Part shown: positions 1 to 64,000 of the stretch, piece by piece | How the letters are laid out: each line of letters begins with the position of its first letter | Position numbering within the stretch: position 1 is the stretch's first letter | DNA from: Planctomycetota bacterium | GTDB lineage: Bacteria; Planctomycetota; B15-G4; SIAN01 | Length of the DNA stretch: 64,000 nucleotides | Direction: 5' to 3' | Assembly: GCA_031409275.1 (NCBI GenBank) | Contig: JANNXA010000022.1 | Span: 224,001-288,000 of the forward strand | Program-made: the position numbers and the translations under genes | The notes under the pieces: model-generated | Databases searched by the model: none | Told to the model about the DNA's origin: nothing | What the model saw: only the letters and a program-made list of their open reading frames with translations

Positions 1-1
1 C

Positions 2-472
2 AACGCGATCCGCGCCGCGCTCGGTCGCTTCGGCCCCTACCTGGTGAAGGATCTGCCGGGCGCGCCCAAACCCGACTACCGCAACCTGAAGAGCGAAGAG
101 CAGCTCTTCACGATCACGCTCGATGAGGCGCGCGCGATCTACGCCCTGCCCAAGGGGCAGCGCGGCGGTCGCGGCGGAGCGGCCGCGCCGCCGTTGCGCG
201 AGCTCGGCGTCGATCCCGCATCGAAAGCGGCCATCGTGATCAAGGACGGCAAGTACGGTCCCTATTGCAGCGATGGCGAGACCAACGCGTCGCTGCCCAA
301 GGGGGCGAGCGTCGCCGACTTCACGCTCGACGATGCGCTGCGGCTGCTGGCCGAGCGACGCGAGATCGCGCCGCCGAAGAAGAAGAAGGGCGCTCGCAAG
401 GCATCGGCCGGCAAGACGCCGGCTCGAAAGGCGGCGGCGGGCAAACGCGCGCCGTCGAAGTCGAAGGGGTGA
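2..472 (+). CDS. topA: DNA topoisomerase I, C-terminal part (5'-truncated by window edge)
   Basis: Open from base 2; two Toprim C-terminal repeats (GRFGPYL...ITLDEA; KDGKYGPYCSDGETNASLPKG...TLDDALRLL) followed by a Lys/Ala-rich tail. Confidence 0.88.
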   Translation, partial: NAIRAALGRFGPYLVKDLPGAPKPDYRNLKSEEQLFTITLDEARAIYALPKGQRGGRGGAAAPPLRELGVDPASKAAIVIKDGKYGPYCSDGETNASLPKGASVADFTLDDALRLLAERREIAPPKKKKGARKASAGKTPARKAAAGKRAPSKSKG

Positions 473-1395
473 GCGGCGGCGCGCCGGTCGAGGTCGAGCG
501 ACTCGGCAAGCGCTTCGGATCGCGCGTCGCGCTCGCTGACATCGACCTCACCGTGGCGGCGGGCGAGATCGTCGGACTGGTCGGACCCAACGGTTCGGGC
601 AAGTCGACCCTGCTGCGCGTGCTCGCCGGGCTGTTGCGTCCGACTTCGGGTCGCGCACGCCTCTTCGGCCACGATCCGTTCCTCGCGCGCGAGACGGTGA
701 TGCGCGATGCACGCTTCGCGTTCGCGCCGCCGGCCCTGTTCGAGTCGCTCACGGCGCGCGAGCACCTCGTGCATCTGGTCGGGCTGCATGGCCGAGCGGC
801 GAGGCCGCCGGCCGCCGCGATCGATGGAGCGCTGGCGCGGGTCGGCCTCGCGGAGCGCGCAGACGATCGAGTGCGCAGCTTCTCGTTTGGCATGCGGCAG
901 CGACTCGCGGTGGCGCAGGCTCTGTTGCCGCCGCCCCGCCTCGTCGTGCTCGATGAGCCGACCGAAGGGCTCGATCCCGCCGCCGTGCTCGAACTGCGCG
1001 CGATCCTCTCCGAACTGCGCAAGCAGCACGGCGTCGCCATCCTCCTGTCGAGCCACCTGCTGATCGAGATCGACTCGCTGGTCGATCGGCTGCTCCTGCT
1101 GCAGGAGGGGCGCGTCCTCTTCGCCGGCAGCGCGGCGACGCTTCGCGCTGGCAGCGAGCGGCTGGTGCTCGGTGTCGATGCGGTCGAGCGCGGCGCCGCG
1201 GCGCTCCTCGCGCACGGCTTCGCGGCGACGCTTCGCAGCGACGGGACGCTCGAGGTTGCGAACGGCACTTTGACGCTCGCGGAGGCGCAGACGCTGCTGC
1301 GCGCGGCGGGCGTCGCGTTGGCGAGTTTCCACGTCGAGCAGCGCAGCCTGGAGCAGTTGCTTCGCGAGCGCCTCGCCGCCGGGCGACCCGCATGA
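469..1395 (+). CDS. ABC-2 type transporter ATP-binding protein
   Basis: Walker A GPNGSGKST, signature FSFGMRQR, Walker B LVVLDEP, H-loop SSH; GTG start overlaps the topA stop (GTGA). Confidence 0.93.
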   Translation: MSGGAPVEVERLGKRFGSRVALADIDLTVAAGEIVGLVGPNGSGKSTLLRVLAGLLRPTSGRARLFGHDPFLARETVMRDARFAFAPPALFESLTAREHLVHLVGLHGRAARPPAAAIDGALARVGLAERADDRVRSFSFGMRQRLAVAQALLPPPRLVVLDEPTEGLDPAAVLELRAILSELRKQHGVAILLSSHLLIEIDSLVDRLLLLQEGRVLFAGSAATLRAGSERLVLGVDAVERGAAALLAHGFAATLRSDGTLEVANGTLTLAEAQTLLRAAGVALASFHVEQRSLEQLLRERLAAGRPA

Positions 1396-2228
1396 TCCTG
1401 CGCCTCGAGTTCTTGCGCCTGGTGCGTTCGCGGCGGCCGCTGATGGCGCTGCTGGCGCTGCTGCTCTTCCTGGCGCTGATGCTGGTGGGGTTCTGGAGCT
1501 ACGCGCAGTCGCGCACGCACGGAGCCGTGCAGTTCGAGTACACGTACGAGAACCGCTCCTACTTCAACGGACTGACCTTCGCGCTCTACGCCTTCTTCTT
1601 CGGCTTCGTGCTCCTCCTGCCGATCTTCGCCGCGATCGAGGGCGGCGCACAGATCGCGGGCGACGCCGGCAGCGGCACGCTCGGTCTGCTGCTGGTCCGC
1701 CCGATCTCGAAGACGCGCCTCTTCTTCACGAAGCTCGCCGTGGCGTGGGGCTGGTCGACTCTGCTGACCGCGCTCTTCCTCGGCGCGGCGCTGCTGCTCG
1801 GGTTGTTCGCGGTCGGCTGGGGCGAGCTGCGGCTCTATCCCGGCGTGCTCCAGAGCAGCGATCGTCCGCAGCTCCTGTCACGGGCCACGGCGTTGCGCCG
1901 TTTCCTGCTGGCGTGGCCGGCGGCGAGCCTCGCGCTGCTGGCCCCGCTCGCGCTCAGCTTCTGGATCTCGACGTGGACGCGCAGCGCGGTGAACGCGGTG
2001 GGCACCGCGGTCGCCCTCTATCTCGTCGCGCACGTGATCGTCGAGGTCCACTTCTTCGAGGCGTTGAAGCCGTGGCTCTTCACGAGCCACACGACCGCCT
2101 GGCGCGCGCTGTTTCGCGAGACGATCGATTGGCGCGAGATCGCGGGCCACGAAGTGGCGCTGCTCGGCCACGCCGCGCTCTTCCTCGCCTTGGCGTTTCG
2201 CCGCTTTCGGCGTCGGGAGGAGGCATGA
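1392..2228 (+). CDS. ABC-2 type transporter permease
   Basis: About six hydrophobic segments, motif IAGD..SGTLGLLLVRPISKTRLFFTK; ATGA overlap with the ATPase. Confidence 0.88.
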   Translation: MILRLEFLRLVRSRRPLMALLALLLFLALMLVGFWSYAQSRTHGAVQFEYTYENRSYFNGLTFALYAFFFGFVLLLPIFAAIEGGAQIAGDAGSGTLGLLLVRPISKTRLFFTKLAVAWGWSTLLTALFLGAALLLGLFAVGWGELRLYPGVLQSSDRPQLLSRATALRRFLLAWPAASLALLAPLALSFWISTWTRSAVNAVGTAVALYLVAHVIVEVHFFEALKPWLFTSHTTAWRALFRETIDWREIAGHEVALLGHAALFLALAFRRFRRREEA

Positions 2229-3040
2229 ACCGCAGCGCGCGCGTGGTCGAGCTGCTGCTCTGGCTGATCGCGGCGATCGCGCTGCTGGCCGCGCCGCGCC
2301 TCGCGCCGACTGCGAGCGAGGCGGCGCTCGACGCTCCGCCGGCGAAGTCGCGGGCGCGGGGCGAGTGGCGAGTCGTGACCTGGAACGTCGGCGGCAGCGC
2401 CAACGGAACCGCTCACCCACTCGCTGACAGCGACCTCGAGGCCGTGGCGAAGACGCTGCGCGAACTTCGCCCCGACCTCGTGCTGCTGCAGGAGTTCCGC
2501 TACGGGACGCAGTGGGACGCGTTGCGCGCCCGCTTCGAGGTCGGCGCAGGCTATGTGCAGTCGGCGGCGGACGACGTCGCGATCGTGGCCGTGCGCGGCG
2601 CGCTCGCCGATGGGCGCTCGAGCGGCCTCTTCGCGCAAGCGCGTTGGCAGGTCGACGGTCACGAGTTCGCCGTCGGCGCGCTCCACGCAGCGGCCTGGTC
2701 GGCGCGCGAGCGGCGCCGCGAGATCGGCGGCGCGCTCGATCGAACGCTGCAGATGACGGCGCGCGCGCACCTCTTCGGCGGCGACTTGAACCTCGACGTC
2801 GATCAGCGCGGCGACCTCTTCTCGAACGATCCGCAGCGCGACGCCGAGGTCTACAACTACGTGGCGGAGCGATTGCTCGACGCCGGAGCGGGCCGCGGAC
2901 CGACGGCGGAACCCGATCGCCGTCTCGACTACCTCTTCGTGTCGAGGGAGTTCGAGGTGCGCGCCGCCGGCCCGTGGAAGGGGCGTCGCAGCGGCACCAT
3001 GGACCACGATCCGCTGGTCGTCGACCTGCGCCTTCGCTGA
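2225..3040 (+). CDS. Endonuclease/exonuclease/phosphatase (EEP) family protein, exported or membrane-anchored
   Basis: VVTWNV, DLVLLQE, GGDLN, RLDYLF and MDHDPL motifs; N-terminal hydrophobic segment; ATGA overlap. Confidence 0.88.
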   Translation: MNRSARVVELLLWLIAAIALLAAPRLAPTASEAALDAPPAKSRARGEWRVVTWNVGGSANGTAHPLADSDLEAVAKTLRELRPDLVLLQEFRYGTQWDALRARFEVGAGYVQSAADDVAIVAVRGALADGRSSGLFAQARWQVDGHEFAVGALHAAAWSARERRREIGGALDRTLQMTARAHLFGGDLNLDVDQRGDLFSNDPQRDAEVYNYVAERLLDAGAGRGPTAEPDRRLDYLFVSREFEVRAAGPWKGRRSGTMDHDPLVVDLRLR

Positions 3041-3081
3041 CGACGAGCTACAGTCCGCGGCCGTTCCTTCAGGAGCTGCCG

Positions 3082-5547
3082 ATGATCTCCCTCGCCTCGA
3101 TCGTCTTCGCCGTGATCCCCGCGCCGTTGGCGTTGCCGTTGCAGGCCGCGCCGCCGGAGCGGCATCACCTCGCCGAACTGTCGCTCCAGGATGCGAAGTC
3201 GGTGCGCGCGGCGCATGACGCGGGTGTCGCGCTCGACTGCCAGAGTCGACTGCCGGGCGGTCGCGCCGAGATCACCGTCACCGATCGACAGCTCGCCGAG
3301 CTGCAGCGTCGCGGCGCGCTGGTGCGCGTCACTCAACCCGATCTCGAGAAGTTCTATGCGGCGCGTCTCGAGGCACGACCGCCGCGGCGTCCCTCCCCCG
3401 CCATCGACTGGGCCGGCGGCAGCATGGGTGGCTACTTCACGTTGGCCGAAGTGGAGGCGCTGCTCGACCAGTTCGCGACCGACTACCCGTCGATCTGCAG
3501 CGCCAAATTCTCGCTCGGCCAGAGCGTCGAAGGCCGCGAGCTGTGGGCGGTCAAGGTCTCCGACCAGCCAGGCATCGATGAGAACGAGCCGGAAGCTCGA
3601 TTCGATTCGCTCCACCACGCGCGCGAACCGGTCGGAATGCACGCGACGCTCTACTTCCTCGACTGGCTGCTGTCGAACTACGGCAGCGATCCGTTGGCGA
3701 CCCACCTCGTCGATGAGCGCGAGATCTGGTTCATCCCGGTGGTGAACCCCGACGGCTACGAATACAACCGCGCGATCGCGCCCAATGGCGGCGGGCTGTG
3801 GCGCAAGAACCGGCGCGACAACGGCGACGGCACCTTCGGCGTCGACCTGAACCGCAACTACTCCTACCAGTGGGGCTACGACAACTCCGGCTCGAGCGGC
3901 AACACTGGCAGCGAGACCTATCGCGGCCCTTCCGCGGCTTCGGAGCCCGAGACGCAGGCGATGGAGGCCTTCCTCAGCAGTCGCGAATTCGCGACCTCCA
4001 TCTCCGCCCACACCTACTCGAACCTCTGGCTCTTCCCGTGGGGCTACGACTGCTTCGACCCACCGCAGCGCAGCGCGTTCGACGGCATCGCGGAGTGGTT
4101 CACCGTCGAGAACGGCTACGTGCACGGCACGATCTGCCAGGCGCTCTACTCGGCCAACGGCAACACCGTCGACTACGACCACGGCGTGCTCGGCACCTGG
4201 TCGGGCACGGTGGAGATCGGCGGCAACGGCGACGGCTTCTGGCCGGCCGCATCCCGCATCATTCCGCTGATCGAGGAGAACCTGCGCGGCTTCCAGCGCA
4301 TCGCCCTCTACGCCGCGGCGGGACTCGAGAGCAGCGATTGGTCGTGGCAGGAATCGACCGGCGACGGCGACGTTTGGCTCGATCCCGGCGAGGAGTTCGA
4401 CCTGGCGCTGACGCTGCGCAACATCGGGACGCTCGCGACCAACGGCGCGGCCACCGTGACCGTCTCGACGAGCGCCGCGGACGTGGTCGTCATCGATGGC
4501 TTCCATGACTTCGGCACGATCGCCGCGTTCGCACAGTCGGACAATCTCGCGCTGCCGTTGCGCGTCCAGATCGCGCCGGGCGCCACCGCCGGGCAACGCA
4601 TCGTCGTGCAGGCCGACCTCTCCTACGACGGATTCGTCGAGAGCCACGCGGTCGAGTTCCTGATCGGCGAGCCGTCGCGCATGGACGACGACGATCTCGA
4701 GATCAACCTCGGCTGGATCGCCGGAGATGCGTCCGACACGGCCGTGAACGGCCGCTTCGAGATCGCCGATCCGCAGCTGACGACGTCGGGCGGCAACACT
4801 TCGCAACCGGCCGACGACCACACGGCGAGCGGCACACTGTGCGCGGTGACGGACGGTCGCGCCGGCAGCAGCGCCGGCACCTACGACGTCGACAGCGGCA
4901 AGACGACGCTCTACAGCCCGCAGTTCGACCTTGAAGACAGCGTCGCGCCGCTGGTCTCGTACTGGCGCTGGTTCACCAACCTGACCAATGCCGACGACGC
5001 CTTCGTCGTCTCGATCAGCGCCGATGGCGGCGCGACCTGGAGCGAGGTCGAACGCGTCACCGGCAACCGGAATTCCTGGCAGCAGGTTCGCTTCGACCCC
5101 GCGGCCTACGTTGCGCTGACCGATCGGATGCAGCTGCGATTCGTCGTCGCCGACGACCCGAACAACTCGTTGACCGAGGCGCTCGTCGACGATCTCGGCT
5201 TCGACGCGTTCCCGACCGGTCGGGTCATGCTGTGGCGCTACGGCAGCGCGCGCCCCGGCGGCTCGCTGCGACTGCACGTCCAGGGCGTCGCCAACCAGTC
5301 GTTCGTCCTGTGGGGCGCGCAGTCGGGTGGCAGCCTGTTCCTGAAGAAGCTCGGCCTCCTCGAACTCGACGCCGCGACGATGATTCCGGTGCTCGCCGAC
5401 ACGACCGGACCCAGCGGCCGCTACACGCTGATCGCCGACCTGCCGGCCGATCCGACCCTCTCGGGCGTCGAGATCCACGTGCAACCGCTGGTGCTCGATC
5501 CGGCGGGCGCCTACCTCGGGAACGCGATCGATTTCGTGATCGAGTGA
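3082..5547 (+). CDS. Secreted M14 zinc carboxypeptidase (carboxypeptidase T-like) with C-terminal accessory domains
   Basis: HHAREP (HxxE), NPDGY, WRKNRR, GVDLNRNY, SEPET and SAHTYS motifs; AGGAG RBS before ATG 3082; signal peptide. Confidence 0.92.
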   Translation: MISLASIVFAVIPAPLALPLQAAPPERHHLAELSLQDAKSVRAAHDAGVALDCQSRLPGGRAEITVTDRQLAELQRRGALVRVTQPDLEKFYAARLEARPPRRPSPAIDWAGGSMGGYFTLAEVEALLDQFATDYPSICSAKFSLGQSVEGRELWAVKVSDQPGIDENEPEARFDSLHHAREPVGMHATLYFLDWLLSNYGSDPLATHLVDEREIWFIPVVNPDGYEYNRAIAPNGGGLWRKNRRDNGDGTFGVDLNRNYSYQWGYDNSGSSGNTGSETYRGPSAASEPETQAMEAFLSSREFATSISAHTYSNLWLFPWGYDCFDPPQRSAFDGIAEWFTVENGYVHGTICQALYSANGNTVDYDHGVLGTWSGTVEIGGNGDGFWPAASRIIPLIEENLRGFQRIALYAAAGLESSDWSWQESTGDGDVWLDPGEEFDLALTLRNIGTLATNGAATVTVSTSAADVVVIDGFHDFGTIAAFAQSDNLALPLRVQIAPGATAGQRIVVQADLSYDGFVESHAVEFLIGEPSRMDDDDLEINLGWIAGDASDTAVNGRFEIADPQLTTSGGNTSQPADDHTASGTLCAVTDGRAGSSAGTYDVDSGKTTLYSPQFDLEDSVAPLVSYWRWFTNLTNADDAFVVSISADGGATWSEVERVTGNRNSWQQVRFDPAAYVALTDRMQLRFVVADDPNNSLTEALVDDLGFDAFPTGRVMLWRYGSARPGGSLRLHVQGVANQSFVLWGAQSGGSLFLKKLGLLELDAATMIPVLADTTGPSGRYTLIADLPADPTLSGVEIHVQPLVLDPAGAYLGNAIDFVIE

Positions 5548-5637
5548 CGACGGCGCGCTGCGCGTCCGGTGGGCCTCCGCGTGCGCGGGCGCGGAGAAAG
5601 GTCCTCGTGTGCTGCCAATCGCCGGCACAATGGCGCC

Positions 5638-7374
5638 ATGACCGCTCCTGACGCCCCCGTTCCCTCCACTCCGTCCACCCCATCCGAACCGGTCGCCGCC
5701 ACGGCGAAGGGGTTCGCCGCGCTTGGCGTCGACCCCGCCGCCTGCGCCGACCTTGCCGCGCTCGGCTACGAAGAACCCACGCCGATCCAGCGCGAGGCGA
5801 TCCCGCCGCTGCTCGCCGGCCGCGATGTACTGGGGCAGGCGGCGACCGGCACCGGCAAGACGGCAGCCTTCGCGTTGCCGCTGCTGCAGATCGCGGTCAC
5901 CGGCAAGCCGGTGCGCAACAAGCCGACGGCGCTGGTGCTGGTGCCGACGCGCGAACTCGCCATGCAGGTCGCCGAGGCGATCCATCGCTATGGCCGCGGA
6001 CGTCAGGCGACGGTGCTGCCGATCTACGGCGGGCAGGAGATCCGTCAGCAGTTGCGCGTGCTCGACCGCGGCGTCGAAGTGATCGTCGCGACTCCGGGTC
6101 GGGCGCTCGACCATCTGAACCGCCGCTCGCTCATGCTCGACAACGTGAAGCTCGCCGTGCTCGACGAAGCCGACGAGATGCTCGACATGGGTTTCGCCGA
6201 GGACATCGAGTCGATCCTCTCGAAGCTCCCGAAGGAGCATCAGACCGCGCTCTTCTCGGCGACGCTGGCACCGCGCATCCTCGCCATCGCCCGCTCGCAT
6301 CTGCGCGATCCGGTGCGGGTCACCATCGCGCGCGAGCGGACCGCGGCCGGCACCGCGCCGCGCGTGCGCCAGGTCGCCTACATGGTGCCGCGGCCGGTGA
6401 AGCACGCGGCGCTCGGACGCGTGCTCGACATGGAGCAGCCGACCTCGGCGATCGTCTTCTGCCGTACGCGCCTCGAAGTCGACGAGCTGTGCGAGACGAT
6501 GAACGCGCGCGGCTGGCGGGCCGAGGCGCTGCATGGCGGCTTCATGCAGGAGCAGCGCGATCGCGTGATGAAGCGCTTCCGCGAACAGCAGGCCGACCTG
6601 TTGATCGCGACCGACGTCGCAGCGCGCGGGCTCGACATCGAGCACGTCTCGCACGTGGTGAACTACGGCGTCCCCTCCGACCCGGATGACTACGTCCATC
6701 GAATCGGGCGCACCGGACGCGCCGGACGCGAAGGGGTGGCGATCACCTTCGTCGAGCCGCGCGAGCATCGGCTGCTGAAGAACCTCGAGTTCGCGACGCG
6801 GCAGAAGATCTCGCTCGAGAACCTCCCCACCATCGCCGACTTGAAGAGCCGGCGCCTCGAGCTGACGCGCGCTTCGCTGCGCGAGGCGGTGCTGGCCGGC
6901 GAGCTCGAGCCCTTCAAGCGGATGATCGAGGAGCTCTCGAGCGAACTCGACGTGATGGACGTGGCGGCCGCCGCGGCCAAGCTCGTCCATGACGCCAACC
7001 ACGCCGCTTCCGGCGAACAGGCGGACGAGCAGGACCTCGCGATTCCGCCGCCGCGCGAACACGGCTTCGGTGGCGAGCGGGCGCCGTTCCGCGGGCCGCC
7101 CGGGGCTCGCGCTCCGGTCGGGCCGGGCGGTGCCGAGACGGGTCGCATCTTCATCGGCGCCGGTCGCATCGACGGGCTGCGACCGGGCGACCTCGTCGGC
7201 GCGATCGCCAACGAAGCGGGCGTGCCGGGCGAAGCGATCGGCTCGATCCGCATCACCGACCGTTTCGCGCTGGTGGACGTTCCCATCGACGCCGTCGAAC
7301 AGGTGATCTTCGCGTTGCGCGGCTCCTCGATCCGCGGTCGCCGCGTCGTCGTTCGGCGCGACCTGCACGCGTGA
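5638..7374 (+). CDS. deaD: DEAD-box RNA helicase with C-terminal DbpA RNA-binding domain (DeaD/CsdA-like)
   Basis: Q motif PTPIQ, ATGTGKT, PTRELA, LDEADEMLDMGF, SAT, YVHRIGRTGRAG; C-terminal RPGDLVGAIANEAG. Confidence 0.93.
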   Translation: MTAPDAPVPSTPSTPSEPVAATAKGFAALGVDPAACADLAALGYEEPTPIQREAIPPLLAGRDVLGQAATGTGKTAAFALPLLQIAVTGKPVRNKPTALVLVPTRELAMQVAEAIHRYGRGRQATVLPIYGGQEIRQQLRVLDRGVEVIVATPGRALDHLNRRSLMLDNVKLAVLDEADEMLDMGFAEDIESILSKLPKEHQTALFSATLAPRILAIARSHLRDPVRVTIARERTAAGTAPRVRQVAYMVPRPVKHAALGRVLDMEQPTSAIVFCRTRLEVDELCETMNARGWRAEALHGGFMQEQRDRVMKRFREQQADLLIATDVAARGLDIEHVSHVVNYGVPSDPDDYVHRIGRTGRAGREGVAITFVEPREHRLLKNLEFATRQKISLENLPTIADLKSRRLELTRASLREAVLAGELEPFKRMIEELSSELDVMDVAAAAAKLVHDANHAASGEQADEQDLAIPPPREHGFGGERAPFRGPPGARAPVGPGGAETGRIFIGAGRIDGLRPGDLVGAIANEAGVPGEAIGSIRITDRFALVDVPIDAVEQVIFALRGSSIRGRRVVVRRDLHA

Positions 7375-7381
7375 GGTCTCG

Positions 7382-7882
7382 ATGAAGTCTGATCGCTCGA
7401 TCTCCCGACTCCGTCGCACGATCGCCGGGCTGCTCCTGGTCGGGGTCGGTGGATGCGCATCATCCGCCACCACGATGGATGCGGCGTGGAGCGTCGACCA
7501 GCGCGAGGCGCTGGCCACGGTGCAGGCGCTGTTCGACGCGATGGCGGCGCACGACGCGGCCGCGGCGGAGCGGGTGCTCCTCGTCGATGGAACGCTCTAC
7601 AGCGTCAGCCGCGACGCGAATGGCCCGCGGGTGGAGCGCGCGACGTGGCGCGAGTTCCTCGCGAGTCTGGCGGCGGAGTCGGGCAAGGCGAGGGGCTTTC
7701 ATGAGCAGTTCGTCGGCGCGCCGACGGTGCTGGTCGACGGCGACGTGGCCGTCGTGTGGGGCGCCTACCGTTTCGATCTCGACGGCGTCCCCCACCATTG
7801 CGGCATCGATGCCATGACTTTGGTGCGCACGGTCGACGGCTGGCGCATCGCGGTCGGCGCCGACACGCGCGTCTCTCGCTGA
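7382..7882 (+). CDS. NTF2/SnoaL-like fold putative lipoprotein
   Basis: Lipobox-like GVGGC; pattern VQALFDAM...DGDVAVVWGAYRF...HCGIDAMTLVRTVDGWRI. Confidence 0.75.
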   Translation: MKSDRSISRLRRTIAGLLLVGVGGCASSATTMDAAWSVDQREALATVQALFDAMAAHDAAAAERVLLVDGTLYSVSRDANGPRVERATWREFLASLAAESGKARGFHEQFVGAPTVLVDGDVAVVWGAYRFDLDGVPHHCGIDAMTLVRTVDGWRIAVGADTRVSR

Positions 7883-7898
7883 TCCGCCGCGCCGACGC

Positions 7899-8267
7899 TC
7901 AGAACGCGGTCGTGCGGAAGTTCTGCGCGCCGCAATAGGGGCACAAGGACGTGCGCAGCGACACGACGCGGCCGCAGCGTGCGCACTTCTGCGGCACGAG
8001 TTCGGTGCGCCCATTCAACTTGCCGTCCCGCAGGTCGATCTCCTCGATCAGCGCGACGATCTCGGCCTCCGTGGCGCCGCTCTTCGCCTTCATCAGCGTC
8101 CACATCGCCTCGCAGATCATCTGCAGCCGGTCGACCTGGCCGCGCAGTTCATCGTTCTGCTGCTGCGCGGCGCGCGCGGCCTCGATGGCGTCGGCCGCGC
8201 GTTGGGAGGCGCCGTGACCGCCGCCGCTGGTCGGCAGCTCGAACGGGCGAAACGGAGAATCGCTCAT
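7899..8267 (-). CDS. Small hypothetical protein with coiled coil and C-terminal zinc ribbon
   Basis: CARC...CPYC at the C-terminus; EIDLRDGKLNG motif; good GC3 codon bias. Confidence 0.72.
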   Translation of the reverse strand: MSDSPFRPFELPTSGGGHGASQRAADAIEAARAAQQQNDELRGQVDRLQMICEAMWTLMKAKSGATEAEIVALIEEIDLRDGKLNGRTELVPQKCARCGRVVSLRTSLCPYCGAQNFRTTAF

Positions 8268-8355
8268 CGATCGGCTCCAGGCGCGAGAGCGCGGCCCCCG
8301 CCGCGACGGCGCGAAGCGTAGCATCGCCGCACCTTCCGCTCCCGAAGAGACGACG

Positions 8356-9021
8356 ATGGCACTGGTCCGCATCGAGGTCGAGCCGACCGCCGGGCCGCTT
8401 CCAGCGCCGATCGCGCGCTTCATCGATGCCGCCAACGAGCGCATCGATCACTTCCATGGCACGCGCACCAAGCGACCGCTGCACGGCTTCGTCCCAAGCG
8501 ACTTCGAGCAGGCGTGGCGCGTGATCGATGCGATCGCACGCGCGAAGCTGGCGCCGGGACGACGCTTCTGTGAATGGGGATGCGGCTTCGCGGCGGTGGC
8601 GGGACTCGCTTCGCTCTGCGGCTTCGACGCCTCGGGCATCGAGATCGAGCGCGACCTCGTCGACGAGGCGCGTCGACTGACCGGCGACTTCGCGCTCGAC
8701 GTCGCCCTTGCGCACGGCAGCTTCGTGCCGCCCGATGCCGAGGAGCTAGGTGCCTGCAACGAAGAGTTCAGCTGGATCAGCGAAGGCGGCCCCGATGGGC
8801 ATGCGGTGCTGCGCCTCGACCCCGATGACCTCGACGTCATCTTCGCCTACCCGTGGCCCGGGGAAGAGGCGGTGATCGACCGCCTCTTCGACACCTTCGC
8901 CGCCTCGGAAGCGCTGCTGGTGACGTTCCACGGAAAAGAGGGGCTGCGCGTCGAACGCAAGGTCACCGACTTGCGCTGCCTGACGCGACGACCCGGTCCA
9001 TCGGGGCCACGCGGGCGCTGA
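8356..9021 (+). CDS. Class I SAM-dependent methyltransferase
   Basis: Motif I-like FCEWGCGF, acidic GIEIE at the end of strand 2, DVIFAYPWP. Confidence 0.78.
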   Translation: MALVRIEVEPTAGPLPAPIARFIDAANERIDHFHGTRTKRPLHGFVPSDFEQAWRVIDAIARAKLAPGRRFCEWGCGFAAVAGLASLCGFDASGIEIERDLVDEARRLTGDFALDVALAHGSFVPPDAEELGACNEEFSWISEGGPDGHAVLRLDPDDLDVIFAYPWPGEEAVIDRLFDTFAASEALLVTFHGKEGLRVERKVTDLRCLTRRPGPSGPRGR

Positions 9022-9067
9022 CGCGCTGCTGGCCGTGGCGCGTTCGTGCGTGCGCGCCACCGCGGGC

Positions 9068-9603
9068 TCAGAACGAGCCGCTTGCGGAGGGGCGCGCGGC
9101 ATCGTCGAACGCTCCCGCGTTGGACATCTGGATCGCGAGCATCTGCGCGACGGCGGCCTGCTCGAAGTTGCTGCCGGCGCGAGCGAACGCCGCCCTGGCG
9201 TTGGGAATCACGACGGAAAAGCGCGCGCGCACGTCGCTCCCCACCGCGTTGTAGTCGAGCGTCTGGAAATGCGCGACGGCGTTGTTCTTGGCCCGCTCCA
9301 CGGCGTCGTCGACGCCATCGCTGACCTGTCCCGCCGGATTGCCCGCAGCACGCGAAACCCCCTCTGCCATCCTCTTGGCAGCGGACCATCCAAGCTCGAA
9401 GTTGGCCTCGCGGGCGTCGTAGGCGACGCCTGCCGCGTTCTTCGCGAACTTGAGGGTGACCGGCTTGCTGGCTTTGGCCCCCCGATCGCAAAGTCGTACG
9501 TCTTGCGCGAGGTCTTGAGGTACTCGCTGTCGTTCAGCTCGTGCTCCGCCTTCTCGAGGAGGTTCCCGACCTCGCGGCCGATCGGCGTGGCGCCGCCGCT
9601 CAC
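9068..9603 (-). pseudogene. Frameshifted hypothetical gene (break in a G6 tract at 9478-9483)
   Basis: Coding-like codon usage runs in one frame up to ...KTYDFAIGG, then continues in another frame as AKASKPVTLKFAKNAAG... to the stop at 9068. Confidence 0.5.
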
Positions 9604-9762
9604 GGAAGATCGGCTCGCACCGTTCGGGGCACGTGCTGCCGGCAACGTGAACCACTGAAACAGCGGCTGCTCCGAGGCGAGGTGGCGCCGCCAACGGAGC
9701 AGGGACTTCGTGAATCCGCTGGGCTAGGATCCCGCGATTCCTCGCCATTCCCGGAGCCGACG

Positions 9763-12700
9763 ATGAGCGATTCGAAGCGAATTTGCAGCGCGTGGAGTTG
9801 GCTGTCCGTCCTGCTCCTGCCGGCTTCGGCGCTGGCGCAGAACTCGGCACCGCAAGGCGTAAGCGCCGGCTTCACCGAGCTCTTCGACGGGACGCTCGCG
9901 GGCTGGAAGGCCAACGAGCACTCCGACTCGTTCCGGCTCGACGGCAAGGAGCTGGTGGTGCACGGCGAGCGCGGCCACCTCTTCTACGTCGGCGCGGTGA
10001 ACCACGCCGAGTTCGAGAACTTCGAACTCGAGGTCGAAGCGTTGACCAAGCCGGGCGCCAACAGCGGCGTCTTCTTCCACACGAGCTGGCAGGCGGAGGG
10101 TTGGCCGAGCGACGGCTACGAAGCGCAGGTGAACTCGACGCACGGGGACGAGATCAAGAGCGGCAGCCTCTACGGCGTGGTGAAGGTGAACCCGGCGCCC
10201 ACTCAGGACGAGCAGTGGTTCACGATGAACGTTCGCGTCGTCGGTCGTCGCATCACGACCCGCATCGACGGCCGCATCGTGGTCGACTACCTCGAACCGC
10301 TCGCAACCCCGGGACCTCGCCATCTCTCGAAGGGCACGTTCGCCCTGCAGGCGCACGATCCCGCCAGCGAAGTGCGCTACCGCGCCGTTCGCGTGCGCGC
10401 GTTGCCGGCCGGCGACGGCGCGCCGCTCACGCGCGCCGACCGCGCGTCACTCCGACGCGATCGCCCCAACTGGTGGGAACGGATGGACTACGGCCCCTTC
10501 AACACCAGCGTCGTCGACGTGTCGCCGGAGCGCAGCGTCTTCAAGGGCATCACGATCGAACTCGATCCCGACCGTTCGGCATCGATGACCTTCGACACCG
10601 ACCTGTTGTGCGCCGCCGCCGGCTGGCCAGGACCGCTCCAGCTCACTGGGACGCCGTTCGACGGCGCGCACGGTCCGCAGCCGAGCGTGACCGGCACCGC
10701 GTGGTTCACGAATCCGGTCGCGGCGGGAGCGTCGCACGATGGCAACCACCTCGACCAGCGCGCGATTCCATCGGGGCCGATGCCGCGGGCGCGCGGTCGC
10801 TATCGCGGCCTCTCGCGATACGGGGACGACGTGGTGCTCCGCTACGACATCGGTAGCGCGTCGATCCTCGAGCACCCCGACTTCGAGGCGAACGACGGGG
10901 TGCGCTCCATCACGCGCGCCTTCTCGATCGGCAAGGCGCCGCATCCGCTGAGCGTGCTGCTCTGCACGGAAATGGGCGCGCGCGCCGAGCTGCTCGAGGG
11001 CGGCCGATTGGCCGTGCTGCACCCCGCCTCGCTGCTCCCCTCCGGGAACGGGGATCGCGTGATCACCCTGGTCGATCGCACCGACGCGGAGTGGAGCGAC
11101 CTCGCGATGGGCGCGCCGGCTGCCGGCGACCTGCTCGATCGCGCGCGCAACCCGGCGGCGAAGTTCCGCGTGGTCGATGGGTTCGCCGCGGCCGACGCGC
11201 AGTCGGGCGCGATCGGCGACGAGCTGCCGCGACTCGGCGATGGCGAGCTGCCGACGAGCGCCGATGAGCCCGGCAAGGTCGCTTTCTTCGACGCGGGCAC
11301 CGGTCGCGTGCTGGTCGAACTCGGTGAAGAGCGCGACGTCGCGCGCATCAACACGTACTCCTGGCATCGCGCCGATCGAGCCGTGCAGCACTTCACGCTG
11401 TGGGGAAGCGCCTCCGCCGAGGCGGATCCCAAAGCGCCCGAGCTCGCTGCGGCGGGCTGGCGGCACCTCGCCGACGTCGACTCCGGGCCGCTTGGCGAAG
11501 GGGGCAAGCACGGCAGCACGATCACCAATCTGGGAGGCCTCGTCGGCCGCTTCCGGTCGCTGCTCTTCGAACTGCCGCGCAACCACGTCGATCAGGGCAC
11601 GTTCCTCGCCGAAGTCGACCTCTTCGTCGCCGGTGATCCGCTGCCGGCGCTGAAAGAGCCGCACGCGCGCGGCGATCGTCGACCGCTGACGGTCGCGCTG
11701 GTGGATGGTCCGAAGTCGGCACGGCTCGTCCGCGAGGGCGATCAGCTCCGCCTCGACGTGCCCGCCGCGGCGCTGCCGTGCTCGCTCAAGGTCGCGCTCA
11801 CGCGGGAAGCGACGGCGCCAACGCTGCGCACGTTCGCCGGTCTTGCGCCCTGCGCCGACCTGGCGGCGATGACGCGAGGCGGCCCGTCGCTGTGGCCGGA
11901 GACGCTGGTCACCAAAGGCGTGCAGGACGCGGGCAGCGCGGCCTACGTCGTCGACGACATCCCGGTGCCATTCACCAATCCCTGGGCGGCGTCACTGCGA
12001 ATCGGCGGCTTCGACTTCTTCAAGGATGGCAAGCGCGCCGCCGTGTGCACCTGGAACGGCGACGTCTGGATCGTGTCGGGCATCGGTGGCGACTTCGGTC
12101 CGATCACCTGGAGGCGGTTCGCGGCGGGCCTGTTCGAGACGCTCGGGCTGGCGATCGTCGACGACGTGATCTACGTGAACGGCCGCGACCAGATCACGCG
12201 ACTGCACGACCTGGACGGTGACGGCGAGGCGGACGACTACGAGTGCTTCAACAACGACGTCTTCACCACGCGCAACTTCCATGAGTTCGCGTTCGACCTG
12301 CAGACCGATCGCGACGGCAACTTCTATTTCGCCAAGGCGGGGCCGGTGCGGCCGGGTGGCCGCGGTTTCGACGCGATCGTGCCGCACAACGGCACCGTAC
12401 TGAAGCTCAGCAAGGATGGCAGCCGGCTCGACCTCTATTCGACCGGCTTGCGCGCGCCCAACGGCATCGGCGTCGGCCCCGACGGTCAGGTGACGGCCGG
12501 CGACAACGAGGGCACCTGGGTCCCCCACTGCAAACTCCACTGGCTGAAGCCTGGCAGCTTCCAGGGCGTCGTCGACACGGCGCACCGCTCCGAGAAGCCG
12601 ACCGACTACAACCGCCCGCTCTGCTGGTTTCCGATGGGCGTCGACAACTCGGGCGGCGGCCAGACGTGGATCACCTCGCAACGGTTCGGTCCGTTCGCTG

Positions 12701-13368
12701 GTGATCTGCTCCACCTGTCGTACGGACAGAGCTCGATCTACAAGGTGATGAAGGAGGAGGTCGACGGCCAGGTGCAGGGAGGCGTCTTCCGGCTGCCGGT
12801 CACGCTCGGCTCGAGCGCGATGCGGGCGCGCTTCAATCCGCTCGATGGTCAGCTCTACGTCTGCGGGTTGAAGGGGTGGCAAACCAACGCGGCGCGCCTC
12901 TCTGCCTTTCAGCGCGTGCGCTACACCGGCGCGCCGGTGCGCCTGCCGAAGTCGCTGTCGGCGTGTGAGGGTGGGCTCCTCGTCGAGTTCACCTGCCCGC
13001 TCGACCAGACGCTCGCCGCCGACGTGCAGAGCTATGCGCTCGAGCAATGGAACTACGTCTGGGGCCCGATGTACGGCTCGCCCGAAGTGTCAGTGCGACA
13101 CCCTGATCCGAAGTTCCTCGAGAGCGCGCAGTCGACGGAGCAGCAGTCGTTCCAGCAGCACGACAAGGTGGCGATCACCGCGGTACGGCTGCTCGACGAT
13201 CGGCGCGTCTTCCTCGAGATCCCCGATCTGCTGCCGGCGATGCAGTGCCAGCTGAAGATCGACGTCGAGAGCGCGGATGGCCAGGAGATGAGGTTCGAGC
13301 TGTTCCACACCATCCATCAACTCGCGCCGCGGCCGGCGCCGGCTGCGGCGGGAAGCAGCGGATCGTGA
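9763..13368 (+). CDS. Large secreted protein: DUF1080 (3-keto-glycoside hydrolase-like) domain + DUF6797-like region + dehydrogenase-like beta-propeller
   Basis: Signal peptide (..ASALAQ); DUF1080 motifs LFDGTLAGW, NSGVFF, YEAQ, GTFALQAHD; propeller motifs RLHDLDGDGEAD, GLRAPNG, DNEGTW. Confidence 0.8.
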   Translation: MSDSKRICSAWSWLSVLLLPASALAQNSAPQGVSAGFTELFDGTLAGWKANEHSDSFRLDGKELVVHGERGHLFYVGAVNHAEFENFELEVEALTKPGANSGVFFHTSWQAEGWPSDGYEAQVNSTHGDEIKSGSLYGVVKVNPAPTQDEQWFTMNVRVVGRRITTRIDGRIVVDYLEPLATPGPRHLSKGTFALQAHDPASEVRYRAVRVRALPAGDGAPLTRADRASLRRDRPNWWERMDYGPFNTSVVDVSPERSVFKGITIELDPDRSASMTFDTDLLCAAAGWPGPLQLTGTPFDGAHGPQPSVTGTAWFTNPVAAGASHDGNHLDQRAIPSGPMPRARGRYRGLSRYGDDVVLRYDIGSASILEHPDFEANDGVRSITRAFSIGKAPHPLSVLLCTEMGARAELLEGGRLAVLHPASLLPSGNGDRVITLVDRTDAEWSDLAMGAPAAGDLLDRARNPAAKFRVVDGFAAADAQSGAIGDELPRLGDGELPTSADEPGKVAFFDAGTGRVLVELGEERDVARINTYSWHRADRAVQHFTLWGSASAEADPKAPELAAAGWRHLADVDSGPLGEGGKHGSTITNLGGLVGRFRSLLFELPRNHVDQGTFLAEVDLFVAGDPLPALKEPHARGDRRPLTVALVDGPKSARLVREGDQLRLDVPAAALPCSLKVALTREATAPTLRTFAGLAPCADLAAMTRGGPSLWPETLVTKGVQDAGSAAYVVDDIPVPFTNPWAASLRIGGFDFFKDGKRAAVCTWNGDVWIVSGIGGDFGPITWRRFAAGLFETLGLAIVDDVIYVNGRDQITRLHDLDGDGEADDYECFNNDVFTTRNFHEFAFDLQTDRDGNFYFAKAGPVRPGGRGFDAIVPHNGTVLKLSKDGSRLDLYSTGLRAPNGIGVGPDGQVTAGDNEGTWVPHCKLHWLKPGSFQGVVDTAHRSEKPTDYNRPLCWFPMGVDNSGGGQTWITSQRFGPFAGDLLHLSYGQSSIYKVMKEEVDGQVQGGVFRLPVTLGSSAMRARFNPLDGQLYVCGLKGWQTNAARLSAFQRVRYTGAPVRLPKSLSACEGGLLVEFTCPLDQTLAADVQSYALEQWNYVWGPMYGSPEVSVRHPDPKFLESAQSTEQQSFQQHDKVAITAVRLLDDRRVFLEIPDLLPAMQCQLKIDVESADGQEMRFELFHTIHQLAPRPAPAAAGSSGS

Positions 13369-15434
13369 AATTGCGGCTCGCCGCCGCCGCGGCGCTCGCG
13401 CTGGCTGCGATCGGCGCGGCCAACGCCGGTGCAGACACCGCAAGCGAACGCGCGCCCGGCCTCTGCTGTCGATTGGAAGCCGACGGCGGCGCCAGCGATG
13501 CACGCCTCGTCGACCGCGTCGCGTTGCACGTCGAGGCGGGTGCGAGCGCGACGGAGCTGTTGCCGGCGGGGCCATTTCGGGCGCGCTTCACGGGGGAACT
13601 CGCGCTCGATCTGCGCAGCAAGTTGCGCTTCCGCGTCGTCGGATCGGGCACGGCGAAGCTCACGGTCGGCGAGCAGGTGGTGGTCGCCGGGGGTGACGGC
13701 GGAGCGCTCGACCTGACCAGCGAGGAGCTGCGCTTTCCGCAAGGCGCCAGTGCGTTCCAGTTCGACTACGCCAGCCCGCGCGATGGCGCGGCGACCGTGC
13801 GCCTGCTGTGGTCGGGTCGCGGCTTCGATTGGGAGCCGCTGCCACCGGCGCTGTTTCATCGCGATTCGGCGCTCGACCCGAGCGATCTGCTCGACGTGCG
13901 GCGCGGCCGTGAGCTCTTCGCGGCGCGCCGTTGCGTGCGCTGCCACTCCGCCGAGCCGAGCGCTCCGATCGAGCGCCACGGGATGGCGGAACTCGCCGCT
14001 GGCGCGCCGTCGCTCGAAGCGGCGGGCGATCGGCTGCACGGCGATTGGATCGCCCATTGGATCGTGGCGCCGCGAACGTTGCGGCCGAGCGCTCGCATGC
14101 CGCGGCTGCTCCACGCGGACGATCCGCGCGCGCAGGACCTCGCCGCGTTCCTGCTGCGACGGCAGTCGCCCGCGGACGTTCCGTCACTCGCCAATCGACC
14201 GCCGCCCGACGCGTCGCAAGTGGCCGCCGGTGGCGTGCTGTTCGCCCGGCGCGGCTGCATCGCCTGTCATACGCGGCCCGATCGCGCCGAGGCCAACGAC
14301 GACGCGGACCGAGTGCCGCTCCACCGCGTCGCCTGGAAGTGGCAAGCGGGTGCGCTCGCAGCCTTCCTGCGCGATCCCACGTCGATCGATCCATGGATCC
14401 GCATGCCCGACCTTCACTTGAGCGACGCGGAGGCGAGCGCGCTGGCAGCGTTCCTTCTCGATCGCTCTGCGCCGTTCGTGCCCGCGCCGACGCCCGGCAG
14501 CGGCGATGCCGAGCGCGGCGCACGGGCCTACGTCGAGCTGCGCTGCGATCGCTGCCACGAACCGGCGGCGGTGATCGCGACGCCGCGGCCCGCCGCCCCA
14601 CCGCTCGCGTCGCTCGCGGGAGTCGACTGGAGTGCCGCGGGTTGTGCGGCCGAGCCGACGGCGCGCGGCGAGCTCTGCCCCGACTTCGAACTGCCGCCGG
14701 CCGACCGCGCCGCGCTGCAGCGGTTCGCGCGAAGCGGTCTCGCTTCGCTGGAGCGCCGCTCTCCGGCCGACTTCGCCGAGCGGCAGATGCGCGAACTGCA
14801 GTGCGATGCGTGCCACACCATCGGGGCGCAGCTCGATCGTTGGCAATCCGTGATGGCAGAGACCAACGACCTCGTGATCGATGCGGCGAAGCCGACGCTC
14901 GATCAGGCACGACCGCCGCTGACGTTCGTCGGCGAGAAGCTGCACAGCGATTGGATCGCGCGGCTGTTGTCAGGCGAGAACGCGGCGCCGACGCGGCCGT
15001 GGCTGGCGGCACGGATGCCCGCATTCCCGGCACGAGCGGAGCTGCTGGCGCAAGGGCTCGCGGCGCGCGACGGCTTCGCCCGCAGCCGCTCGCAGCCCGA
15101 GCCGGCGGACGCGGCGCTCGAAGCGATCGGGGCCGCGCTGGTCAGCGAGAGCGGCTTCTCGTGCGTCTCGTGCCACGACGTCGCGGCGCGCGGTGCGTTG
15201 TCGCGCTTCGAGTTCGGCGCTCCCAATCTCGACCTTGCCCATGCGCGCATCCGCCCCGACTACTTCCGGCGCTGGATGAACAACCCGATGCGCGTCGAGC
15301 CGTCGTCGAAGATGCCGAAGTACGCCGGCGACGATGGCAAGTCCCCGTTCCCGGCCTACTGCGACGGCGACCTCGCGGCGCAGTTCGAGGCGATTCGTCG
15401 CTACCTCGCCGCGCTCCACGCGCAGCGCCGCTAG
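13365..15434 (+). CDS. Secreted multiheme (5 x CxxCH) cytochrome c with N-terminal PA14-like domain
   Basis: CVRCH, CIACH, CDRCH, CDACH, CVSCH; repeated RMP/KMP Met-ligand motifs; VRLLWSGRGFDWEPLP resembles a PA14 C-terminus; GTGA overlap with the upstream gene. Confidence 0.87.
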   Translation: MKLRLAAAAALALAAIGAANAGADTASERAPGLCCRLEADGGASDARLVDRVALHVEAGASATELLPAGPFRARFTGELALDLRSKLRFRVVGSGTAKLTVGEQVVVAGGDGGALDLTSEELRFPQGASAFQFDYASPRDGAATVRLLWSGRGFDWEPLPPALFHRDSALDPSDLLDVRRGRELFAARRCVRCHSAEPSAPIERHGMAELAAGAPSLEAAGDRLHGDWIAHWIVAPRTLRPSARMPRLLHADDPRAQDLAAFLLRRQSPADVPSLANRPPPDASQVAAGGVLFARRGCIACHTRPDRAEANDDADRVPLHRVAWKWQAGALAAFLRDPTSIDPWIRMPDLHLSDAEASALAAFLLDRSAPFVPAPTPGSGDAERGARAYVELRCDRCHEPAAVIATPRPAAPPLASLAGVDWSAAGCAAEPTARGELCPDFELPPADRAALQRFARSGLASLERRSPADFAERQMRELQCDACHTIGAQLDRWQSVMAETNDLVIDAAKPTLDQARPPLTFVGEKLHSDWIARLLSGENAAPTRPWLAARMPAFPARAELLAQGLAARDGFARSRSQPEPADAALEAIGAALVSESGFSCVSCHDVAARGALSRFEFGAPNLDLAHARIRPDYFRRWMNNPMRVEPSSKMPKYAGDDGKSPFPAYCDGDLAAQFEAIRRYLAALHAQRR

Positions 15435-15449
15435 CCGGGACCGCGAAGG

Positions 15450-16055
15450 GTGCCGCGCTACACGCAGCAGACGCGCTGTCCTGGTTGCGGTCTGATCCCG
15501 GCGCGTTGCGTTTGCGCGGGCCTGCCTCGAGTGACGCTGCCATGGCGGACGCTGGTCGTGCAACACGGCAAGGAGTCAGGCAAGCCGACCAATACCGCCC
15601 GCTTGCTGGTGCGCACGGTGGTGAACAGCGTGATCGTGCCCTTCGCACGTCGCGGCGAGCCGTGGGCTGCTTCGCAGCTCGGTCCCGAACACGAGCAGCG
15701 CTTCGTCCTCTTTCCAGGCCCGGACGCGCGGACGATCGATCGCGAGTGGCTGCTCGCGCTTCGCGAGCGACCGTGCGCTCTCGTGCTGCTCGACGGGACA
15801 TGGCGGCAGGCCGGGCGGATGGTCCGTCGCGCTGCCGGAATCGACGAGCTGGAGCGAGTCGCGTTGCCCGCCGGTGCGCCCTCGCGCTGGCGGATTCGGC
15901 AGGCGCCGCGCGCCGACCAACTGTGCACGTTCGAGACAGTCGTTCGCCTCGCCGCGTTGCTCGGCGAACCGCCCGCTGCTGAAGCGCTCGAGCGTGCATT
16001 TCAGGTCGTGCTCGACGCGCAAGGGCGCAATCCCGCTTGCGACGAGCGCGACTGA
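15450..16055 (+). CDS. DTW-domain tRNA-uridine aminocarboxypropyltransferase (TapT/YfiP-like)
   Basis: N-terminal CxxC..CxC, QHGKE..KPTNTARL, LLDGTWRQA, LCTFE. Confidence 0.87.
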   Translation: MPRYTQQTRCPGCGLIPARCVCAGLPRVTLPWRTLVVQHGKESGKPTNTARLLVRTVVNSVIVPFARRGEPWAASQLGPEHEQRFVLFPGPDARTIDREWLLALRERPCALVLLDGTWRQAGRMVRRAAGIDELERVALPAGAPSRWRIRQAPRADQLCTFETVVRLAALLGEPPAAEALERAFQVVLDAQGRNPACDERD

Positions 16056-16224
16056 GCGAACGTCGCTGGCGGCGGTTCGGATCCGCACGGGCGCGAGGGA
16101 CTTCGCGCTGATCCGCGCCTTGGGCGGCGTTCCTGCGCTCCGCGGGGGCGGAACGCGGTTCGCTGTTGTCGGTGGAGATGGCACGGCGGCCTTCCGCGCC
16201 GCACACAACTGGGGAAGTCCTCAT

Positions 16225-18099
16225 ATGCGGCAGCGTTGGATCCTGGTCGCGCTCGTGGCCGTCGTGGCCGCGTGCGGCGGTGGAAGCGGTTCGGTGGTTC
16301 GCAAGGGCCCAGGCACCGGTGGTGGTGGCGGCGGTGGTGGCGGCGGCGGTGGCGGCACCGTCGATGTCGAAGCTCCGACCGTGGTCATGGTCTCGCCAGC
16401 GATCGGCTCGACCGCCTCAGGAACCACGGCCGTGATCGCGGATGCGATCGACGGATTTGGAGTCATCGCGCTCCAGTTCCAGCTCGATGGCGTGGACCTC
16501 GGGGCCCCGCTCTCGGCGCCGCCGTGGCAGCTGGCCTGGGACACCACCACCGCCCTCGACGGCCCCCATTCGCTCACCGCCTTCGCGTGGGACCCGTCGC
16601 TGAACGAAGGACGGGCGACGGCCGTCGCATTCGAGGTCGACAACTCGGTGCCGCCGCCGACGCTCACCGACGCCACCTTCCTCGGCGGAGTGGACGACGA
16701 CTCGACGCGCGACGTGTTCGTCGACGCCGCGGGTTACATCTACTGCGCCGGTGGGACCGCTTCGCCGGACTTCCCGACGACTCCCGGCGCGGCGAATCGC
16801 ACGTTCGCCGGCGTCCACGATGTCTACGTGGCCAAGTTCGCCCCCGATGGCAGCCTCGTCTTCTCGACGCTGCTGGGTGGCCCCCATCACGATCGCGCCT
16901 ACGCGATCGAGGTCGATGCCCAGGGTTGCATCTTCGTCGCCGGCCGCGCCGGCGACGGCTTCCCGACCACGGCTGGGGCGCTTCAACCGACGTTCGGCGG
17001 CGACCGCAAGCCGAGTCCGCTCTACGGAGCACAGGATGGCTTCGTCGCGAAGATCGCGGCGGACGGTGGCAGCGTGCTGTGGTGCACCTACTTCGGCAGC
17101 GACGACGGCGGCATCTTGCGCGACATGGACATCGACTCCGCCGGCAACGTCTACGTCGTCGGTGAGGCGTCTCGCCCCCACTACGCCGTGACGTCCGGAT
17201 CCTTCGACTCGACGCTCGAAGGGGCGACGGACGGGATCGTCGCGAAGATCGCGGCCGATGGCGGCTCGGTGATCTGGGGGGCCTACTTCGGCGGCTCCGA
17301 CATGGACGGCGGGACGCCCTCCGTGCGTGCGGGCGACGACGGCACGACCTGGGTTCTCGGATCGAGCCGATCGACCGACTTCCCGGTCACGCCGGGTGCC
17401 TATCAGCTCACGAACGGCGGCATCACCGATCTCGTGCTCCTGCGCATCGCGCCGAGCGGGGCGACGCTCGACTTCGCGACTTACTTCGGCGGCAGCGACG
17501 TCGAGTACACCGAAACGCATGGCCTCTGGGTCGAGCCCGACGGCACCGTGACGATGTCGGCTTCCACCGAATCGCCCGATCTTCCATTCGTCCCCGCCTC
17601 GACTCCGCCGTCCTTCCAGGCGAACTACGGAGGCAGCGGTGGCGTCGGCACGGGGTTCTCCACCAACTACGCCGGGGACGCCTTCGTCGCCAAGTTCGCG
17701 CCCGATGGCAGCACGCTGCGCGCCTTCACCTACCTTGGCGGCACCGAAGGCGAGGGCGCCGAAGGGGTGGCGCTCGATGACCGTGGACGCGTCTACCTCA
17801 GCGGATCGACCTATTCGGCCAACTTCCCGATCACGACCGACGCCGTTCAATCGCAGATAGGGTTGCTCTCGGACGCCTTCCAGGCGCGCCTGTCGAGCGA
17901 CCTGACCACGCTCGAGTTCGCGACCTTCCACGGCGGCGATGACGACGACGCGAGCCGCACGCTGGCGATCGGCGTGAATGGACAGGCGGTGTTCGGGGGG
18001 ATCACCCACTCGTCGAACCTGCCGACGACCGCCGGTGCGTTCATGGGCGCTCCGGGCGGTGGCCCGACCGACGCGTTCGTGATCCAGGTCGACGAATAG
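16225..18099 (+). CDS. Lipoprotein with Ig-like domain and SBBP beta-propeller repeats
   Basis: Lipobox VAAC, poly-Gly linker, Ig-like module (FQLDG...WDTT..DGPHSLTA), repeated STLLGG/TYFGGS..D and DFPTTPGA..DxFVAK units. Confidence 0.85.
   Translation: MRQRWILVALVAVVAACGGGSGSVVRKGPGTGGGGGGGGGGGGGTVDVEAPTVVMVSPAIGSTASGTTAVIADAIDGFGVIALQFQLDGVDLGAPLSAPPWQLAWDTTTALDGPHSLTAFAWDPSLNEGRATAVAFEVDNSVPPPTLTDATFLGGVDDDSTRDVFVDAAGYIYCAGGTASPDFPTTPGAANRTFAGVHDVYVAKFAPDGSLVFSTLLGGPHHDRAYAIEVDAQGCIFVAGRAGDGFPTTAGALQPTFGGDRKPSPLYGAQDGFVAKIAADGGSVLWCTYFGSDDGGILRDMDIDSAGNVYVVGEASRPHYAVTSGSFDSTLEGATDGIVAKIAADGGSVIWGAYFGGSDMDGGTPSVRAGDDGTTWVLGSSRSTDFPVTPGAYQLTNGGITDLVLLRIAPSGATLDFATYFGGSDVEYTETHGLWVEPDGTVTMSASTESPDLPFVPASTPPSFQANYGGSGGVGTGFSTNYAGDAFVAKFAPDGSTLRAFTYLGGTEGEGAEGVALDDRGRVYLSGSTYSANFPITTDAVQSQIGLLSDAFQARLSSDLTTLEFATFHGGDDDDASRTLAIGVNGQAVFGGITHSSNLPTTAGAFMGAPGGGPTDAFVIQVDE
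16318..16356 (+). repeat. GGY trinucleotide run encoding a 13-Gly linker
   Basis: Direct reading: 13 consecutive ggt/ggc codons. Confidence 0.85.
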
Positions 18100-18143
18100 T
18101 CGATCGAACCCGAGTTCGCCGCCGCAGTTCGACTCCAAGACAA

Positions 18144-18174
18144 CCGGGCCACGCGGGAGTGCCGCGTGGCCCGG
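18144..18174. terminator. Perfect 13-bp GC-rich hairpin between convergent genes; putative bidirectional terminator
   Basis: ccgggccacgcgg-gagtg-ccgcgtggcccgg; no U-tract on either side. Confidence 0.5.
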
Positions 18175-18215
18175 GACGAACGATTCGAGTCGTGTTCAGC
18201 GGCCGAGGCGACCGG

Positions 18216-20633
18216 TCACTTCACGGGTGCGGCCATCACCTCCACCTCGAACTGATTGCCGAGCACCGTGCCATCGGTGACGACGATCTTCGCGCCCGCC
18301 GCCGCGTCGGCTGGGACCGTCAGCGTTGCCTTGCCGTTCACGACCGGCAGCGGCTGAGCGGCACCGCCGTTCAGCGACCAGCTCAGGACGGACGCACCCG
18401 ACTGCACGGTGATCTCGATCGAGCTGCCTGCCGCGCCCGAGGTCGCGGCCGGAACGAGCCCGTTCTCGAGATGGTGAGCCGGCACGTACTGCGGCAACCA
18501 CTGGTGCAGATAGTTCGTGCGGTAGAGCGCGTAGCCCGCGAGCCCCAGCACGATCAAGGTCAAGACGACCTTGGGCCACGGGCTCTTCTTCGGAGCGAAC
18601 GGGTCGACCAGCGAGCGCTCTGCGCCGGGCGGGATCGCCGCCGTGTCGGTCAGCGAACGGCCGAGCGGGATGTTGATCTTGGTCAATGCGTTCACGGCCC
18701 AGCCGTTGGCGTCCAGCATCGGTCCGAGGTTGCGCTGCCGCAGTTTGAGCCACGCGATCAGCATCGACGGGCCCGAAATGGCCAGCATCACGCCGACCAC
18801 GACCAACGGCAGTTGCCAGGCCGGCAACGAACCGAGTCCGGAGAAGACGCCAGCAAGAGCGGCGGTGATGCCGCCGACGGCGACACCCAACGCGGCGATC
18901 GTCCCGACATCGAACTTCGGCTTCACCGGCGGAGCGCCCTTCACGACATCCCCCGCGTTGGCGGAAGCCGCCTGCAGCTTCGCGTTCGCCGCCTCGTCGG
19001 CGGCAGCGGCGCGCTTGGCCACCGTTTCCTCGACGTAGCGCACCAGCTTCTTGTAGGGCGACCAGAACGCCTGCCCGATGCTGATCGGGTTGCTGACGAT
19101 CTTGGCGATCGTCGCGTCCCAATCGCGCCCCTTGCGGTCGTAGAAGAGGCCGTTGCGTCCGACGAAGAGGTTGTCGTCGCTGCCGGCGGTGAAGGCCGCG
19201 GCGATCTGCATCTTCTCGCCGGAAGGGCGCGTGCAGTCGACGTAGGCGAGGTAGGTCTTCGACATCGGCGCCAGCGTTGCGTGCTTGGCGGCGTCGTTCA
19301 CGTGGATGCAGAGGTCGCAACTGCGCCCGTCGAAGAAGAGCGTCCCCGCCTGGAAGATGGCGGTCCGGCGCGCGTAGAAGTCGGAGAAGCTGACGAAGTT
19401 GTTGAGCAGCTTGTGCAGGTCGCGCTGGTAGCGCGCGAGCTTCTCGACGTTCGCGATCGCGTCGATCTCGGGCGCCACGGCAGCATCGGCGGCGATCGCC
19501 TGGCTCAGCACCGCCTTGGCGCCGCCCGCGAGGATCTCGCGGACGCGCTTCAGGCCGAGCGCTTCGACGCTCGCGCCCGCCTTGCTGGCGACCCACGCCT
19601 GATAGGGCGCGAGCTTCGCCGTCAGCGCCGTCCACTCCGCTTCGGTGAGCGTGGTCTTCTCTTTGCCGAAGAGCGGCGCGATCGCGCCGTCGCGCAGCGT
19701 CGCCACCGCGCCCGCCCAGGCCGGGTTCACTCCCGTCACGAGCGGCAGTGCCTTGTTCGCCTCGATCGTCGCGAGCGGGAACCCGGCGACTTCCGCGGCG
19801 GTGATCGAAAGATCCTTCGCCGCGAGTTCGAGGTACGAGGACTCCTGTCGATTGAGCGCCGCCTGCGCGCGCGCGTCGAACGCGACCAGTCGGCAGCGCG
19901 AGAAGAAGTCATCGACCTTGACCTTGATCGCAGCCACGGCGGCCGCCGCGGCGGCGGTGGCGGCGCCGAACGGCAGCAAGTTCTTCGCGTCGACCTCCAA
20001 CTGCTTCTGCCACGCCTCGAAGGCGGTGGCGGCGGCGAAGAAGGCGTCGACGTGCGCCTGGGCGAATCCCATCTCGCCCGAGCGATCCTTGGCGCCACCG
20101 GTGCAGCCCACGACGTCGACCGCCACGGCCTTCGCGGCAGGATCAGCGATCGAGCTCGGCGGAACGATGCCGTCGCCGTTCAGCTTCGCCTTCGCGAAGA
20201 GTTCGGCCGTCTGCATCGTTTCGGCCAGCGTGATGGAGGTTGCCGACTCCTTGCCGAGGCTCGCGAGCAGGTGCTTCGCCGAAGCGAGCACGCTCTTGCC
20301 CTCGGGCGTCGCGCTGTTGATCGAAGCCAGCGCCACGCCGTCCTGCCCCTTGACGAGGTCATCCGCGTTCTTCAGCACCGATCCGAGCCACTTCACCGCG
20401 GCGAGGATCTCGGGCACGCGCACGCGCCCGTCCTTGTCGGTGTCGAGCATCGCGAGGGTCCGCTCGTCGAACTCGAGCCCCTTCACCGGGCAGGAGAGCG
20501 CGACCCAGAGCTTCTGGTCGAGCTCGTGCAGATGAAGGATGTCGGCGCCACGATTGAGGCGAACCTGATCGACCCCCCCGGCGCGATAGAAACTGAAGCG
20601 GTGACCGGAAGCAGCCTTGTCCTGAACAGCCAT
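18216..20633 (-). CDS. Conserved hypothetical membrane protein with EF-hand-like loop
   Basis: 805-aa ORF with strong codon bias; DTDKDGRVRVPE EF-hand-like loop; long helical region; about 3 C-terminal TM segments and a small beta-rich tail. Confidence 0.82.
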   Translation of the reverse strand: MAVQDKAASGHRFSFYRAGGVDQVRLNRGADILHLHELDQKLWVALSCPVKGLEFDERTLAMLDTDKDGRVRVPEILAAVKWLGSVLKNADDLVKGQDGVALASINSATPEGKSVLASAKHLLASLGKESATSITLAETMQTAELFAKAKLNGDGIVPPSSIADPAAKAVAVDVVGCTGGAKDRSGEMGFAQAHVDAFFAAATAFEAWQKQLEVDAKNLLPFGAATAAAAAAVAAIKVKVDDFFSRCRLVAFDARAQAALNRQESSYLELAAKDLSITAAEVAGFPLATIEANKALPLVTGVNPAWAGAVATLRDGAIAPLFGKEKTTLTEAEWTALTAKLAPYQAWVASKAGASVEALGLKRVREILAGGAKAVLSQAIAADAAVAPEIDAIANVEKLARYQRDLHKLLNNFVSFSDFYARRTAIFQAGTLFFDGRSCDLCIHVNDAAKHATLAPMSKTYLAYVDCTRPSGEKMQIAAAFTAGSDDNLFVGRNGLFYDRKGRDWDATIAKIVSNPISIGQAFWSPYKKLVRYVEETVAKRAAAADEAANAKLQAASANAGDVVKGAPPVKPKFDVGTIAALGVAVGGITAALAGVFSGLGSLPAWQLPLVVVGVMLAISGPSMLIAWLKLRQRNLGPMLDANGWAVNALTKINIPLGRSLTDTAAIPPGAERSLVDPFAPKKSPWPKVVLTLIVLGLAGYALYRTNYLHQWLPQYVPAHHLENGLVPAATSGAAGSSIEITVQSGASVLSWSLNGGAAQPLPVVNGKATLTVPADAAAGAKIVVTDGTVLGNQFEVEVMAAPVK

Positions 20634-20941
20634 TCGTGGGATCTCGACATCGCGGAGACGGGCGCACGGACCCCGAAGATCGCGCAGCCCTGGGAAGCAG
20701 AAACTTTCGGGGCGGGGAGTATCCGCAATTGAAAACCGAGTTCAAGGTTTGTACGCGGCGAGGCGCGGCTGAACTCGGCGCGATGTCCCGGGCGCGGTCG
20801 GATTGCGACGCGGATCGGGCGATCAAGCCGTCAGCCGGGCGCCGGCTCCGATGAGTTCGACACGGGCGACGGCGCGCATCGTCGAAGCATCGACCCCGAC
20901 GCGCCGGTGCGTCTGGCGGACCGAATCAGCTCCGTCGTCGA

Positions 20942-21571
20942 TCAGTGGTGCGCAGCGGCGCCGACCGTTGCCAATGGCGCGTCGGCCTGCGTGCTGGCCG
21001 TCTCCGCCGCAAGCGGGCGGCACTCCGGGGCGCAGCTCTGCAGCGTGAAACGCTCGAGTCGCTCGCCGACTTTTCGCCAGCGTGCCAGTGCCTGCGCCGA
21101 TTCGGACGCAGCGGCTTCGCGTGCCATGAGCTGCAGCTGCGCGACCTCGTCGTGCAACGCGACGAGGCACTGGTGGAGTTCGTTGGAGGTGGTCTGCAGG
21201 TGGTCTTCCTTGCGGATCTGGACGCCGCGCGGCAGGCGCAGTTGCTTCAGCTGGCGGAACACCTGTCGGAAGCGGAACTCCGGACCGGCGATTCGCAGCG
21301 TCTCGCGCAGACCTTGCCCCATCAGGCAGAAGAACGTGCATGCCATCGGCAGCAGCACCGCGAAGGCGAGCAGCTCGACGCGGCTGAAGAGCTCGAGGAT
21401 CCCCCAGCTCGGGAAGCCGCTCAGATAGCCGATCGCGGCCGGCATCCCGATGGCGAGGGCGAAGAAGAGCACGGCGTTCGCGGCAAGGATCACCGCCAGA
21501 CGCGAGACGATTGCGAACTGGAAGCGGCGATCGACCAGGATCGAGCGCCGACGATCGGGCAGCGGGTTCAT
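20942..21571 (-). CDS. Two-TM membrane protein with HAMP-like/coiled-coil tail
   Basis: RRSILVDRRFQ, two hydrophobic helices, RIAGPEFRF...IRKEDHLQ pattern; ATGA overlap with the upstream HEAT gene. Confidence 0.7.
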   Translation of the reverse strand: MNPLPDRRRSILVDRRFQFAIVSRLAVILAANAVLFFALAIGMPAAIGYLSGFPSWGILELFSRVELLAFAVLLPMACTFFCLMGQGLRETLRIAGPEFRFRQVFRQLKQLRLPRGVQIRKEDHLQTTSNELHQCLVALHDEVAQLQLMAREAAASESAQALARWRKVGERLERFTLQSCAPECRPLAAETASTQADAPLATVGAAAHH

Positions 21572-22911
21572 CGCGTCACTCCGGAGCGGCCGAGCAACCG
21601 CGCAGCAAGCGCGGCCACCTGCGGATCACGATCGTCGAGCACGGTCGCCAGCTCTTCACGGCACGCCAGCGTCCCAAGACGCGCCAGCGCCTCGCATGCC
21701 GCGAGACGCAACTCGAGTTTCCGATGGCGCAAGACCGCCCCGATCGGCGCGGCGAACACGTCGGCGTGGATCTTCTTTCGCGCCAGCGACCCGAGCGCCT
21801 GCAGGACCTCCGCGACGTTGTCGCTGTCGAGCGCCCCGACCCACTCCGATCCTGGCCCCGCGAGCCACGAGACCTCCGCGTTGACCCAATCGAGCCACTC
21901 CTTGGTGGAATTGCCCAGCGCCACGCCGCTCATCTCGAGCAGCGACCGGTGCGCGACCTTCCGGACCCGTTCGTCGGTGTCTCCGAGTCGCACGATGAGC
22001 GCGCGCGCCGAGAGGACGTCAGCGAACCGACGCAGTGAGTAGCTGCTGGCCCGGTGCACGGCTGCGGTTTCCGAAGCGGAGAGCTTGCGAAGAACCTCGG
22101 CCATGGCGAAGCCGTCGCGTGCGCGCTGCGGCGGGTGGCGCTCGAGGTCCTCGAGCAGCACGCGGTCGAGTTCCGGCTGGCGACCGAGCAGCCGCGCGCT
22201 GAGCGCGCTCGCCAGATCGCGATCAGCGGCGCGGATCGCCTCGATGGTGCAGGTCGCGAAAGCTGGCGGAAGCGCCAGAAGGAAGCGTTCGAGGTCACCG
22301 CGGGCGGTGCGGTCGCCGGCGAGGATGGCGGCCAGCGCGTTTCGAAGCGTGCCCGCGACGACGGGATGGCCGTGGAAACGAGGATCGAGCCCCGCCATGG
22401 CCGACTGCAGGAGCGCGAGGGACGCGGCGCGACCCAGTTCGCCGCTCACGCGCATGATCGCGAGCGTGTCACGAAGCTCCGGTGCCAGCGCGATCGCGCC
22501 GCGCAGGAATTCGTCGACCGCTGACTCCGGGAACGAGCGCAACGCGTGCAGGAGCAACTGATGGTCTGGTGGTGGCTCGGAGGGTCCGCCGGTCGTGGAG
22601 TCGATTCCTTCCGCGACCGAGTCGCCCTCGATCGACAGACCGGCGAGTCGCGCAAAGCACGCCGGGATCGCCGGCTCGCCGAGCTCCAGCAGGCGCGCGA
22701 GCTGATCGCTTTGCGAGGCGTGGAGTTCGTTGCGAAGGATCGTGGTCACCGCGGTCGCGGCCGCAGCTCCGTCCGCGGGATTGGCCACGGCGCGCCGCAG
22801 CTCGAGTTCCTGCGAGCGCAGCGCCGGCGTCAGGTTCGGCAGCACGAATGCCACGAACAGCAGTGGCGTGCTGCGCCGTTGCCATCCCTGCGTCATGTTC
22901 CGAGTCCTCAC
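21568..22911 (-). CDS. HEAT-repeat protein with putative signal peptide
   Basis: LGDTDERVRKVAHRSL, LRLAACEALARLG, LDDRDPQVAALAARLL; start may be GTG 22911 or an ATG a few codons downstream. Confidence 0.75.
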   Translation of the reverse strand: MRTRNMTQGWQRRSTPLLFVAFVLPNLTPALRSQELELRRAVANPADGAAAATAVTTILRNELHASQSDQLARLLELGEPAIPACFARLAGLSIEGDSVAEGIDSTTGGPSEPPPDHQLLLHALRSFPESAVDEFLRGAIALAPELRDTLAIMRVSGELGRAASLALLQSAMAGLDPRFHGHPVVAGTLRNALAAILAGDRTARGDLERFLLALPPAFATCTIEAIRAADRDLASALSARLLGRQPELDRVLLEDLERHPPQRARDGFAMAEVLRKLSASETAAVHRASSYSLRRFADVLSARALIVRLGDTDERVRKVAHRSLLEMSGVALGNSTKEWLDWVNAEVSWLAGPGSEWVGALDSDNVAEVLQALGSLARKKIHADVFAAPIGAVLRHRKLELRLAACEALARLGTLACREELATVLDDRDPQVAALAARLLGRSGVTR

Positions 22912-24305
22912 CGGTTCACCGACGCCGGACGCCAGGCGAGGAAGCTGAGCGTGTCCGAAGCGGTGCTCGGCAGGCCGGGCAGCGACACCGCGTCACGCGC
23001 GACTCGATCGTCGAAGTTGACGGTCAGGCGCGAGTGCTGGCCCCCGAAGTCGCGGTTGATCGACACGTGGTTGCCGGCGCTCATGATTCCGTTCAGTTCG
23101 ACGGTGGCGGAACCGGTGGCGTCGAGGTTGTTGTCGAGGAAGTCGTGCTCCGCGTACATGTAGGCGCTCATCGACTTCAACGTGCCGAACGCGGGGTCAC
23201 CGAAGTAGATGTTGCCGCTGTCGGAGACGCTCGGATCGGCCATCGCGATCAGCGCGAGCGCATCCTTGTTCTCGTCGCCATAGAAGAGGTTGTCCGAGAT
23301 GTAGATGTTGCCGCGCACGACGATGGTGATGGCGAGCGCCGCGGCCGCTTGCAGCTGGAACGAATAGGTGATGCGGTTGTGGATCCAGAGGTTGCCGTCG
23401 ATGTAGTAGACCTTGTTGTTTCCATCGGCGCCGGCGGCGCCGCCGAGCGTGATGACGTAGGGATCGGAGCCGTCCTGTTTGGAGTCGGAGTTCACCGGCT
23501 CGTACGGATCCTCGAGGAAGTAGTCGTCTTTGGCCGTCGATGACGTCTCCGAGCTCCGGTCGGTCGGGTTCTTCCGGAAGATGTGCGCCGCATTGTCCTC
23601 GGGCACCTGGTCGGCCTTGCCACCAGCGGCGTTGGAGGCGAACGTCGAGTGGCTGGCGAATTCGCTCGCCACCATGACGTCCGCGGTCGTGTCGTAGTTC
23701 ATCGCAGCGAGGTCGGGGTTCTGCTGCGTCACGCCAGACTCGCCCGGTGCGCCCGTGATCGTGCCGGTGGCGCGCGGCATTCCGGTGATGCCGGAGTCGC
23801 CCACGAACTCGACGTCGCCGCCGCTGTAGATGTCGCCATGGACGTGGTCGGCCTGACCGCCGCTGCCCCCGAAGTGCATCGTGTAGTTCGGGTCGCCCGA
23901 GCTGTTGCCAGCGAAGACTGCGTTGTCGAACACATCGGCGCCGGCGCGGAAGACGGCTTCGATGGCCCGCGTCGAGCCGTGGTACGTCCCGTAGCAGAAC
24001 ACGCTCACCGTGTTGCCGGGCTGCGGGATCGCCTCGGTCCAGTAGCTGCCGTTGCCATAGACGACCGGGTTGTTGGCGTCGCCGAGGTTGCCGTCGCCGT
24101 CCCCCGTGAGATCGATCTCGGCGAAGCGCGCGGCGGCCTCGGCCAGATAGAAGCGCTGCAGGCTGTCCTGCGACTCGTTCTGCTCGACATTCGCCGAATG
24201 GACCACCGAGATGAGCGACGCGCCGAGTCCGGCGAGGACGATGGCGGCGAAGATCGCCGCAAGCAGCGCGCTGCCTCGGGCGGCACGACGGGCGGAATGA
24301 CTCAT
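22908..24305 (-). CDS. PilX-like minor pilin / pilus-assembly protein
   Basis: Prepilin-like RG|SALLAAIFAAIVLAGLG, then FYLAEAA typical of PilX N-termini; beta-rich C-terminal domain. Confidence 0.75.
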   Translation of the reverse strand: MSHSARRAARGSALLAAIFAAIVLAGLGASLISVVHSANVEQNESQDSLQRFYLAEAAARFAEIDLTGDGDGNLGDANNPVVYGNGSYWTEAIPQPGNTVSVFCYGTYHGSTRAIEAVFRAGADVFDNAVFAGNSSGDPNYTMHFGGSGGQADHVHGDIYSGGDVEFVGDSGITGMPRATGTITGAPGESGVTQQNPDLAAMNYDTTADVMVASEFASHSTFASNAAGGKADQVPEDNAAHIFRKNPTDRSSETSSTAKDDYFLEDPYEPVNSDSKQDGSDPYVITLGGAAGADGNNKVYYIDGNLWIHNRITYSFQLQAAAALAITIVVRGNIYISDNLFYGDENKDALALIAMADPSVSDSGNIYFGDPAFGTLKSMSAYMYAEHDFLDNNLDATGSATVELNGIMSAGNHVSINRDFGGQHSRLTVNFDDRVARDAVSLPGLPSTASDTLSFLAWRPASVNR

Positions 24306-24331
24306 GGTCCAGCTCTCCAGCGGACGCAACG

Positions 24332-24976
24332 TCAATTGCGCGGCCATACGGTGGCCTCGACGGTTCGGCGGAACGTCGCGTTCCTCTGCGTGTGCTCGAG
24401 CGTGAGGCGAATGATCACGGAGCCCGCCGCCGTGCGCTCGAACACGAGACCGGCTTCGTCGTCGAGGCCGTTTCCGTTGTCGTCCGCGTTGTTCACCACC
24501 TCGCCTTCGAGGAAGCGCGCGACGCCGGTGGCCAGCACGGTCGACTGCTCGCTCACCAACCCGATATCGCGCCGCAGGACGAGGATCCCCTCGTCGACCC
24601 GGCCATCACCGTTGTTGTCGATGCCATCGTCAGGATCGGCGGGGTCGGCCTGCCGTTCGAGTCGCGCGGCGTTGCCCCAACCGATCCCGGCGGAAGTCAC
24701 GGTCGCCGGGACCTGGAAGTCGAGGAAGCTGCTCCCGAGCGGCGCGGCCGCCGGCGAAAGCGTCGCCGCGCCCGCGGGCAACAACGTCTCGGCGATCCGA
24801 TTGAGCGACTCGTTGGCGCGACGGTCGATGACGGCGCGCGCCATCGTGCGCTGGCCGTCCGCCATGCCCGATTGCACGAAGCTGAAGACGCCGCCGAGGA
24901 AGACCGAGATCACCGCGACGTTGACCAGCAGCTCGTGCAGCGTGAAACCGGAGCGCGATCGATTCTTCGGATTCAT
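24332..24976 (-). CDS. PilW/PulJ-like minor (pseudo)pilin with N-methylation motif
   Basis: SG|FTLHELLVNVAVISVFLGG type IV prepilin site; DGIDNNGDGRVDE and DDNGNGLDDE Ca-loop-like motifs. Confidence 0.82.
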   Translation of the reverse strand: MNPKNRSRSGFTLHELLVNVAVISVFLGGVFSFVQSGMADGQRTMARAVIDRRANESLNRIAETLLPAGAATLSPAAAPLGSSFLDFQVPATVTSAGIGWGNAARLERQADPADPDDGIDNNGDGRVDEGILVLRRDIGLVSEQSTVLATGVARFLEGEVVNNADDNGNGLDDEAGLVFERTAAGSVIIRLTLEHTQRNATFRRTVEATVWPRN

Positions 24977-25587
24977 GGGCGGCCCCCGCCGACGACGGTG
25001 GCGAAACGCAGCGTCCGGGTCCCGCCATCGGGGGCCAACCAGTCGACGCGGATGGTGATCGGCAGGATGCGATAGTCGCCCGAGCGATCGACCGCGTCGA
25101 TCACGCCATCACCGTTCAAGTCAGCGCGATCGCCGAGTTCAGCGAACAGCAGATCCTCGCGCAGGACTTCGTTGCCGCCGATGGTCGCGAGGGGCAGGTC
25201 GATGCGGCAGGTCATCTTCGGCGGGATCGCCTGCGGATCGCCCTTGGCGCGCTCCTCGCCGGTGGGCATCTCGAAGACGTCGCCGCGCGCCGTCCCGCTG
25301 CCCCGCGGGTCATCGTTCGGATCGCGGTTGTAGGCGGCGACGACCTGCGCGATCGGCTGCGCGAGCATCTCCTCGACGACACGGCGCGCGATCTCGTTGG
25401 CAGCGGCGACCGTCCGGGTCTCTCGTTCGAGCGCGCTCGACGACACGGTCGCGGAAAGGAAGCCGAGGCTCGAGATCGAGACGACGACGATCGCGACGAG
25501 GCTGTCGACGAGGCCGATCCCGCGACGATTCGCCGCGCGTCCCGAACATGCGCGATCGGTGCGGTTGCTTCTCGAACTCGTAACCAT
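24973..25587 (-). CDS. PilV-like minor pilin
   Basis: RRG|IGLVDSLVAIVVVSISSLG prepilin-like N-terminus; DLNGDGVID loop; ATGA overlap with the next gene. Confidence 0.72.
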   Translation of the reverse strand: MVTSSRSNRTDRACSGRAANRRGIGLVDSLVAIVVVSISSLGFLSATVSSSALERETRTVAAANEIARRVVEEMLAQPIAQVVAAYNRDPNDDPRGSGTARGDVFEMPTGEERAKGDPQAIPPKMTCRIDLPLATIGGNEVLREDLLFAELGDRADLNGDGVIDAVDRSGDYRILPITIRVDWLAPDGGTRTLRFATVVGGGRP

Positions 25588-25725
25588 GACGATCCCCTGC
25601 GAACGGCCGCGCGAGTGCGCGGGCAACGGCGGGCGCGCTCGACGTGGTTCGACGCAACGGTCCCCCTGGCTGAATCCACTAGGAAGACGATTCCGGATCG
25701 GCGCGTTCCGCGCGCAGCGGGCGTG

Positions 25726-25740
25726 GCGCGGGCCGTGCCA
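25726..25740 (-). promoter_or_regulatory. Possible sigma-54 (-24/-12) promoter for the pilin cluster
   Basis: Minus strand TGGCACGGCCCGCGC: perfect -24 box and GG-N10-GC spacing, but TT of the -12 box is missing; ~140 bp upstream of the PilV-like start. Confidence 0.3.
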
Positions 25741-25818
25741 CCCCACTCCGCGCAGGTGCAACTCGACTCTGGATGGCCCGGATACCATCGCGTGCCTCCC
25801 CTTTTGCGGAGTCCGTGC

Positions 25819-27705
25819 ATGCATCGTCTCGACCGCTCGCTTCCGTTGCGCGCCAGCTGCCGCGGCATCGCGTTTTCGACGCTCTTCTGGTCCACCGCGA
25901 CGGTCGCGATGGCGCAATCGCCCGAGAAGGCGGAGCCCCGCTTCGTCGACGGCGAGGCGCAGGTGGTGGACGCCTTTCGGGACCCGAAACAGTGGGTCCG
26001 CGACGAGCTGTGGGTCGAAGCGGAGTTCGACTCCGACGGCGACGGCCAGCTCGATCGAATGCACGTCGATGTGACGCGGCCGCGCCAGACCGACAGCGAA
26101 GGGTTGACCGTCGCGGTGATCTACGAGTCGAGCCCGTACTTCTCAGGCACCGCGGGCGGTGACAAGGCGTTCTTCTGGGACCCTCATCAGGAACTCGGCG
26201 GCAAGCCCAAGCCGCGTCCCCATCCGCCCGAGATCCCGTTCCAGAAGAACTCGCCGAGGATCTCCGAATCGCTGGTCGGCGAGTGGGTGCCGCGCGGCTT
26301 CGCGGTCGTCCACTCGGAGGCTCCCGGTACGGGTCAATCGCAAGGCGCGCCGACCGTGGGCGGTCCGGTGGAAGCGTTGGCGCCGAAGGCGGTGATCGAC
26401 TGGCTCAACGGCCGCGCCAAGGGCTACACCGCCCCGCGCGGCGGCAAGGAGCTGAAGGCCTACTGGTCGACCGGTCGCGTCGGGATGACCGGGACGTCGT
26501 ACAACGGGACCATTCCGATCGCCGCCGCCACTACCGGCGTCGAAGGGCTGGTGGCCATCATCCCGGTGGCGCCGAACACCTCGTACTACCGCTACTACCG
26601 CTCGAACGGACTCGTGCGCCACCCTGGCGGCTGGATGGGCGAGGACATGGACGTCCTCTACGACTTCATCCACAGCGGCGATCCGAAGCGTCGCGCCGAC
26701 AACAACCGTGACGTGCGCGACAAGGTGCTGCTCGCTCAGCAGGATCGCGTCACCGGCGACTACAACGACTTCTGGGCCGGTCGCGACCTCTGGCGCCATC
26801 TCGACAAGATCCAGGCAGCGTGTCTGTTGGCCCACGGACTGAACGACTGGAACGTGATGCCCGAGCACAGCGTGCATGTCTACGAGTCGCTGAAGGCGCG
26901 CGGCGTCCCTGCCCAGCTCTACTTGCACCAGGGGGGACATGGCGGCGATCCGCCACTGCGCCAGATGAACCGTTGGTTCACGCGCTGGCTCTACGAGGTC
27001 GAGAACGGCGTCGAGGACGATGCTCGCTCGTGGGTCGTTCGCGAGGGAAGCCGCAACGGCGAGCCGACTCCCTACGCCGACTACCCCAATCCGGCCTTCG
27101 CGATGGTGACGCTCCACCCCGGCGCCGGCGGCGAGAAGATCGGTGCGCTCACGGTCACCGCGTCGGCGCCGCCTGCTGGGCGGGCGCTCGTCGAGCGGTT
27201 CATCGATGACGTTTCCGTTGCGGGCGGCGACCTCGCGAAAGCGTCGGCGTCGCCCCATCGACTGCTCTACGCGCTGCCGGCGCTGAAGGAGCCACTCCAC
27301 CTCTCCGGCACGCCGCGCCTCACGGTGCGACTGGCCAGCAGCAAGCCGGCCACCAACTTGTCGGTGTGGCTCGTCTCGCTGCCATGGACGGCGGGCGGCA
27401 ACCTGAACGCCAACCTGATCAACCGCGGCTGGGCCGACCCCCAGAACCACGCTTCGATCACCCACGGTGAGCCGCTGGTGCCAGGCACCTTCTACGACGT
27501 CACGTTCGAGCTGCAGCCCGACGACCAGATCGTGCCCGCCGGCGAGCAGATCGCGCTGATGCTCTTCGCGAGCGACCAGGAGTTCACGCTCTGGCCGACC
27601 GCCGGAACGGAAGTGTCGATCGAGCTGGCCGGCACCACGCTCGAGCTGCCGATCGTCGGCGGCGAGGCAGCGCTGGCGACCGCGATCGGCGCGAGCGGTT
27701 CCTGA
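25819..27705 (+). CDS. Xaa-Pro dipeptidyl-peptidase (S15, PepX/CocE-NonD family), secreted
   Basis: DSDGDGQLDR, KAVIDWLNGR, nucleophile GTSYNG, HGLNDWNV, HQGGHG, RGWADPQN; signal peptide. Confidence 0.9.
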   Translation: MHRLDRSLPLRASCRGIAFSTLFWSTATVAMAQSPEKAEPRFVDGEAQVVDAFRDPKQWVRDELWVEAEFDSDGDGQLDRMHVDVTRPRQTDSEGLTVAVIYESSPYFSGTAGGDKAFFWDPHQELGGKPKPRPHPPEIPFQKNSPRISESLVGEWVPRGFAVVHSEAPGTGQSQGAPTVGGPVEALAPKAVIDWLNGRAKGYTAPRGGKELKAYWSTGRVGMTGTSYNGTIPIAAATTGVEGLVAIIPVAPNTSYYRYYRSNGLVRHPGGWMGEDMDVLYDFIHSGDPKRRADNNRDVRDKVLLAQQDRVTGDYNDFWAGRDLWRHLDKIQAACLLAHGLNDWNVMPEHSVHVYESLKARGVPAQLYLHQGGHGGDPPLRQMNRWFTRWLYEVENGVEDDARSWVVREGSRNGEPTPYADYPNPAFAMVTLHPGAGGEKIGALTVTASAPPAGRALVERFIDDVSVAGGDLAKASASPHRLLYALPALKEPLHLSGTPRLTVRLASSKPATNLSVWLVSLPWTAGGNLNANLINRGWADPQNHASITHGEPLVPGTFYDVTFELQPDDQIVPAGEQIALMLFASDQEFTLWPTAGTEVSIELAGTTLELPIVGGEAALATAIGASGS

Positions 27706-27747
27706 CCGCGACCTCGTCCTCGCCTCGTTCGGCGCCGCGCCCTCCCG

Positions 27748-28692
27748 CTACTGCTTGGGTGCGGCGCCGAGCGGAATGACGATCTCGGCGCGCCGCGATC
27801 CGACGCGAGCGACGAGGCGCAGCTCTTTGCCCTTCTCGAACTTCACCTCGTCGAGGAGGAAGTGGTCAGACTTCTCCTGGACTTCAGTCCAGGTGACGCT
27901 GCCCTTCTTGTCCCACATCGCGACGTGAGCGGCGAGCGGCGAGAAGGCGTCGGCGCTCGGCGTGTCATGGGCAACGTAGAGCGCCTCGGATTCGCCGAGC
28001 AGAACATTGAAGACCTTCGGTGCGTCCTTCGGCGCCGAAGCGAGCGTCACGGTCGCGACCGGCGACTTCGTGGTGCCGGAGAGGCGCTTCGCGAGCCACT
28101 CCGCCGGCAGCTTGAATCCGTCGACTGTCGCGCCGCCGGCCTTCTTGGTGAGCGATCCGACGACGGTGAACGGCACCGCCACGCGCGGTGCGCCGAAGGT
28201 GACGGTGAAGAGCAGCGGGCGCAGCTCCTTGTCCGTGGCTTCCCCATCGGGTGCGAGCGTCGTCTCGAGCTTGCTCGACGGTTGCTTCGCGTCGCTCAAC
28301 GTGCTCGGGAGGTTCGTGTTGGCGGAGATCGAGACGAGGCGACCCGCCCCTTCGACCAGGAGCTCGAACTTCTGCTCCTGCGGGCGCATCAGCTGGATTC
28401 GATAGCCGCCCGGCGGAATCACGAGATCCCCGACCAGCAGCGGGGCCCCGGTGATCAACGAGCTGGCCGGTCCGGCGCCGAGGCGCCACGGCTGGCCGAT
28501 CTCGAGGTCCTTCAGCGTGTACTTGCCGACGCGCGGGACGCCGCAGTCGAGACGCACTTCCTGGCCTTGCCAGCTGAACTTCGTCTCGGCGCGCTGGCCG
28601 GACGCGAGCGGCACGAGCGTGGCGACGGCCCATGCCGCGAGCACCGTGCGCGCACCAGCGGACAGGAGTCGTCGGCAATCGGCGAGCTTCAA
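27748..28692 (-). CDS. Secreted hypothetical protein, DUF2911-like N-terminal domain
   Basis: CGVPRVG...QPWRLGAGPASSL...VGDLVIPPGGYRI resembles DUF2911; signal-like segment; start uncertain. Confidence 0.6.
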   Translation of the reverse strand: MKLADCRRLLSAGARTVLAAWAVATLVPLASGQRAETKFSWQGQEVRLDCGVPRVGKYTLKDLEIGQPWRLGAGPASSLITGAPLLVGDLVIPPGGYRIQLMRPQEQKFELLVEGAGRLVSISANTNLPSTLSDAKQPSSKLETTLAPDGEATDKELRPLLFTVTFGAPRVAVPFTVVGSLTKKAGGATVDGFKLPAEWLAKRLSGTTKSPVATVTLASAPKDAPKVFNVLLGESEALYVAHDTPSADAFSPLAAHVAMWDKKGSVTWTEVQEKSDHFLLDEVKFEKGKELRLVARVGSRRAEIVIPLGAAPKQ

Positions 28693-28830
28693 GAGCGTCT
28701 CCAGCGTTCGAGAAGGGCGGGGACGCTGGCGTACGCCCCAAGCGCGCACCCCAGGCCCGGTCGGAGCGCGTCCTCGAACAGGCGCGTTGTACGACCGGAC
28801 CGAGGTGGCGTTCCGCATCGCGCGTCCGCC

Positions 28831-30174
28831 TCAGTGGCGAAGCGCGATCGCGTTCAGTTGGGTCTGGTAGTGCGAGAGCCCGTTCGCGAAGAGCACGCGC
28901 GCAATTCCATCGGGCCCGGCCGCCACTGGGATCGGGTCGTTCCAGAGCCCGCTCCTGGCCAGAGTCTGCGCCGGGCTCCACCACTTGCCGCCGGCGCCGA
29001 ACAACTTCCCGTAGGTTGCCGCCCGTACGCCGAGCGTGACGTTGTCCTCCCAGGTCACCACGATCACCGAGCCGTCGCCGCTCGCGGCGACCTGCGGCGG
29101 CCCGACATCTTCGATCGCGAAGAAGCGCGTGTCGGAGAGCTGACGCGGCGAAGAGAAGCTGCCCCCAAGTGCCGGACGCGTCGCCACCTTCGTGGCGTGG
29201 GTCGAGAGCGGTGGCGCGAGCAGCGCGCTCCACGCGACGATGAGGTTGCCGGCGTCGTCGGTCGCGAGCGCCGGCGAATCGCTCCACTCCGCTGCGACTG
29301 AGACGAGGGCCGGCGCCGAGAACATGGTCCCACGCCGCGCCTGAGTGGCCGTCATGATCGCGCCGTTCTCGTTCCAAGCGATCGCGCCGCGGCCGAGTTC
29401 ATCGATGACGACCTGCGGATTCCAGACGTTCGTGCCGATCGCCGTCACATGGATCGGGGACGACCAGGAGCCCGCGCCGCTGCGTACCGCTGCGTCGAGC
29501 CGACTCGGGGTGTAGCCCACCGCAGCGGACTGCCAGACCGCGATGGCGACTCCATTCGCGTTCATCGCCAGCTGCGGCAGGAGCGCGTGGTTCGACGCAT
29601 CACTGATGTCTCGTGGCAGCGACCAGCTGCCGCCCAGTGGCCGTTCGACCGCTTGCACGCGCAGGTGCACGCCGTCGGAGTGGAGCCACGTTGCGACCAC
29701 GTTGCCCTGACCGTCGATGGCGACATGCGCCTGGCTCAGCGAAGGGTCGGTCGGCGACAGCGTTTCCGGAGCGCCCCAAACGGCGGCGCCCGGCAGCAAG
29801 GTCGCCGCTTCGATCTCGGTGCGGCCGTAGCGACCCGGAATGATGTCGACCCAGATCGCCACCGCCGTTCCATCGCGACCGACCGCGACGGAGGTGTCGA
29901 GCGCGGTGCTCTTCGGGCCCGACAGTTTGGTCACCGCCGACCAGGGACTGCCGGCACGCTTGATCGCCGCCTGCGGCCCTGCGCTCTGCTGAGACCACGC
30001 CGCGATGGTGCCGCCAAAGCGGTCCATGACGACCGTCGCGTCGAGCTGGATGACGCTGAAGTCGGGCTTTGCGATCGGAACTGGAGCCCCCCAGTTCTGA
30101 GCGGAAGCGGTGCCGCCAAGCGCGACGACCGCCGCGAGCAAGGTCGCGCGACGCAATGACAGCTGCTTCGTCAT
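28831..30174 (-). CDS. Secreted repeat protein, probable beta-propeller
   Basis: Signal peptide (..TASAQ); about 7 repeats of ~50 aa (VAxDxxGxAxAxW...WSxPxxLS); GGAGG RBS. Confidence 0.78.
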   Translation of the reverse strand: MTKQLSLRRATLLAAVVALGGTASAQNWGAPVPIAKPDFSVIQLDATVVMDRFGGTIAAWSQQSAGPQAAIKRAGSPWSAVTKLSGPKSTALDTSVAVGRDGTAVAIWVDIIPGRYGRTEIEAATLLPGAAVWGAPETLSPTDPSLSQAHVAIDGQGNVVATWLHSDGVHLRVQAVERPLGGSWSLPRDISDASNHALLPQLAMNANGVAIAVWQSAAVGYTPSRLDAAVRSGAGSWSSPIHVTAIGTNVWNPQVVIDELGRGAIAWNENGAIMTATQARRGTMFSAPALVSVAAEWSDSPALATDDAGNLIVAWSALLAPPLSTHATKVATRPALGGSFSSPRQLSDTRFFAIEDVGPPQVAASGDGSVIVVTWEDNVTLGVRAATYGKLFGAGGKWWSPAQTLARSGLWNDPIPVAAGPDGIARVLFANGLSHYQTQLNAIALRH

Positions 30175-30481
30175 GGCTTCCTCCCACCCCGTCGCTGCGT
30201 CGGCGGCATGCCGATCGACTCCACGCGGGACGAGGGATGGGCTGCAACCGCGATGCCAGAGCAAGCGTTGCACGACGCACTGGCGAGCCGCATCGATGGC
30301 GTCAGCAGACGATGCAATCGCTGCGAGCGCGTCGACCATTTCTGCGCGCGATGGGCATCCCTTCGCATCGCGCGGGCGGCCTCGCCCGCCGCGACGAGGA
30401 AAGGGTGGATCATGAACGAGGGCGGCTAGCCTCCGCTCCGAGCCAGTCGACTCGAATCAGCGCGCGGGAAGGATCTGGAAC

Positions 30482-33460
30482 ATGGCGAGTGCAACCGTTC
30501 ACGTCGTCGAGAGCGCCGCGATGCGGGTCGAGTTTCGTCGCGACGCCGCCGGTCGGCTCGTGCTGCACTCCATCGAGAATCGCGTCGATGGCAGTGTGCT
30601 GAGCTTTCCGCCTGGCCCGCTCTTTCGAGTGATCGTGCGGGCGAGTAGTCCGATCGACTCCTTCACGCCGCTCGACAGCGATGGAGCCACCGGAAGCACG
30701 GTGCCGCAGATCGAGCACGCGGACGGTCCCGCTCCATTCGGCGCGCGCTTCGAGCAACCGCCGCTCGGCGGCCGCAACTTCCTTCGCGCCGACTTCACCT
30801 TCGATTCGATCGGCGGCCGCGAAGACGACTTGAAGATCGTCTTCACCGCTTCGCTGCTCGATGCGCTGCCCGATCGGCTCCTTTGCGCCTGCTACTTCGA
30901 CACCTCGTACGGCCGCGGCATGACCACGAGCGCGCTCTTCTGGTGCGCGCCGATCCTGCTTCGAATGCGACCGTTCGCGCGCGACCACTACCTGATCGCG
31001 ATGAATGGCGGCCTCGTCACTCGCAATCCGCAGGTCGACCTCGTCGGCGACGGCGACGGCTACCGCTTCAACACCGGGCGACCCGTCGGCATCACGGCCC
31101 AGGCACATGACCTTTATCCCGCGGTCGGCTTCGAGCCCGAAACGGCACCGGCCCAGTTCACCGATCGGATGGAGGTCCTCTATCCGACATGGGCATCGAC
31201 GGCGCTCGCCGCCTACGGAAGTCGCGGCGCCGACGGCACGACGCTCTACCTGCACGACAGCCTCCACTTCGCGCCGCGGCGACTCCGCGACACCTTCGCC
31301 GGCGGCCAGCTGCTGCTCGAGCACGAGGCGCTGATCGAGAACGGCATCGCCGCCGGCAACGGTTGGGGAGCGGCGTCGGGCGCCGATTGCCGCCGCGCCG
31401 AGACCTACGTCCGGCTCTTTCGCCGCATCGGGGACGTGCTCGGCGAAGCGGTCGGGCTCGACTACCAGCGCTTCACGCAATCTTCGCCGGAAGGGCGCCT
31501 CATCACTCCGCCGCGACTGATCGATCGCCCCGACCACTCGGCTGGATTGCGCCGTTCACCGCTCTTTCGCACCTACTTCAAGAGCGATGACGAAGACGAG
31601 ACGGGACTCACCGAAGCGATCGCCGAGGAGTTCCGGGAGGCGTTCCCGGCGCTGCGGAACGAGCCGCTCTACCGCGTGAACTACGACCTGCTCTACAGCT
31701 ACAACAACGACGAGAGCGGAACGCATGGCGGAGCGATCGGCAACTCCGTGCCCGACCTGTTCGACCTCGCGGCCGATCCGGGGAAGGTCGCCTACGCGCA
31801 GGAGCTGCGCGACGAGTACGGCCTGCACACGTTCGGTGCGATCGTCGTGCGCCGACCGACACCGTACGACGGCCACGGTTTCTGGGATTCGGAGGCGATG
31901 GATGCAGCGCGCGTCCGCAATCACCTCGAAGCGCTCGATCCGGACTACCGCTCCACCGATGAGTGGCTGAAGGTGGCCGGCGAAGTGACCGCGGTCGCCG
32001 TCGACGGCAGCTTCACCGCGATCACGCTGTCGACCGAAGCGCTCGACCCGTCGCTCTGGGACAACTTCACGACCTACGAGCGCGAGACGGCCGGCATCGA
32101 CCACGCCGACCACTCCGAGCACCTCGGTTGGCTGCGCCGTCGCGATGGCGGCTACGCCTTCACCATCGAGCGGCAGGGCCAGGCGGACTTCACCGCATCG
32201 CCGCCGATCCTCCGGATCGCCGGCGATCAGAGCGGCTCCATCGTGGCGGGCGACGTCGTCGACGTGCACTTCGTCGAGCCGCAGTACGTCCCCGGATACG
32301 ACGCCGGCGCGAGCGGTCGACTCGGCGACAACGCCCCCACCAGCCTGTGCGCGATGGCCGACGACGTCGGCGCCGGAACGGGCGCCGACCGCGGCTGGGG
32401 AGTGCGCTACGTCCGCGAGTTCGTCGCGAAGTGCCGGCCGTGGTTGACCGGGGTGCTGCATGTGCTGCCGCGGCTGCAGCAGGTCTGCTTCGGCCATCAC
32501 GGCGGTGAGATCCCGGGCAGCAATCAGCAGCTGCTGGGATGGCGACGGATCCTCGCGCACCTGCGAGCGTCCGTTCCGCCGCCGTTTGAGTTGTGGGAAG
32601 AGGATGGGCCGTACGACTGGCTGCTCGGCCTCGTCGATGGCCACACGCGTCCCAACATCCGGCTCGATCTGACGACGAGCGCCGGATCGTGGGGTGCGTC
32701 GCCCTTCTTCCAGACCGCGTGGGGACCGTGGTATCGCTTCGGCGGCTATCTCGCCAACCGCGAGGGCCATTTCACCAACTACGGCGGCGGCGACTTCTAC
32801 TCCGCCTACTTCGAAGGGACCGCGTCGAAGAACTTCCGCGAGGCTCTGGTCGGCGACTTCATGTTGGGGCGACTGCCGTCGGTCGGCGTCTCCCCTGATC
32901 CAGCGCACGTGATGGGAACGCGCCGGAATGGCGAACCGGCCTACACGCCGTTCTTCCATGCGACTCATGGAATGGACGTGCCGGGATCGCTGGCGGGGCT
33001 GTGCGCGCGTCTCGTCCAGTTCCAGCTCGCGTTTCGCAACGTGAACGTCTTCGGCCAACGTTGCCGTTCGCTGCAACGTCTCGGCACGACGACCGTCGCC
33101 ACCAACCCGCTCTCCATCGAGCCGAGTCACGACGACTTCCACAACCTCGGAGTCGACGAACTCGGCGCGCGCCGCGCCCCGCTATTCCACTCGGTCACCC
33201 AGGATCCCGAACAGCCCCGACGTTGGATCGCGCTCTTCGTCAACGAGTCGCGCAGCCGACGATCGTCGCGCTACCGCTTCGATCCGGCGCTCTACGCCGA
33301 GCCCGCCGCGCTTGGCAACGGCCGCTACGCCGTGACGCGTTTCGAAGTTGCGCCTGGCGGCGTCGCGTCGCTCTCGAAGTCGGTCGCGAGCGGCATCACG
33401 GAGCTCATGGTCGCGCTCGAAGCAGCGGAAGTGGCCGTCATCACCTTCGAGCTCGACTGA
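30482..33460 (+). CDS. Large hypothetical protein, distantly DUF6259-like (possible glycoside-hydrolase barrel)
   Basis: 992-aa ORF with good codon bias; YPTWASTALAAY..LYLHD and VCFGHHGGEIPG..GWRRIL..LWEE..D segments recall DUF6259. Confidence 0.6.
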   Translation: MASATVHVVESAAMRVEFRRDAAGRLVLHSIENRVDGSVLSFPPGPLFRVIVRASSPIDSFTPLDSDGATGSTVPQIEHADGPAPFGARFEQPPLGGRNFLRADFTFDSIGGREDDLKIVFTASLLDALPDRLLCACYFDTSYGRGMTTSALFWCAPILLRMRPFARDHYLIAMNGGLVTRNPQVDLVGDGDGYRFNTGRPVGITAQAHDLYPAVGFEPETAPAQFTDRMEVLYPTWASTALAAYGSRGADGTTLYLHDSLHFAPRRLRDTFAGGQLLLEHEALIENGIAAGNGWGAASGADCRRAETYVRLFRRIGDVLGEAVGLDYQRFTQSSPEGRLITPPRLIDRPDHSAGLRRSPLFRTYFKSDDEDETGLTEAIAEEFREAFPALRNEPLYRVNYDLLYSYNNDESGTHGGAIGNSVPDLFDLAADPGKVAYAQELRDEYGLHTFGAIVVRRPTPYDGHGFWDSEAMDAARVRNHLEALDPDYRSTDEWLKVAGEVTAVAVDGSFTAITLSTEALDPSLWDNFTTYERETAGIDHADHSEHLGWLRRRDGGYAFTIERQGQADFTASPPILRIAGDQSGSIVAGDVVDVHFVEPQYVPGYDAGASGRLGDNAPTSLCAMADDVGAGTGADRGWGVRYVREFVAKCRPWLTGVLHVLPRLQQVCFGHHGGEIPGSNQQLLGWRRILAHLRASVPPPFELWEEDGPYDWLLGLVDGHTRPNIRLDLTTSAGSWGASPFFQTAWGPWYRFGGYLANREGHFTNYGGGDFYSAYFEGTASKNFREALVGDFMLGRLPSVGVSPDPAHVMGTRRNGEPAYTPFFHATHGMDVPGSLAGLCARLVQFQLAFRNVNVFGQRCRSLQRLGTTTVATNPLSIEPSHDDFHNLGVDELGARRAPLFHSVTQDPEQPRRWIALFVNESRSRRSSRYRFDPALYAEPAALGNGRYAVTRFEVAPGGVASLSKSVASGITELMVALEAAEVAVITFELD

Positions 33461-33606
33461 ACGCGACGGGGACAGCGTCGTCGCGAGCGCCGCGCGCCGT
33501 GGTCCTTCGCGGCGACTCACGGAATGGGCATCATCCGCGATCCCTTGTCCCCGCGTGGATCGTCTGTCGCTTGGAACGCTCGCCGTTGCGCTCTCGCCGC
33601 TGGTGG

Positions 33607-34785
33607 ATGGTGCTGCCGTTGCTGCCGCTGTGGGGCAGCCTGGTCGCCTGCCAGCGCACGCCCACTGCCAACGCGCAGGCGCCGGCTCCATTGGAGCGCG
33701 ACGTGCGCGTCGCGGTCGCCGTCGACGAGTCGTGGCCGACGCTCCTGCGCATCGCCGGCGACCTGCATGCGGATGAGGACGCGCTGCTGGCCAGCAAGGT
33801 CGCGGGTCGAGTGGCGAGCGTCGCCGTGGACCTGGGCACGCGGGTCGAGGCGGGCGCGCCGCTGCTGCAGCTTGATCCGCGCGACTTCGAACTGCGCTGC
33901 GCGCAGGCGGTCGCCGCGCTCGAGGCCGCGTGCGCGCGGGTCGGTCTGCCGCCGGGTGGCGTCGATTCGGAGTGGTCACCGGCCGCGGTCCCGCTCGTTC
34001 GCCAGGCTCAGATCGAGTTGGACGAAGCGGAGCGCGAGCTCGCGCGTCTCGCCAGCCTGTCCGGGGACGGGATCGCGTCGCTCTCAGCGCTCGACGTCGC
34101 GCGCTCGCGCGTCGATTCGGCGCAGAGCGCCTTGGGTGAGGCGTTGCACGAGGTGGCCAGCCGCCGCGCCCTGGTGGTGCAGCGCACGGCCGAACTCGAC
34201 CTCGCGCGCCAGCAGCTCGCCGACACGACGTTGCGCGCCCCCTTCGCGGGCACGATCGCCGCGCGGCTGGTCGATCGCGGCGAAGCGGTCGCCGTCGGCT
34301 CGGCCGTCGCCCGTCTGGTGCGTCTCGATCCGATCCGGCTTCGGCTCGCGGTGCCAGCGAGTGCGGCCGGACGATTGCGGATCGGTCTTCCGGTTCAATT
34401 CGAGGGGCCGCCCGAACGCCCGCCGATCGCGGCGACGCTTTGCCGCGTCGCTCCCGATCTTGATCCGCGCAGCCGCACGATGACCGTCGAAGCCGATGTC
34501 GAGAATCGCGACGGCGGGTTGCGGCCAGGCGATTTCGTCGATGCGGTGATCGTGCTCGATGCCGAAGCGCGCGCGCTGGTGGTTCCGCTCGCGGCGCTGG
34601 TGCGCTTCGCGGGGGTCGACCGCGTGGTGCTGGCGCGCGCCGGCAAGGCGGTGGAGCAGCTCGTCACCGTCGGCCGCATCGATGGCGAGCGCGCCGAACT
34701 CCTGGCCGGCATCGCCGCCGGCGAAGCGGTCATCCTTGCGCCCGGCACGCTGCACACGGGCGACCCGTTGCGCGTCGTCGAATAG
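33607..34785 (+). CDS. RND efflux periplasmic adaptor (membrane fusion protein)
   Basis: SKVAGRV..V.VDLG..V.AG..LLQLD, LRAPFAGTI, N.DG.LRPGDFV; lipobox LVAC; start approximate. Confidence 0.9.
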   Translation: MVLPLLPLWGSLVACQRTPTANAQAPAPLERDVRVAVAVDESWPTLLRIAGDLHADEDALLASKVAGRVASVAVDLGTRVEAGAPLLQLDPRDFELRCAQAVAALEAACARVGLPPGGVDSEWSPAAVPLVRQAQIELDEAERELARLASLSGDGIASLSALDVARSRVDSAQSALGEALHEVASRRALVVQRTAELDLARQQLADTTLRAPFAGTIAARLVDRGEAVAVGSAVARLVRLDPIRLRLAVPASAAGRLRIGLPVQFEGPPERPPIAATLCRVAPDLDPRSRTMTVEADVENRDGGLRPGDFVDAVIVLDAEARALVVPLAALVRFAGVDRVVLARAGKAVEQLVTVGRIDGERAELLAGIAAGEAVILAPGTLHTGDPLRVVE

Positions 34786-34795
34786 CCACGCTCCC

Positions 34796-37700
34796 ATGCG
34801 CCGCGTGGTCGACCTCTTCATCCGCCGTCCCGTCTTCGCCTCGATGTCGATCGCGGCCTTCGTCGTGGTCGGACTCGTCGGCCTCAAGCGGTTGCGGGTC
34901 GATCGATTCCCGTCGGTCGACGTGCCCAACGTCATGGTGCGCACGCTGCTTCCGGGCGGCTCGACGGAGGAGATCGAGAACCTCGTCAGCCGTCCGCTCG
35001 AGGAGGCGATCAACACGATCGAGGGGATCGATCAGCTGCGCTCGATCACCTCGAGCGGCACCTCGCTGGTCATGGTGACGTTCGACCTCGAGCGCGACCT
35101 CGAGGCGGCCGCGCAGGACGTGCGCGATCGCGTGGCGGGCGCGCTGAAGCTGCTGCCGCCCGAGGCCGAGGCGCCGATCATCACCAAGTCGGACAACGAT
35201 CAGACGCCCGTGCTGACGCTGGCGCTCGCCTCGACGCGACCGCTGCGCGAACTCTCCGAGATCGCCGACAAGGTCCTCAAGCCCGAGCTCGAACGGTCGA
35301 CTGGCGTCGGCTCGGTGACGGTCGTCGGGGCGGCGCCGCGCGCGATCAACGTCTGGATCGACGCCGCGAAGCTGCGCGCCCACGGCCTTCCGATCGCGGC
35401 GGTGCGGGAGGCCCTCGCGCGCGAGAACGCGGAGCTGCCCGGCGGGAACGTCACCGATCGCACGCGCGAAACGGTGCTTCGCACCATGGGCAAGCTCGCG
35501 CATCCGACGGACTTCGAGGAGCTCGTCGTGGCGACGGTCGGTGGCGCGCCGGTGCGCGTCAGCGACCTCGGCCGGGTCGAGGATGGCACCAAGGAGGTGC
35601 GCTCGTTTGCGCGCCTCGATGGCGCGCCGTGCGTCTCGATCGAGGTGCGCCGACAGTCGGGCGCGAACACGGTGGCGGTGATCGACGCGCTGAAGGAGCG
35701 GCTCGCGCGGATCACCGCGGAGCTGCCGCCCGATGTGCGCGTTGAGGTGATCCGCGATCAGTCGCGCTACATCCACGCGGCGCTCGGCGAGATCGAGCTC
35801 CACCTCGTGCTCGGCAGCCTGCTGGCCAGCGCCGTCGTGCTCTGGTTCATGCGATCGTGGCGGTCGACGCTGATCGCCGCCATCGCCATCCCCTGCTCCA
35901 CCATCGCGAGCTTCGCCGTGATGGACGCGCTGGGCTTCACGCTCAACAGCGTCACCATGCTGGCGCTCGTGCTGATGGTCGGGATCGTCATCGACGACGC
36001 CATCGTCGTGCTCGAGAACATCTTCCGATTCATCGAGGAGAAGGGGTTCTCGCCGTTCGAGGCGGCGCGCGAAGGGACCGCGGAGATCGCGCTGGCGGTG
36101 ATGGCGACCACGCTGTCGCTGGCGGTGATCTTCGTGCCGGTCTCGTTCATGTCGAGCATCTCGGGACGGTTCCTCTACCAGTTCGGCATCACCGCGGCGG
36201 CCGCCGTGCTGGTCAGCCTGATCGTCTCGTTCACGTTGACGCCGACCATGAGCGCGCGCCTGCTGCGCCCGCACGTCGGCGCCGCGAGGACCCGCGGCGG
36301 CTTCTATGCACGCCTCGAGGGTGGTTACCTCGCGCTGCTGAAGGCGGCGATGCGACGGCGCTGGATCGTGGCGCTGCTGGCGGTCGCCGTCATCGCCTCG
36401 AGCGTCCCGCTCTACGCGCGCCTCAAGCAGGAGTACACGCCGGCCGACGTCGACGAGGCGGAGTTCGAGATCAACGTGAACGGGCCCGAGGCGGCGAGCC
36501 TCGCGGCGATGGACGTGGCGATGCAGCAGGTCGAGCAGACGGTCGCCGCGACGCCGGGCGTCCGCACGGTGCTGTCGACGGTCGGCGGCAGCTTCTTGTC
36601 GCAGGTGAACCGCGCCGACCTGTACGTCCGCATCGCGCCCCACTCCGAGCGGATCTTCAGTCTCGGCCGCCTCGTGCGCGGGCTGGTCAGCGGCGATCCG
36701 GGCGCCGCGTTCGCCGGCAACTACTCGCAACGCGAGGTGATGGGCGAAGTGCGTCGCCGTCTCGCCGCGTTCCGCGACCTGCGCTGCTCGGTTCGCAATG
36801 CCCCATCGTTCAACATCGGCGGCGGGAACTTCGACATCGACTTCTCCATCGTCGGACCGGAGCTCGAGCCGCTGTCGCGCTATGGCGAGGAGCTCAAGCG
36901 ACGCGCCCGCGAACTCGGCGGAATCGTCGACGCCGACACGACCTTGCGGCTCGACCATCCGGAGCTTCGTGCGGTGATCGACCGCGAGCGGGCCGCCGAC
37001 CTCGGCGTGGACGTCGCGGCGGTGGCGTCGGCCCTGCGCCTCATGGTCGGCGGCGAAGAGCGCGTTTCGCGCTTCCGTGATCGCGCGCTCGGCGAGGACT
37101 ACGACGTGCAGCTGCGCCTCACCCCGCAGGATCGCGACGATGCCGAGCGGATCGGCGAGCTCTTCGTCCCGACTCGCTTCGGCGGCCTGGCGCGGCTCGA
37201 CGGTTTCGTGCGCTTCGAGAAGGCCAACAGCGCCGCGCGCGTCGATCGCCTCGATCGCCAGCGGCAAGTCGCGCTGCGCGCTTCGGTCGGCGAGGGGTAT
37301 GCGCTCGCCGACCGCATCGCCGCGCTGCGCCAGGCGGTGGTCGAGATGAACCTGCCGCCGACCTACTCGACGCGGATCTCGGGACGCGGCCGTGAGCTCG
37401 AACGGACGTTCGGCGAGTTCCTGCGCGCCTTCCTGCTCTCCGTCGTGCTGATGTACCTCATCCTCGCTAGCCAGTTCGAGAGCCTGCTCCACCCGCTCAC
37501 GATCCTGCTCTCGCTGCCGTTGTCGATCCCGTTCGCCTTGTGGTCGCTCGAAGTGAGCGGCAACTCGCTCAACCTCTACTCGGCGCTCGGGATGCTGGTG
37601 CTGTTCGGCGTCGTGAAGAAGAACGCCATCCTGCAGGTCGACCACACCGAGCAGTTGCGTGCGAACGGGATGGCGCGCGCCGATGCGATCGTGCAAGCGA

Positions 37701-37924
37701 ACCGCGATCGCCTGCGGCCGATCTTGATGACGACGTTGGCGCTGGTCGCCGGAATGATCCCGCTGGCGCTCGGCGCCGGTCCCGGAGCCGAGGAGCGCCG
37801 CGCCGTCGCCGTGGTCGTGATCGGCGGGCAGACGCTGTCGCTGTTGCTCACGCTGATCGTGACGCCGGTGGCCTACAGCCTGCTCGATGACCTGCGGCGT
37901 CGGCGCGACCCCGTCGCGAGCTGA
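34796..37924 (+). CDS. RND efflux permease (AcrB/MdtBC family)
   Basis: FIRRPVFA, GIVIDDAIVVLENI, GVVKKNAILQVD, RLRPILMTT. Confidence 0.95.
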   Translation: MRRVVDLFIRRPVFASMSIAAFVVVGLVGLKRLRVDRFPSVDVPNVMVRTLLPGGSTEEIENLVSRPLEEAINTIEGIDQLRSITSSGTSLVMVTFDLERDLEAAAQDVRDRVAGALKLLPPEAEAPIITKSDNDQTPVLTLALASTRPLRELSEIADKVLKPELERSTGVGSVTVVGAAPRAINVWIDAAKLRAHGLPIAAVREALARENAELPGGNVTDRTRETVLRTMGKLAHPTDFEELVVATVGGAPVRVSDLGRVEDGTKEVRSFARLDGAPCVSIEVRRQSGANTVAVIDALKERLARITAELPPDVRVEVIRDQSRYIHAALGEIELHLVLGSLLASAVVLWFMRSWRSTLIAAIAIPCSTIASFAVMDALGFTLNSVTMLALVLMVGIVIDDAIVVLENIFRFIEEKGFSPFEAAREGTAEIALAVMATTLSLAVIFVPVSFMSSISGRFLYQFGITAAAAVLVSLIVSFTLTPTMSARLLRPHVGAARTRGGFYARLEGGYLALLKAAMRRRWIVALLAVAVIASSVPLYARLKQEYTPADVDEAEFEINVNGPEAASLAAMDVAMQQVEQTVAATPGVRTVLSTVGGSFLSQVNRADLYVRIAPHSERIFSLGRLVRGLVSGDPGAAFAGNYSQREVMGEVRRRLAAFRDLRCSVRNAPSFNIGGGNFDIDFSIVGPELEPLSRYGEELKRRARELGGIVDADTTLRLDHPELRAVIDRERAADLGVDVAAVASALRLMVGGEERVSRFRDRALGEDYDVQLRLTPQDRDDAERIGELFVPTRFGGLARLDGFVRFEKANSAARVDRLDRQRQVALRASVGEGYALADRIAALRQAVVEMNLPPTYSTRISGRGRELERTFGEFLRAFLLSVVLMYLILASQFESLLHPLTILLSLPLSIPFALWSLEVSGNSLNLYSALGMLVLFGVVKKNAILQVDHTEQLRANGMARADAIVQANRDRLRPILMTTLALVAGMIPLALGAGPGAEERRAVAVVVIGGQTLSLLLTLIVTPVAYSLLDDLRRRRDPVAS

Positions 37925-37942
37925 GCGCCGGCGCGCGGCCGT

Positions 37943-39544
37943 TCAACGCATCAGCTTGAACCAGCAGGCGTCCTGTGGCGCGCCGCCGAACGTGGTCTGG
38001 AAGGCTCCCGGCGTGGTCGGATAGTCGTTGGAGTCGGCGGTGCCGGCGGCCACGAGCGATCCGTCGCTCGCCAGCGCGAACGAGCGCCCGAGATCGTCAT
38101 CGCCACCGCCGCAGAACGTCGCGTACTCGAGCGTCGTGAGGTCGTCGCTCAAGCAAGCGAAGAGCTGATCGGCACCGCCATCCTTCTGGCGCTGGAACGC
38201 ATCGCTGGTCGCCGGGAAGTTCGTCGAATAGGTCGCGCCGGAACAGCAGATCCGCCCTGAGCCATCGACGGCGACGCCTTCGAGCCCCTCGCCGCGCGAG
38301 CCGCCGAGGTAGGTGAAAGCGAGGAGCGTCGTGACGTCGGCGGAGAACTTGGCGACGAAGCCGTCATAGGGATAGTCGGTGCCAGCGCCGGTGCCGGAGC
38401 CTCCGCTGCCGCCATAGCTGGGCTGGAACGGTGGCGGGATCGAGGCGGGGACGAACGGGAGGTTGGTCGACTCGCTGGTGGCGGCGACGATGGCGATGCC
38501 GTTGGCGTCGATGCACAGGCCGTGCGTCTCGGAGTACTCCGTCGCGGTTCCGCCGAAGTAGCTCGCTCCGAGGAGCGAGCCGCCACCGATCGCGATGTGG
38601 AGCAGGACCATGTCGATCCCGCCGGCTCGTGAGTCCTGATAGGCGCCGACCGTCGTTGCGAAGTCATCCGATTGCGACGTGCCGAGCACCCATACGGTGT
38701 CGTCCGGCGCGATTCTGACCGACGGCGTTCCACCGTCGCTCCCGCTGCCACCGAAGTACGAGCCCCAGACGATCGTCGATCCGTCGGCGCTGATCTCGGC
38801 GACGATGCCATCGCCCGATCCCCCGAGCACCGTGTCGAATGCGCCGACGGTGACCGCGTAGTGCGGACGGTCGGGCGCTCCGACCACGTAGCAGTTGCCG
38901 GCGGAGTCGATCGCGACGTCGCGGCAGATGCTGCCGTCGTCGTTCCCGAAGTAGGTCGACCACAACAGCGTCGAACCGTCCGCGGAGAGTTTCGCCACGA
39001 AGCCGTCCTGCGCGCCGTACTTGTTCGATGGCGCGACGTCGCCGCCGAAGTTGGGCTGGACGGAGCCGACGGTGGTCGGGAAGCCGGTGCCGGCGCGACC
39101 GGCGACGTAGATCGCTCCTTGATCGTCGACCTCGATGGCATAGGCGCGGTCATACATGCTGCCGCCGAGGTAGGTCGCGAACACGAGCGCGCCGCCATCG
39201 GGAGTGAACTTGGCAACGTAGGCATCGTTCGTGCCGTTGAACGTCGTGTCATAGGCGCCCGCCGTCGCGGGGAAATCGGGCGACGCGGTCCCGCCGACCA
39301 CGTAGACGAACCCCTGCGCGTCGACGGATACGTCGCGCACCGAGTCGATGTCATTGCCGCCGAGGTAGGTCGTCGCCGAGAGCACGAACGGCGACGCGGG
39401 CGGTCCGCCGCCGCCACCACCTCCGCCGCCGCCTCCCGACGAACCGCCGCCGCCGCCGCCACCGCCGCATCCCGCGAGCAGCAACGTGACCAGGAGCCGC
39501 GCCGGCACCGACGCCGGCACCGAGCGAATCGACTGCAACTGCAT
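37943..39544 (-). CDS. SBBP beta-propeller lipoprotein, paralog of 16225-18099
   Basis: Lipobox LAGC, poly-Gly linker, colinear SBBP repeats (DRAYAIEVD, YGAQDGFVAK, ETHGL, LPFVPAS). Confidence 0.85.
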   Translation of the reverse strand: MQLQSIRSVPASVPARLLVTLLLAGCGGGGGGGGSSGGGGGGGGGGGPPASPFVLSATTYLGGNDIDSVRDVSVDAQGFVYVVGGTASPDFPATAGAYDTTFNGTNDAYVAKFTPDGGALVFATYLGGSMYDRAYAIEVDDQGAIYVAGRAGTGFPTTVGSVQPNFGGDVAPSNKYGAQDGFVAKLSADGSTLLWSTYFGNDDGSICRDVAIDSAGNCYVVGAPDRPHYAVTVGAFDTVLGGSGDGIVAEISADGSTIVWGSYFGGSGSDGGTPSVRIAPDDTVWVLGTSQSDDFATTVGAYQDSRAGGIDMVLLHIAIGGGSLLGASYFGGTATEYSETHGLCIDANGIAIVAATSESTNLPFVPASIPPPFQPSYGGSGGSGTGAGTDYPYDGFVAKFSADVTTLLAFTYLGGSRGEGLEGVAVDGSGRICCSGATYSTNFPATSDAFQRQKDGGADQLFACLSDDLTTLEYATFCGGGDDDLGRSFALASDGSLVAAGTADSNDYPTTPGAFQTTFGGAPQDACWFKLMR

Positions 39545-39798
39545 CAGCTCGAACTCCTTGCAAGAAGTCGCCGCGCGCAAGCCGGGCCCCAGCGATGCGA
39601 CGGCCAATCACCGAGAGCGAGTTCGGCCAACGACGCGGTCTGCTCCACTCTGATCCTCAGTTCTCGGGCGACTGCCGGTCGCCATCGGCGATTCGTAACT
39701 AAACCGCAATCGCCGTGCCGCCCGCGGGCGCGCCGCGACCCAACGCGAAGGCTCCGTCGAATGGCCTGGCACCCTCTTCTGCGGCGCGCCCGCGCCGG

Positions 39799-41112
39799 TC
39801 AGGCGGGCAGCAGTTCCGTCACGACGGCGCCGTCGGGATCGACGAGCGTCACTGGACGATTCGTCGACGCCTGGAACTTGCGCGAGCCGTCGTACCCGAG
39901 CAGCTTCGCGACCGTCGCGAAGAGATCGGGAACTTGAACGGGCCGCTCGACGATCTGTTCGCTGCGCTCGTCTGTGATCCCGATCGGCCGACCGCAGCGC
40001 ACCCCGCCGCCGGCGAGCACTGCAAAGTAGTTGCTCGGCCAGTGGTTGCGTCCTTCACCGGCGAGGATCGTCGGGGAACGTCCGAACTCGCCGATGCAGA
40101 GCACGAGCGTGTCGTCGAGGAGCTGACGCTCCGCAAGATCATCGAGCAGCGCCGAGAACGCCGGATCGAGTTCGTCGCAGAGCGCTTTCGTCCGCCGGAA
40201 GTTGTCCTTGTGAGTGTCCCAACCATCGAGCGCCACTTCGACCGCCGCCACCCCCGACTCGATCAGCCGCCGCGCCATGAGCACGCCCTGGCCGAACTTG
40301 CTGCGGCCGTAGCGATCGCGAACCGCATCGGGCTCGAGCCGCAGGTCGAACGCCGGCAGCAGGTTCGAATCCATGAGCCGGCGCGCTCGCAGTCGCTGCA
40401 CGGCCACTTCGTGGACGACCGGCCCACCGCCGCGTTGCGCGAAGTCACCGTCGAGGAGTTCCAGCAGTTCGTCGCGTTGCGCGATCCGTGCCGGATCGGT
40501 CGCGCCGACGCGCGAGAGATTCTCGAGCCGGTTCGAAGGATCGGCGACCATGTACGGGGCCGCCTCGACGCCGAGGTAACCGGGGCCCCACGGCTCGCCG
40601 AGCACTTGCACGAACGCGGGGAGCTCGTGATTCAAGTCACCGATCTCGTGCGCCACGACGGCCCCGAGCGAGGGGAAGGCGACGCTCGGGTTCGGCGAAT
40701 AGCCCCAGTGGAGGAGCTGGCGCGCCCGCGCGTGGCTGCCCTCCTTCGACGTCATGGTCCGAACGACCGCGAGCCGTCCTGCGCGCGCCGCGAGCTGAGG
40801 CAGGTGTTCGCAGAAGTACCAACCCGCGACATCGGTCGACAAGGCGCGAAACGGTCCGTTGGTGGCGGTTCCGGGCTTCGGATCGAACGTGTCGATCTGG
40901 CTCGGGCCGCCGTCGAGCCACAAGATCACCAGGCGCTTGCGATTCGGACGGCCGCCGGCCGACTGGGCCAGCCCGTGCGAGCAGACCAGCTCGAGCAGCG
41001 GCGGTGCCGCGAGCAGCCCGGCGCCGCAGCGCGCCAGCAGCGCCAGCAGCTCGCGGCGCGAGAAGGAGCGCGCGCCATCGGGCAGCGGCGGGGGAAGTCG
41101 TCCGGTCGTCAT
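39799..41112 (-). CDS. DUF1501 domain protein (Tat-like signal)
   Basis: SRRELL, LWLDGGPSQIDTFDPKP, ARRLIESGV, GWDTH, GEFGRSP, GRNHWP. Confidence 0.93.
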   Translation of the reverse strand: MTTGRLPPPLPDGARSFSRRELLALLARCGAGLLAAPPLLELVCSHGLAQSAGGRPNRKRLVILWLDGGPSQIDTFDPKPGTATNGPFRALSTDVAGWYFCEHLPQLAARAGRLAVVRTMTSKEGSHARARQLLHWGYSPNPSVAFPSLGAVVAHEIGDLNHELPAFVQVLGEPWGPGYLGVEAAPYMVADPSNRLENLSRVGATDPARIAQRDELLELLDGDFAQRGGGPVVHEVAVQRLRARRLMDSNLLPAFDLRLEPDAVRDRYGRSKFGQGVLMARRLIESGVAAVEVALDGWDTHKDNFRRTKALCDELDPAFSALLDDLAERQLLDDTLVLCIGEFGRSPTILAGEGRNHWPSNYFAVLAGGGVRCGRPIGITDERSEQIVERPVQVPDLFATVAKLLGYDGSRKFQASTNRPVTLVDPDGAVVTELLPA

Positions 41113-41149
41113 CGGATCACGCGCTCCTGACGTCGAACCGTGATGGAGC

Positions 41150-43030
41150 TCAATGGTTGCACTGGAACTCCGCCGAGTTGAGCAGCGCCCAAAAGAGGTC
41201 TTCGAATGCATGGAAGCCTTCGTCGTCGCGGGCATCCACGGCGCGGACGATCGCCGCGGCCTCTGCGGGAGCCGGCGGACGGCCGAGCGTCGCGTACCAG
41301 AGGTCGCGCAGACGCTCTTCGGGCGTGAGCTTCACGTCGAGGAATCGCTCGAGGCGTCCCTCCTTCTTCAGCGTTGCGCTCCGATAGGAGTAGCGCCCAT
41401 TCATCATGAAGAGCGCCTGCGGGATGCTCGCGCCGAGCCGCCGTTCGCCGTTGCCATCGATGGCGGTCACACGGCTCCTCAGTTCATCGAGGAACTTGCT
41501 CTGCTCGCGGTTCCAGGCGCCATTGCGCGATTCGAGGACGACCCCCGTGGTCGCCTGCGTGATCGAGTACTGCAGCTGCTCAGGAGTGAACGCGCGCAGC
41601 GGATGGGCGGCGAAGCAGCGCTCCTGCTCGGCGCGCCGTTCGGGGTCGGCAGCCGTCGAATTGCGAAGCCCATAGGCCTTCGTCCGCACCAGCGCGCCGA
41701 TCAGTCCGCGCAGGTCGGTTCCGTTCCGAAGGAAGTCGCGACCGATATCCGCGAGGAGCTCGGGGAGCAGACGATCCTTGCTGCCGCTGAGGTCATCGAT
41801 CGGCTCGATCAGCCCCTTGCCGAAGAGGTGCCCCCACGCGCGATTCACGATGGCCTGCGCGAACCAGGGGTTCTCGGGCGAGGTGATCCACGCGGCGAGC
41901 GCCTGACGCTTCGACTGGTCGGAGAGCGGTTCGTAAGGCCGCGCGTCGAGGAAGCCGGCGTCGCCGAAGAGTTCGCGCCGTTCGCGGAAGAGCGCGACCG
42001 CTTCGCGCGCGTCGGCCGGCAGTCGCGGTGCGAATTCGTCGAGGACCGCATCGGAGGGGGCGGTCATCGATGCTCCCGACGATTCGTCGCCCGAACGGCG
42101 GAATCGAGCAAACAGCTCCTGCAGCGCTGAGAGGCCGTCGCCCGCGTTCGAGCCCTGCGCTTCGCCCCCCATCGCTCCGCCGGCCATCGATGCTCCGGCC
42201 ATCGCGCCGTCGTCCATCGCGCCGTCGTCGGCGGCGCCGCGCAGCTTGCGAAGCACGCGGTTCAGCTTTCCGTAGACGCCCCACTCGGGAGTGCGATCGA
42301 GCAGGCGCCAGTGCGGGACGCGTTGACCGACGCCCACCCGAAGGTCGCCCTGCATGTCCGCGAGGAAACCGGTGAAGCGGTTGAACTCGCTGCGCTTCCA
42401 GTGGTCGAACGGATGGTCATGGCACTGCGCGCATTGGATCTGCAGGCCGAGGAACGCGCGCGCGGTGACGCCGGCCAGCGTCTCGATCGTGTCGTAGTAC
42501 GCGAGCTGGAAGGACATCGGCCCAGGTTCGGCGCCTTCGCCGGTGGCGCAGTTGAGTTCGCGGACGATCCGGTCGAACGCCATTCCCTTGCTGAACGCCG
42601 ATTCGAGCCAGCGCTGCAGGTAGCCGGTCAGCTTCGCCTCATTGACGCCCGAGGCGCCGAGCAGCAATTGCGTCCACAGGCGCGCCAGCGTCTCGGAAAA
42701 GCGGCGATCGTCGAGGTACTGGTCGACCTTGCGATCTCGCTTGTCCGCGGACGGATCGACGAGGAAGGCGGCCACCTCGCCGGCCTCCGGAATGGTGCTG
42801 AGCAGGTCGATGCTGAGGCGACGCAACCATGTCGCGTCATCGGCCGACGCGGTGTCGGCGAGGCCGCGTGCCGCCCATTCCGCGTCGAGCGCGCGGTCGA
42901 TGCGCTCGACCACCGGCGCCCACGAAGCTGCGGACGCCCCCTTCGCACCTTCGTCGAGCGCGGTCGCCCGCGAGACCGCGACGGCGAGGATCGGGCCAGC
43001 GGCAAGCAGGATGAGCCACTTCGATTTCAT
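41150..43030 (-). CDS. DUF1549/DUF1553 (PSCyt2/PSD1) domain protein
   Basis: WLRRLSIDL, FLGLQIQCAQCHDHPFD, LAAWITSPENPWFA..VNRAW, QALFMMN, DLFWALLNSAEF. Confidence 0.92.
   Translation of the reverse strand: MKSKWLILLAAGPILAVAVSRATALDEGAKGASAASWAPVVERIDRALDAEWAARGLADTASADDATWLRRLSIDLLSTIPEAGEVAAFLVDPSADKRDRKVDQYLDDRRFSETLARLWTQLLLGASGVNEAKLTGYLQRWLESAFSKGMAFDRIVRELNCATGEGAEPGPMSFQLAYYDTIETLAGVTARAFLGLQIQCAQCHDHPFDHWKRSEFNRFTGFLADMQGDLRVGVGQRVPHWRLLDRTPEWGVYGKLNRVLRKLRGAADDGAMDDGAMAGASMAGGAMGGEAQGSNAGDGLSALQELFARFRRSGDESSGASMTAPSDAVLDEFAPRLPADAREAVALFRERRELFGDAGFLDARPYEPLSDQSKRQALAAWITSPENPWFAQAIVNRAWGHLFGKGLIEPIDDLSGSKDRLLPELLADIGRDFLRNGTDLRGLIGALVRTKAYGLRNSTAADPERRAEQERCFAAHPLRAFTPEQLQYSITQATTGVVLESRNGAWNREQSKFLDELRSRVTAIDGNGERRLGASIPQALFMMNGRYSYRSATLKKEGRLERFLDVKLTPEERLRDLWYATLGRPPAPAEAAAIVRAVDARDDEGFHAFEDLFWALLNSAEFQCNH
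42169..42228 (-). repeat. Four imperfect 15-bp tandem repeats encoding DDGAM/DDGAM/AGASM/AGGAM
   Basis: + strand units ccatcgctccgccgg, ccatcgatgctccgg, ccatcgcgccgtcgt, ccatcgcgccgtcgt. Confidence 0.75.
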
Positions 43031-43265
43031 CACAGCATCCCGGCACTCAGCGGTGTCCATCACGGCGCGGGGCATCCTACAGCTCTCCTGGCAAACGGGC
43101 CTCGCGAGCGACTCGCACGGCCCCTCCCCCGTTCGAACCGTTGCATCGATCGCGAGGCCGGCCCAAGATCACACGGTGCCTTACTTCGATCGAGATCGAC
43201 CGACCGGCCATCAAACCCCGCATTCACGGCGGGTTCCGTTCTCCGTGGATCGGCGCCTCCGCGGG

Positions 43266-43826
43266 ATGCTCCTCCTCGCCGGGCAGGCGCTCTTGTGGTC
43301 GACGTCCGGGTGCGCGGGCGAGCCTCTCGGTGACGCCGCGCTGGTGGACTCGGTGGCGGCGGGGTTCTTCTGGCACGATGTCGGGCCGACCGCCGACAAC
43401 CATGAACACGGCCGTGATCCGAACGCGGAGCTGTGGTTCAACCCACCCGCGTGGGAGGGCTGGCAGGCGATCGGGTCGCCGTTCCTTCACATCGGCCTGA
43501 CGCCCAACTTCTACGGCAACACGACCGAGCTCTACGGCGGCGTCACGTACGACCTCTCACTCACGCACGGCTTCTTCTTCGCGCCCGCAGTCGGGATCAC
43601 GATCCACAACGGACCGTTGCACAAGGAGAAGGTCGGGTGCGAAGAAGACAGCGACTGCGGCTACGGCCATCGCTTGTTGCCGCGTGCAGCGTTCGACCTC
43701 GGTTTCAAGATCGGTGAGCACCACGCCGTTTCGTTCTTCTACGACCACGTGTCGCACAAGCGCCTCCTCCCCGGCGAGAACGAGGGGCTCGACCACGTCG
43801 GCGTGCGCTACCGATTCGCCTTTTGA
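43266..43826 (+). CDS. PagL-like lipid A 3-O-deacylase / acyloxyacyl hydrolase outer-membrane protein
   Basis: Alternating beta-strands, C-terminal FYDHVSH...ENEGLDHVGVRYRFAF with terminal Phe; start uncertain. Confidence 0.75.
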   Translation: MLLLAGQALLWSTSGCAGEPLGDAALVDSVAAGFFWHDVGPTADNHEHGRDPNAELWFNPPAWEGWQAIGSPFLHIGLTPNFYGNTTELYGGVTYDLSLTHGFFFAPAVGITIHNGPLHKEKVGCEEDSDCGYGHRLLPRAAFDLGFKIGEHHAVSFFYDHVSHKRLLPGENEGLDHVGVRYRFAF

Positions 43827-43968
43827 GTCCGTGCGACATGCGCGAAACGGACCGTCCGCGCCCGCCCTGCGTTCGTGACGCGGGCGGCGTCGCTGTGAGA
43901 CCGCGCCTCGGCCTCGAAGGCGCCTTGTTGGCTATCTTGCGCCGCTTCTTCCGTTGGAGCCGCCTCGC

Positions 43969-45030
43969 ATGTTGACCACGCCCCTGTTCGGTCTGCTGGT
44001 GACGGTCGCGCCGGCGCAAGAGGCCGCCTCCGGACGCCTGCCGCCCACGATCGAGAACGCGAAGCTCGCGGACGAGGAGCTCGTCACTCTCGCCGACAAG
44101 AACGACGACTGGATCTTCGAGGAGAAGCTCGCCTGCCGGTCGCGGGGAGCCAAGGAGCTTTGGGAGGGAACCCTCGTCGACCCGTCGCTCGGCGCGCCGG
44201 TGCGCAAGGAGTTCCAGACGATCGGGGTGGGCACCGAAAGCGATTCGATTCTCTACTTCGAGTTTGCCGGTGATGTGCCGCCCGCCTGGCGCAAGCAGTT
44301 GAACGAGAAGCTCTTCAGCGCGACGGGCGAGCCGGTCTTCGCGCAGCCAGAGCTCGTCGGCCAATCGGGGAAGCTGCTCGTCGTGCTGTCGTGCTCGCTC
44401 ACCAGCAAGATCCGAAAGCCGCTCGGCCATCGACTGCGCACGCGCTTCGGGATGCGCTTCTCGGACCAGGATCCGGCGCACCGCAAGCTCTACGAACCGC
44501 TGCAAGCGGCGCTCCAGCGTGCGAACGCGGCCGAGAAGATCAAGCCGGACCCCGCCGGTCTCGCGTTCGTCAAGGCGCATGCGGCCGAACTCGCGCCGCT
44601 CAGCTTCGGCGCCTTCCTCGAGGCGCGGCTGCACGCCGAAAGCGAGGCGCATGAGCTCGCGGCGACCGCGTATGCGCGCGCTCTCGCGCTCGATGCCAAG
44701 GGCGATCCGCTGCCCAGCGACGGCAGCGCTTGCGATGCCCTCGAAGGGATCGGAATGGCGGCCTACTACTTGAAACAGTGGCCGGAAGCGATCGCCCGGC
44801 TGCGGTCCGCCACCGACTACGCCGCCTCGATCGGCCGCGCCGACCGGCAGGCGACGGCGCTCTACAACCTTGCGTGCAGCGCGGCGCTGGGTGAACAGCC
44901 GGATGCCGCGATGGCCGCGTTGCAGGAGCTGATCGCTCTCTCGGGGCGCAAGTGGAAGTCGCAGCTGCGTCAGGACGACGATCTCAAGTCGCTGCGAGAA
45001 CGCGAGGACTTCAAGGCGCTGGTGAAGTAG
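43969..45030 (+). CDS. Secreted protein with C-terminal TPR repeats
   Basis: ALYNLACSAAL...LRQDDDLKSLREREDFKALVK TPR-end motif; short signal-like N-terminus. Confidence 0.75.
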   Translation: MLTTPLFGLLVTVAPAQEAASGRLPPTIENAKLADEELVTLADKNDDWIFEEKLACRSRGAKELWEGTLVDPSLGAPVRKEFQTIGVGTESDSILYFEFAGDVPPAWRKQLNEKLFSATGEPVFAQPELVGQSGKLLVVLSCSLTSKIRKPLGHRLRTRFGMRFSDQDPAHRKLYEPLQAALQRANAAEKIKPDPAGLAFVKAHAAELAPLSFGAFLEARLHAESEAHELAATAYARALALDAKGDPLPSDGSACDALEGIGMAAYYLKQWPEAIARLRSATDYAASIGRADRQATALYNLACSAALGEQPDAAMAALQELIALSGRKWKSQLRQDDDLKSLREREDFKALVK

Positions 45031-45237
45031 GCGGCGCCAGCGACTCCGCCGGCGTTACTACCGTCCGGTCGGATCCGTAATCCACCGTTGCAGGAAGGCG
45101 CTCGGTTCGACGACGCCTCGACCACAGGAACGGCGGACACGCTCTCGGATGGATCCCTCGCACGCCGGTGCCGCGGGGAGGAGTGCAGTGAACCGTCGCG
45201 TCCGTTCGCGACACCTTGACGGGCCCATTCGATTCCG

Positions 45238-46005
45238 ATGACGCTGCGTCCCGACCACCTTTCGCCGTCGTTTGGCTCCGAGGAGGAGTCGCTCCCCGCC
45301 TTCGAGCTCAAGTTCCTCGTCGACTCGACGGTGGCCGAGCGGATCACGGCGTGGGCGCGGGGCGAGCTCAGCCCCGATCCCAACGGCGCGTCGCCCGAGA
45401 ACCCCGTCTATGACGTGACGACGCTCTACCTCGACACTCCGCGCTTCGGCGTGTTTCACGGCGTGCCCGCGCTCGGCGGCGCCAAGCACCGCGTTCGGCG
45501 CTACTCGGAGTCGACGGTGACCTGGCTCGAGCGCAAGATCCGGCGCGGCGACACCGTTCGCAAGCGACGTTGCGCGACCTCATGCGACCAACTCTCGCAG
45601 CTGCTCGCGGATTCGCCTTCGACGATTCGGAGCGACGATGAGTCGCGCGCCGCCGCCGCCTTCTTCCTCGAAGGGGTCCGCCTCCACGCGCTGCGCCCGG
45701 TCTGCCGGCTCACCTATCGACGGACCGCATTCTTCGGAGCCAGCGAGTCGGGGCCACACCGCCTGACGCTCGACCGCGAGGTTCGCGGCACGGTCGAGCA
45801 AGGGTATGCGGTCGCGCGCGTCGATCGCGGCGACGACCTGCTCGCCGGCCTCGTCATCTGCGAGCTCAAGTTCCGCGGTGCACTCCCGACCTCGTTCAAG
45901 CGCCTGATCTCCGACCAGGCCCTTCAGCCGGCGACCGCCAGCAAGTACCGTCGTCTCGTCGCGAGCGTGGGGCTCGCGATGAAGTCCGAGCCTCGCGACA
46001 GGTGA
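45238..46005 (+). CDS. VTC (polyphosphate polymerase, CYTH-like) domain protein
   Basis: FELKF, YDVTTLYLDT, KHRVRRY, LERK, YRRTAF, RLTLD, ICELKF, SKY. Confidence 0.88.
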   Translation: MTLRPDHLSPSFGSEEESLPAFELKFLVDSTVAERITAWARGELSPDPNGASPENPVYDVTTLYLDTPRFGVFHGVPALGGAKHRVRRYSESTVTWLERKIRRGDTVRKRRCATSCDQLSQLLADSPSTIRSDDESRAAAAFFLEGVRLHALRPVCRLTYRRTAFFGASESGPHRLTLDREVRGTVEQGYAVARVDRGDDLLAGLVICELKFRGALPTSFKRLISDQALQPATASKYRRLVASVGLAMKSEPRDR

Positions 46006-46012
46006 ACGGGCG

Positions 46013-47707
46013 ATGACCGACGGTTTCCGCCTCGGCGGCAACGGCTCCTCCAGGTTCCACGGGCGGACGCGGCTCTTGTCGCTCGTCGCGTGGATGTGCG
46101 CTGCGTGGCCGATGGTGGCGCAGGACGCGCCGCCGACCGCGCCCACCGCGAAGGACGGCAAGCAGGCCGTCGATCCGAGTGACGAGTTCTTCAAGAAGGG
46201 CGTGATTCCGAAACTCGAGATCCTGCTCGAGCCGGACGCCATCGAATCGCTCCGCTCCGCTCCTCGCCAATACGCTCCATGCAAGATCCGCGAGAACGGG
46301 AAAGTCGTTTACGAAGGCGTCGGCATCAAGCTCAAGGGCGCGGCCGGCAGCTTCCGCGAGTTCGACGATTGGAAGCCCGGCTTCACCCTGAACATGGACA
46401 AGTTCGACGGCAAGGACGAGTTCCACGGGCTGAAGAAGTTCCACCTGAACACCGCGGTCCAGGACGACAGCTTCCTGCACGAGTGGATCGGGTCGGAAGT
46501 CTTCCGCGCGGCGGGCCTCGCCGCGACCCGGGTCACTCATGCGCGCGTCACGGCGGGCGACCGCGATCTTGGCATCTACGTCCTGAAGGAGGGATTCGAC
46601 AAGCGCTTCGTCAAACGCTGGTTCCCCGACGACGACAAGGATCCTCTGAACACGGGCAGCCTCTACGACGGCGGCTTCTGCCAGGACATCGACGTCGACC
46701 TCGAGAAGGACGTCGGCAAGGACAAGGCGCGGCACGACGACCTGCACCAGCTGTTCGCGGCGTGCCGCGAGCCGGACGTCGCGAGACGTTGGCAACTGAT
46801 CCCGGAGCGCGTCGATCTCGACGAGTTCCTGTCCTTCATGGCGCTCGAGCTCATGCTCGCCCACTGGGACGGCTACTGCGTCAACAAGAACAACTACCGT
46901 GTCTACTTCGAGCCGAACCACGGCAAGGCGCACTTCATCCCGCACGGAATGGACCAGATCCTGAACGACCCCGGCGCGTCGGTCCTCGACCATCCTTCGG
47001 CGATCCTCGCCGGTGCGGTCATGCGCAATCCCGAGTGGCGCGCCGCCTACCGCAAGAAGGTCGCCGATCTGCTGCCGCTCTTCAACGCGAAGCGACTCGA
47101 GAAGCAGATCGATGACGTGCACGACCGACTGAAGCCGGTCATCACCGCCTGGAACAAGCCGGCGGGTCGCGCGTTCGGTGATCGCGTGAAGTCGCTCGGC
47201 GAGCAGCTCGAGGCGCGCGAGAAGAGCCTGAAAGAACAGAAGAGTGCGCCCGAGCCCAAGCCGCTCGTCTTCACCGAAGGCACCCCGGTGAAGCTGCTCA
47301 AGTGGCGCGCGGCGTCGGAGTGCGAGGACGCGCAGCTCGACCAGCGCGAGGTCGACACCCAGATGTGCATGGTCATCAAGTGCGGTCGCAGCAAGGTCTG
47401 CGTGGCGTCATGGCGCAAGAGCGTCCTGCTGCCGCGCGGCAAGTACAAGCTGCACGGGATGGTGAAGCTCGACAGCGTCGTCGCGCTCGAGGAGGGCAAC
47501 GACGCGCCCGGCAAGGGCTGCGGATTGCGCGTCGGCGTCAAGGGGCGCGAGCTCGCGCTGGTCGGCACCACGGGTTTCCGGGCGATCGACTACGAGTTCG
47601 AGGTCGACGAAGAGATCGGCGACGTGGACCTGATCGCCGAGCTGCGCGCTTCGCGCGGCCAGGCCGCCTTCCGCGTCGACTCGTTCAAGCTGACTCGCAA
47701 GGAGTGA
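46013..47707 (+). CDS. CotH kinase family protein, secreted, with C-terminal beta-sandwich domain
   Basis: VGIKLKG..GSFR, GLKKFHLNTAVQD, GIYVLKE, HWDGY..NKNNYRVY, FIPHGMD. Confidence 0.88.
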   Translation: MTDGFRLGGNGSSRFHGRTRLLSLVAWMCAAWPMVAQDAPPTAPTAKDGKQAVDPSDEFFKKGVIPKLEILLEPDAIESLRSAPRQYAPCKIRENGKVVYEGVGIKLKGAAGSFREFDDWKPGFTLNMDKFDGKDEFHGLKKFHLNTAVQDDSFLHEWIGSEVFRAAGLAATRVTHARVTAGDRDLGIYVLKEGFDKRFVKRWFPDDDKDPLNTGSLYDGGFCQDIDVDLEKDVGKDKARHDDLHQLFAACREPDVARRWQLIPERVDLDEFLSFMALELMLAHWDGYCVNKNNYRVYFEPNHGKAHFIPHGMDQILNDPGASVLDHPSAILAGAVMRNPEWRAAYRKKVADLLPLFNAKRLEKQIDDVHDRLKPVITAWNKPAGRAFGDRVKSLGEQLEAREKSLKEQKSAPEPKPLVFTEGTPVKLLKWRAASECEDAQLDQREVDTQMCMVIKCGRSKVCVASWRKSVLLPRGKYKLHGMVKLDSVVALEEGNDAPGKGCGLRVGVKGRELALVGTTGFRAIDYEFEVDEEIGDVDLIAELRASRGQAAFRVDSFKLTRKE

Positions 47708-47769
47708 TCGAGGCCGTGCGCCGCGGCGGCGGCGCGGGTCCGAAGGCAGCGCCGAGGTGTGACCCGACC

Positions 47770-49191
47770 ATGAATCAGCAGACGCGACGCCACTTCCTCC
47801 TGACCGCTGCACGCGGGGGCGCCGGCCTGCTGGTCGCGCCGAGTCTCGCTCCCCTGCTGAACGCGAACCCGCGCGCGCGCCGCAACTCTGCGCTCGGAAC
47901 GATCCAGGTCGCGCAGATCGGCTGCGGCAGGATGGGGCGCGGCGACCTGCAGGCCATCCTCAAGGTGCCGCTCGCCCGCGTCGTCGCGGTGTGTGACCTC
48001 GATACGACGCGCCTCGCCGCGGCGAAGCAGCTCGCCGAGGAGTTCTATCGGAAGCAGGGCGAGGCGAACGTCGCCGTCCGCGCGTGTCGCGATCACCGCG
48101 AGCTGCTGGCGCTGCCGGAGATCGACGCCGTCGTCGTCAGCACGCCCGACCACACGCACGCGATCGTCGCGATCGAAGCGGCCATCGCCGGCAAACATCT
48201 CTACGTCCAGAAGCCGATCACCTACGACGTCTCCGAAGCGATCGCGCTGCGCAAGGCGGTGCTGGCGAAGGGTGTGGTGCTCCAGACCGGTTCGCAGCAG
48301 CGATCTGATGAGCCGTGGAGCGCGTTCCGGATCGCGGCAGCGGCAGTGCGCAATGGCCGGATCGGCCGCCTCCGCTCGATCCGGATCGGGCTGGGCGTCG
48401 ATGTGCCGAGCGGCCGCAAGCCGGCGCCGATGGAGGTGCCGCCGAATCTCGACTACGAACGGTGGCTCGGCGCCGCACCGGAGCAGCCCTACATGGAGGG
48501 GCGCGTCCACCCCCAGGGCACTCTCGAAGGTCGCCCCGGCTGGATCACCACCGAGGCATTCGGTCTCGGGATGATCACGAACTGGGGCGCTCACCACGTC
48601 GACATCGCGCAGTGGGCGATGGGAGAGGAGCTCGGCGGGCCGCTCACCGCCGAGGGGCGCGCCGACTTCATGACCGACGACGTCTGGACCGTCCATCGTG
48701 GCTACCACGTCGAGCTCACCTATCGCGATGAGGTGAGGGTCGTGATCGACGATGGCTTCGCCGTCGGACTCGAATTCGAAGGGGACGAAGGGACACTCTT
48801 CTGCGCGCGCGGGGAGGCGACTGCGACCGCGAGCGACCCGAACGCGCCGTCCGCCGCGGTCAGCCGCGCGCTGCGGGCGAGCGACGCGAAGATCCTCGAG
48901 CCGCTTGGCGAGCGCGCGATCGTCCTCCCGCCGAGTCGCAACCACTACGTCAACTGGATCGAGTGCATCCGTGATCGTCGCGAGCCGGTGGCGCCGATCG
49001 CGCAGTCCGCGCGCAGTCTGACCGCTTGCTACATCGCGTGGCTCTCGATGAAGCTTGGGCGCAAGCTGCGCTGGGACCCGACCAAGGAGCGGTTCCTCGA
49101 TGACGAAGAGGCCAACGCCCGTCTCGGCCGCCGCGCGCGCCGTGACGACTACGACGTCGCGCTCGCGATGAAGAAGGCGGGACTCGAGTAG
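47770..49191 (+). CDS. Gfo/Idh/MocA oxidoreductase with Tat signal
   Basis: TRRHFL Tat motif, IGCGRMG, STPDHTH, YVQKP, QTGSQQRS, WGAHHVD. Confidence 0.92.
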   Translation: MNQQTRRHFLLTAARGGAGLLVAPSLAPLLNANPRARRNSALGTIQVAQIGCGRMGRGDLQAILKVPLARVVAVCDLDTTRLAAAKQLAEEFYRKQGEANVAVRACRDHRELLALPEIDAVVVSTPDHTHAIVAIEAAIAGKHLYVQKPITYDVSEAIALRKAVLAKGVVLQTGSQQRSDEPWSAFRIAAAAVRNGRIGRLRSIRIGLGVDVPSGRKPAPMEVPPNLDYERWLGAAPEQPYMEGRVHPQGTLEGRPGWITTEAFGLGMITNWGAHHVDIAQWAMGEELGGPLTAEGRADFMTDDVWTVHRGYHVELTYRDEVRVVIDDGFAVGLEFEGDEGTLFCARGEATATASDPNAPSAAVSRALRASDAKILEPLGERAIVLPPSRNHYVNWIECIRDRREPVAPIAQSARSLTACYIAWLSMKLGRKLRWDPTKERFLDDEEANARLGRRARRDDYDVALAMKKAGLE

Positions 49192-49197
49192 GGCCTC

Positions 49198-50244
49198 TCA
49201 GCGAAGCGACTGCAGGTCGATCACGAAGCGGTACTTGACGTCGCCCTTCAGCATGCGCTCGTAGGCGCCGTTGATCGACTGCATCGTGATCCGCTCGATG
49301 TCGGCCGTGATCCGGTGCTTGGCGCAGAAGTCGAGCATCTCCTGCGTCTCGCGGACGCCGCCGATCAGCGAACCGGCGATCGCTTTGCGTCCCATGATCA
49401 GCGGGAAGACGCCGGGGGACGGATGCGGCGTGGCCGGCACTCCCACGAGGCAAAGGGTGCCGTCCCGCGTCAGGCAGGCGAGCAGCGGATCGAGGTCGTG
49501 CGGCGCGGCGACCGTATCGAGGATGAAGCTGAGCCGGCCCGCATGGCGCGCCATCTCGTCGGGCTTGTGGCTGAGGACGATGTCATGGGCACCGAAGGCC
49601 TTGGCATCGGCCACCTTGCCGGGCGACGTCGTGAAGACGACGACCTCGGCCCCCATTGCCGCGGCGAGCTTCACCCCCATGTGGCCGAGGCCGCCGAGCC
49701 CGACGACGCCGATCTTGGAGCCGGGGCCGACCTTCCAGTGGCGCAACGGCGAGTACGTGGTGATGCCGGCGCAGAGGAGCGGTGCGGCGGCGGCGAGGTC
49801 GAGGTTGCGCGGCATCTTCAGGACGAATGCTTCGTCCACGGTGATGTCGGTCGTGTAACCGCCGTAGGTCGGACCGCCCGTGTGCTTGTCGACGCCCATG
49901 TAGGTACCGACGAAACCACCGCCGACGCAATAGTTCTCGAGGTGCTCCCGGCACGATGGACAGGTGCGGCAGGAGTCGACCATGCAGCCCACTCCCACCG
50001 TGTCGCCGACCTTGTGCGTCGTCACCTGCGCGCCGACCGCCGTGACGCGCCCGACGATCTCGTGTCCGGCGATCGCGGGGTACGGGATCGGGCCCCAATC
50101 GCCGCGCACGAAGTGCAGGTCGGAGTGGCAGACGCCGCAGAACGCGATGTCGATCGCCACGTCGGTCGGGCCGGGGCGGCGGCGCTCGATGGTGTGCGGC
50201 GCGAGGGGTGTCGTGGCGGAGAAGGCGGCGAAGGCATGCGTCAT
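49198..50244 (-). CDS. Zn-dependent NAD(P)H alcohol dehydrogenase (cinnamyl-ADH/YahK-like)
   Basis: CGVCHSD, GHEIVG, structural Zn CxxCxxC..C, PLLCAGITTY, GLGGLG, GDVKYRFVID. Confidence 0.95.
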   Translation of the reverse strand: MTHAFAAFSATTPLAPHTIERRRPGPTDVAIDIAFCGVCHSDLHFVRGDWGPIPYPAIAGHEIVGRVTAVGAQVTTHKVGDTVGVGCMVDSCRTCPSCREHLENYCVGGGFVGTYMGVDKHTGGPTYGGYTTDITVDEAFVLKMPRNLDLAAAAPLLCAGITTYSPLRHWKVGPGSKIGVVGLGGLGHMGVKLAAAMGAEVVVFTTSPGKVADAKAFGAHDIVLSHKPDEMARHAGRLSFILDTVAAPHDLDPLLACLTRDGTLCLVGVPATPHPSPGVFPLIMGRKAIAGSLIGGVRETQEMLDFCAKHRITADIERITMQSINGAYERMLKGDVKYRFVIDLQSLR

Positions 50245-50376
50245 CGGCGGCGACCTCGTTGGGTCGGAGTGAATCTACGGCGATCCGCGCGCGCAGCACC
50301 GACTCTTCTGGTGGCGGGGTGGGCGTCCGATCTGCCGGTCACAGGGCTACCATCCTCGACCCGATCGGAGCCCTCG

Positions 50377-53300
50377 ATGCGCACTCGCCAGCAGACTTCC
50401 TTCGCCTTCCTTGCGGTCCTCGCCTTCGCCGCCTTCGCATGCCGCTCCGAACCGGCAAGCGAGGAGCGTGCAGCCGTGACCGCTCCTGCCGCAGCACCCG
50501 AACACGTCCACCACGACGTGTCGGTGCGGCTCGACCCCGACGCGCACCGGATCGAGGGGAGCGACACGATCACGCTGCCCGTGGCGCTGCGCTCGCTGCC
50601 GTTCCGGTTTCGGCTCCACGCCGGGCTCGCGGTCGAGTCGGCGGACGCGTCGTGGAGCGTTCGCCCGCTGCACGACGGGACGGTAACGGACGACGAGGAG
50701 ACCGCGCTCGCCGTTCGCGTGAAGACCTGGGAGGCACGCCCGACGAGCGGTGCGACGCAATGGCCGAGCGATGGCACGCTCTCGCTGCGACTTGCGGGCA
50801 CGATCGATCACCCGATCGTCACCGGTGGCGAGGAGTACGCGAGGAGCTTCGACTCGACCCCCGGAACGATCTCTTCCGAGGGAGTCGTCCTCTCCGGATC
50901 GACGTGGTGGCTTCCCGTCATCGGCGAGGAGCTGATGACGTTCCGGCTGACGGCCGACGTTCCGGAGGCGTGGGAGGTCGTGAGCCAGGGCCGCCGCACG
51001 CGACACGACGTCGTCGCGGCCGGACCGGCCTTGCCCACGCCGGGGCGACGAGTCGTCACGTGGGATTGCCCTCACCCGATGGAAGAGGCCTACCTGATCG
51101 CCGCGCAGTTCACGACCTACGAACGCGCCACCGAGAACGCTCTCGCACAGGCGTTCCTGCGCACCCCCGACCAGAACCTCGCGTCGAAGTACCTCGAGGC
51201 GACGGCGCAGTACCTGGAGATGTACCGCAAGCTCATCGGCCCCTACCCGTTCGAGAAGTTCGCGCTGGTCGAGAACTTCTGGGAGACCGGCTACGGAATG
51301 CCGTCGTTCACGCTGCTCGGCCCGCAGGTGATCCGACTGCCGTTCATCCTCCACTCCTCCTATCCGCACGAGATCCTGCACAACTGGTGGGGCAACTCGG
51401 TCTACGTCGATTGGTCGAAGGGGAACTGGTGCGAAGGGCTCACCGCGTACCTCGCCGACCACCTGATCCGCGAAGGCCAGGGGCGCGGCACGGAGTACCG
51501 CAACGACGCGCTGAAGGGCTACCAGAGCTACGTCGGCGAGTCGCGGGACTTCCCGCTCTCGGAGTTCCGTTCGCGCCACTCGGCCGCGACGCAGGCGGTC
51601 GGCTACGGCAAGTGCCTCATGCTCTGGCACATGCTCCGGATGCGGCTCGGCGACGCAGCGTTCGTGGACGGGCTGCAGCGTTTCTATCGGCGCCACCGAT
51701 TCAAGGTCGCGGCGTGGAGCGACGTCGAAGCGCTCTTCTCCGAGGTCGCACACGAGGACCTTGCGCCGTTCTTCGAGCAATGGGTTCGCCGCACGGGCGC
51801 GCTCGCCTTGTCCCTCGACGTTGCAGCGGGAAGCGACGGCGCGCTGCTGCTCACGTTCGAGCAGACGCAAGGCGGCGAGCCCTACCGCGGCGTCGTGGTT
51901 CCCGTCGCGATCACGTACGCGGGAAGCGCCGACGCGGAGACGGTGCAACTTCGTCTCGATGGTGCGAAGAGCGTGTTGGCGCTGCCGGCTGGTGAACGCG
52001 CGATCGTCCGGATCGACGTCGATCCGGAGTTCGATCTCTTCCGTCGACTCGACGCCTCCGAGACTCCGCCGACGCTCGGAGAGATGTTCGGCGCCGAGCA
52101 GCTCACGCTGATCGTTCCTGCCAAGGGAGCGCCTCTGGCCGCGGAGTGGAATCGCTTCGCGGAGAGCTGGGCCGCCGGTGGCAAGGCGGTCGAGATCGTC
52201 GAGGAGGACCAGATCGAATCGCTGCCCGAAGGCCGGACGGTGTGGGTGCTCGGCTCATCGAACCGCTTCGGTCCCGCGATCCTCGCGAGCCTGACCGCGC
52301 TCGGCGCGACGGTGGACCAATCGCAGGCTCGTTTCGGCGTCGAGTTCGTGCCGCGCGCCGCCCACTCGTTCGCCTACGTCGCTCGCCACCCGCAGAACGA
52401 GAAGCTCACGGCCGGCTGGGTCGGGTCTGACGTCGCGGAAGCGCTGCCCGGACTCGCGCGCAAGCTCCCCCACTACGGCAAGTACTCATTCCTGGCGTTC
52501 CATGGCGAAGCGCCCGACAACGTCGTCAAGGGCACGTGGCCCGCCGACACTGCACCGCTCGTCCGATTCGTCGGTGCGGGAGCCACGTCGAAGCCCCCCC
52601 GTGGCAAGCTCGCGGCGCGGACGGCGCTTGCGAAGCTCGCTCCGGTCGTCGATCCCGCGCGCATGAGCGCGACGGTGAACTTCCTCGCCGACGAGGCGCA
52701 GGAGGGACGCGGCGTCGGGACGGCTGGACTCGACCGCAGCTCCGACTTCATCGCGAAGGCGTTCCTCGACGCCGGGCTGCAGCCGGGCGGAACTTCCGGC
52801 TCGTGGTTCGACCCGTGGACCGAAGAGGGTGGGCCCGACGGGAAACCGGTGACCCTTCGCAACGTGATCGGAGTGCTCCCGGGTCACGACCCGGCATTCG
52901 CCGGGCAGTGCGTCGTCCTGTGCGCTCACTACGACCACCTAGGGCTTGGTTGGCCCGATGTCCGCGAAGGGCAGGCCGGCAAGCTGCATCCCGGCGCCGA
53001 CGACAACGCATCGGGAGTGGCCGTGCTGCTCGAGGTGGCGCGCATCCTCGGTACGGAACTGAAGCCGGCGCGCACGCTGCTCTTCGCTGCCCTCAGCGGC
53101 GAGGAATGGGGGCTCAAGGGCTCGCGCCATTTCGTGAAGAACTCGACGGCGCAGCGGCCGTTCGCCGCGGTCAACCTCGACTCCGTCGGCCGCCTTGGCG
53201 AGAAGAAGCTCCTCGTCCTTGGCGCCGGAACGGCAACCGAGTGGCGGCACATCGCGATGGGCGTCGGTTTCACGACCGGCGTCGAGTCGACCTGCGTTGC

Positions 53301-53829
53301 GGACGATCCAGGCGGCAGCGATCAGGTCGCGTTCCATGAGATCGGCGTTCCCGCAGTACAGCTCTTCACCGGCCCCCATGCCGACTACCACCGACCGACC
53401 GACGTCGCGAGCAAGGTCGACATCGAAGGACTCGTCAAGGTCGGCACGTGGTTGCGCGAGACGGCGGTCTATTTGTCGGAGCGTCCGGAACCGATGACGT
53501 CGACGTTGCCCGCCGTCGGCGCGGCGCCCGAGAAGCCGATCGCGGCCCCACCGCGTAGCGACGCTCGTCGCGTGAGCCTCGGGACGATGCCGGAGTTCGA
53601 GTTCGCCGGGCCAGGAGTGAAGGTCGCTTCCGTCATCGACGGGAGTCCGGCGCAACTCGCTGGGATCGCCGCGGGCGACGTGATCGTCGCGATCGACGGC
53701 GTGGCGATCAGCGACCTGCGCGCTTACAGCGATCTCCTCAAGTCCCACCAGCCCGGCGACACCTTGAAGGTCAGCGTCCGCCGCGGCGACGAGATCAAGG
53801 AACTCGAGGCGCGACTCGTCGCGCGTTGA
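50377..53829 (+). CDS. Lipoprotein fusion: M1 aminopeptidase + M28 peptidase + PDZ
   Basis: Lipobox AFAC; M1 HEILH...E (NWCEG); M28 AHYDHLG, GADDNASG, GEEWG, YHRPTD; C-terminal PDZ (LGTMP..GSPAQLAGI..GDVI). Confidence 0.9.
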   Translation: MRTRQQTSFAFLAVLAFAAFACRSEPASEERAAVTAPAAAPEHVHHDVSVRLDPDAHRIEGSDTITLPVALRSLPFRFRLHAGLAVESADASWSVRPLHDGTVTDDEETALAVRVKTWEARPTSGATQWPSDGTLSLRLAGTIDHPIVTGGEEYARSFDSTPGTISSEGVVLSGSTWWLPVIGEELMTFRLTADVPEAWEVVSQGRRTRHDVVAAGPALPTPGRRVVTWDCPHPMEEAYLIAAQFTTYERATENALAQAFLRTPDQNLASKYLEATAQYLEMYRKLIGPYPFEKFALVENFWETGYGMPSFTLLGPQVIRLPFILHSSYPHEILHNWWGNSVYVDWSKGNWCEGLTAYLADHLIREGQGRGTEYRNDALKGYQSYVGESRDFPLSEFRSRHSAATQAVGYGKCLMLWHMLRMRLGDAAFVDGLQRFYRRHRFKVAAWSDVEALFSEVAHEDLAPFFEQWVRRTGALALSLDVAAGSDGALLLTFEQTQGGEPYRGVVVPVAITYAGSADAETVQLRLDGAKSVLALPAGERAIVRIDVDPEFDLFRRLDASETPPTLGEMFGAEQLTLIVPAKGAPLAAEWNRFAESWAAGGKAVEIVEEDQIESLPEGRTVWVLGSSNRFGPAILASLTALGATVDQSQARFGVEFVPRAAHSFAYVARHPQNEKLTAGWVGSDVAEALPGLARKLPHYGKYSFLAFHGEAPDNVVKGTWPADTAPLVRFVGAGATSKPPRGKLAARTALAKLAPVVDPARMSATVNFLADEAQEGRGVGTAGLDRSSDFIAKAFLDAGLQPGGTSGSWFDPWTEEGGPDGKPVTLRNVIGVLPGHDPAFAGQCVVLCAHYDHLGLGWPDVREGQAGKLHPGADDNASGVAVLLEVARILGTELKPARTLLFAALSGEEWGLKGSRHFVKNSTAQRPFAAVNLDSVGRLGEKKLLVLGAGTATEWRHIAMGVGFTTGVESTCVADDPGGSDQVAFHEIGVPAVQLFTGPHADYHRPTDVASKVDIEGLVKVGTWLRETAVYLSERPEPMTSTLPAVGAAPEKPIAAPPRSDARRVSLGTMPEFEFAGPGVKVASVIDGSPAQLAGIAAGDVIVAIDGVAISDLRAYSDLLKSHQPGDTLKVSVRRGDEIKELEARLVAR

Positions 53830-53867
53830 GGCCGCGCATTCCCCACTCGCCTCGAGCCGACCCGCTC

Positions 53868-55190
53868 TCAGCCGTCCCATCGCAGCGACGCGACGACGTT
53901 CGCGTGCAACGCGCGCCAGCTCGCCGGCGCCGCCGCGGCCGCGCACGAGCGGACCAGCAGGACCTGACCATCGCCGCGGCGGCGAACGTGGAACCGCAGG
54001 CGATTGCCGCTTGCTTCGATCCGAGCCTCGCCGTCGAGCGAGCTCCACTCCTGCGCGCTCGCCGCATCGACCTCCGCGAGGAGCGTGGCGCCCTCCCCCG
54101 CCGCCCACTTCGCGAAGCCCGCGCGGTCGAGCGCTTCGAAGCCGCCTTGCGAGAGCGAGACCGAGACGTTCATCCCGAATCCGCCGTCGAACACGAGCTG
54201 ATGCACGGCGTCGTTGCTGCGTGATTCCCAGCCCCGCGGGAAGCCGATCGATCCGTGCGTCGCGCCGATCGCGGCGAGATCGACCCGTTCGAGCGGCCAA
54301 CGATCGAGCCGCTCGCCTCCACCCACGAGGAACGGAATCGAGGCGCGCGAAGGCGCGAGGAGCCCGAAGCCGAGATCGAGCGCAAACGCGATCGGCACGC
54401 ACGCGAGCAGCGTTCCGCCGAGGACGGTGATCCATGGCCGGTCGCGCGCGGTCGTCGCCCGGCGATGGCGTGGCGAGAGCAGCCAACCGAGGAGCGCACC
54501 GCCGGCGAGTCCGCCGAGGTGGCCCGGGACGGAGACGCTCTGGCTCATGAACAGCGTGAAGACCACTCCGCTGACCGCCCAACGGAGAAATTGCTGGCGC
54601 ACCTGCGCGCCCCAGACGCCGCCGCGGCACTTTCCGTGCGCCCATCCAGCTCCGAGCAACCCGAAGATCGCGCCGCTCGCGCCGAGTCCGCCGGAGTTGA
54701 AAACGACGCACGTCAGCGACGCAAGCAGGGCGGAGCCGAGGTAGACGATGGCGTATCGAAACGCGCCGTACTCCGCTTCGAGCAGCGGCCCGATCGCACG
54801 CAGCGAGGAGAGATTGAACGCGATGTGCAGGATGCCGGCGTGCAGAAACGCCGCCGTCAGCAAGCGCCACACTTCGCCGTCATGGAGCACCGCGAACGGG
54901 TCGAGTGCGCCGAGGAACATCGAGACCTCGATTCGCGGGCCGAGGAATCCGAAGATCCCGCCGACCGACGGCGCGAGCACGGACTTGCCGCTCAGGACGA
55001 GCGCCACGAGGTGGATCACCACGTTGGCGGCGACGAGCAGATCGGTGATCGAGCGGCCGTCGATCCAGCGTCGCAGCCGCTCGGCGCCGCGCCAGCCATG
55101 ACGACGCGCGCCGCAGAACGGGCAGACGGCGTGACTGCGCAGGATCAGCCGCTCGCACTTCTCGCAGACCGCCGCCTGGGTTTCCGGCAA
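53868..55190 (-). CDS. Rhomboid intramembrane serine protease with N-terminal zinc ribbon and C-terminal extension
   Basis: WRLLTAAFLH, HIAFN, GASG, GHLGG; CEKC..CPFC; TTG start after GAGGAA. Confidence 0.87.
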   Translation of the reverse strand: MPETQAAVCEKCERLILRSHAVCPFCGARRHGWRGAERLRRWIDGRSITDLLVAANVVIHLVALVLSGKSVLAPSVGGIFGFLGPRIEVSMFLGALDPFAVLHDGEVWRLLTAAFLHAGILHIAFNLSSLRAIGPLLEAEYGAFRYAIVYLGSALLASLTCVVFNSGGLGASGAIFGLLGAGWAHGKCRGGVWGAQVRQQFLRWAVSGVVFTLFMSQSVSVPGHLGGLAGGALLGWLLSPRHRRATTARDRPWITVLGGTLLACVPIAFALDLGFGLLAPSRASIPFLVGGGERLDRWPLERVDLAAIGATHGSIGFPRGWESRSNDAVHQLVFDGGFGMNVSVSLSQGGFEALDRAGFAKWAAGEGATLLAEVDAASAQEWSSLDGEARIEASGNRLRFHVRRRGDGQVLLVRSCAAAAAPASWRALHANVVASLRWDG

Positions 55191-55248
55191 CTCTTCCTCG
55201 TTTCTGCCAAGAGCACGGCGGCTGCCATCCGCCCGACGGATCTGGACA

Positions 55249-56190
55249 CTACGTTCGATCGCTGAACAGATCACCCGCGAGGTACTTGAGTCCGCTGTCG
55301 CAAGCGACGGTGACGACGATGCGGCCCGGCCCGAGTTCCGCCGCGAGCGCGAGCGCCGCCAGGACGTTCATGCCGGTGGAGGTGCCGGCGAAGACGCCTT
55401 CCTCGCGAGCCAATCGGCGCGCCAGCGCTCGTCCGCTCGCTTCATCGAGCGCGCGCACCTCGCGGGCCACCGAGCGATCGAACTGCGGTGGAACGAAGCC
55501 GGCGCCGGTGCCATCCACTCGATGGGCGCCCGGCGGCGATCCCGATAGGACCGCCGAGGTCGATGGCTCGAGCGCCACGACGCGCACGTCGGGGTCGCGT
55601 CGCCGCAGCACTCGTCCGACCCCCATCAACATTCCGGCCGTCCCCACCATGCCGCAGAAGGCATCCACTCGCGGGAGCGCCTCGACAATCTCGTCGCCGA
55701 TCCGCGCGTAGCCGGCCTGCGCATCGTGGTTCCGGAACTGGTCGGTGTAGTAGACGTTCGGATCGACGCGGATCGCATCCGCCCGCGCCAGCATTCGAGG
55801 CCAGAGGTCCGGGGTCACTCGCCCCTCGCGGCTCGGCTCGACGATCAGATCGGCGCCGAACGCCCGCATCATCTCGAGCTTCTCGCGCGCGTAGGCGTCC
55901 GACGAGATGACGCGAAACGGGTACCCCTTGGCAGCGCAGACGAACGCGAGCGACGAGCCAGTGCTTCCTCCAGTGCATTCGAGCACGACCATGTCGCGCC
56001 GCAGGTCGCCTCGCGCCTCCGCGGCATCGACCATGGCCAACGCCATCCGGTCCTTGTACGAGCCGGTCGGGTTCAAGTACTCGAGCTTGAGGTAGACGTC
56101 GGCGGAGGAGCGCGGCGCCAACCGTTGCAGGCGAATCAGCGGAGTCCGACCGATCGCGTTCAGGATGGTCGCCACCGTCGCCTCCTCCAT
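55249..56190 (-). CDS. PLP-dependent cysteine synthase family protein
   Basis: IGRTPL, KLEYLNPTGSYKDRMA, GTAG, EEGVFAGTSTG, DSGLKY. Confidence 0.9.
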   Translation of the reverse strand: MEEATVATILNAIGRTPLIRLQRLAPRSSADVYLKLEYLNPTGSYKDRMALAMVDAAEARGDLRRDMVVLECTGGSTGSSLAFVCAAKGYPFRVISSDAYAREKLEMMRAFGADLIVEPSREGRVTPDLWPRMLARADAIRVDPNVYYTDQFRNHDAQAGYARIGDEIVEALPRVDAFCGMVGTAGMLMGVGRVLRRRDPDVRVVALEPSTSAVLSGSPPGAHRVDGTGAGFVPPQFDRSVAREVRALDEASGRALARRLAREEGVFAGTSTGMNVLAALALAAELGPGRIVVTVACDSGLKYLAGDLFSDRT

Positions 56191-56420
56191 TGGGACCTCG
56201 CTTGCGCAAAGTACCCGTACCGACTTCCGCCGGCATCGTGGCCGCCGCGCGAACGGAGTCAACGGATCGATCGGAAGGCAGCGCGCCGCGCCGTTTGACT
56301 GCGGATGCGGCCCTTTCGCGGTCGTCGGCGCGGTGATATTTCCGTGATTGGCAACGCGCCACGAGCGGCTATTCCTTCGAGTTCGAAGTGCTGGATCGGT
56401 CCATCCTGGAGAGTCGCCGC

Positions 56421-57764
56421 ATGCATCGCCGCAGCCATGGCCGATTCGATCGCCGCTCGATGCTTCTCCTCGCGCTGCCGCTCGCCCTTCCAGCCTGCGG
56501 CAACGGCACCTCGAACCGGGCGCGCTCGATCGGCGGCCTCGCCGACTTCGGCGCGTTGGCGACCGACCCGGAACGCAATCGCTTCTGCGCGGGCGATGCG
56601 GCGAGCGGCCGTCTCGTCGTCCTCGACGCGGCCGACGGCCAGTTGCAGTTCGACGTGCCAAGCGCCGGACAGAGTGTCGGCGGCCTCCTCTACGAGGCGT
56701 GCAGTCGCTCGCTGTACGTTTCGATCAGCGCGCGCGGACGCTTGTCGACGTTCGATCCGGTGACGATGATCGAGCGCTCCTCGATCCGCCTGCCGAGCGC
56801 TCCCTTCGCGCTCGCGGAAGCGGCCGAACACACGCTGCTGATCGTGACGGCGAACGGCGTGGTCCACTTCGACCCTGTCAGCCGCTCGCTCACCACGCTG
56901 TTGCCGACGATCGCGCGGGACGCCCTCGTCGTCAGCGATCGCGATTCCGAGGTGGGCTGGGTCGCGGAGACCGTGGCCGGGGCGACCACCGTTCATCGAC
57001 TCGATCTGGTGAACCTGACGACGCCCCCCACCAGCAGCGCCGTTTCGCTCGCCGGCGAAGTCGTGGGACTGGCGGTCAGCTGGGACTCCTCCCGTCTTTA
57101 CGTCGGCACCAACGTCGCGCCCGGAATCCACATCCTCGATGCGGCAACGCTCGCCGAGGTTGACGCGATCGACGTCGGCGACGGCCTCACCAGCCTCGCC
57201 TTGAATTCGACCGGGCTGCGCCTCTTCTGGTCGACCGGCGGCCCGCTGGTCGAGAGCGTCATCGTCGAGCCGCCTTTCGTCGGCCCCACCGTCGCACTGC
57301 TCGAAGGGCCGCGCCCACGCGGCTTGGAGCTCGCTCCGAACGGCCAAGACCTCGCGTGCTGGAGCGATCTGGGCGTGCTCGCCACCTACGACGTCCGAAC
57401 GCTGAGCCTTCGGGCTCCGGCCGTGCTGCGGCAGGGCGAGACGGGCACGATGGAACTCCACGGCGAGCCGAAGGGCGCCTACCTCGTCCTGCTCAGTTCG
57501 GAGCCCGGCGCCTTCATCCTCGACCCTCGTCCGGTCGACGATCCGCGCCTCGTCGAGACCTCGCTCACCGCCGGCTTCCAGGTGGTCGCCTCGGGGACGT
57601 TCGATGCCAACGGTGACGCCGTCCTGACCGACGTCGCGCCCACGGGAGCGAACGAAGCGCTCGACACGGTGTGGCAGGTGGCGCAAGCGAAGTCGGCGAC
57701 CAACCCCAGGTTGACCCTCAGCAACGCGATGGTGATCCGCTTCCTCGGACCTGAGTGCCAATAA
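56421..57764 (+). CDS. YVTN/YncE-like beta-propeller lipoprotein with C-terminal beta domain
   Basis: Lipobox LPAC; repeats such as GLAVSWDSSRLYV and ILDAATLAEVDAIDVG; start 56421 or 56460. Confidence 0.75.
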   Translation: MHRRSHGRFDRRSMLLLALPLALPACGNGTSNRARSIGGLADFGALATDPERNRFCAGDAASGRLVVLDAADGQLQFDVPSAGQSVGGLLYEACSRSLYVSISARGRLSTFDPVTMIERSSIRLPSAPFALAEAAEHTLLIVTANGVVHFDPVSRSLTTLLPTIARDALVVSDRDSEVGWVAETVAGATTVHRLDLVNLTTPPTSSAVSLAGEVVGLAVSWDSSRLYVGTNVAPGIHILDAATLAEVDAIDVGDGLTSLALNSTGLRLFWSTGGPLVESVIVEPPFVGPTVALLEGPRPRGLELAPNGQDLACWSDLGVLATYDVRTLSLRAPAVLRQGETGTMELHGEPKGAYLVLLSSEPGAFILDPRPVDDPRLVETSLTAGFQVVASGTFDANGDAVLTDVAPTGANEALDTVWQVAQAKSATNPRLTLSNAMVIRFLGPECQ

Positions 57765-57846
57765 GCGTCGCGACGGATCGCGGCGGTCCGCGACCGGAGC
57801 CGCCGCGCGACGGCGGTTCGGTGCAACTCTCCCAAGAGCCTGATCG

Positions 57847-58659
57847 ATGCAGCGAACGGCGCGGATCCTGGCAACGATCTCGATCGGCTGGGGTGCAACC
57901 TTCGTGGGCGCTCAGTCGGCGGACCTACCGCCGCCCGAGAAGCCACTGCCAATGGCAGGCGAGCTGTTTCGAGTCGAAGGGCGAACGGCGTTCATCATCC
58001 CGCCCGGCAAGAGGATCCCCGACGTCGCGACGCCGTGGGTCTGGTACGCCCCGACGCTTCCCGACCTCCCCGCCGGCGAAGAGCTCTGGATGTTCGAGCG
58101 CTTCACCAAGGCGGGCATTGCGGTCGCCGGCATCGATGTGGGCGAGTCGTACGGCAGCCCCGATGGGCGCGCGCTCTACTCGGCCTTCCATCGCGAGCTG
58201 ACCGAGAAGCGCGGCTTTGCGCTGAAGCCGGTGATGTTGGGGCGCAGTCGCGGTGGGCTCATGGCGCTTGGATGGGCCGTCGAGAACGCCGGCAGCGTCG
58301 GCGGCTTCGCGGGGGTCTACCCGGTCTGCAACATCAGCAGCTACCCCGGCGTGGCCGAGGCGAGTGCGGCGTTTCGACTGAAGCCGGAGGAGTTGACGGC
58401 GCAGCTTTCGGACCACAACCCGATCGACCGTCTCGCCGCCTTGGCGAAGGCGAAGGTGCCCCTCTTCGCGATCCACGGCGATTGCGACCGCGTGGTCCCG
58501 CTCGAAGCCAACTCCGGTGAGTTGCGCAAGCGCTACGAGGCCCTTGGCGGCGCAATGCAGCTGCTCATCCCCGAGGGGCAGGGCCACAACATGTGGACCG
58601 GATTCTTTCAGTGCCAGGAGTTGGTCGACTTCGTCGTCGCCAACGCGAAATCCAAATGA
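57847..58659 (+). CDS. Secreted alpha/beta hydrolase (S9-like)
   Basis: GRSRGG nucleophile elbow, HGDCDRVVP, GQGH. Confidence 0.85.
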   Translation: MQRTARILATISIGWGATFVGAQSADLPPPEKPLPMAGELFRVEGRTAFIIPPGKRIPDVATPWVWYAPTLPDLPAGEELWMFERFTKAGIAVAGIDVGESYGSPDGRALYSAFHRELTEKRGFALKPVMLGRSRGGLMALGWAVENAGSVGGFAGVYPVCNISSYPGVAEASAAFRLKPEELTAQLSDHNPIDRLAALAKAKVPLFAIHGDCDRVVPLEANSGELRKRYEALGGAMQLLIPEGQGHNMWTGFFQCQELVDFVVANAKSK

Positions 58660-59186
58660 ACGCGCTGCCGCGACGCATCGATCTGCTCCTCGTGCTGACG
58701 TGCGCAGGGTGCCGTACGCCCGACGTCGCGAGGAACGACTCGCCGGTCGAATCGCCGGTCGAATCGCCCGTCGAATCGCCGGTCGAAGGCGCGAGCGGGC
58801 TCGCGGGCTCTCCGCTCGACGCGCTCGTGGCGGCGGGATACCAGGTCGCAGCGAGTCCGACCGGCGCGTTCACCGCCGCATGGCGTCCGGTGGCGGACAG
58901 CGTGCCGGTGAACGAGCTCTTCCAGATCGAAGTGCTCCTCTATCGCGGACGCGCGGAAGGTCGAGCGAGCGATCCGCCGCTCGCTGGCGCGATGCTCCAG
59001 GCGAGCGCCTGGATGCCCGAACACATGCATGGCATGAACCGTCGGCCGCAAACGGTCGAGACGGCGCCAGGCCACTATCTCGTGAGCGGAATGATGCTCC
59101 ACATGGAGGGCTCCTGGCAGCTCTTCCTCGACGTGATGGCGAGCGGCGTGTCGGAACGGGTCGAGTTCGCGATCATGTTGAGATGA
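58656..59186 (+). CDS. YtkA/FixH-like lipoprotein with Met/His metal-binding motif
   Basis: Lipobox CAGC; WMPEHMHGM and HMEGSW motifs; ATGA overlaps on both sides. Confidence 0.78.
   Translation: MNALPRRIDLLLVLTCAGCRTPDVARNDSPVESPVESPVESPVEGASGLAGSPLDALVAAGYQVAASPTGAFTAAWRPVADSVPVNELFQIEVLLYRGRAEGRASDPPLAGAMLQASAWMPEHMHGMNRRPQTVETAPGHYLVSGMMLHMEGSWQLFLDVMASGVSERVEFAIMLR
58740..58787 (+). repeat. 4 x 12-bp tandem repeat encoding (SPVE)4
   Basis: tcgccggtcgaa x2, tcgcccgtcgaa, tcgccggtcgaa. Confidence 0.9.
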
Positions 59187-60520
59187 GGCGCGCCTCCTGC
59201 TTCGCGCTGGCGATGGTCGCGGCGGCCGGCGGTTGCGAGAGCTCGCAAGCGCCGCCGCCGGTTGCGCCCAACGCGCCCGACGCGCCCAAGGTCGGCGCTG
59301 CCGCGCCTCTCTCGATCGAGGGGTTCACGCCCGAGGAGCTGCGCGCCGTCCTGAAGCTCTCGCCGCTGCCCGATCCGCCGCCCGACCCGACCAACGAGTT
59401 CGCCGACGATCCGCGTGCGGCGCGCCTCGGGCAGTACCTCTTCTTCGACCAGCGCTTCTCCGCCTCCGGCGACGTGGCGTGCTCGACCTGCCATCAGCCG
59501 GAACTCGCGTTCGCCGATGGCAAACCCTTCGGCGAGGCCCGAGGCAAGAGCGGAACGCCGCTCGAGCGCCACACGCTGTCGCTCTACAACGTCGCCTACC
59601 AACGTTGGTGGTTCTGGGACGGGCGCGCCGACACGCTCTGGAGCCAGGCGCTGCGACCGCTCGAGGATCCGCGCGAGCACGCGACGTCCCGCCTCGCGAT
59701 CGCGCACGCGCTCGACGACGATCGCCGCCTGAAGGGCGCCTATGAGACGATCTTCGGCCCGCTGCCGGAGCTTGGCGCCGAGTCGCGCTTTCCTCGCAGC
59801 GGACGGCCCGGCGACCCGGAATGGGCTGCGATGGCGCCCGCCGATCAGCTGGCCATCGACCGGGTCTTCGTGAACTTCGGCAAGGCGCTCGCTGCCTACG
59901 AACGACGACTGCTCTCGCGCTCGGCGCCATTCGACGACTTCATCGCCGGCGTGCGCTCAGGAAACCTCGATCAGCAACGCACGCTGAGCCCGCTGGCGCG
60001 CGAGGGGCTGCGCCTCTTCGTGGGCGAGGCGCGCTGCGTGCTATGCCACAGCGGCCCGACCTTCTCCGATCGCGAGTTCCACGACAACCGAGTCCCGACG
60101 CGCAGCGGCGAGCCGCGCCGCGACGCCGGTCGCCACGGCGGAGTCCCGATCGTGTTGGCCGATCCGTTCAATGGAATCGGAGGCTTCTCCGATGCGCCGG
60201 AGGGAGCGTCACAAGACAAGTTGCGCTACCTGCTGCGCACCGGCGACGGCTGGAGCGAGTTCAAGACGCCGACGTTGCGCAATGTCGCGCAGAGTCCGCC
60301 GTACATGCACCAGGGCCAGTTCGCGACTCTGGACGATGTCCTGGAGTACTACAACACGCTCGAGCAGGCGGTGCCGTCGCACTCGCCCGAACGAACGCTG
60401 TCGCCGATCCGCCTCTCGGCGGAAGCGCTGTCCGCGCTGCGCGAGTTCCTGCTGTCGCTGACCGACGTGCGGCTCGACGCCGCGTTGTTGAGGCAGCCGG
60501 AGACGCCGGACCTCCCCTGA
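59183..60520 (+). CDS. Di-heme cytochrome c peroxidase superfamily lipoprotein (bCcP/MauG/MbnH-like)
   Basis: LGQYLFFDQRFS, CSTCH, FWDGRA, CVLCH, FKTPTLRNV, PYMHQG. Confidence 0.92.
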   Translation: MRRASCFALAMVAAAGGCESSQAPPPVAPNAPDAPKVGAAAPLSIEGFTPEELRAVLKLSPLPDPPPDPTNEFADDPRAARLGQYLFFDQRFSASGDVACSTCHQPELAFADGKPFGEARGKSGTPLERHTLSLYNVAYQRWWFWDGRADTLWSQALRPLEDPREHATSRLAIAHALDDDRRLKGAYETIFGPLPELGAESRFPRSGRPGDPEWAAMAPADQLAIDRVFVNFGKALAAYERRLLSRSAPFDDFIAGVRSGNLDQQRTLSPLAREGLRLFVGEARCVLCHSGPTFSDREFHDNRVPTRSGEPRRDAGRHGGVPIVLADPFNGIGGFSDAPEGASQDKLRYLLRTGDGWSEFKTPTLRNVAQSPPYMHQGQFATLDDVLEYYNTLEQAVPSHSPERTLSPIRLSAEALSALREFLLSLTDVRLDAALLRQPETPDLP

Positions 60521-60551
60521 ACGAACCGCTCGCGGAGGTCCTTGGCGCCGT

Positions 60552-62840
60552 TCAGTGGCAGATGACGAAGGCGAGGCCTGCCGATGCGCAGAGCTTCTTC
60601 GGGCCTGCCGGGTCGGCCATCCACAGCTGCACATCGACCTCGATCCCGAGCAGCGACGGGTCGTCGTCGATCTCGGCGTCGACCGCGATCGTGCCAGCGC
60701 CGGCGACGCCGACCGGCCCGCTCGCCGTGACGTAGACGGTGAAGGCGGGTGGAGCGAGGTCGACCAGCATGACGATCCCCTTGACCGGGATCGAGGCGCG
60801 GGCGAACCCGACGAGCAGCACGCCAGGCGCGCCACCGAGCAGGTCCGAGCCGTTCAGTTCGAACGATGGATTGCCGAGTTTCGGATCGCCCACCGTGGCG
60901 AGCTGCGGCACGAATCCGCCGCTGCCCGCGACGCCACTTCCGTAGATCTCGACCGGGCGGCAGGTCGAAACCGTGTAGAGCTCGACGTCGTCGACGTTCC
61001 AGCCGCCGTGCGTCACGCTCGCGTCGCTCTGGAGCCGGAATCGGACGTGCGTCGTGGCCACGCCATCGGCCGCGGCCGACACGTCGAGATCGACGGTGGC
61101 CCACTCGGCATCCAGCGTGTCGAGCGTTCCGCCGTTCGTGGCGTTGCGCCAGACCTCGACGCCATTCACTTCGACGCTCGCGACGTCGTGCGCCGAGTCG
61201 GCGACGCGCAGCCAGCGCTGGAAGCGCAGGCGCGTTCCGTGGACGTCGCTCAAGTCGATCGTCGGAGACTCGAGCCAGTTGTCGCTGCTGTCGGAGTAGA
61301 GGCCGTCGCCGAAAATGCCGAGGTCGTTGCCGAAACAGGAGTTGCCGGAGGTCGTGCGGTAGGGATCGAGGAGCTTGCGGGCTGGAACGCCGCGCTCCCA
61401 GTCGTCGCTGCCCGAGTTGCTGCCATGGGTGAACCCGCCATCGGTGGCGCCGTCGAAGTGCTCGGCATAGAGGAGCGTCCGCTCGCCGACGCTGAAGACG
61501 AAGCGCCCATCAGGATTGGCCGGCCCGACGCTCGTGCCGAGCGAGTCGCTCGCCCGAATCTGGTACTCGAGGGTCGTTCCGTGGAGCTGTCCCGGGATCG
61601 CCGCCGACCACTCGTCGGGGTTGCCGGTCGGCGCCATGGCGAGGGAGACGACGTTCGTGCCGCCGTCGAGCGAGTAGTCGACCGTCGCGCTCGTCACGCC
61701 GCCGCCCGCCGAGGAGGGGGTGATGCGAGCGGTCACGACGTAGGGGCCCGACTCGTCGAGCGTGTCGGGCAAGGTCGCATGGTCGACTCGCGTCGCACGG
61801 CTCAAGACCCAGAGCCCGTCCTCGATGTTGCTGATGTAGATCGTTCCGGAGGGCTGTTGGTAGACCCCCCACGCGCCGTTGTAGTTGCCGGAGCCGCCCG
61901 CCCACGTGTCGTAGCTGCCGAGCCGGATCGGATGGTCGGGGTCGCTCACATCGAGCGCGACGTAGCCCTCGGCATAGGCCGAGAGCTGCGCGATGCCATC
62001 CGCGATGAAGACGTTGTGCAGGATCCCTGCGGGATTCTCGACGAACGTGCTGCGCAGCGTGATGTTCGACGGATCGGTCACGTCGTAGAGCGCGAGCTTC
62101 GCGCCGCGAATTTCGTCGGTCACGCCGACGATCGCGTCGGCTTCGTCGACCGTGCTGCTGTGGGTGAAGCTGGCGGGAGTCGTGATCGCGTCGAGCGTCG
62201 TCAGCGTGGGCAGCGCGCTCACGTCGACCAATCGGAAGGTCCCGGCGTAGATCTCCGAGAAGTGGGCGAGTCCGTTCTGCGCCGTGGCCTCGTGGACGTA
62301 CTGGTTCCCGTAGCTCGCGAGCAGGACGGGCGCGGTGGGATTGGCGAGGTCGAGGATCAGCAGGCCGACATCGCTGCCGCAGACGTAGAGGTGGCCGCGG
62401 CTCTGGTCGACGAAGATGCTGTGCGCCGTGTTGAATCCGAGATAGCTCGACACGACGTGGATGTTGGAGAGATCGGAGACGTCGATGATCTGGAGTCCAC
62501 CGCCCGCCGACTGATCGGTCACGACGTAGACATAGTCCTGCCAGACGGACATGTCGCTCCAGAGCGAGCCGCTGTGGGTGATGTACGCGAGCTCGACCGG
62601 GTTGGTCGGATCGGTGGTCTCGATGAACGACGTTCCATTCCAGGTGCCGAGCAGCGCCACTTCACGGCCGTCCGCCGCTCGGTAGCCGAGGACGTCGTTG
62701 TAGTCGAAGCCGCTGCTGCCGCCGCCGTCGTAGGAGTTGACGCGCGAGAGGAGATGGACGCGATCGCCTTGCGCCGATGCGCTGCCCGCCGCGACGAACA
62801 GCAGGGTGGACGAGGCGAGCCACGTGGAAGCGAAGCGCAT
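60552..62840 (-). CDS. Choice-of-anchor B / LVIVD-repeat secreted protein with accessory C-terminal domains
   Basis: Signal peptide; YNDVLGY..DGREVAL, WSDM, AHSIF, YVHE, THS, LHN, YNGAWGVY motifs. Confidence 0.85.
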   Translation of the reverse strand: MRFASTWLASSTLLFVAAGSASAQGDRVHLLSRVNSYDGGGSSGFDYNDVLGYRAADGREVALLGTWNGTSFIETTDPTNPVELAYITHSGSLWSDMSVWQDYVYVVTDQSAGGGLQIIDVSDLSNIHVVSSYLGFNTAHSIFVDQSRGHLYVCGSDVGLLILDLANPTAPVLLASYGNQYVHEATAQNGLAHFSEIYAGTFRLVDVSALPTLTTLDAITTPASFTHSSTVDEADAIVGVTDEIRGAKLALYDVTDPSNITLRSTFVENPAGILHNVFIADGIAQLSAYAEGYVALDVSDPDHPIRLGSYDTWAGGSGNYNGAWGVYQQPSGTIYISNIEDGLWVLSRATRVDHATLPDTLDESGPYVVTARITPSSAGGGVTSATVDYSLDGGTNVVSLAMAPTGNPDEWSAAIPGQLHGTTLEYQIRASDSLGTSVGPANPDGRFVFSVGERTLLYAEHFDGATDGGFTHGSNSGSDDWERGVPARKLLDPYRTTSGNSCFGNDLGIFGDGLYSDSSDNWLESPTIDLSDVHGTRLRFQRWLRVADSAHDVASVEVNGVEVWRNATNGGTLDTLDAEWATVDLDVSAAADGVATTHVRFRLQSDASVTHGGWNVDDVELYTVSTCRPVEIYGSGVAGSGGFVPQLATVGDPKLGNPSFELNGSDLLGGAPGVLLVGFARASIPVKGIVMLVDLAPPAFTVYVTASGPVGVAGAGTIAVDAEIDDDPSLLGIEVDVQLWMADPAGPKKLCASAGLAFVICH

Positions 62841-62965
62841 GGGATCACTCCGGCACAGGAAAGCGGCCGCGAACCCTTCTACCCCGCCGCGAGGAGGTCC
62901 GACAGACGCCAGTCGCCGGCGCATGGTCGCGACCGCCTCGCCACCCGTTTCGCGAATCGAGCGGG

Positions 62966-63132
62966 CTAGTGTCCTGGAACAGAAGTTCGCGAACACGGAC
63001 CGAGGCGATGTTTGGGTCAGGCGAGGAGTGCCGACGAAGCAACCTCCCTGGCAGTTGGTGAGGAGGCGAGAAGAAGCATGGCGCGAAGAGCGTCCGGTTT
63101 CGTGGAAGCGAACTTCTGTTCCAGGACACTAG
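62966..63132. mobile_element. 167-bp non-autonomous IS630-like element (MITE) with 25-bp perfect inverted ends
   Basis: ctagtgtcctggaacagaagttcgc (62966-62990) is the exact reverse complement of gcgaacttctgttccaggacactag (63108-63132); CTAG at both ends; no transposase inside. Confidence 0.78.
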
Positions 63133-64000
63133 GGCTCGGGCGGCGACTTGTTGGCGGCGACGGAGCGAAGGGCCGCGGCGAGAGCCTTCGCGTCGATCTT
63201 GTCCTGAAGGACCGCTTTCACCTTCCCGGCAGCGTCATAGACGACCACGGCAGGTGTCAACTTGAGTCCCGCTTTCGCGAACGCTTCCGGGTCGAGATCG
63301 CGGTCCGCCTTCGCGGCGGCGAGCTGCTGGCCGTAGTGCTGCACGCGGCGCGCGCGCAGCGTGTCATTCTGGAACGCCTTGGCCATCTCGTTCGAGAGGT
63401 CGGCGGTCGTGGAGTACCACCAGACGAACGAACCCGACCTGCTCGCAGGGTCGGCGGCGGCGGCCATCGCCGCCTGCGGCGACGCACGCCACTCGAAGGC
63501 GGCGCAGACGCCCGGCACGTAGCGTCCCTCCTGCACCAGCAGCCACCACGACAGGTAAGGGACGAGCTGGTCGGGCCATGCGTGGCCGAGCCCTGGCTGG
63601 ATCCGGCACTCGACCGTGCGCACCTTCTCCTCCAGCACGGTCACCGTCTTCTCGGCCGCGTCCCGATTGGAGTCCTCGCTCCCGGCGAGCGCGAGCACCC
63701 CCATCTCTTTGCGCGCGTGCTTGGGAACTTTGCCACCGTTGCAGCCGGTGGCAACCCAGCAGGCGCTCTGGAATCGCAACGCCTCGTCGAACGCGACGGG
63801 CGCAAGGTTCCAGCCGCCGTTCGAGAAGCCGATCGCGTGCAGGCGCCGCTCGCCGACGTGCAGCCGCTTCTTCAGGTCAGCGGTGACACGGCGCACCACG
63901 TCGAGGTCGGGCGGACTCCAGCCCAGACCGGTCGACTTCGGGGCGACCACGACGAAGTCCTCCTTGCAAAGGTGCAGGAGCGCACGCGCCATGCCTTCCG
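63129..64000 (-). CDS. Alpha/beta hydrolase fused to a thioredoxin-like domain (5'-truncated by window edge)
   Basis: GFSNGG, GSED, GLGH triad-like motifs; C-terminal TPAVVVYD..GKV pattern without CxxC; frame stays open to the window end. Confidence 0.7.
   Translation of the reverse strand, partial: EGMARALLHLCKEDFVVVAPKSTGLGWSPPDLDVVRRVTADLKKRLHVGERRLHAIGFSNGGWNLAPVAFDEALRFQSACWVATGCNGGKVPKHARKEMGVLALAGSEDSNRDAAEKTVTVLEEKVRTVECRIQPGLGHAWPDQLVPYLSWWLLVQEGRYVPGVCAAFEWRASPQAAMAAAADPASRSGSFVWWYSTTADLSNEMAKAFQNDTLRARRVQHYGQQLAAAKADRDLDPEAFAKAGLKLTPAVVVYDAAGKVKAVLQDKIDAKALAAALRSVAANKSPPEP

Follow-up and report, generated by a model that had tools for sequence, protein, structure and literature searches.

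A domain at the C-terminus of protein A, a choice-of-anchor B family protein encoded in the 64,000-nucleotide stretch of planctomycete DNA analyzed here (the window), is a member of a real, large and uncatalogued family, hereafter the tag. It is carried in a single copy by unrelated proteins, mostly at the C-terminal end, and occupies the position held in related proteins by the C-terminal domain (CTD) of type IX secretion systems (T9SS) or by dockerin. The tag is likely an envelope address or docking tag, with its machinery unproven; by analogy, it likely works like the T9SS CTD or dockerin while belonging to neither.

Three proteins of the window carry the tag

Protein A comprises a signal peptide, an LVIVD beta-propeller, a MAM/choice-of-anchor J-like module and the terminal tag (Table 1). 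The original prediction held that its tail and that of protein B, an M14 zinc carboxypeptidase, form one family. Compared pairwise, the tails match over a 32-amino-acid core only (41% identity, E 1e-5), and this match alone is thin because only 32 residues align. With tail A as the query against all 47,261 open reading frames (ORFs) of the genome (G000), more than 20 C-terminal matches were obtained, and a jackhmmer search from the same tail converged at 60 targets, tail B among them (E 1.3e-13); a control using reversed ORF sequences gave zero matches with the tail profile. Both tails are thus present and are joined by a genome-trained profile. The module said to lie upstream of both was likewise recovered (A517-746 and B604-809; BLASTP E 5e-8), its match to NF038128 falling below the cut-off, and the all-beta model agrees with the claim that neither tail has a transmembrane helix. 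Sec signals had been assigned to both proteins; A starts with a signal-peptide-like stretch ending in ASA, followed by Q, and the heuristic evidence for B is weaker. The estimated length of 100 to 130 amino acids was corrected to approximately 120 to 130, and the domain begins upstream of the motif first described, with a YGxG..G..G..P arm. The prediction was also too narrow in naming two carriers within the window, as protein C, a predicted lipoprotein, is a third.

Table 1. Positions of the tagged proteins, their parts and the candidate partner (window coordinates unless a contig is given)
Feature	Position	Strand	Basis or remark
Protein A, choice-of-anchor B family, 762 aa	60552..62840	-	TIGR04312 E 2e-42
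Protein A, predicted Sec signal peptide, then Gln	62772..62840	-	Heuristic and direct reading
Protein A, choice-of-anchor B beta-propeller region	61803..62759	-	TIGR04312 E 2.2e-42
Protein A, MAM/choice-of-anchor J-like module	60981..61466	-	NF038128 E 6.6e-4 (below cut-off); common to protein B
Protein A, terminal tag domain, predicted Ig/FN3-like beta-sandwich with extra hairpin	60555..60950	-	Profile search, alignment, model
Protein B, M14 zinc carboxypeptidase of 821 aa that carries a MAM-like module and the terminal tag	3082..5547	+	PF00246 E 1e-69
Protein B, terminal tag domain, divergent, without N-terminal arm	5191..5544	+	Combined profile E 1.5e-15
Protein C, third carrier in the window, a lipoprotein of 434 aa with predicted beta-propeller	56460..57764	+	Profile match
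Protein C, terminal tag domain, divergent	57357..57746	+	Profile E 1.7e-12
Protein X, exported TPR/beta protein, 664 aa	G000:C52:19368-21362		Between rhomboid gene and serS, end of gspD-J operon

Size, position and cargo of the family

When the C-termini of the remaining genes were clustered, two further subfamilies of 28 and 7 members were identified; profile comparison showed each to be a homologue of the first (probability 95.8 and 92.1). A combined profile converged at 104 ORFs, including a few contig-edge or broken fragments, among approximately 4,100 called genes, which amounts to about 2.5% of all its genes; three of the ORFs lie in the window. Matches to a profile of the tails were therefore not few, and most were terminal; none of the outcomes that the original prediction had named as counting against it was observed. 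The tag lies at most 6 residues from the end in 91 of the ORFs, at 7 to 15 residues in 2 and directly after the signal peptide in 9, while 2 are truncated. Strict confinement to the C-terminus, one of the checks suggested beforehand, does not hold, either here or in a second genome, G210, where 4 of 36 members are N-terminal and 31 C-terminal (2.31 Mb read). In a quick tree, eight of the nine N-terminal domains of G000 form one group, with a support of 86 that is not strong, and one cargo type carries the tag at either end (L040/L041 versus L052). No ORF contains it twice (0/104).

The cargo is unrelated: the 55 proteins scanned include FG-GAP, PD40 and Kelch propellers, an S8 protease, M14, GDSL and CHRD proteins, di-haem peroxidases and a multihaem cytochrome. 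Three tagged proteins have 2 to 9 CXXCH motifs, and two lipoproteins, already lipid-anchored, bear the domain as well. A P/T/S/G-rich linker between cargo and tag was found in 2 of 42 members, and in 12 of 42 the junction is flanked by Cys on either side.

Tagged proteins are predicted to be exported by Sec, frequently with an N-terminal Gln. Using the same heuristic for both sets in G000, 62 of 104 tagged proteins versus 346 of 2,685 controls were seen to have Gln after a signal peptide, and an N-terminal hydrophobic segment was present in G210 in 26 of 28 tagged proteins versus 557 of 1,206 others. A plain N-terminal hydrophobicity test in G000, run on automatic start calls of which many are internal, gave no significant difference (57/103 versus 1,259/2,685, p 0.11). 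The first two measures support a co-occurrence of signal peptide and tag; the third does not. As the tag is borne by just 39 of the 273 soluble proteins with a signal peptide and Gln, many exported proteins do without it. A Gln after the signal peptide is the Q-rule of Bacteroidetes, as described in PMC5837995.

Predicted fold and searches for known relatives

Using AlphaFold2 on 52 sequences, a confident all-beta model of the tag was obtained (pLDDT 96.7, pTM 0.89), with a hairpin whose tip is hydrophobic in the alignment. Only G9 and Q108 are near-invariant in the alignment, and the composition is rich in L, G, A, V and P. The domain is hydrophobic, with a GRAVY of +0.35 in this genome and +0.54 in distant families, versus -0.12 for T9SS CTD tails.

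As the original prediction had it, the tag matches no characterized family in the collections searched: the 52 members gave zero family matches in Pfam and NCBIfam, and neither tag profile found a PDB sequence below E 0.02, the xylanase and C-1027 apoprotein entries at E 0.02 to 0.08 being treated as chance. Foldseek gave no match to the model at E<=0.001, its weak hits including ML lipid-binding domains. A wide structural search returned Ig, FN3 and macroglobulin domains (best Z 8.0), and S-layer Ig domains were among the generic fold hits; the C-terminal region of PorU ranked 44th among generic Ig folds (Z 6.9, rmsd 3.4, 97 residues aligned). The tag is thus predicted from the model to be a generic Ig-like sandwich, without an informative nearest fold and silent on function. 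Matches in the ESM Atlas were unnamed clusters only, mostly from Planctomycetota, and a word-indexed homologue search with the tag alignment returned 43 matches; phage sequences yielded none. No description of the domain was found in the full-text literature, a scope outside which most subscription papers lie, and neither "secret" nor "signal peptide" occurs in the available text of the Saltatorellota preprint (bioRxiv 10.1101/817700).

Distribution across Planctomycetota

The distribution of the tag across Planctomycetota is nearly all-or-none (bimodal). All 41 genomes of the order carry it, with 15 to at least 109 matches each. In a sample of 401 genomes from the phylum, 82 had matches; 78 of these were multi-copy, defined as at least 5 matches among at most 11 scored per genome, and 4 had one or two, leaving 319 with none. 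A broader profile built from 99 sequences found none in 38 tag-negative genomes and still only one or two in the four low-copy genomes. Five distant families had 75 to 130 matches each among 150 scored, with 31 of 34 inspected matches C-terminal, and the cultured Saltatorellus ferox Poly30 had 55 among 150 candidates scored; a Phycisphaerales genome had 0 of 39 scored. A public library contains 20,556 tag clusters at E<=0.001, the best 150 of which were all C-terminal and single copy. Pfam, NCBIfam and the PDB sequences lack this family of more than 20,000 clusters, which labels much of the predicted surface proteome in several mostly uncultured planctomycete classes. Ideas on its role are testable, as the shape-shifting tag bearer S. 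ferox is in culture.

In tag-rich genomes the tag is never tandem and never lies between two domains. Two related low-copy genomes encode a peroxidase with an internal tag, to which a different tail of 320 amino acids is appended; this is one event, consistent with loss of the terminal role in genomes that lack the system.

Exchange with known tails

That tails are swapped between lineages on choice-of-anchor B proteins was supported. Among the best 120 homologues of the propeller of protein A, 34 end in the tag (28 of them close kin) and 53 carry the T9SS CTD (PF18962), the FlgD-like Ig domain (PF13860) or dockerin (PF00404), and none has both. Many of the remaining 33, which have neither label, are visibly T9SS- or dockerin-like or represent a further subfamily. 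Two gingipain-like C25 proteins of another genome (G415) also end in the tag.

The T9SS CTD type A (TIGR04183/PF18962) of Bacteroidota resembles the tag in being a single terminal module on many Sec-exported proteins of the same cargo families, frequently with Gln after the signal peptide; it is a beta-sandwich, as is predicted for the tag. It is shorter, however (approximately 80 versus 120 amino acids), and far less hydrophobic, and unlike it the tag has an N-terminal subfamily and lacks a cleavage-type linker. Neither TIGR04183 nor PF18962 matched any of the 52 tag members, and TIGR04183 was not found in G000. SprA was found in none of four tag-rich genomes and PorU exceeded the cut-off in none of the four, the Bacteroidota control being positive for both; PorV was not found in G000, which is 93% complete. 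The tag was therefore rejected as a T9SS CTD, the T9SS mechanism being taken for this comparison as set out in PMC11969387.

Other terminal modules share some of these features. The FlgD-like Ig domain is also Ig-like and terminal and alternates with the tag on the same cargo, yet none of the 52 members had a Pfam match to it. Dockerin type I and the dockerin-like tails of Phycisphaerae are single terminal modules on many exported proteins in the same slot; the dockerin fold is helical and calcium binding, whereas the tag is modeled as all-beta and has no PF00404 match. Cohesin (PF00963), a profile that may miss divergent cohesins, was found in none of four tag-rich genomes, with positive controls. 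PEP-CTERM, GlyGly-CTERM and MYXO-CTERM are likewise borne by many proteins and all-or-none among genomes, but consist of a short motif, a transmembrane helix and a basic tail, whereas the tag is globular, all-beta and ends at the stop codon; no NCBIfam match to them was found for tag members. GlyGly-CTERM pairs a rhomboid protease with type II secretion system (T2SS) export, and a rhomboid gene and the T2SS flank the candidate partner described below. No carbohydrate-binding module (CBM) of Pfam matched the tag, and the tandem use of such modules is absent.

Secretion machinery and a candidate partner

Six secretins were identified in G000, and four secretin- or pilin-based systems, the T2SS operon among them, are common to G000 and G210 (86% complete). 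No SprA-like large barrel was found in G000, and G210 has few outer-membrane barrels, none of them SprA-like or both large and unexplained. T2SS-like secretins are also present in nearly all tag-less genomes, and none of the tested secretin systems is restricted to genomes rich in the tag. Three candidate partners were rejected: a giant GspK-like pseudopilin (30/30 tag-rich, 4/4 low-copy and 17/38 tag-less genomes), an ExbB/ExbD-linked secretin (67 of 72 genomes) and a protein of 482 to 502 amino acids from the GspK operon, which served as a control. All three occur in every tag-rich genome tested and in many others besides. The screen covered 188 candidate exported proteins common to both genomes, as recovered by BLAST from the automatic start calls and the G210 assembly. 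Of these, 82 were scanned with Pfam, and among the shared exported proteins without annotation, roughly twenty in number, four were profiled.

One protein, X, is a candidate reader of the tag, as a lead only. It has a signal peptide, TPR-like helices and multiple beta domains (model pLDDT 87.8). G000 and G210, the two genomes in which the whole region was viewed, each encode one copy, located where the gspD-J operon ends. It matches no NCBIfam or Pfam family and has only weak TPR-like matches in the PDB; its model had no meaningful fold match, and the Atlas gave 0.84 to an unnamed cluster. Protein X was matched in 55 of 55 further tag-rich genomes and 0 of 4 low-copy genomes, and at full length in 4 of 84 tag-less genomes, where the homologues are non-syntenic; 13 more of the 53 tag-less genomes searched with a deep profile had partial matches. 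It adjoins serS, gspJ or the rhomboid gene at 29 of 32 tag-rich and 0 of 8 tag-less loci. A control protein diverged to the same degree was found in 4 of 4 low-copy genomes and in 10 of 25 without the tag. A co-folding run of X and the tag gave an uninformative score (0.00). The scores of the control protein are mostly higher in tag-rich genomes, which are therefore probably one clade; the correlation between X and the tag may thus be a clade effect reflecting one historical event, and the neighborhood with serS may be housekeeping synteny. Profiling for co-occurring machinery, as the original prediction had suggested, gave none of SprA, PorV and PorU, secretins that are not tag-specific, and X as a correlated lead.

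Possible roles of the tag

The proposal of a lineage-specific export or attachment signal analogous to the T9SS CTD was partly supported: many unrelated exported proteins bear the tag as a terminal module, in the same slot and with a bimodal distribution. Close likeness to a cleaved T9SS-style signal was not. We give about an even chance to the reading that the tag is a putative uncleaved handle, recognized by a lineage-specific envelope partner that delivers the cargo to the surface and holds it there, with a secretin as the likely route. Cargo would be exported by Sec and would fold in the periplasm, haem c proteins being part of it. What is read would be the domain in its folded state and not a free C-terminal peptide, because one subfamily sits at the N-terminus, and that subfamily together with the missing linker suggests recognition without cleavage. 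Passage through the outer membrane would be by a T2SS-like secretin system, as no other known kind of exporter for folded proteins was found in both compared genomes. Retention would be non-covalent, possibly through an unusually hydrophobic putative surface, and protein X is the candidate reader. Weighing against this reading are the many exported proteins that do without the tag, the non-significant hydrophobicity test in G000, the secretin systems that are not tag-specific and the two tagged lipoproteins, which have a lipid anchor already. Should the tag be such a docking module, it would be a new counterpart of dockerin display that works without a scaffold.

That the tag is purely a portable export signal for the T2SS, with cargo released or anchored otherwise after passage, is unlikely. 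Filling the T9SS CTD slot, the lack of a SprA-like barrel, the conserved T2SS operon with X beside it and the haem cargo, which must fold before export, are all in its favor; on the other hand, secretins of this type also occur in nearly all tag-less genomes, dockerin fills the same slot and is not an export signal, and a transit signal needs no high hydrophobicity. No common signal is known in the recognition of T2SS substrates, and a tag read by a secretin system would provide a defined, transplantable one. It is unlikely, at a slightly lower level still, that the tag is a portable folded T2SS targeting signal read by X as a dedicated TPR/beta receptor beside the gsp operon, which would amount to sorting on the scale of the T9SS, built independently on T2SS parts and delivering and displaying between a hundred and several hundred surface proteins in Planctomycetota of deep-branching lineages.

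A generic Ig-like domain with an accessory or ligand-binding role (for carbohydrate, lipid, spacing or stability), expanded in one clade without dedicated machinery, would account for the ordinary Ig/FN3/macroglobulin and weak ML lipid-binding matches, the tolerance of either terminus, the internal position in low-copy genomes and the fact that no specific machine is proven. This explanation is improbable, as CBMs and FN3 repeats, unlike the tag in tag-rich genomes, occur in tandem or between domains, and as the all-or-none distribution and the mutual exclusion with known sorting tails also argue against it. A true analogue of the T9SS CTD, in which an unknown translocon exports the cargo and the tag is cleaved off as the cargo is covalently linked to an envelope glycolipid, is very improbable: the shared slot and broad fold class, Gln at +1 as in Bacteroidota, the tagged C25 proteins of G415 and the rhomboid protease gene adjoining X fit it, but the grouped N-terminal subfamily, the junctions with frequent Cys and no linker, and the failure to find SprA, PorV, PorU or any candidate large barrel do not. 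Least probable of all is a hydrophobin- or S-layer-like coat, in which tags self-associate or insert in the outer leaflet to display cargo, since despite the strong hydrophobicity and composition, the hydrophobic hairpin tip and the S-layer Ig domains among the generic fold matches, several divergent subfamilies with 15 to 25% identity coexist in one cell.

N-terminally tagged paralogues and additional C-terminal tails

In five paralogues of the source genome, the tag domain is N-terminal and is followed by an unannotated helical domain of approximately 200 aa with DxDGD motifs; proteins of this arrangement have numerous homologues in metagenomes. In the low-copy genomes G219 and G250 (family f59), the di-haem peroxidase of loci L251 and L252 carries an added beta-rich C-terminal tail of approximately 320 aa beyond the tag domain. 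No homologue of this tail was found in the source genome, G210, or the choice-of-anchor B set, and it is possibly another lineage-specific tag. The choice-of-anchor B homologues P0065 and P0067 terminate in a further unlabelled repeat-like tail. A region resembling it forms the cargo part of the protein encoded at C20:59320-60579 of the source genome, the C-terminal end of which is a very divergent tag-like domain scoring below threshold.

Gln directly after the signal peptide was frequent genome-wide in both the source genome and G210, resembling the Bacteroidetes Q-rule. In G210, it was present in 22 of the 28 tagged and 205 of the 1,206 untagged proteins.

Untagged lipoproteins and secretion-related loci

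The lipoproteins of approximately 1,000 aa begin C-(G)n and contain Ig-like repeats; none of these families included a carrier of the tag domain, and they may represent a surface scaffold. The poly-Gly lipoproteins also lack the tag domain, and their signal-peptidase-I relatives in G210 and G305 have it at the C-terminal end. YtkA-like genes similar to that of the window also lie near choice-of-anchor B genes at loci L099 and L104.

Features of the source genome
Feature	Position	Remarks
Lipoprotein families, ~1,000 aa	C14:209049-218894; C22:42436-53481; C16:217863-220964; C27:147584-150649	
Two paralogous lipoproteins	window 16225-18099; 37943-39544	Poly-Gly N-termini, SBBP-like propeller repeats
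Two lipoprotein genes	window 58656-60520	Presumably YtkA-like, then cytochrome c peroxidase-like; convergent with choice-of-anchor B gene
Pseudopilin operon	C51:219140-234374	L230; counterpart L124
Secretin/ExbBD locus	C36:82533-96477	L231; counterpart L114
Four tandem paralogues	C9:26035-31192	L042, L029, L037, L036
Fifth paralogue	C16:125800-126924	

The secretin/ExbBD locus and its counterpart, in which two long secretins with TPR-like N-termini lie on either side of large TPR proteins and ExbB/ExbD/ExbD, constitute a proton-motive-force-linked secretin system common across Planctomycetota. The pseudopilin operon encodes a giant GspK/PilX-like protein (1,685 aa in L230 and 1,676 aa in L124) with a LamG-like middle region, for which a Pfam search returned no match, as well as an exported protein of 482 to 502 aa with a C-terminal Cys cluster. 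This operon, including the giant protein, was kept in 51 of the 72 Planctomycetota examined. A group of prepilin-like and PilX-like genes is also present in the window (20942-25446, minus strand).
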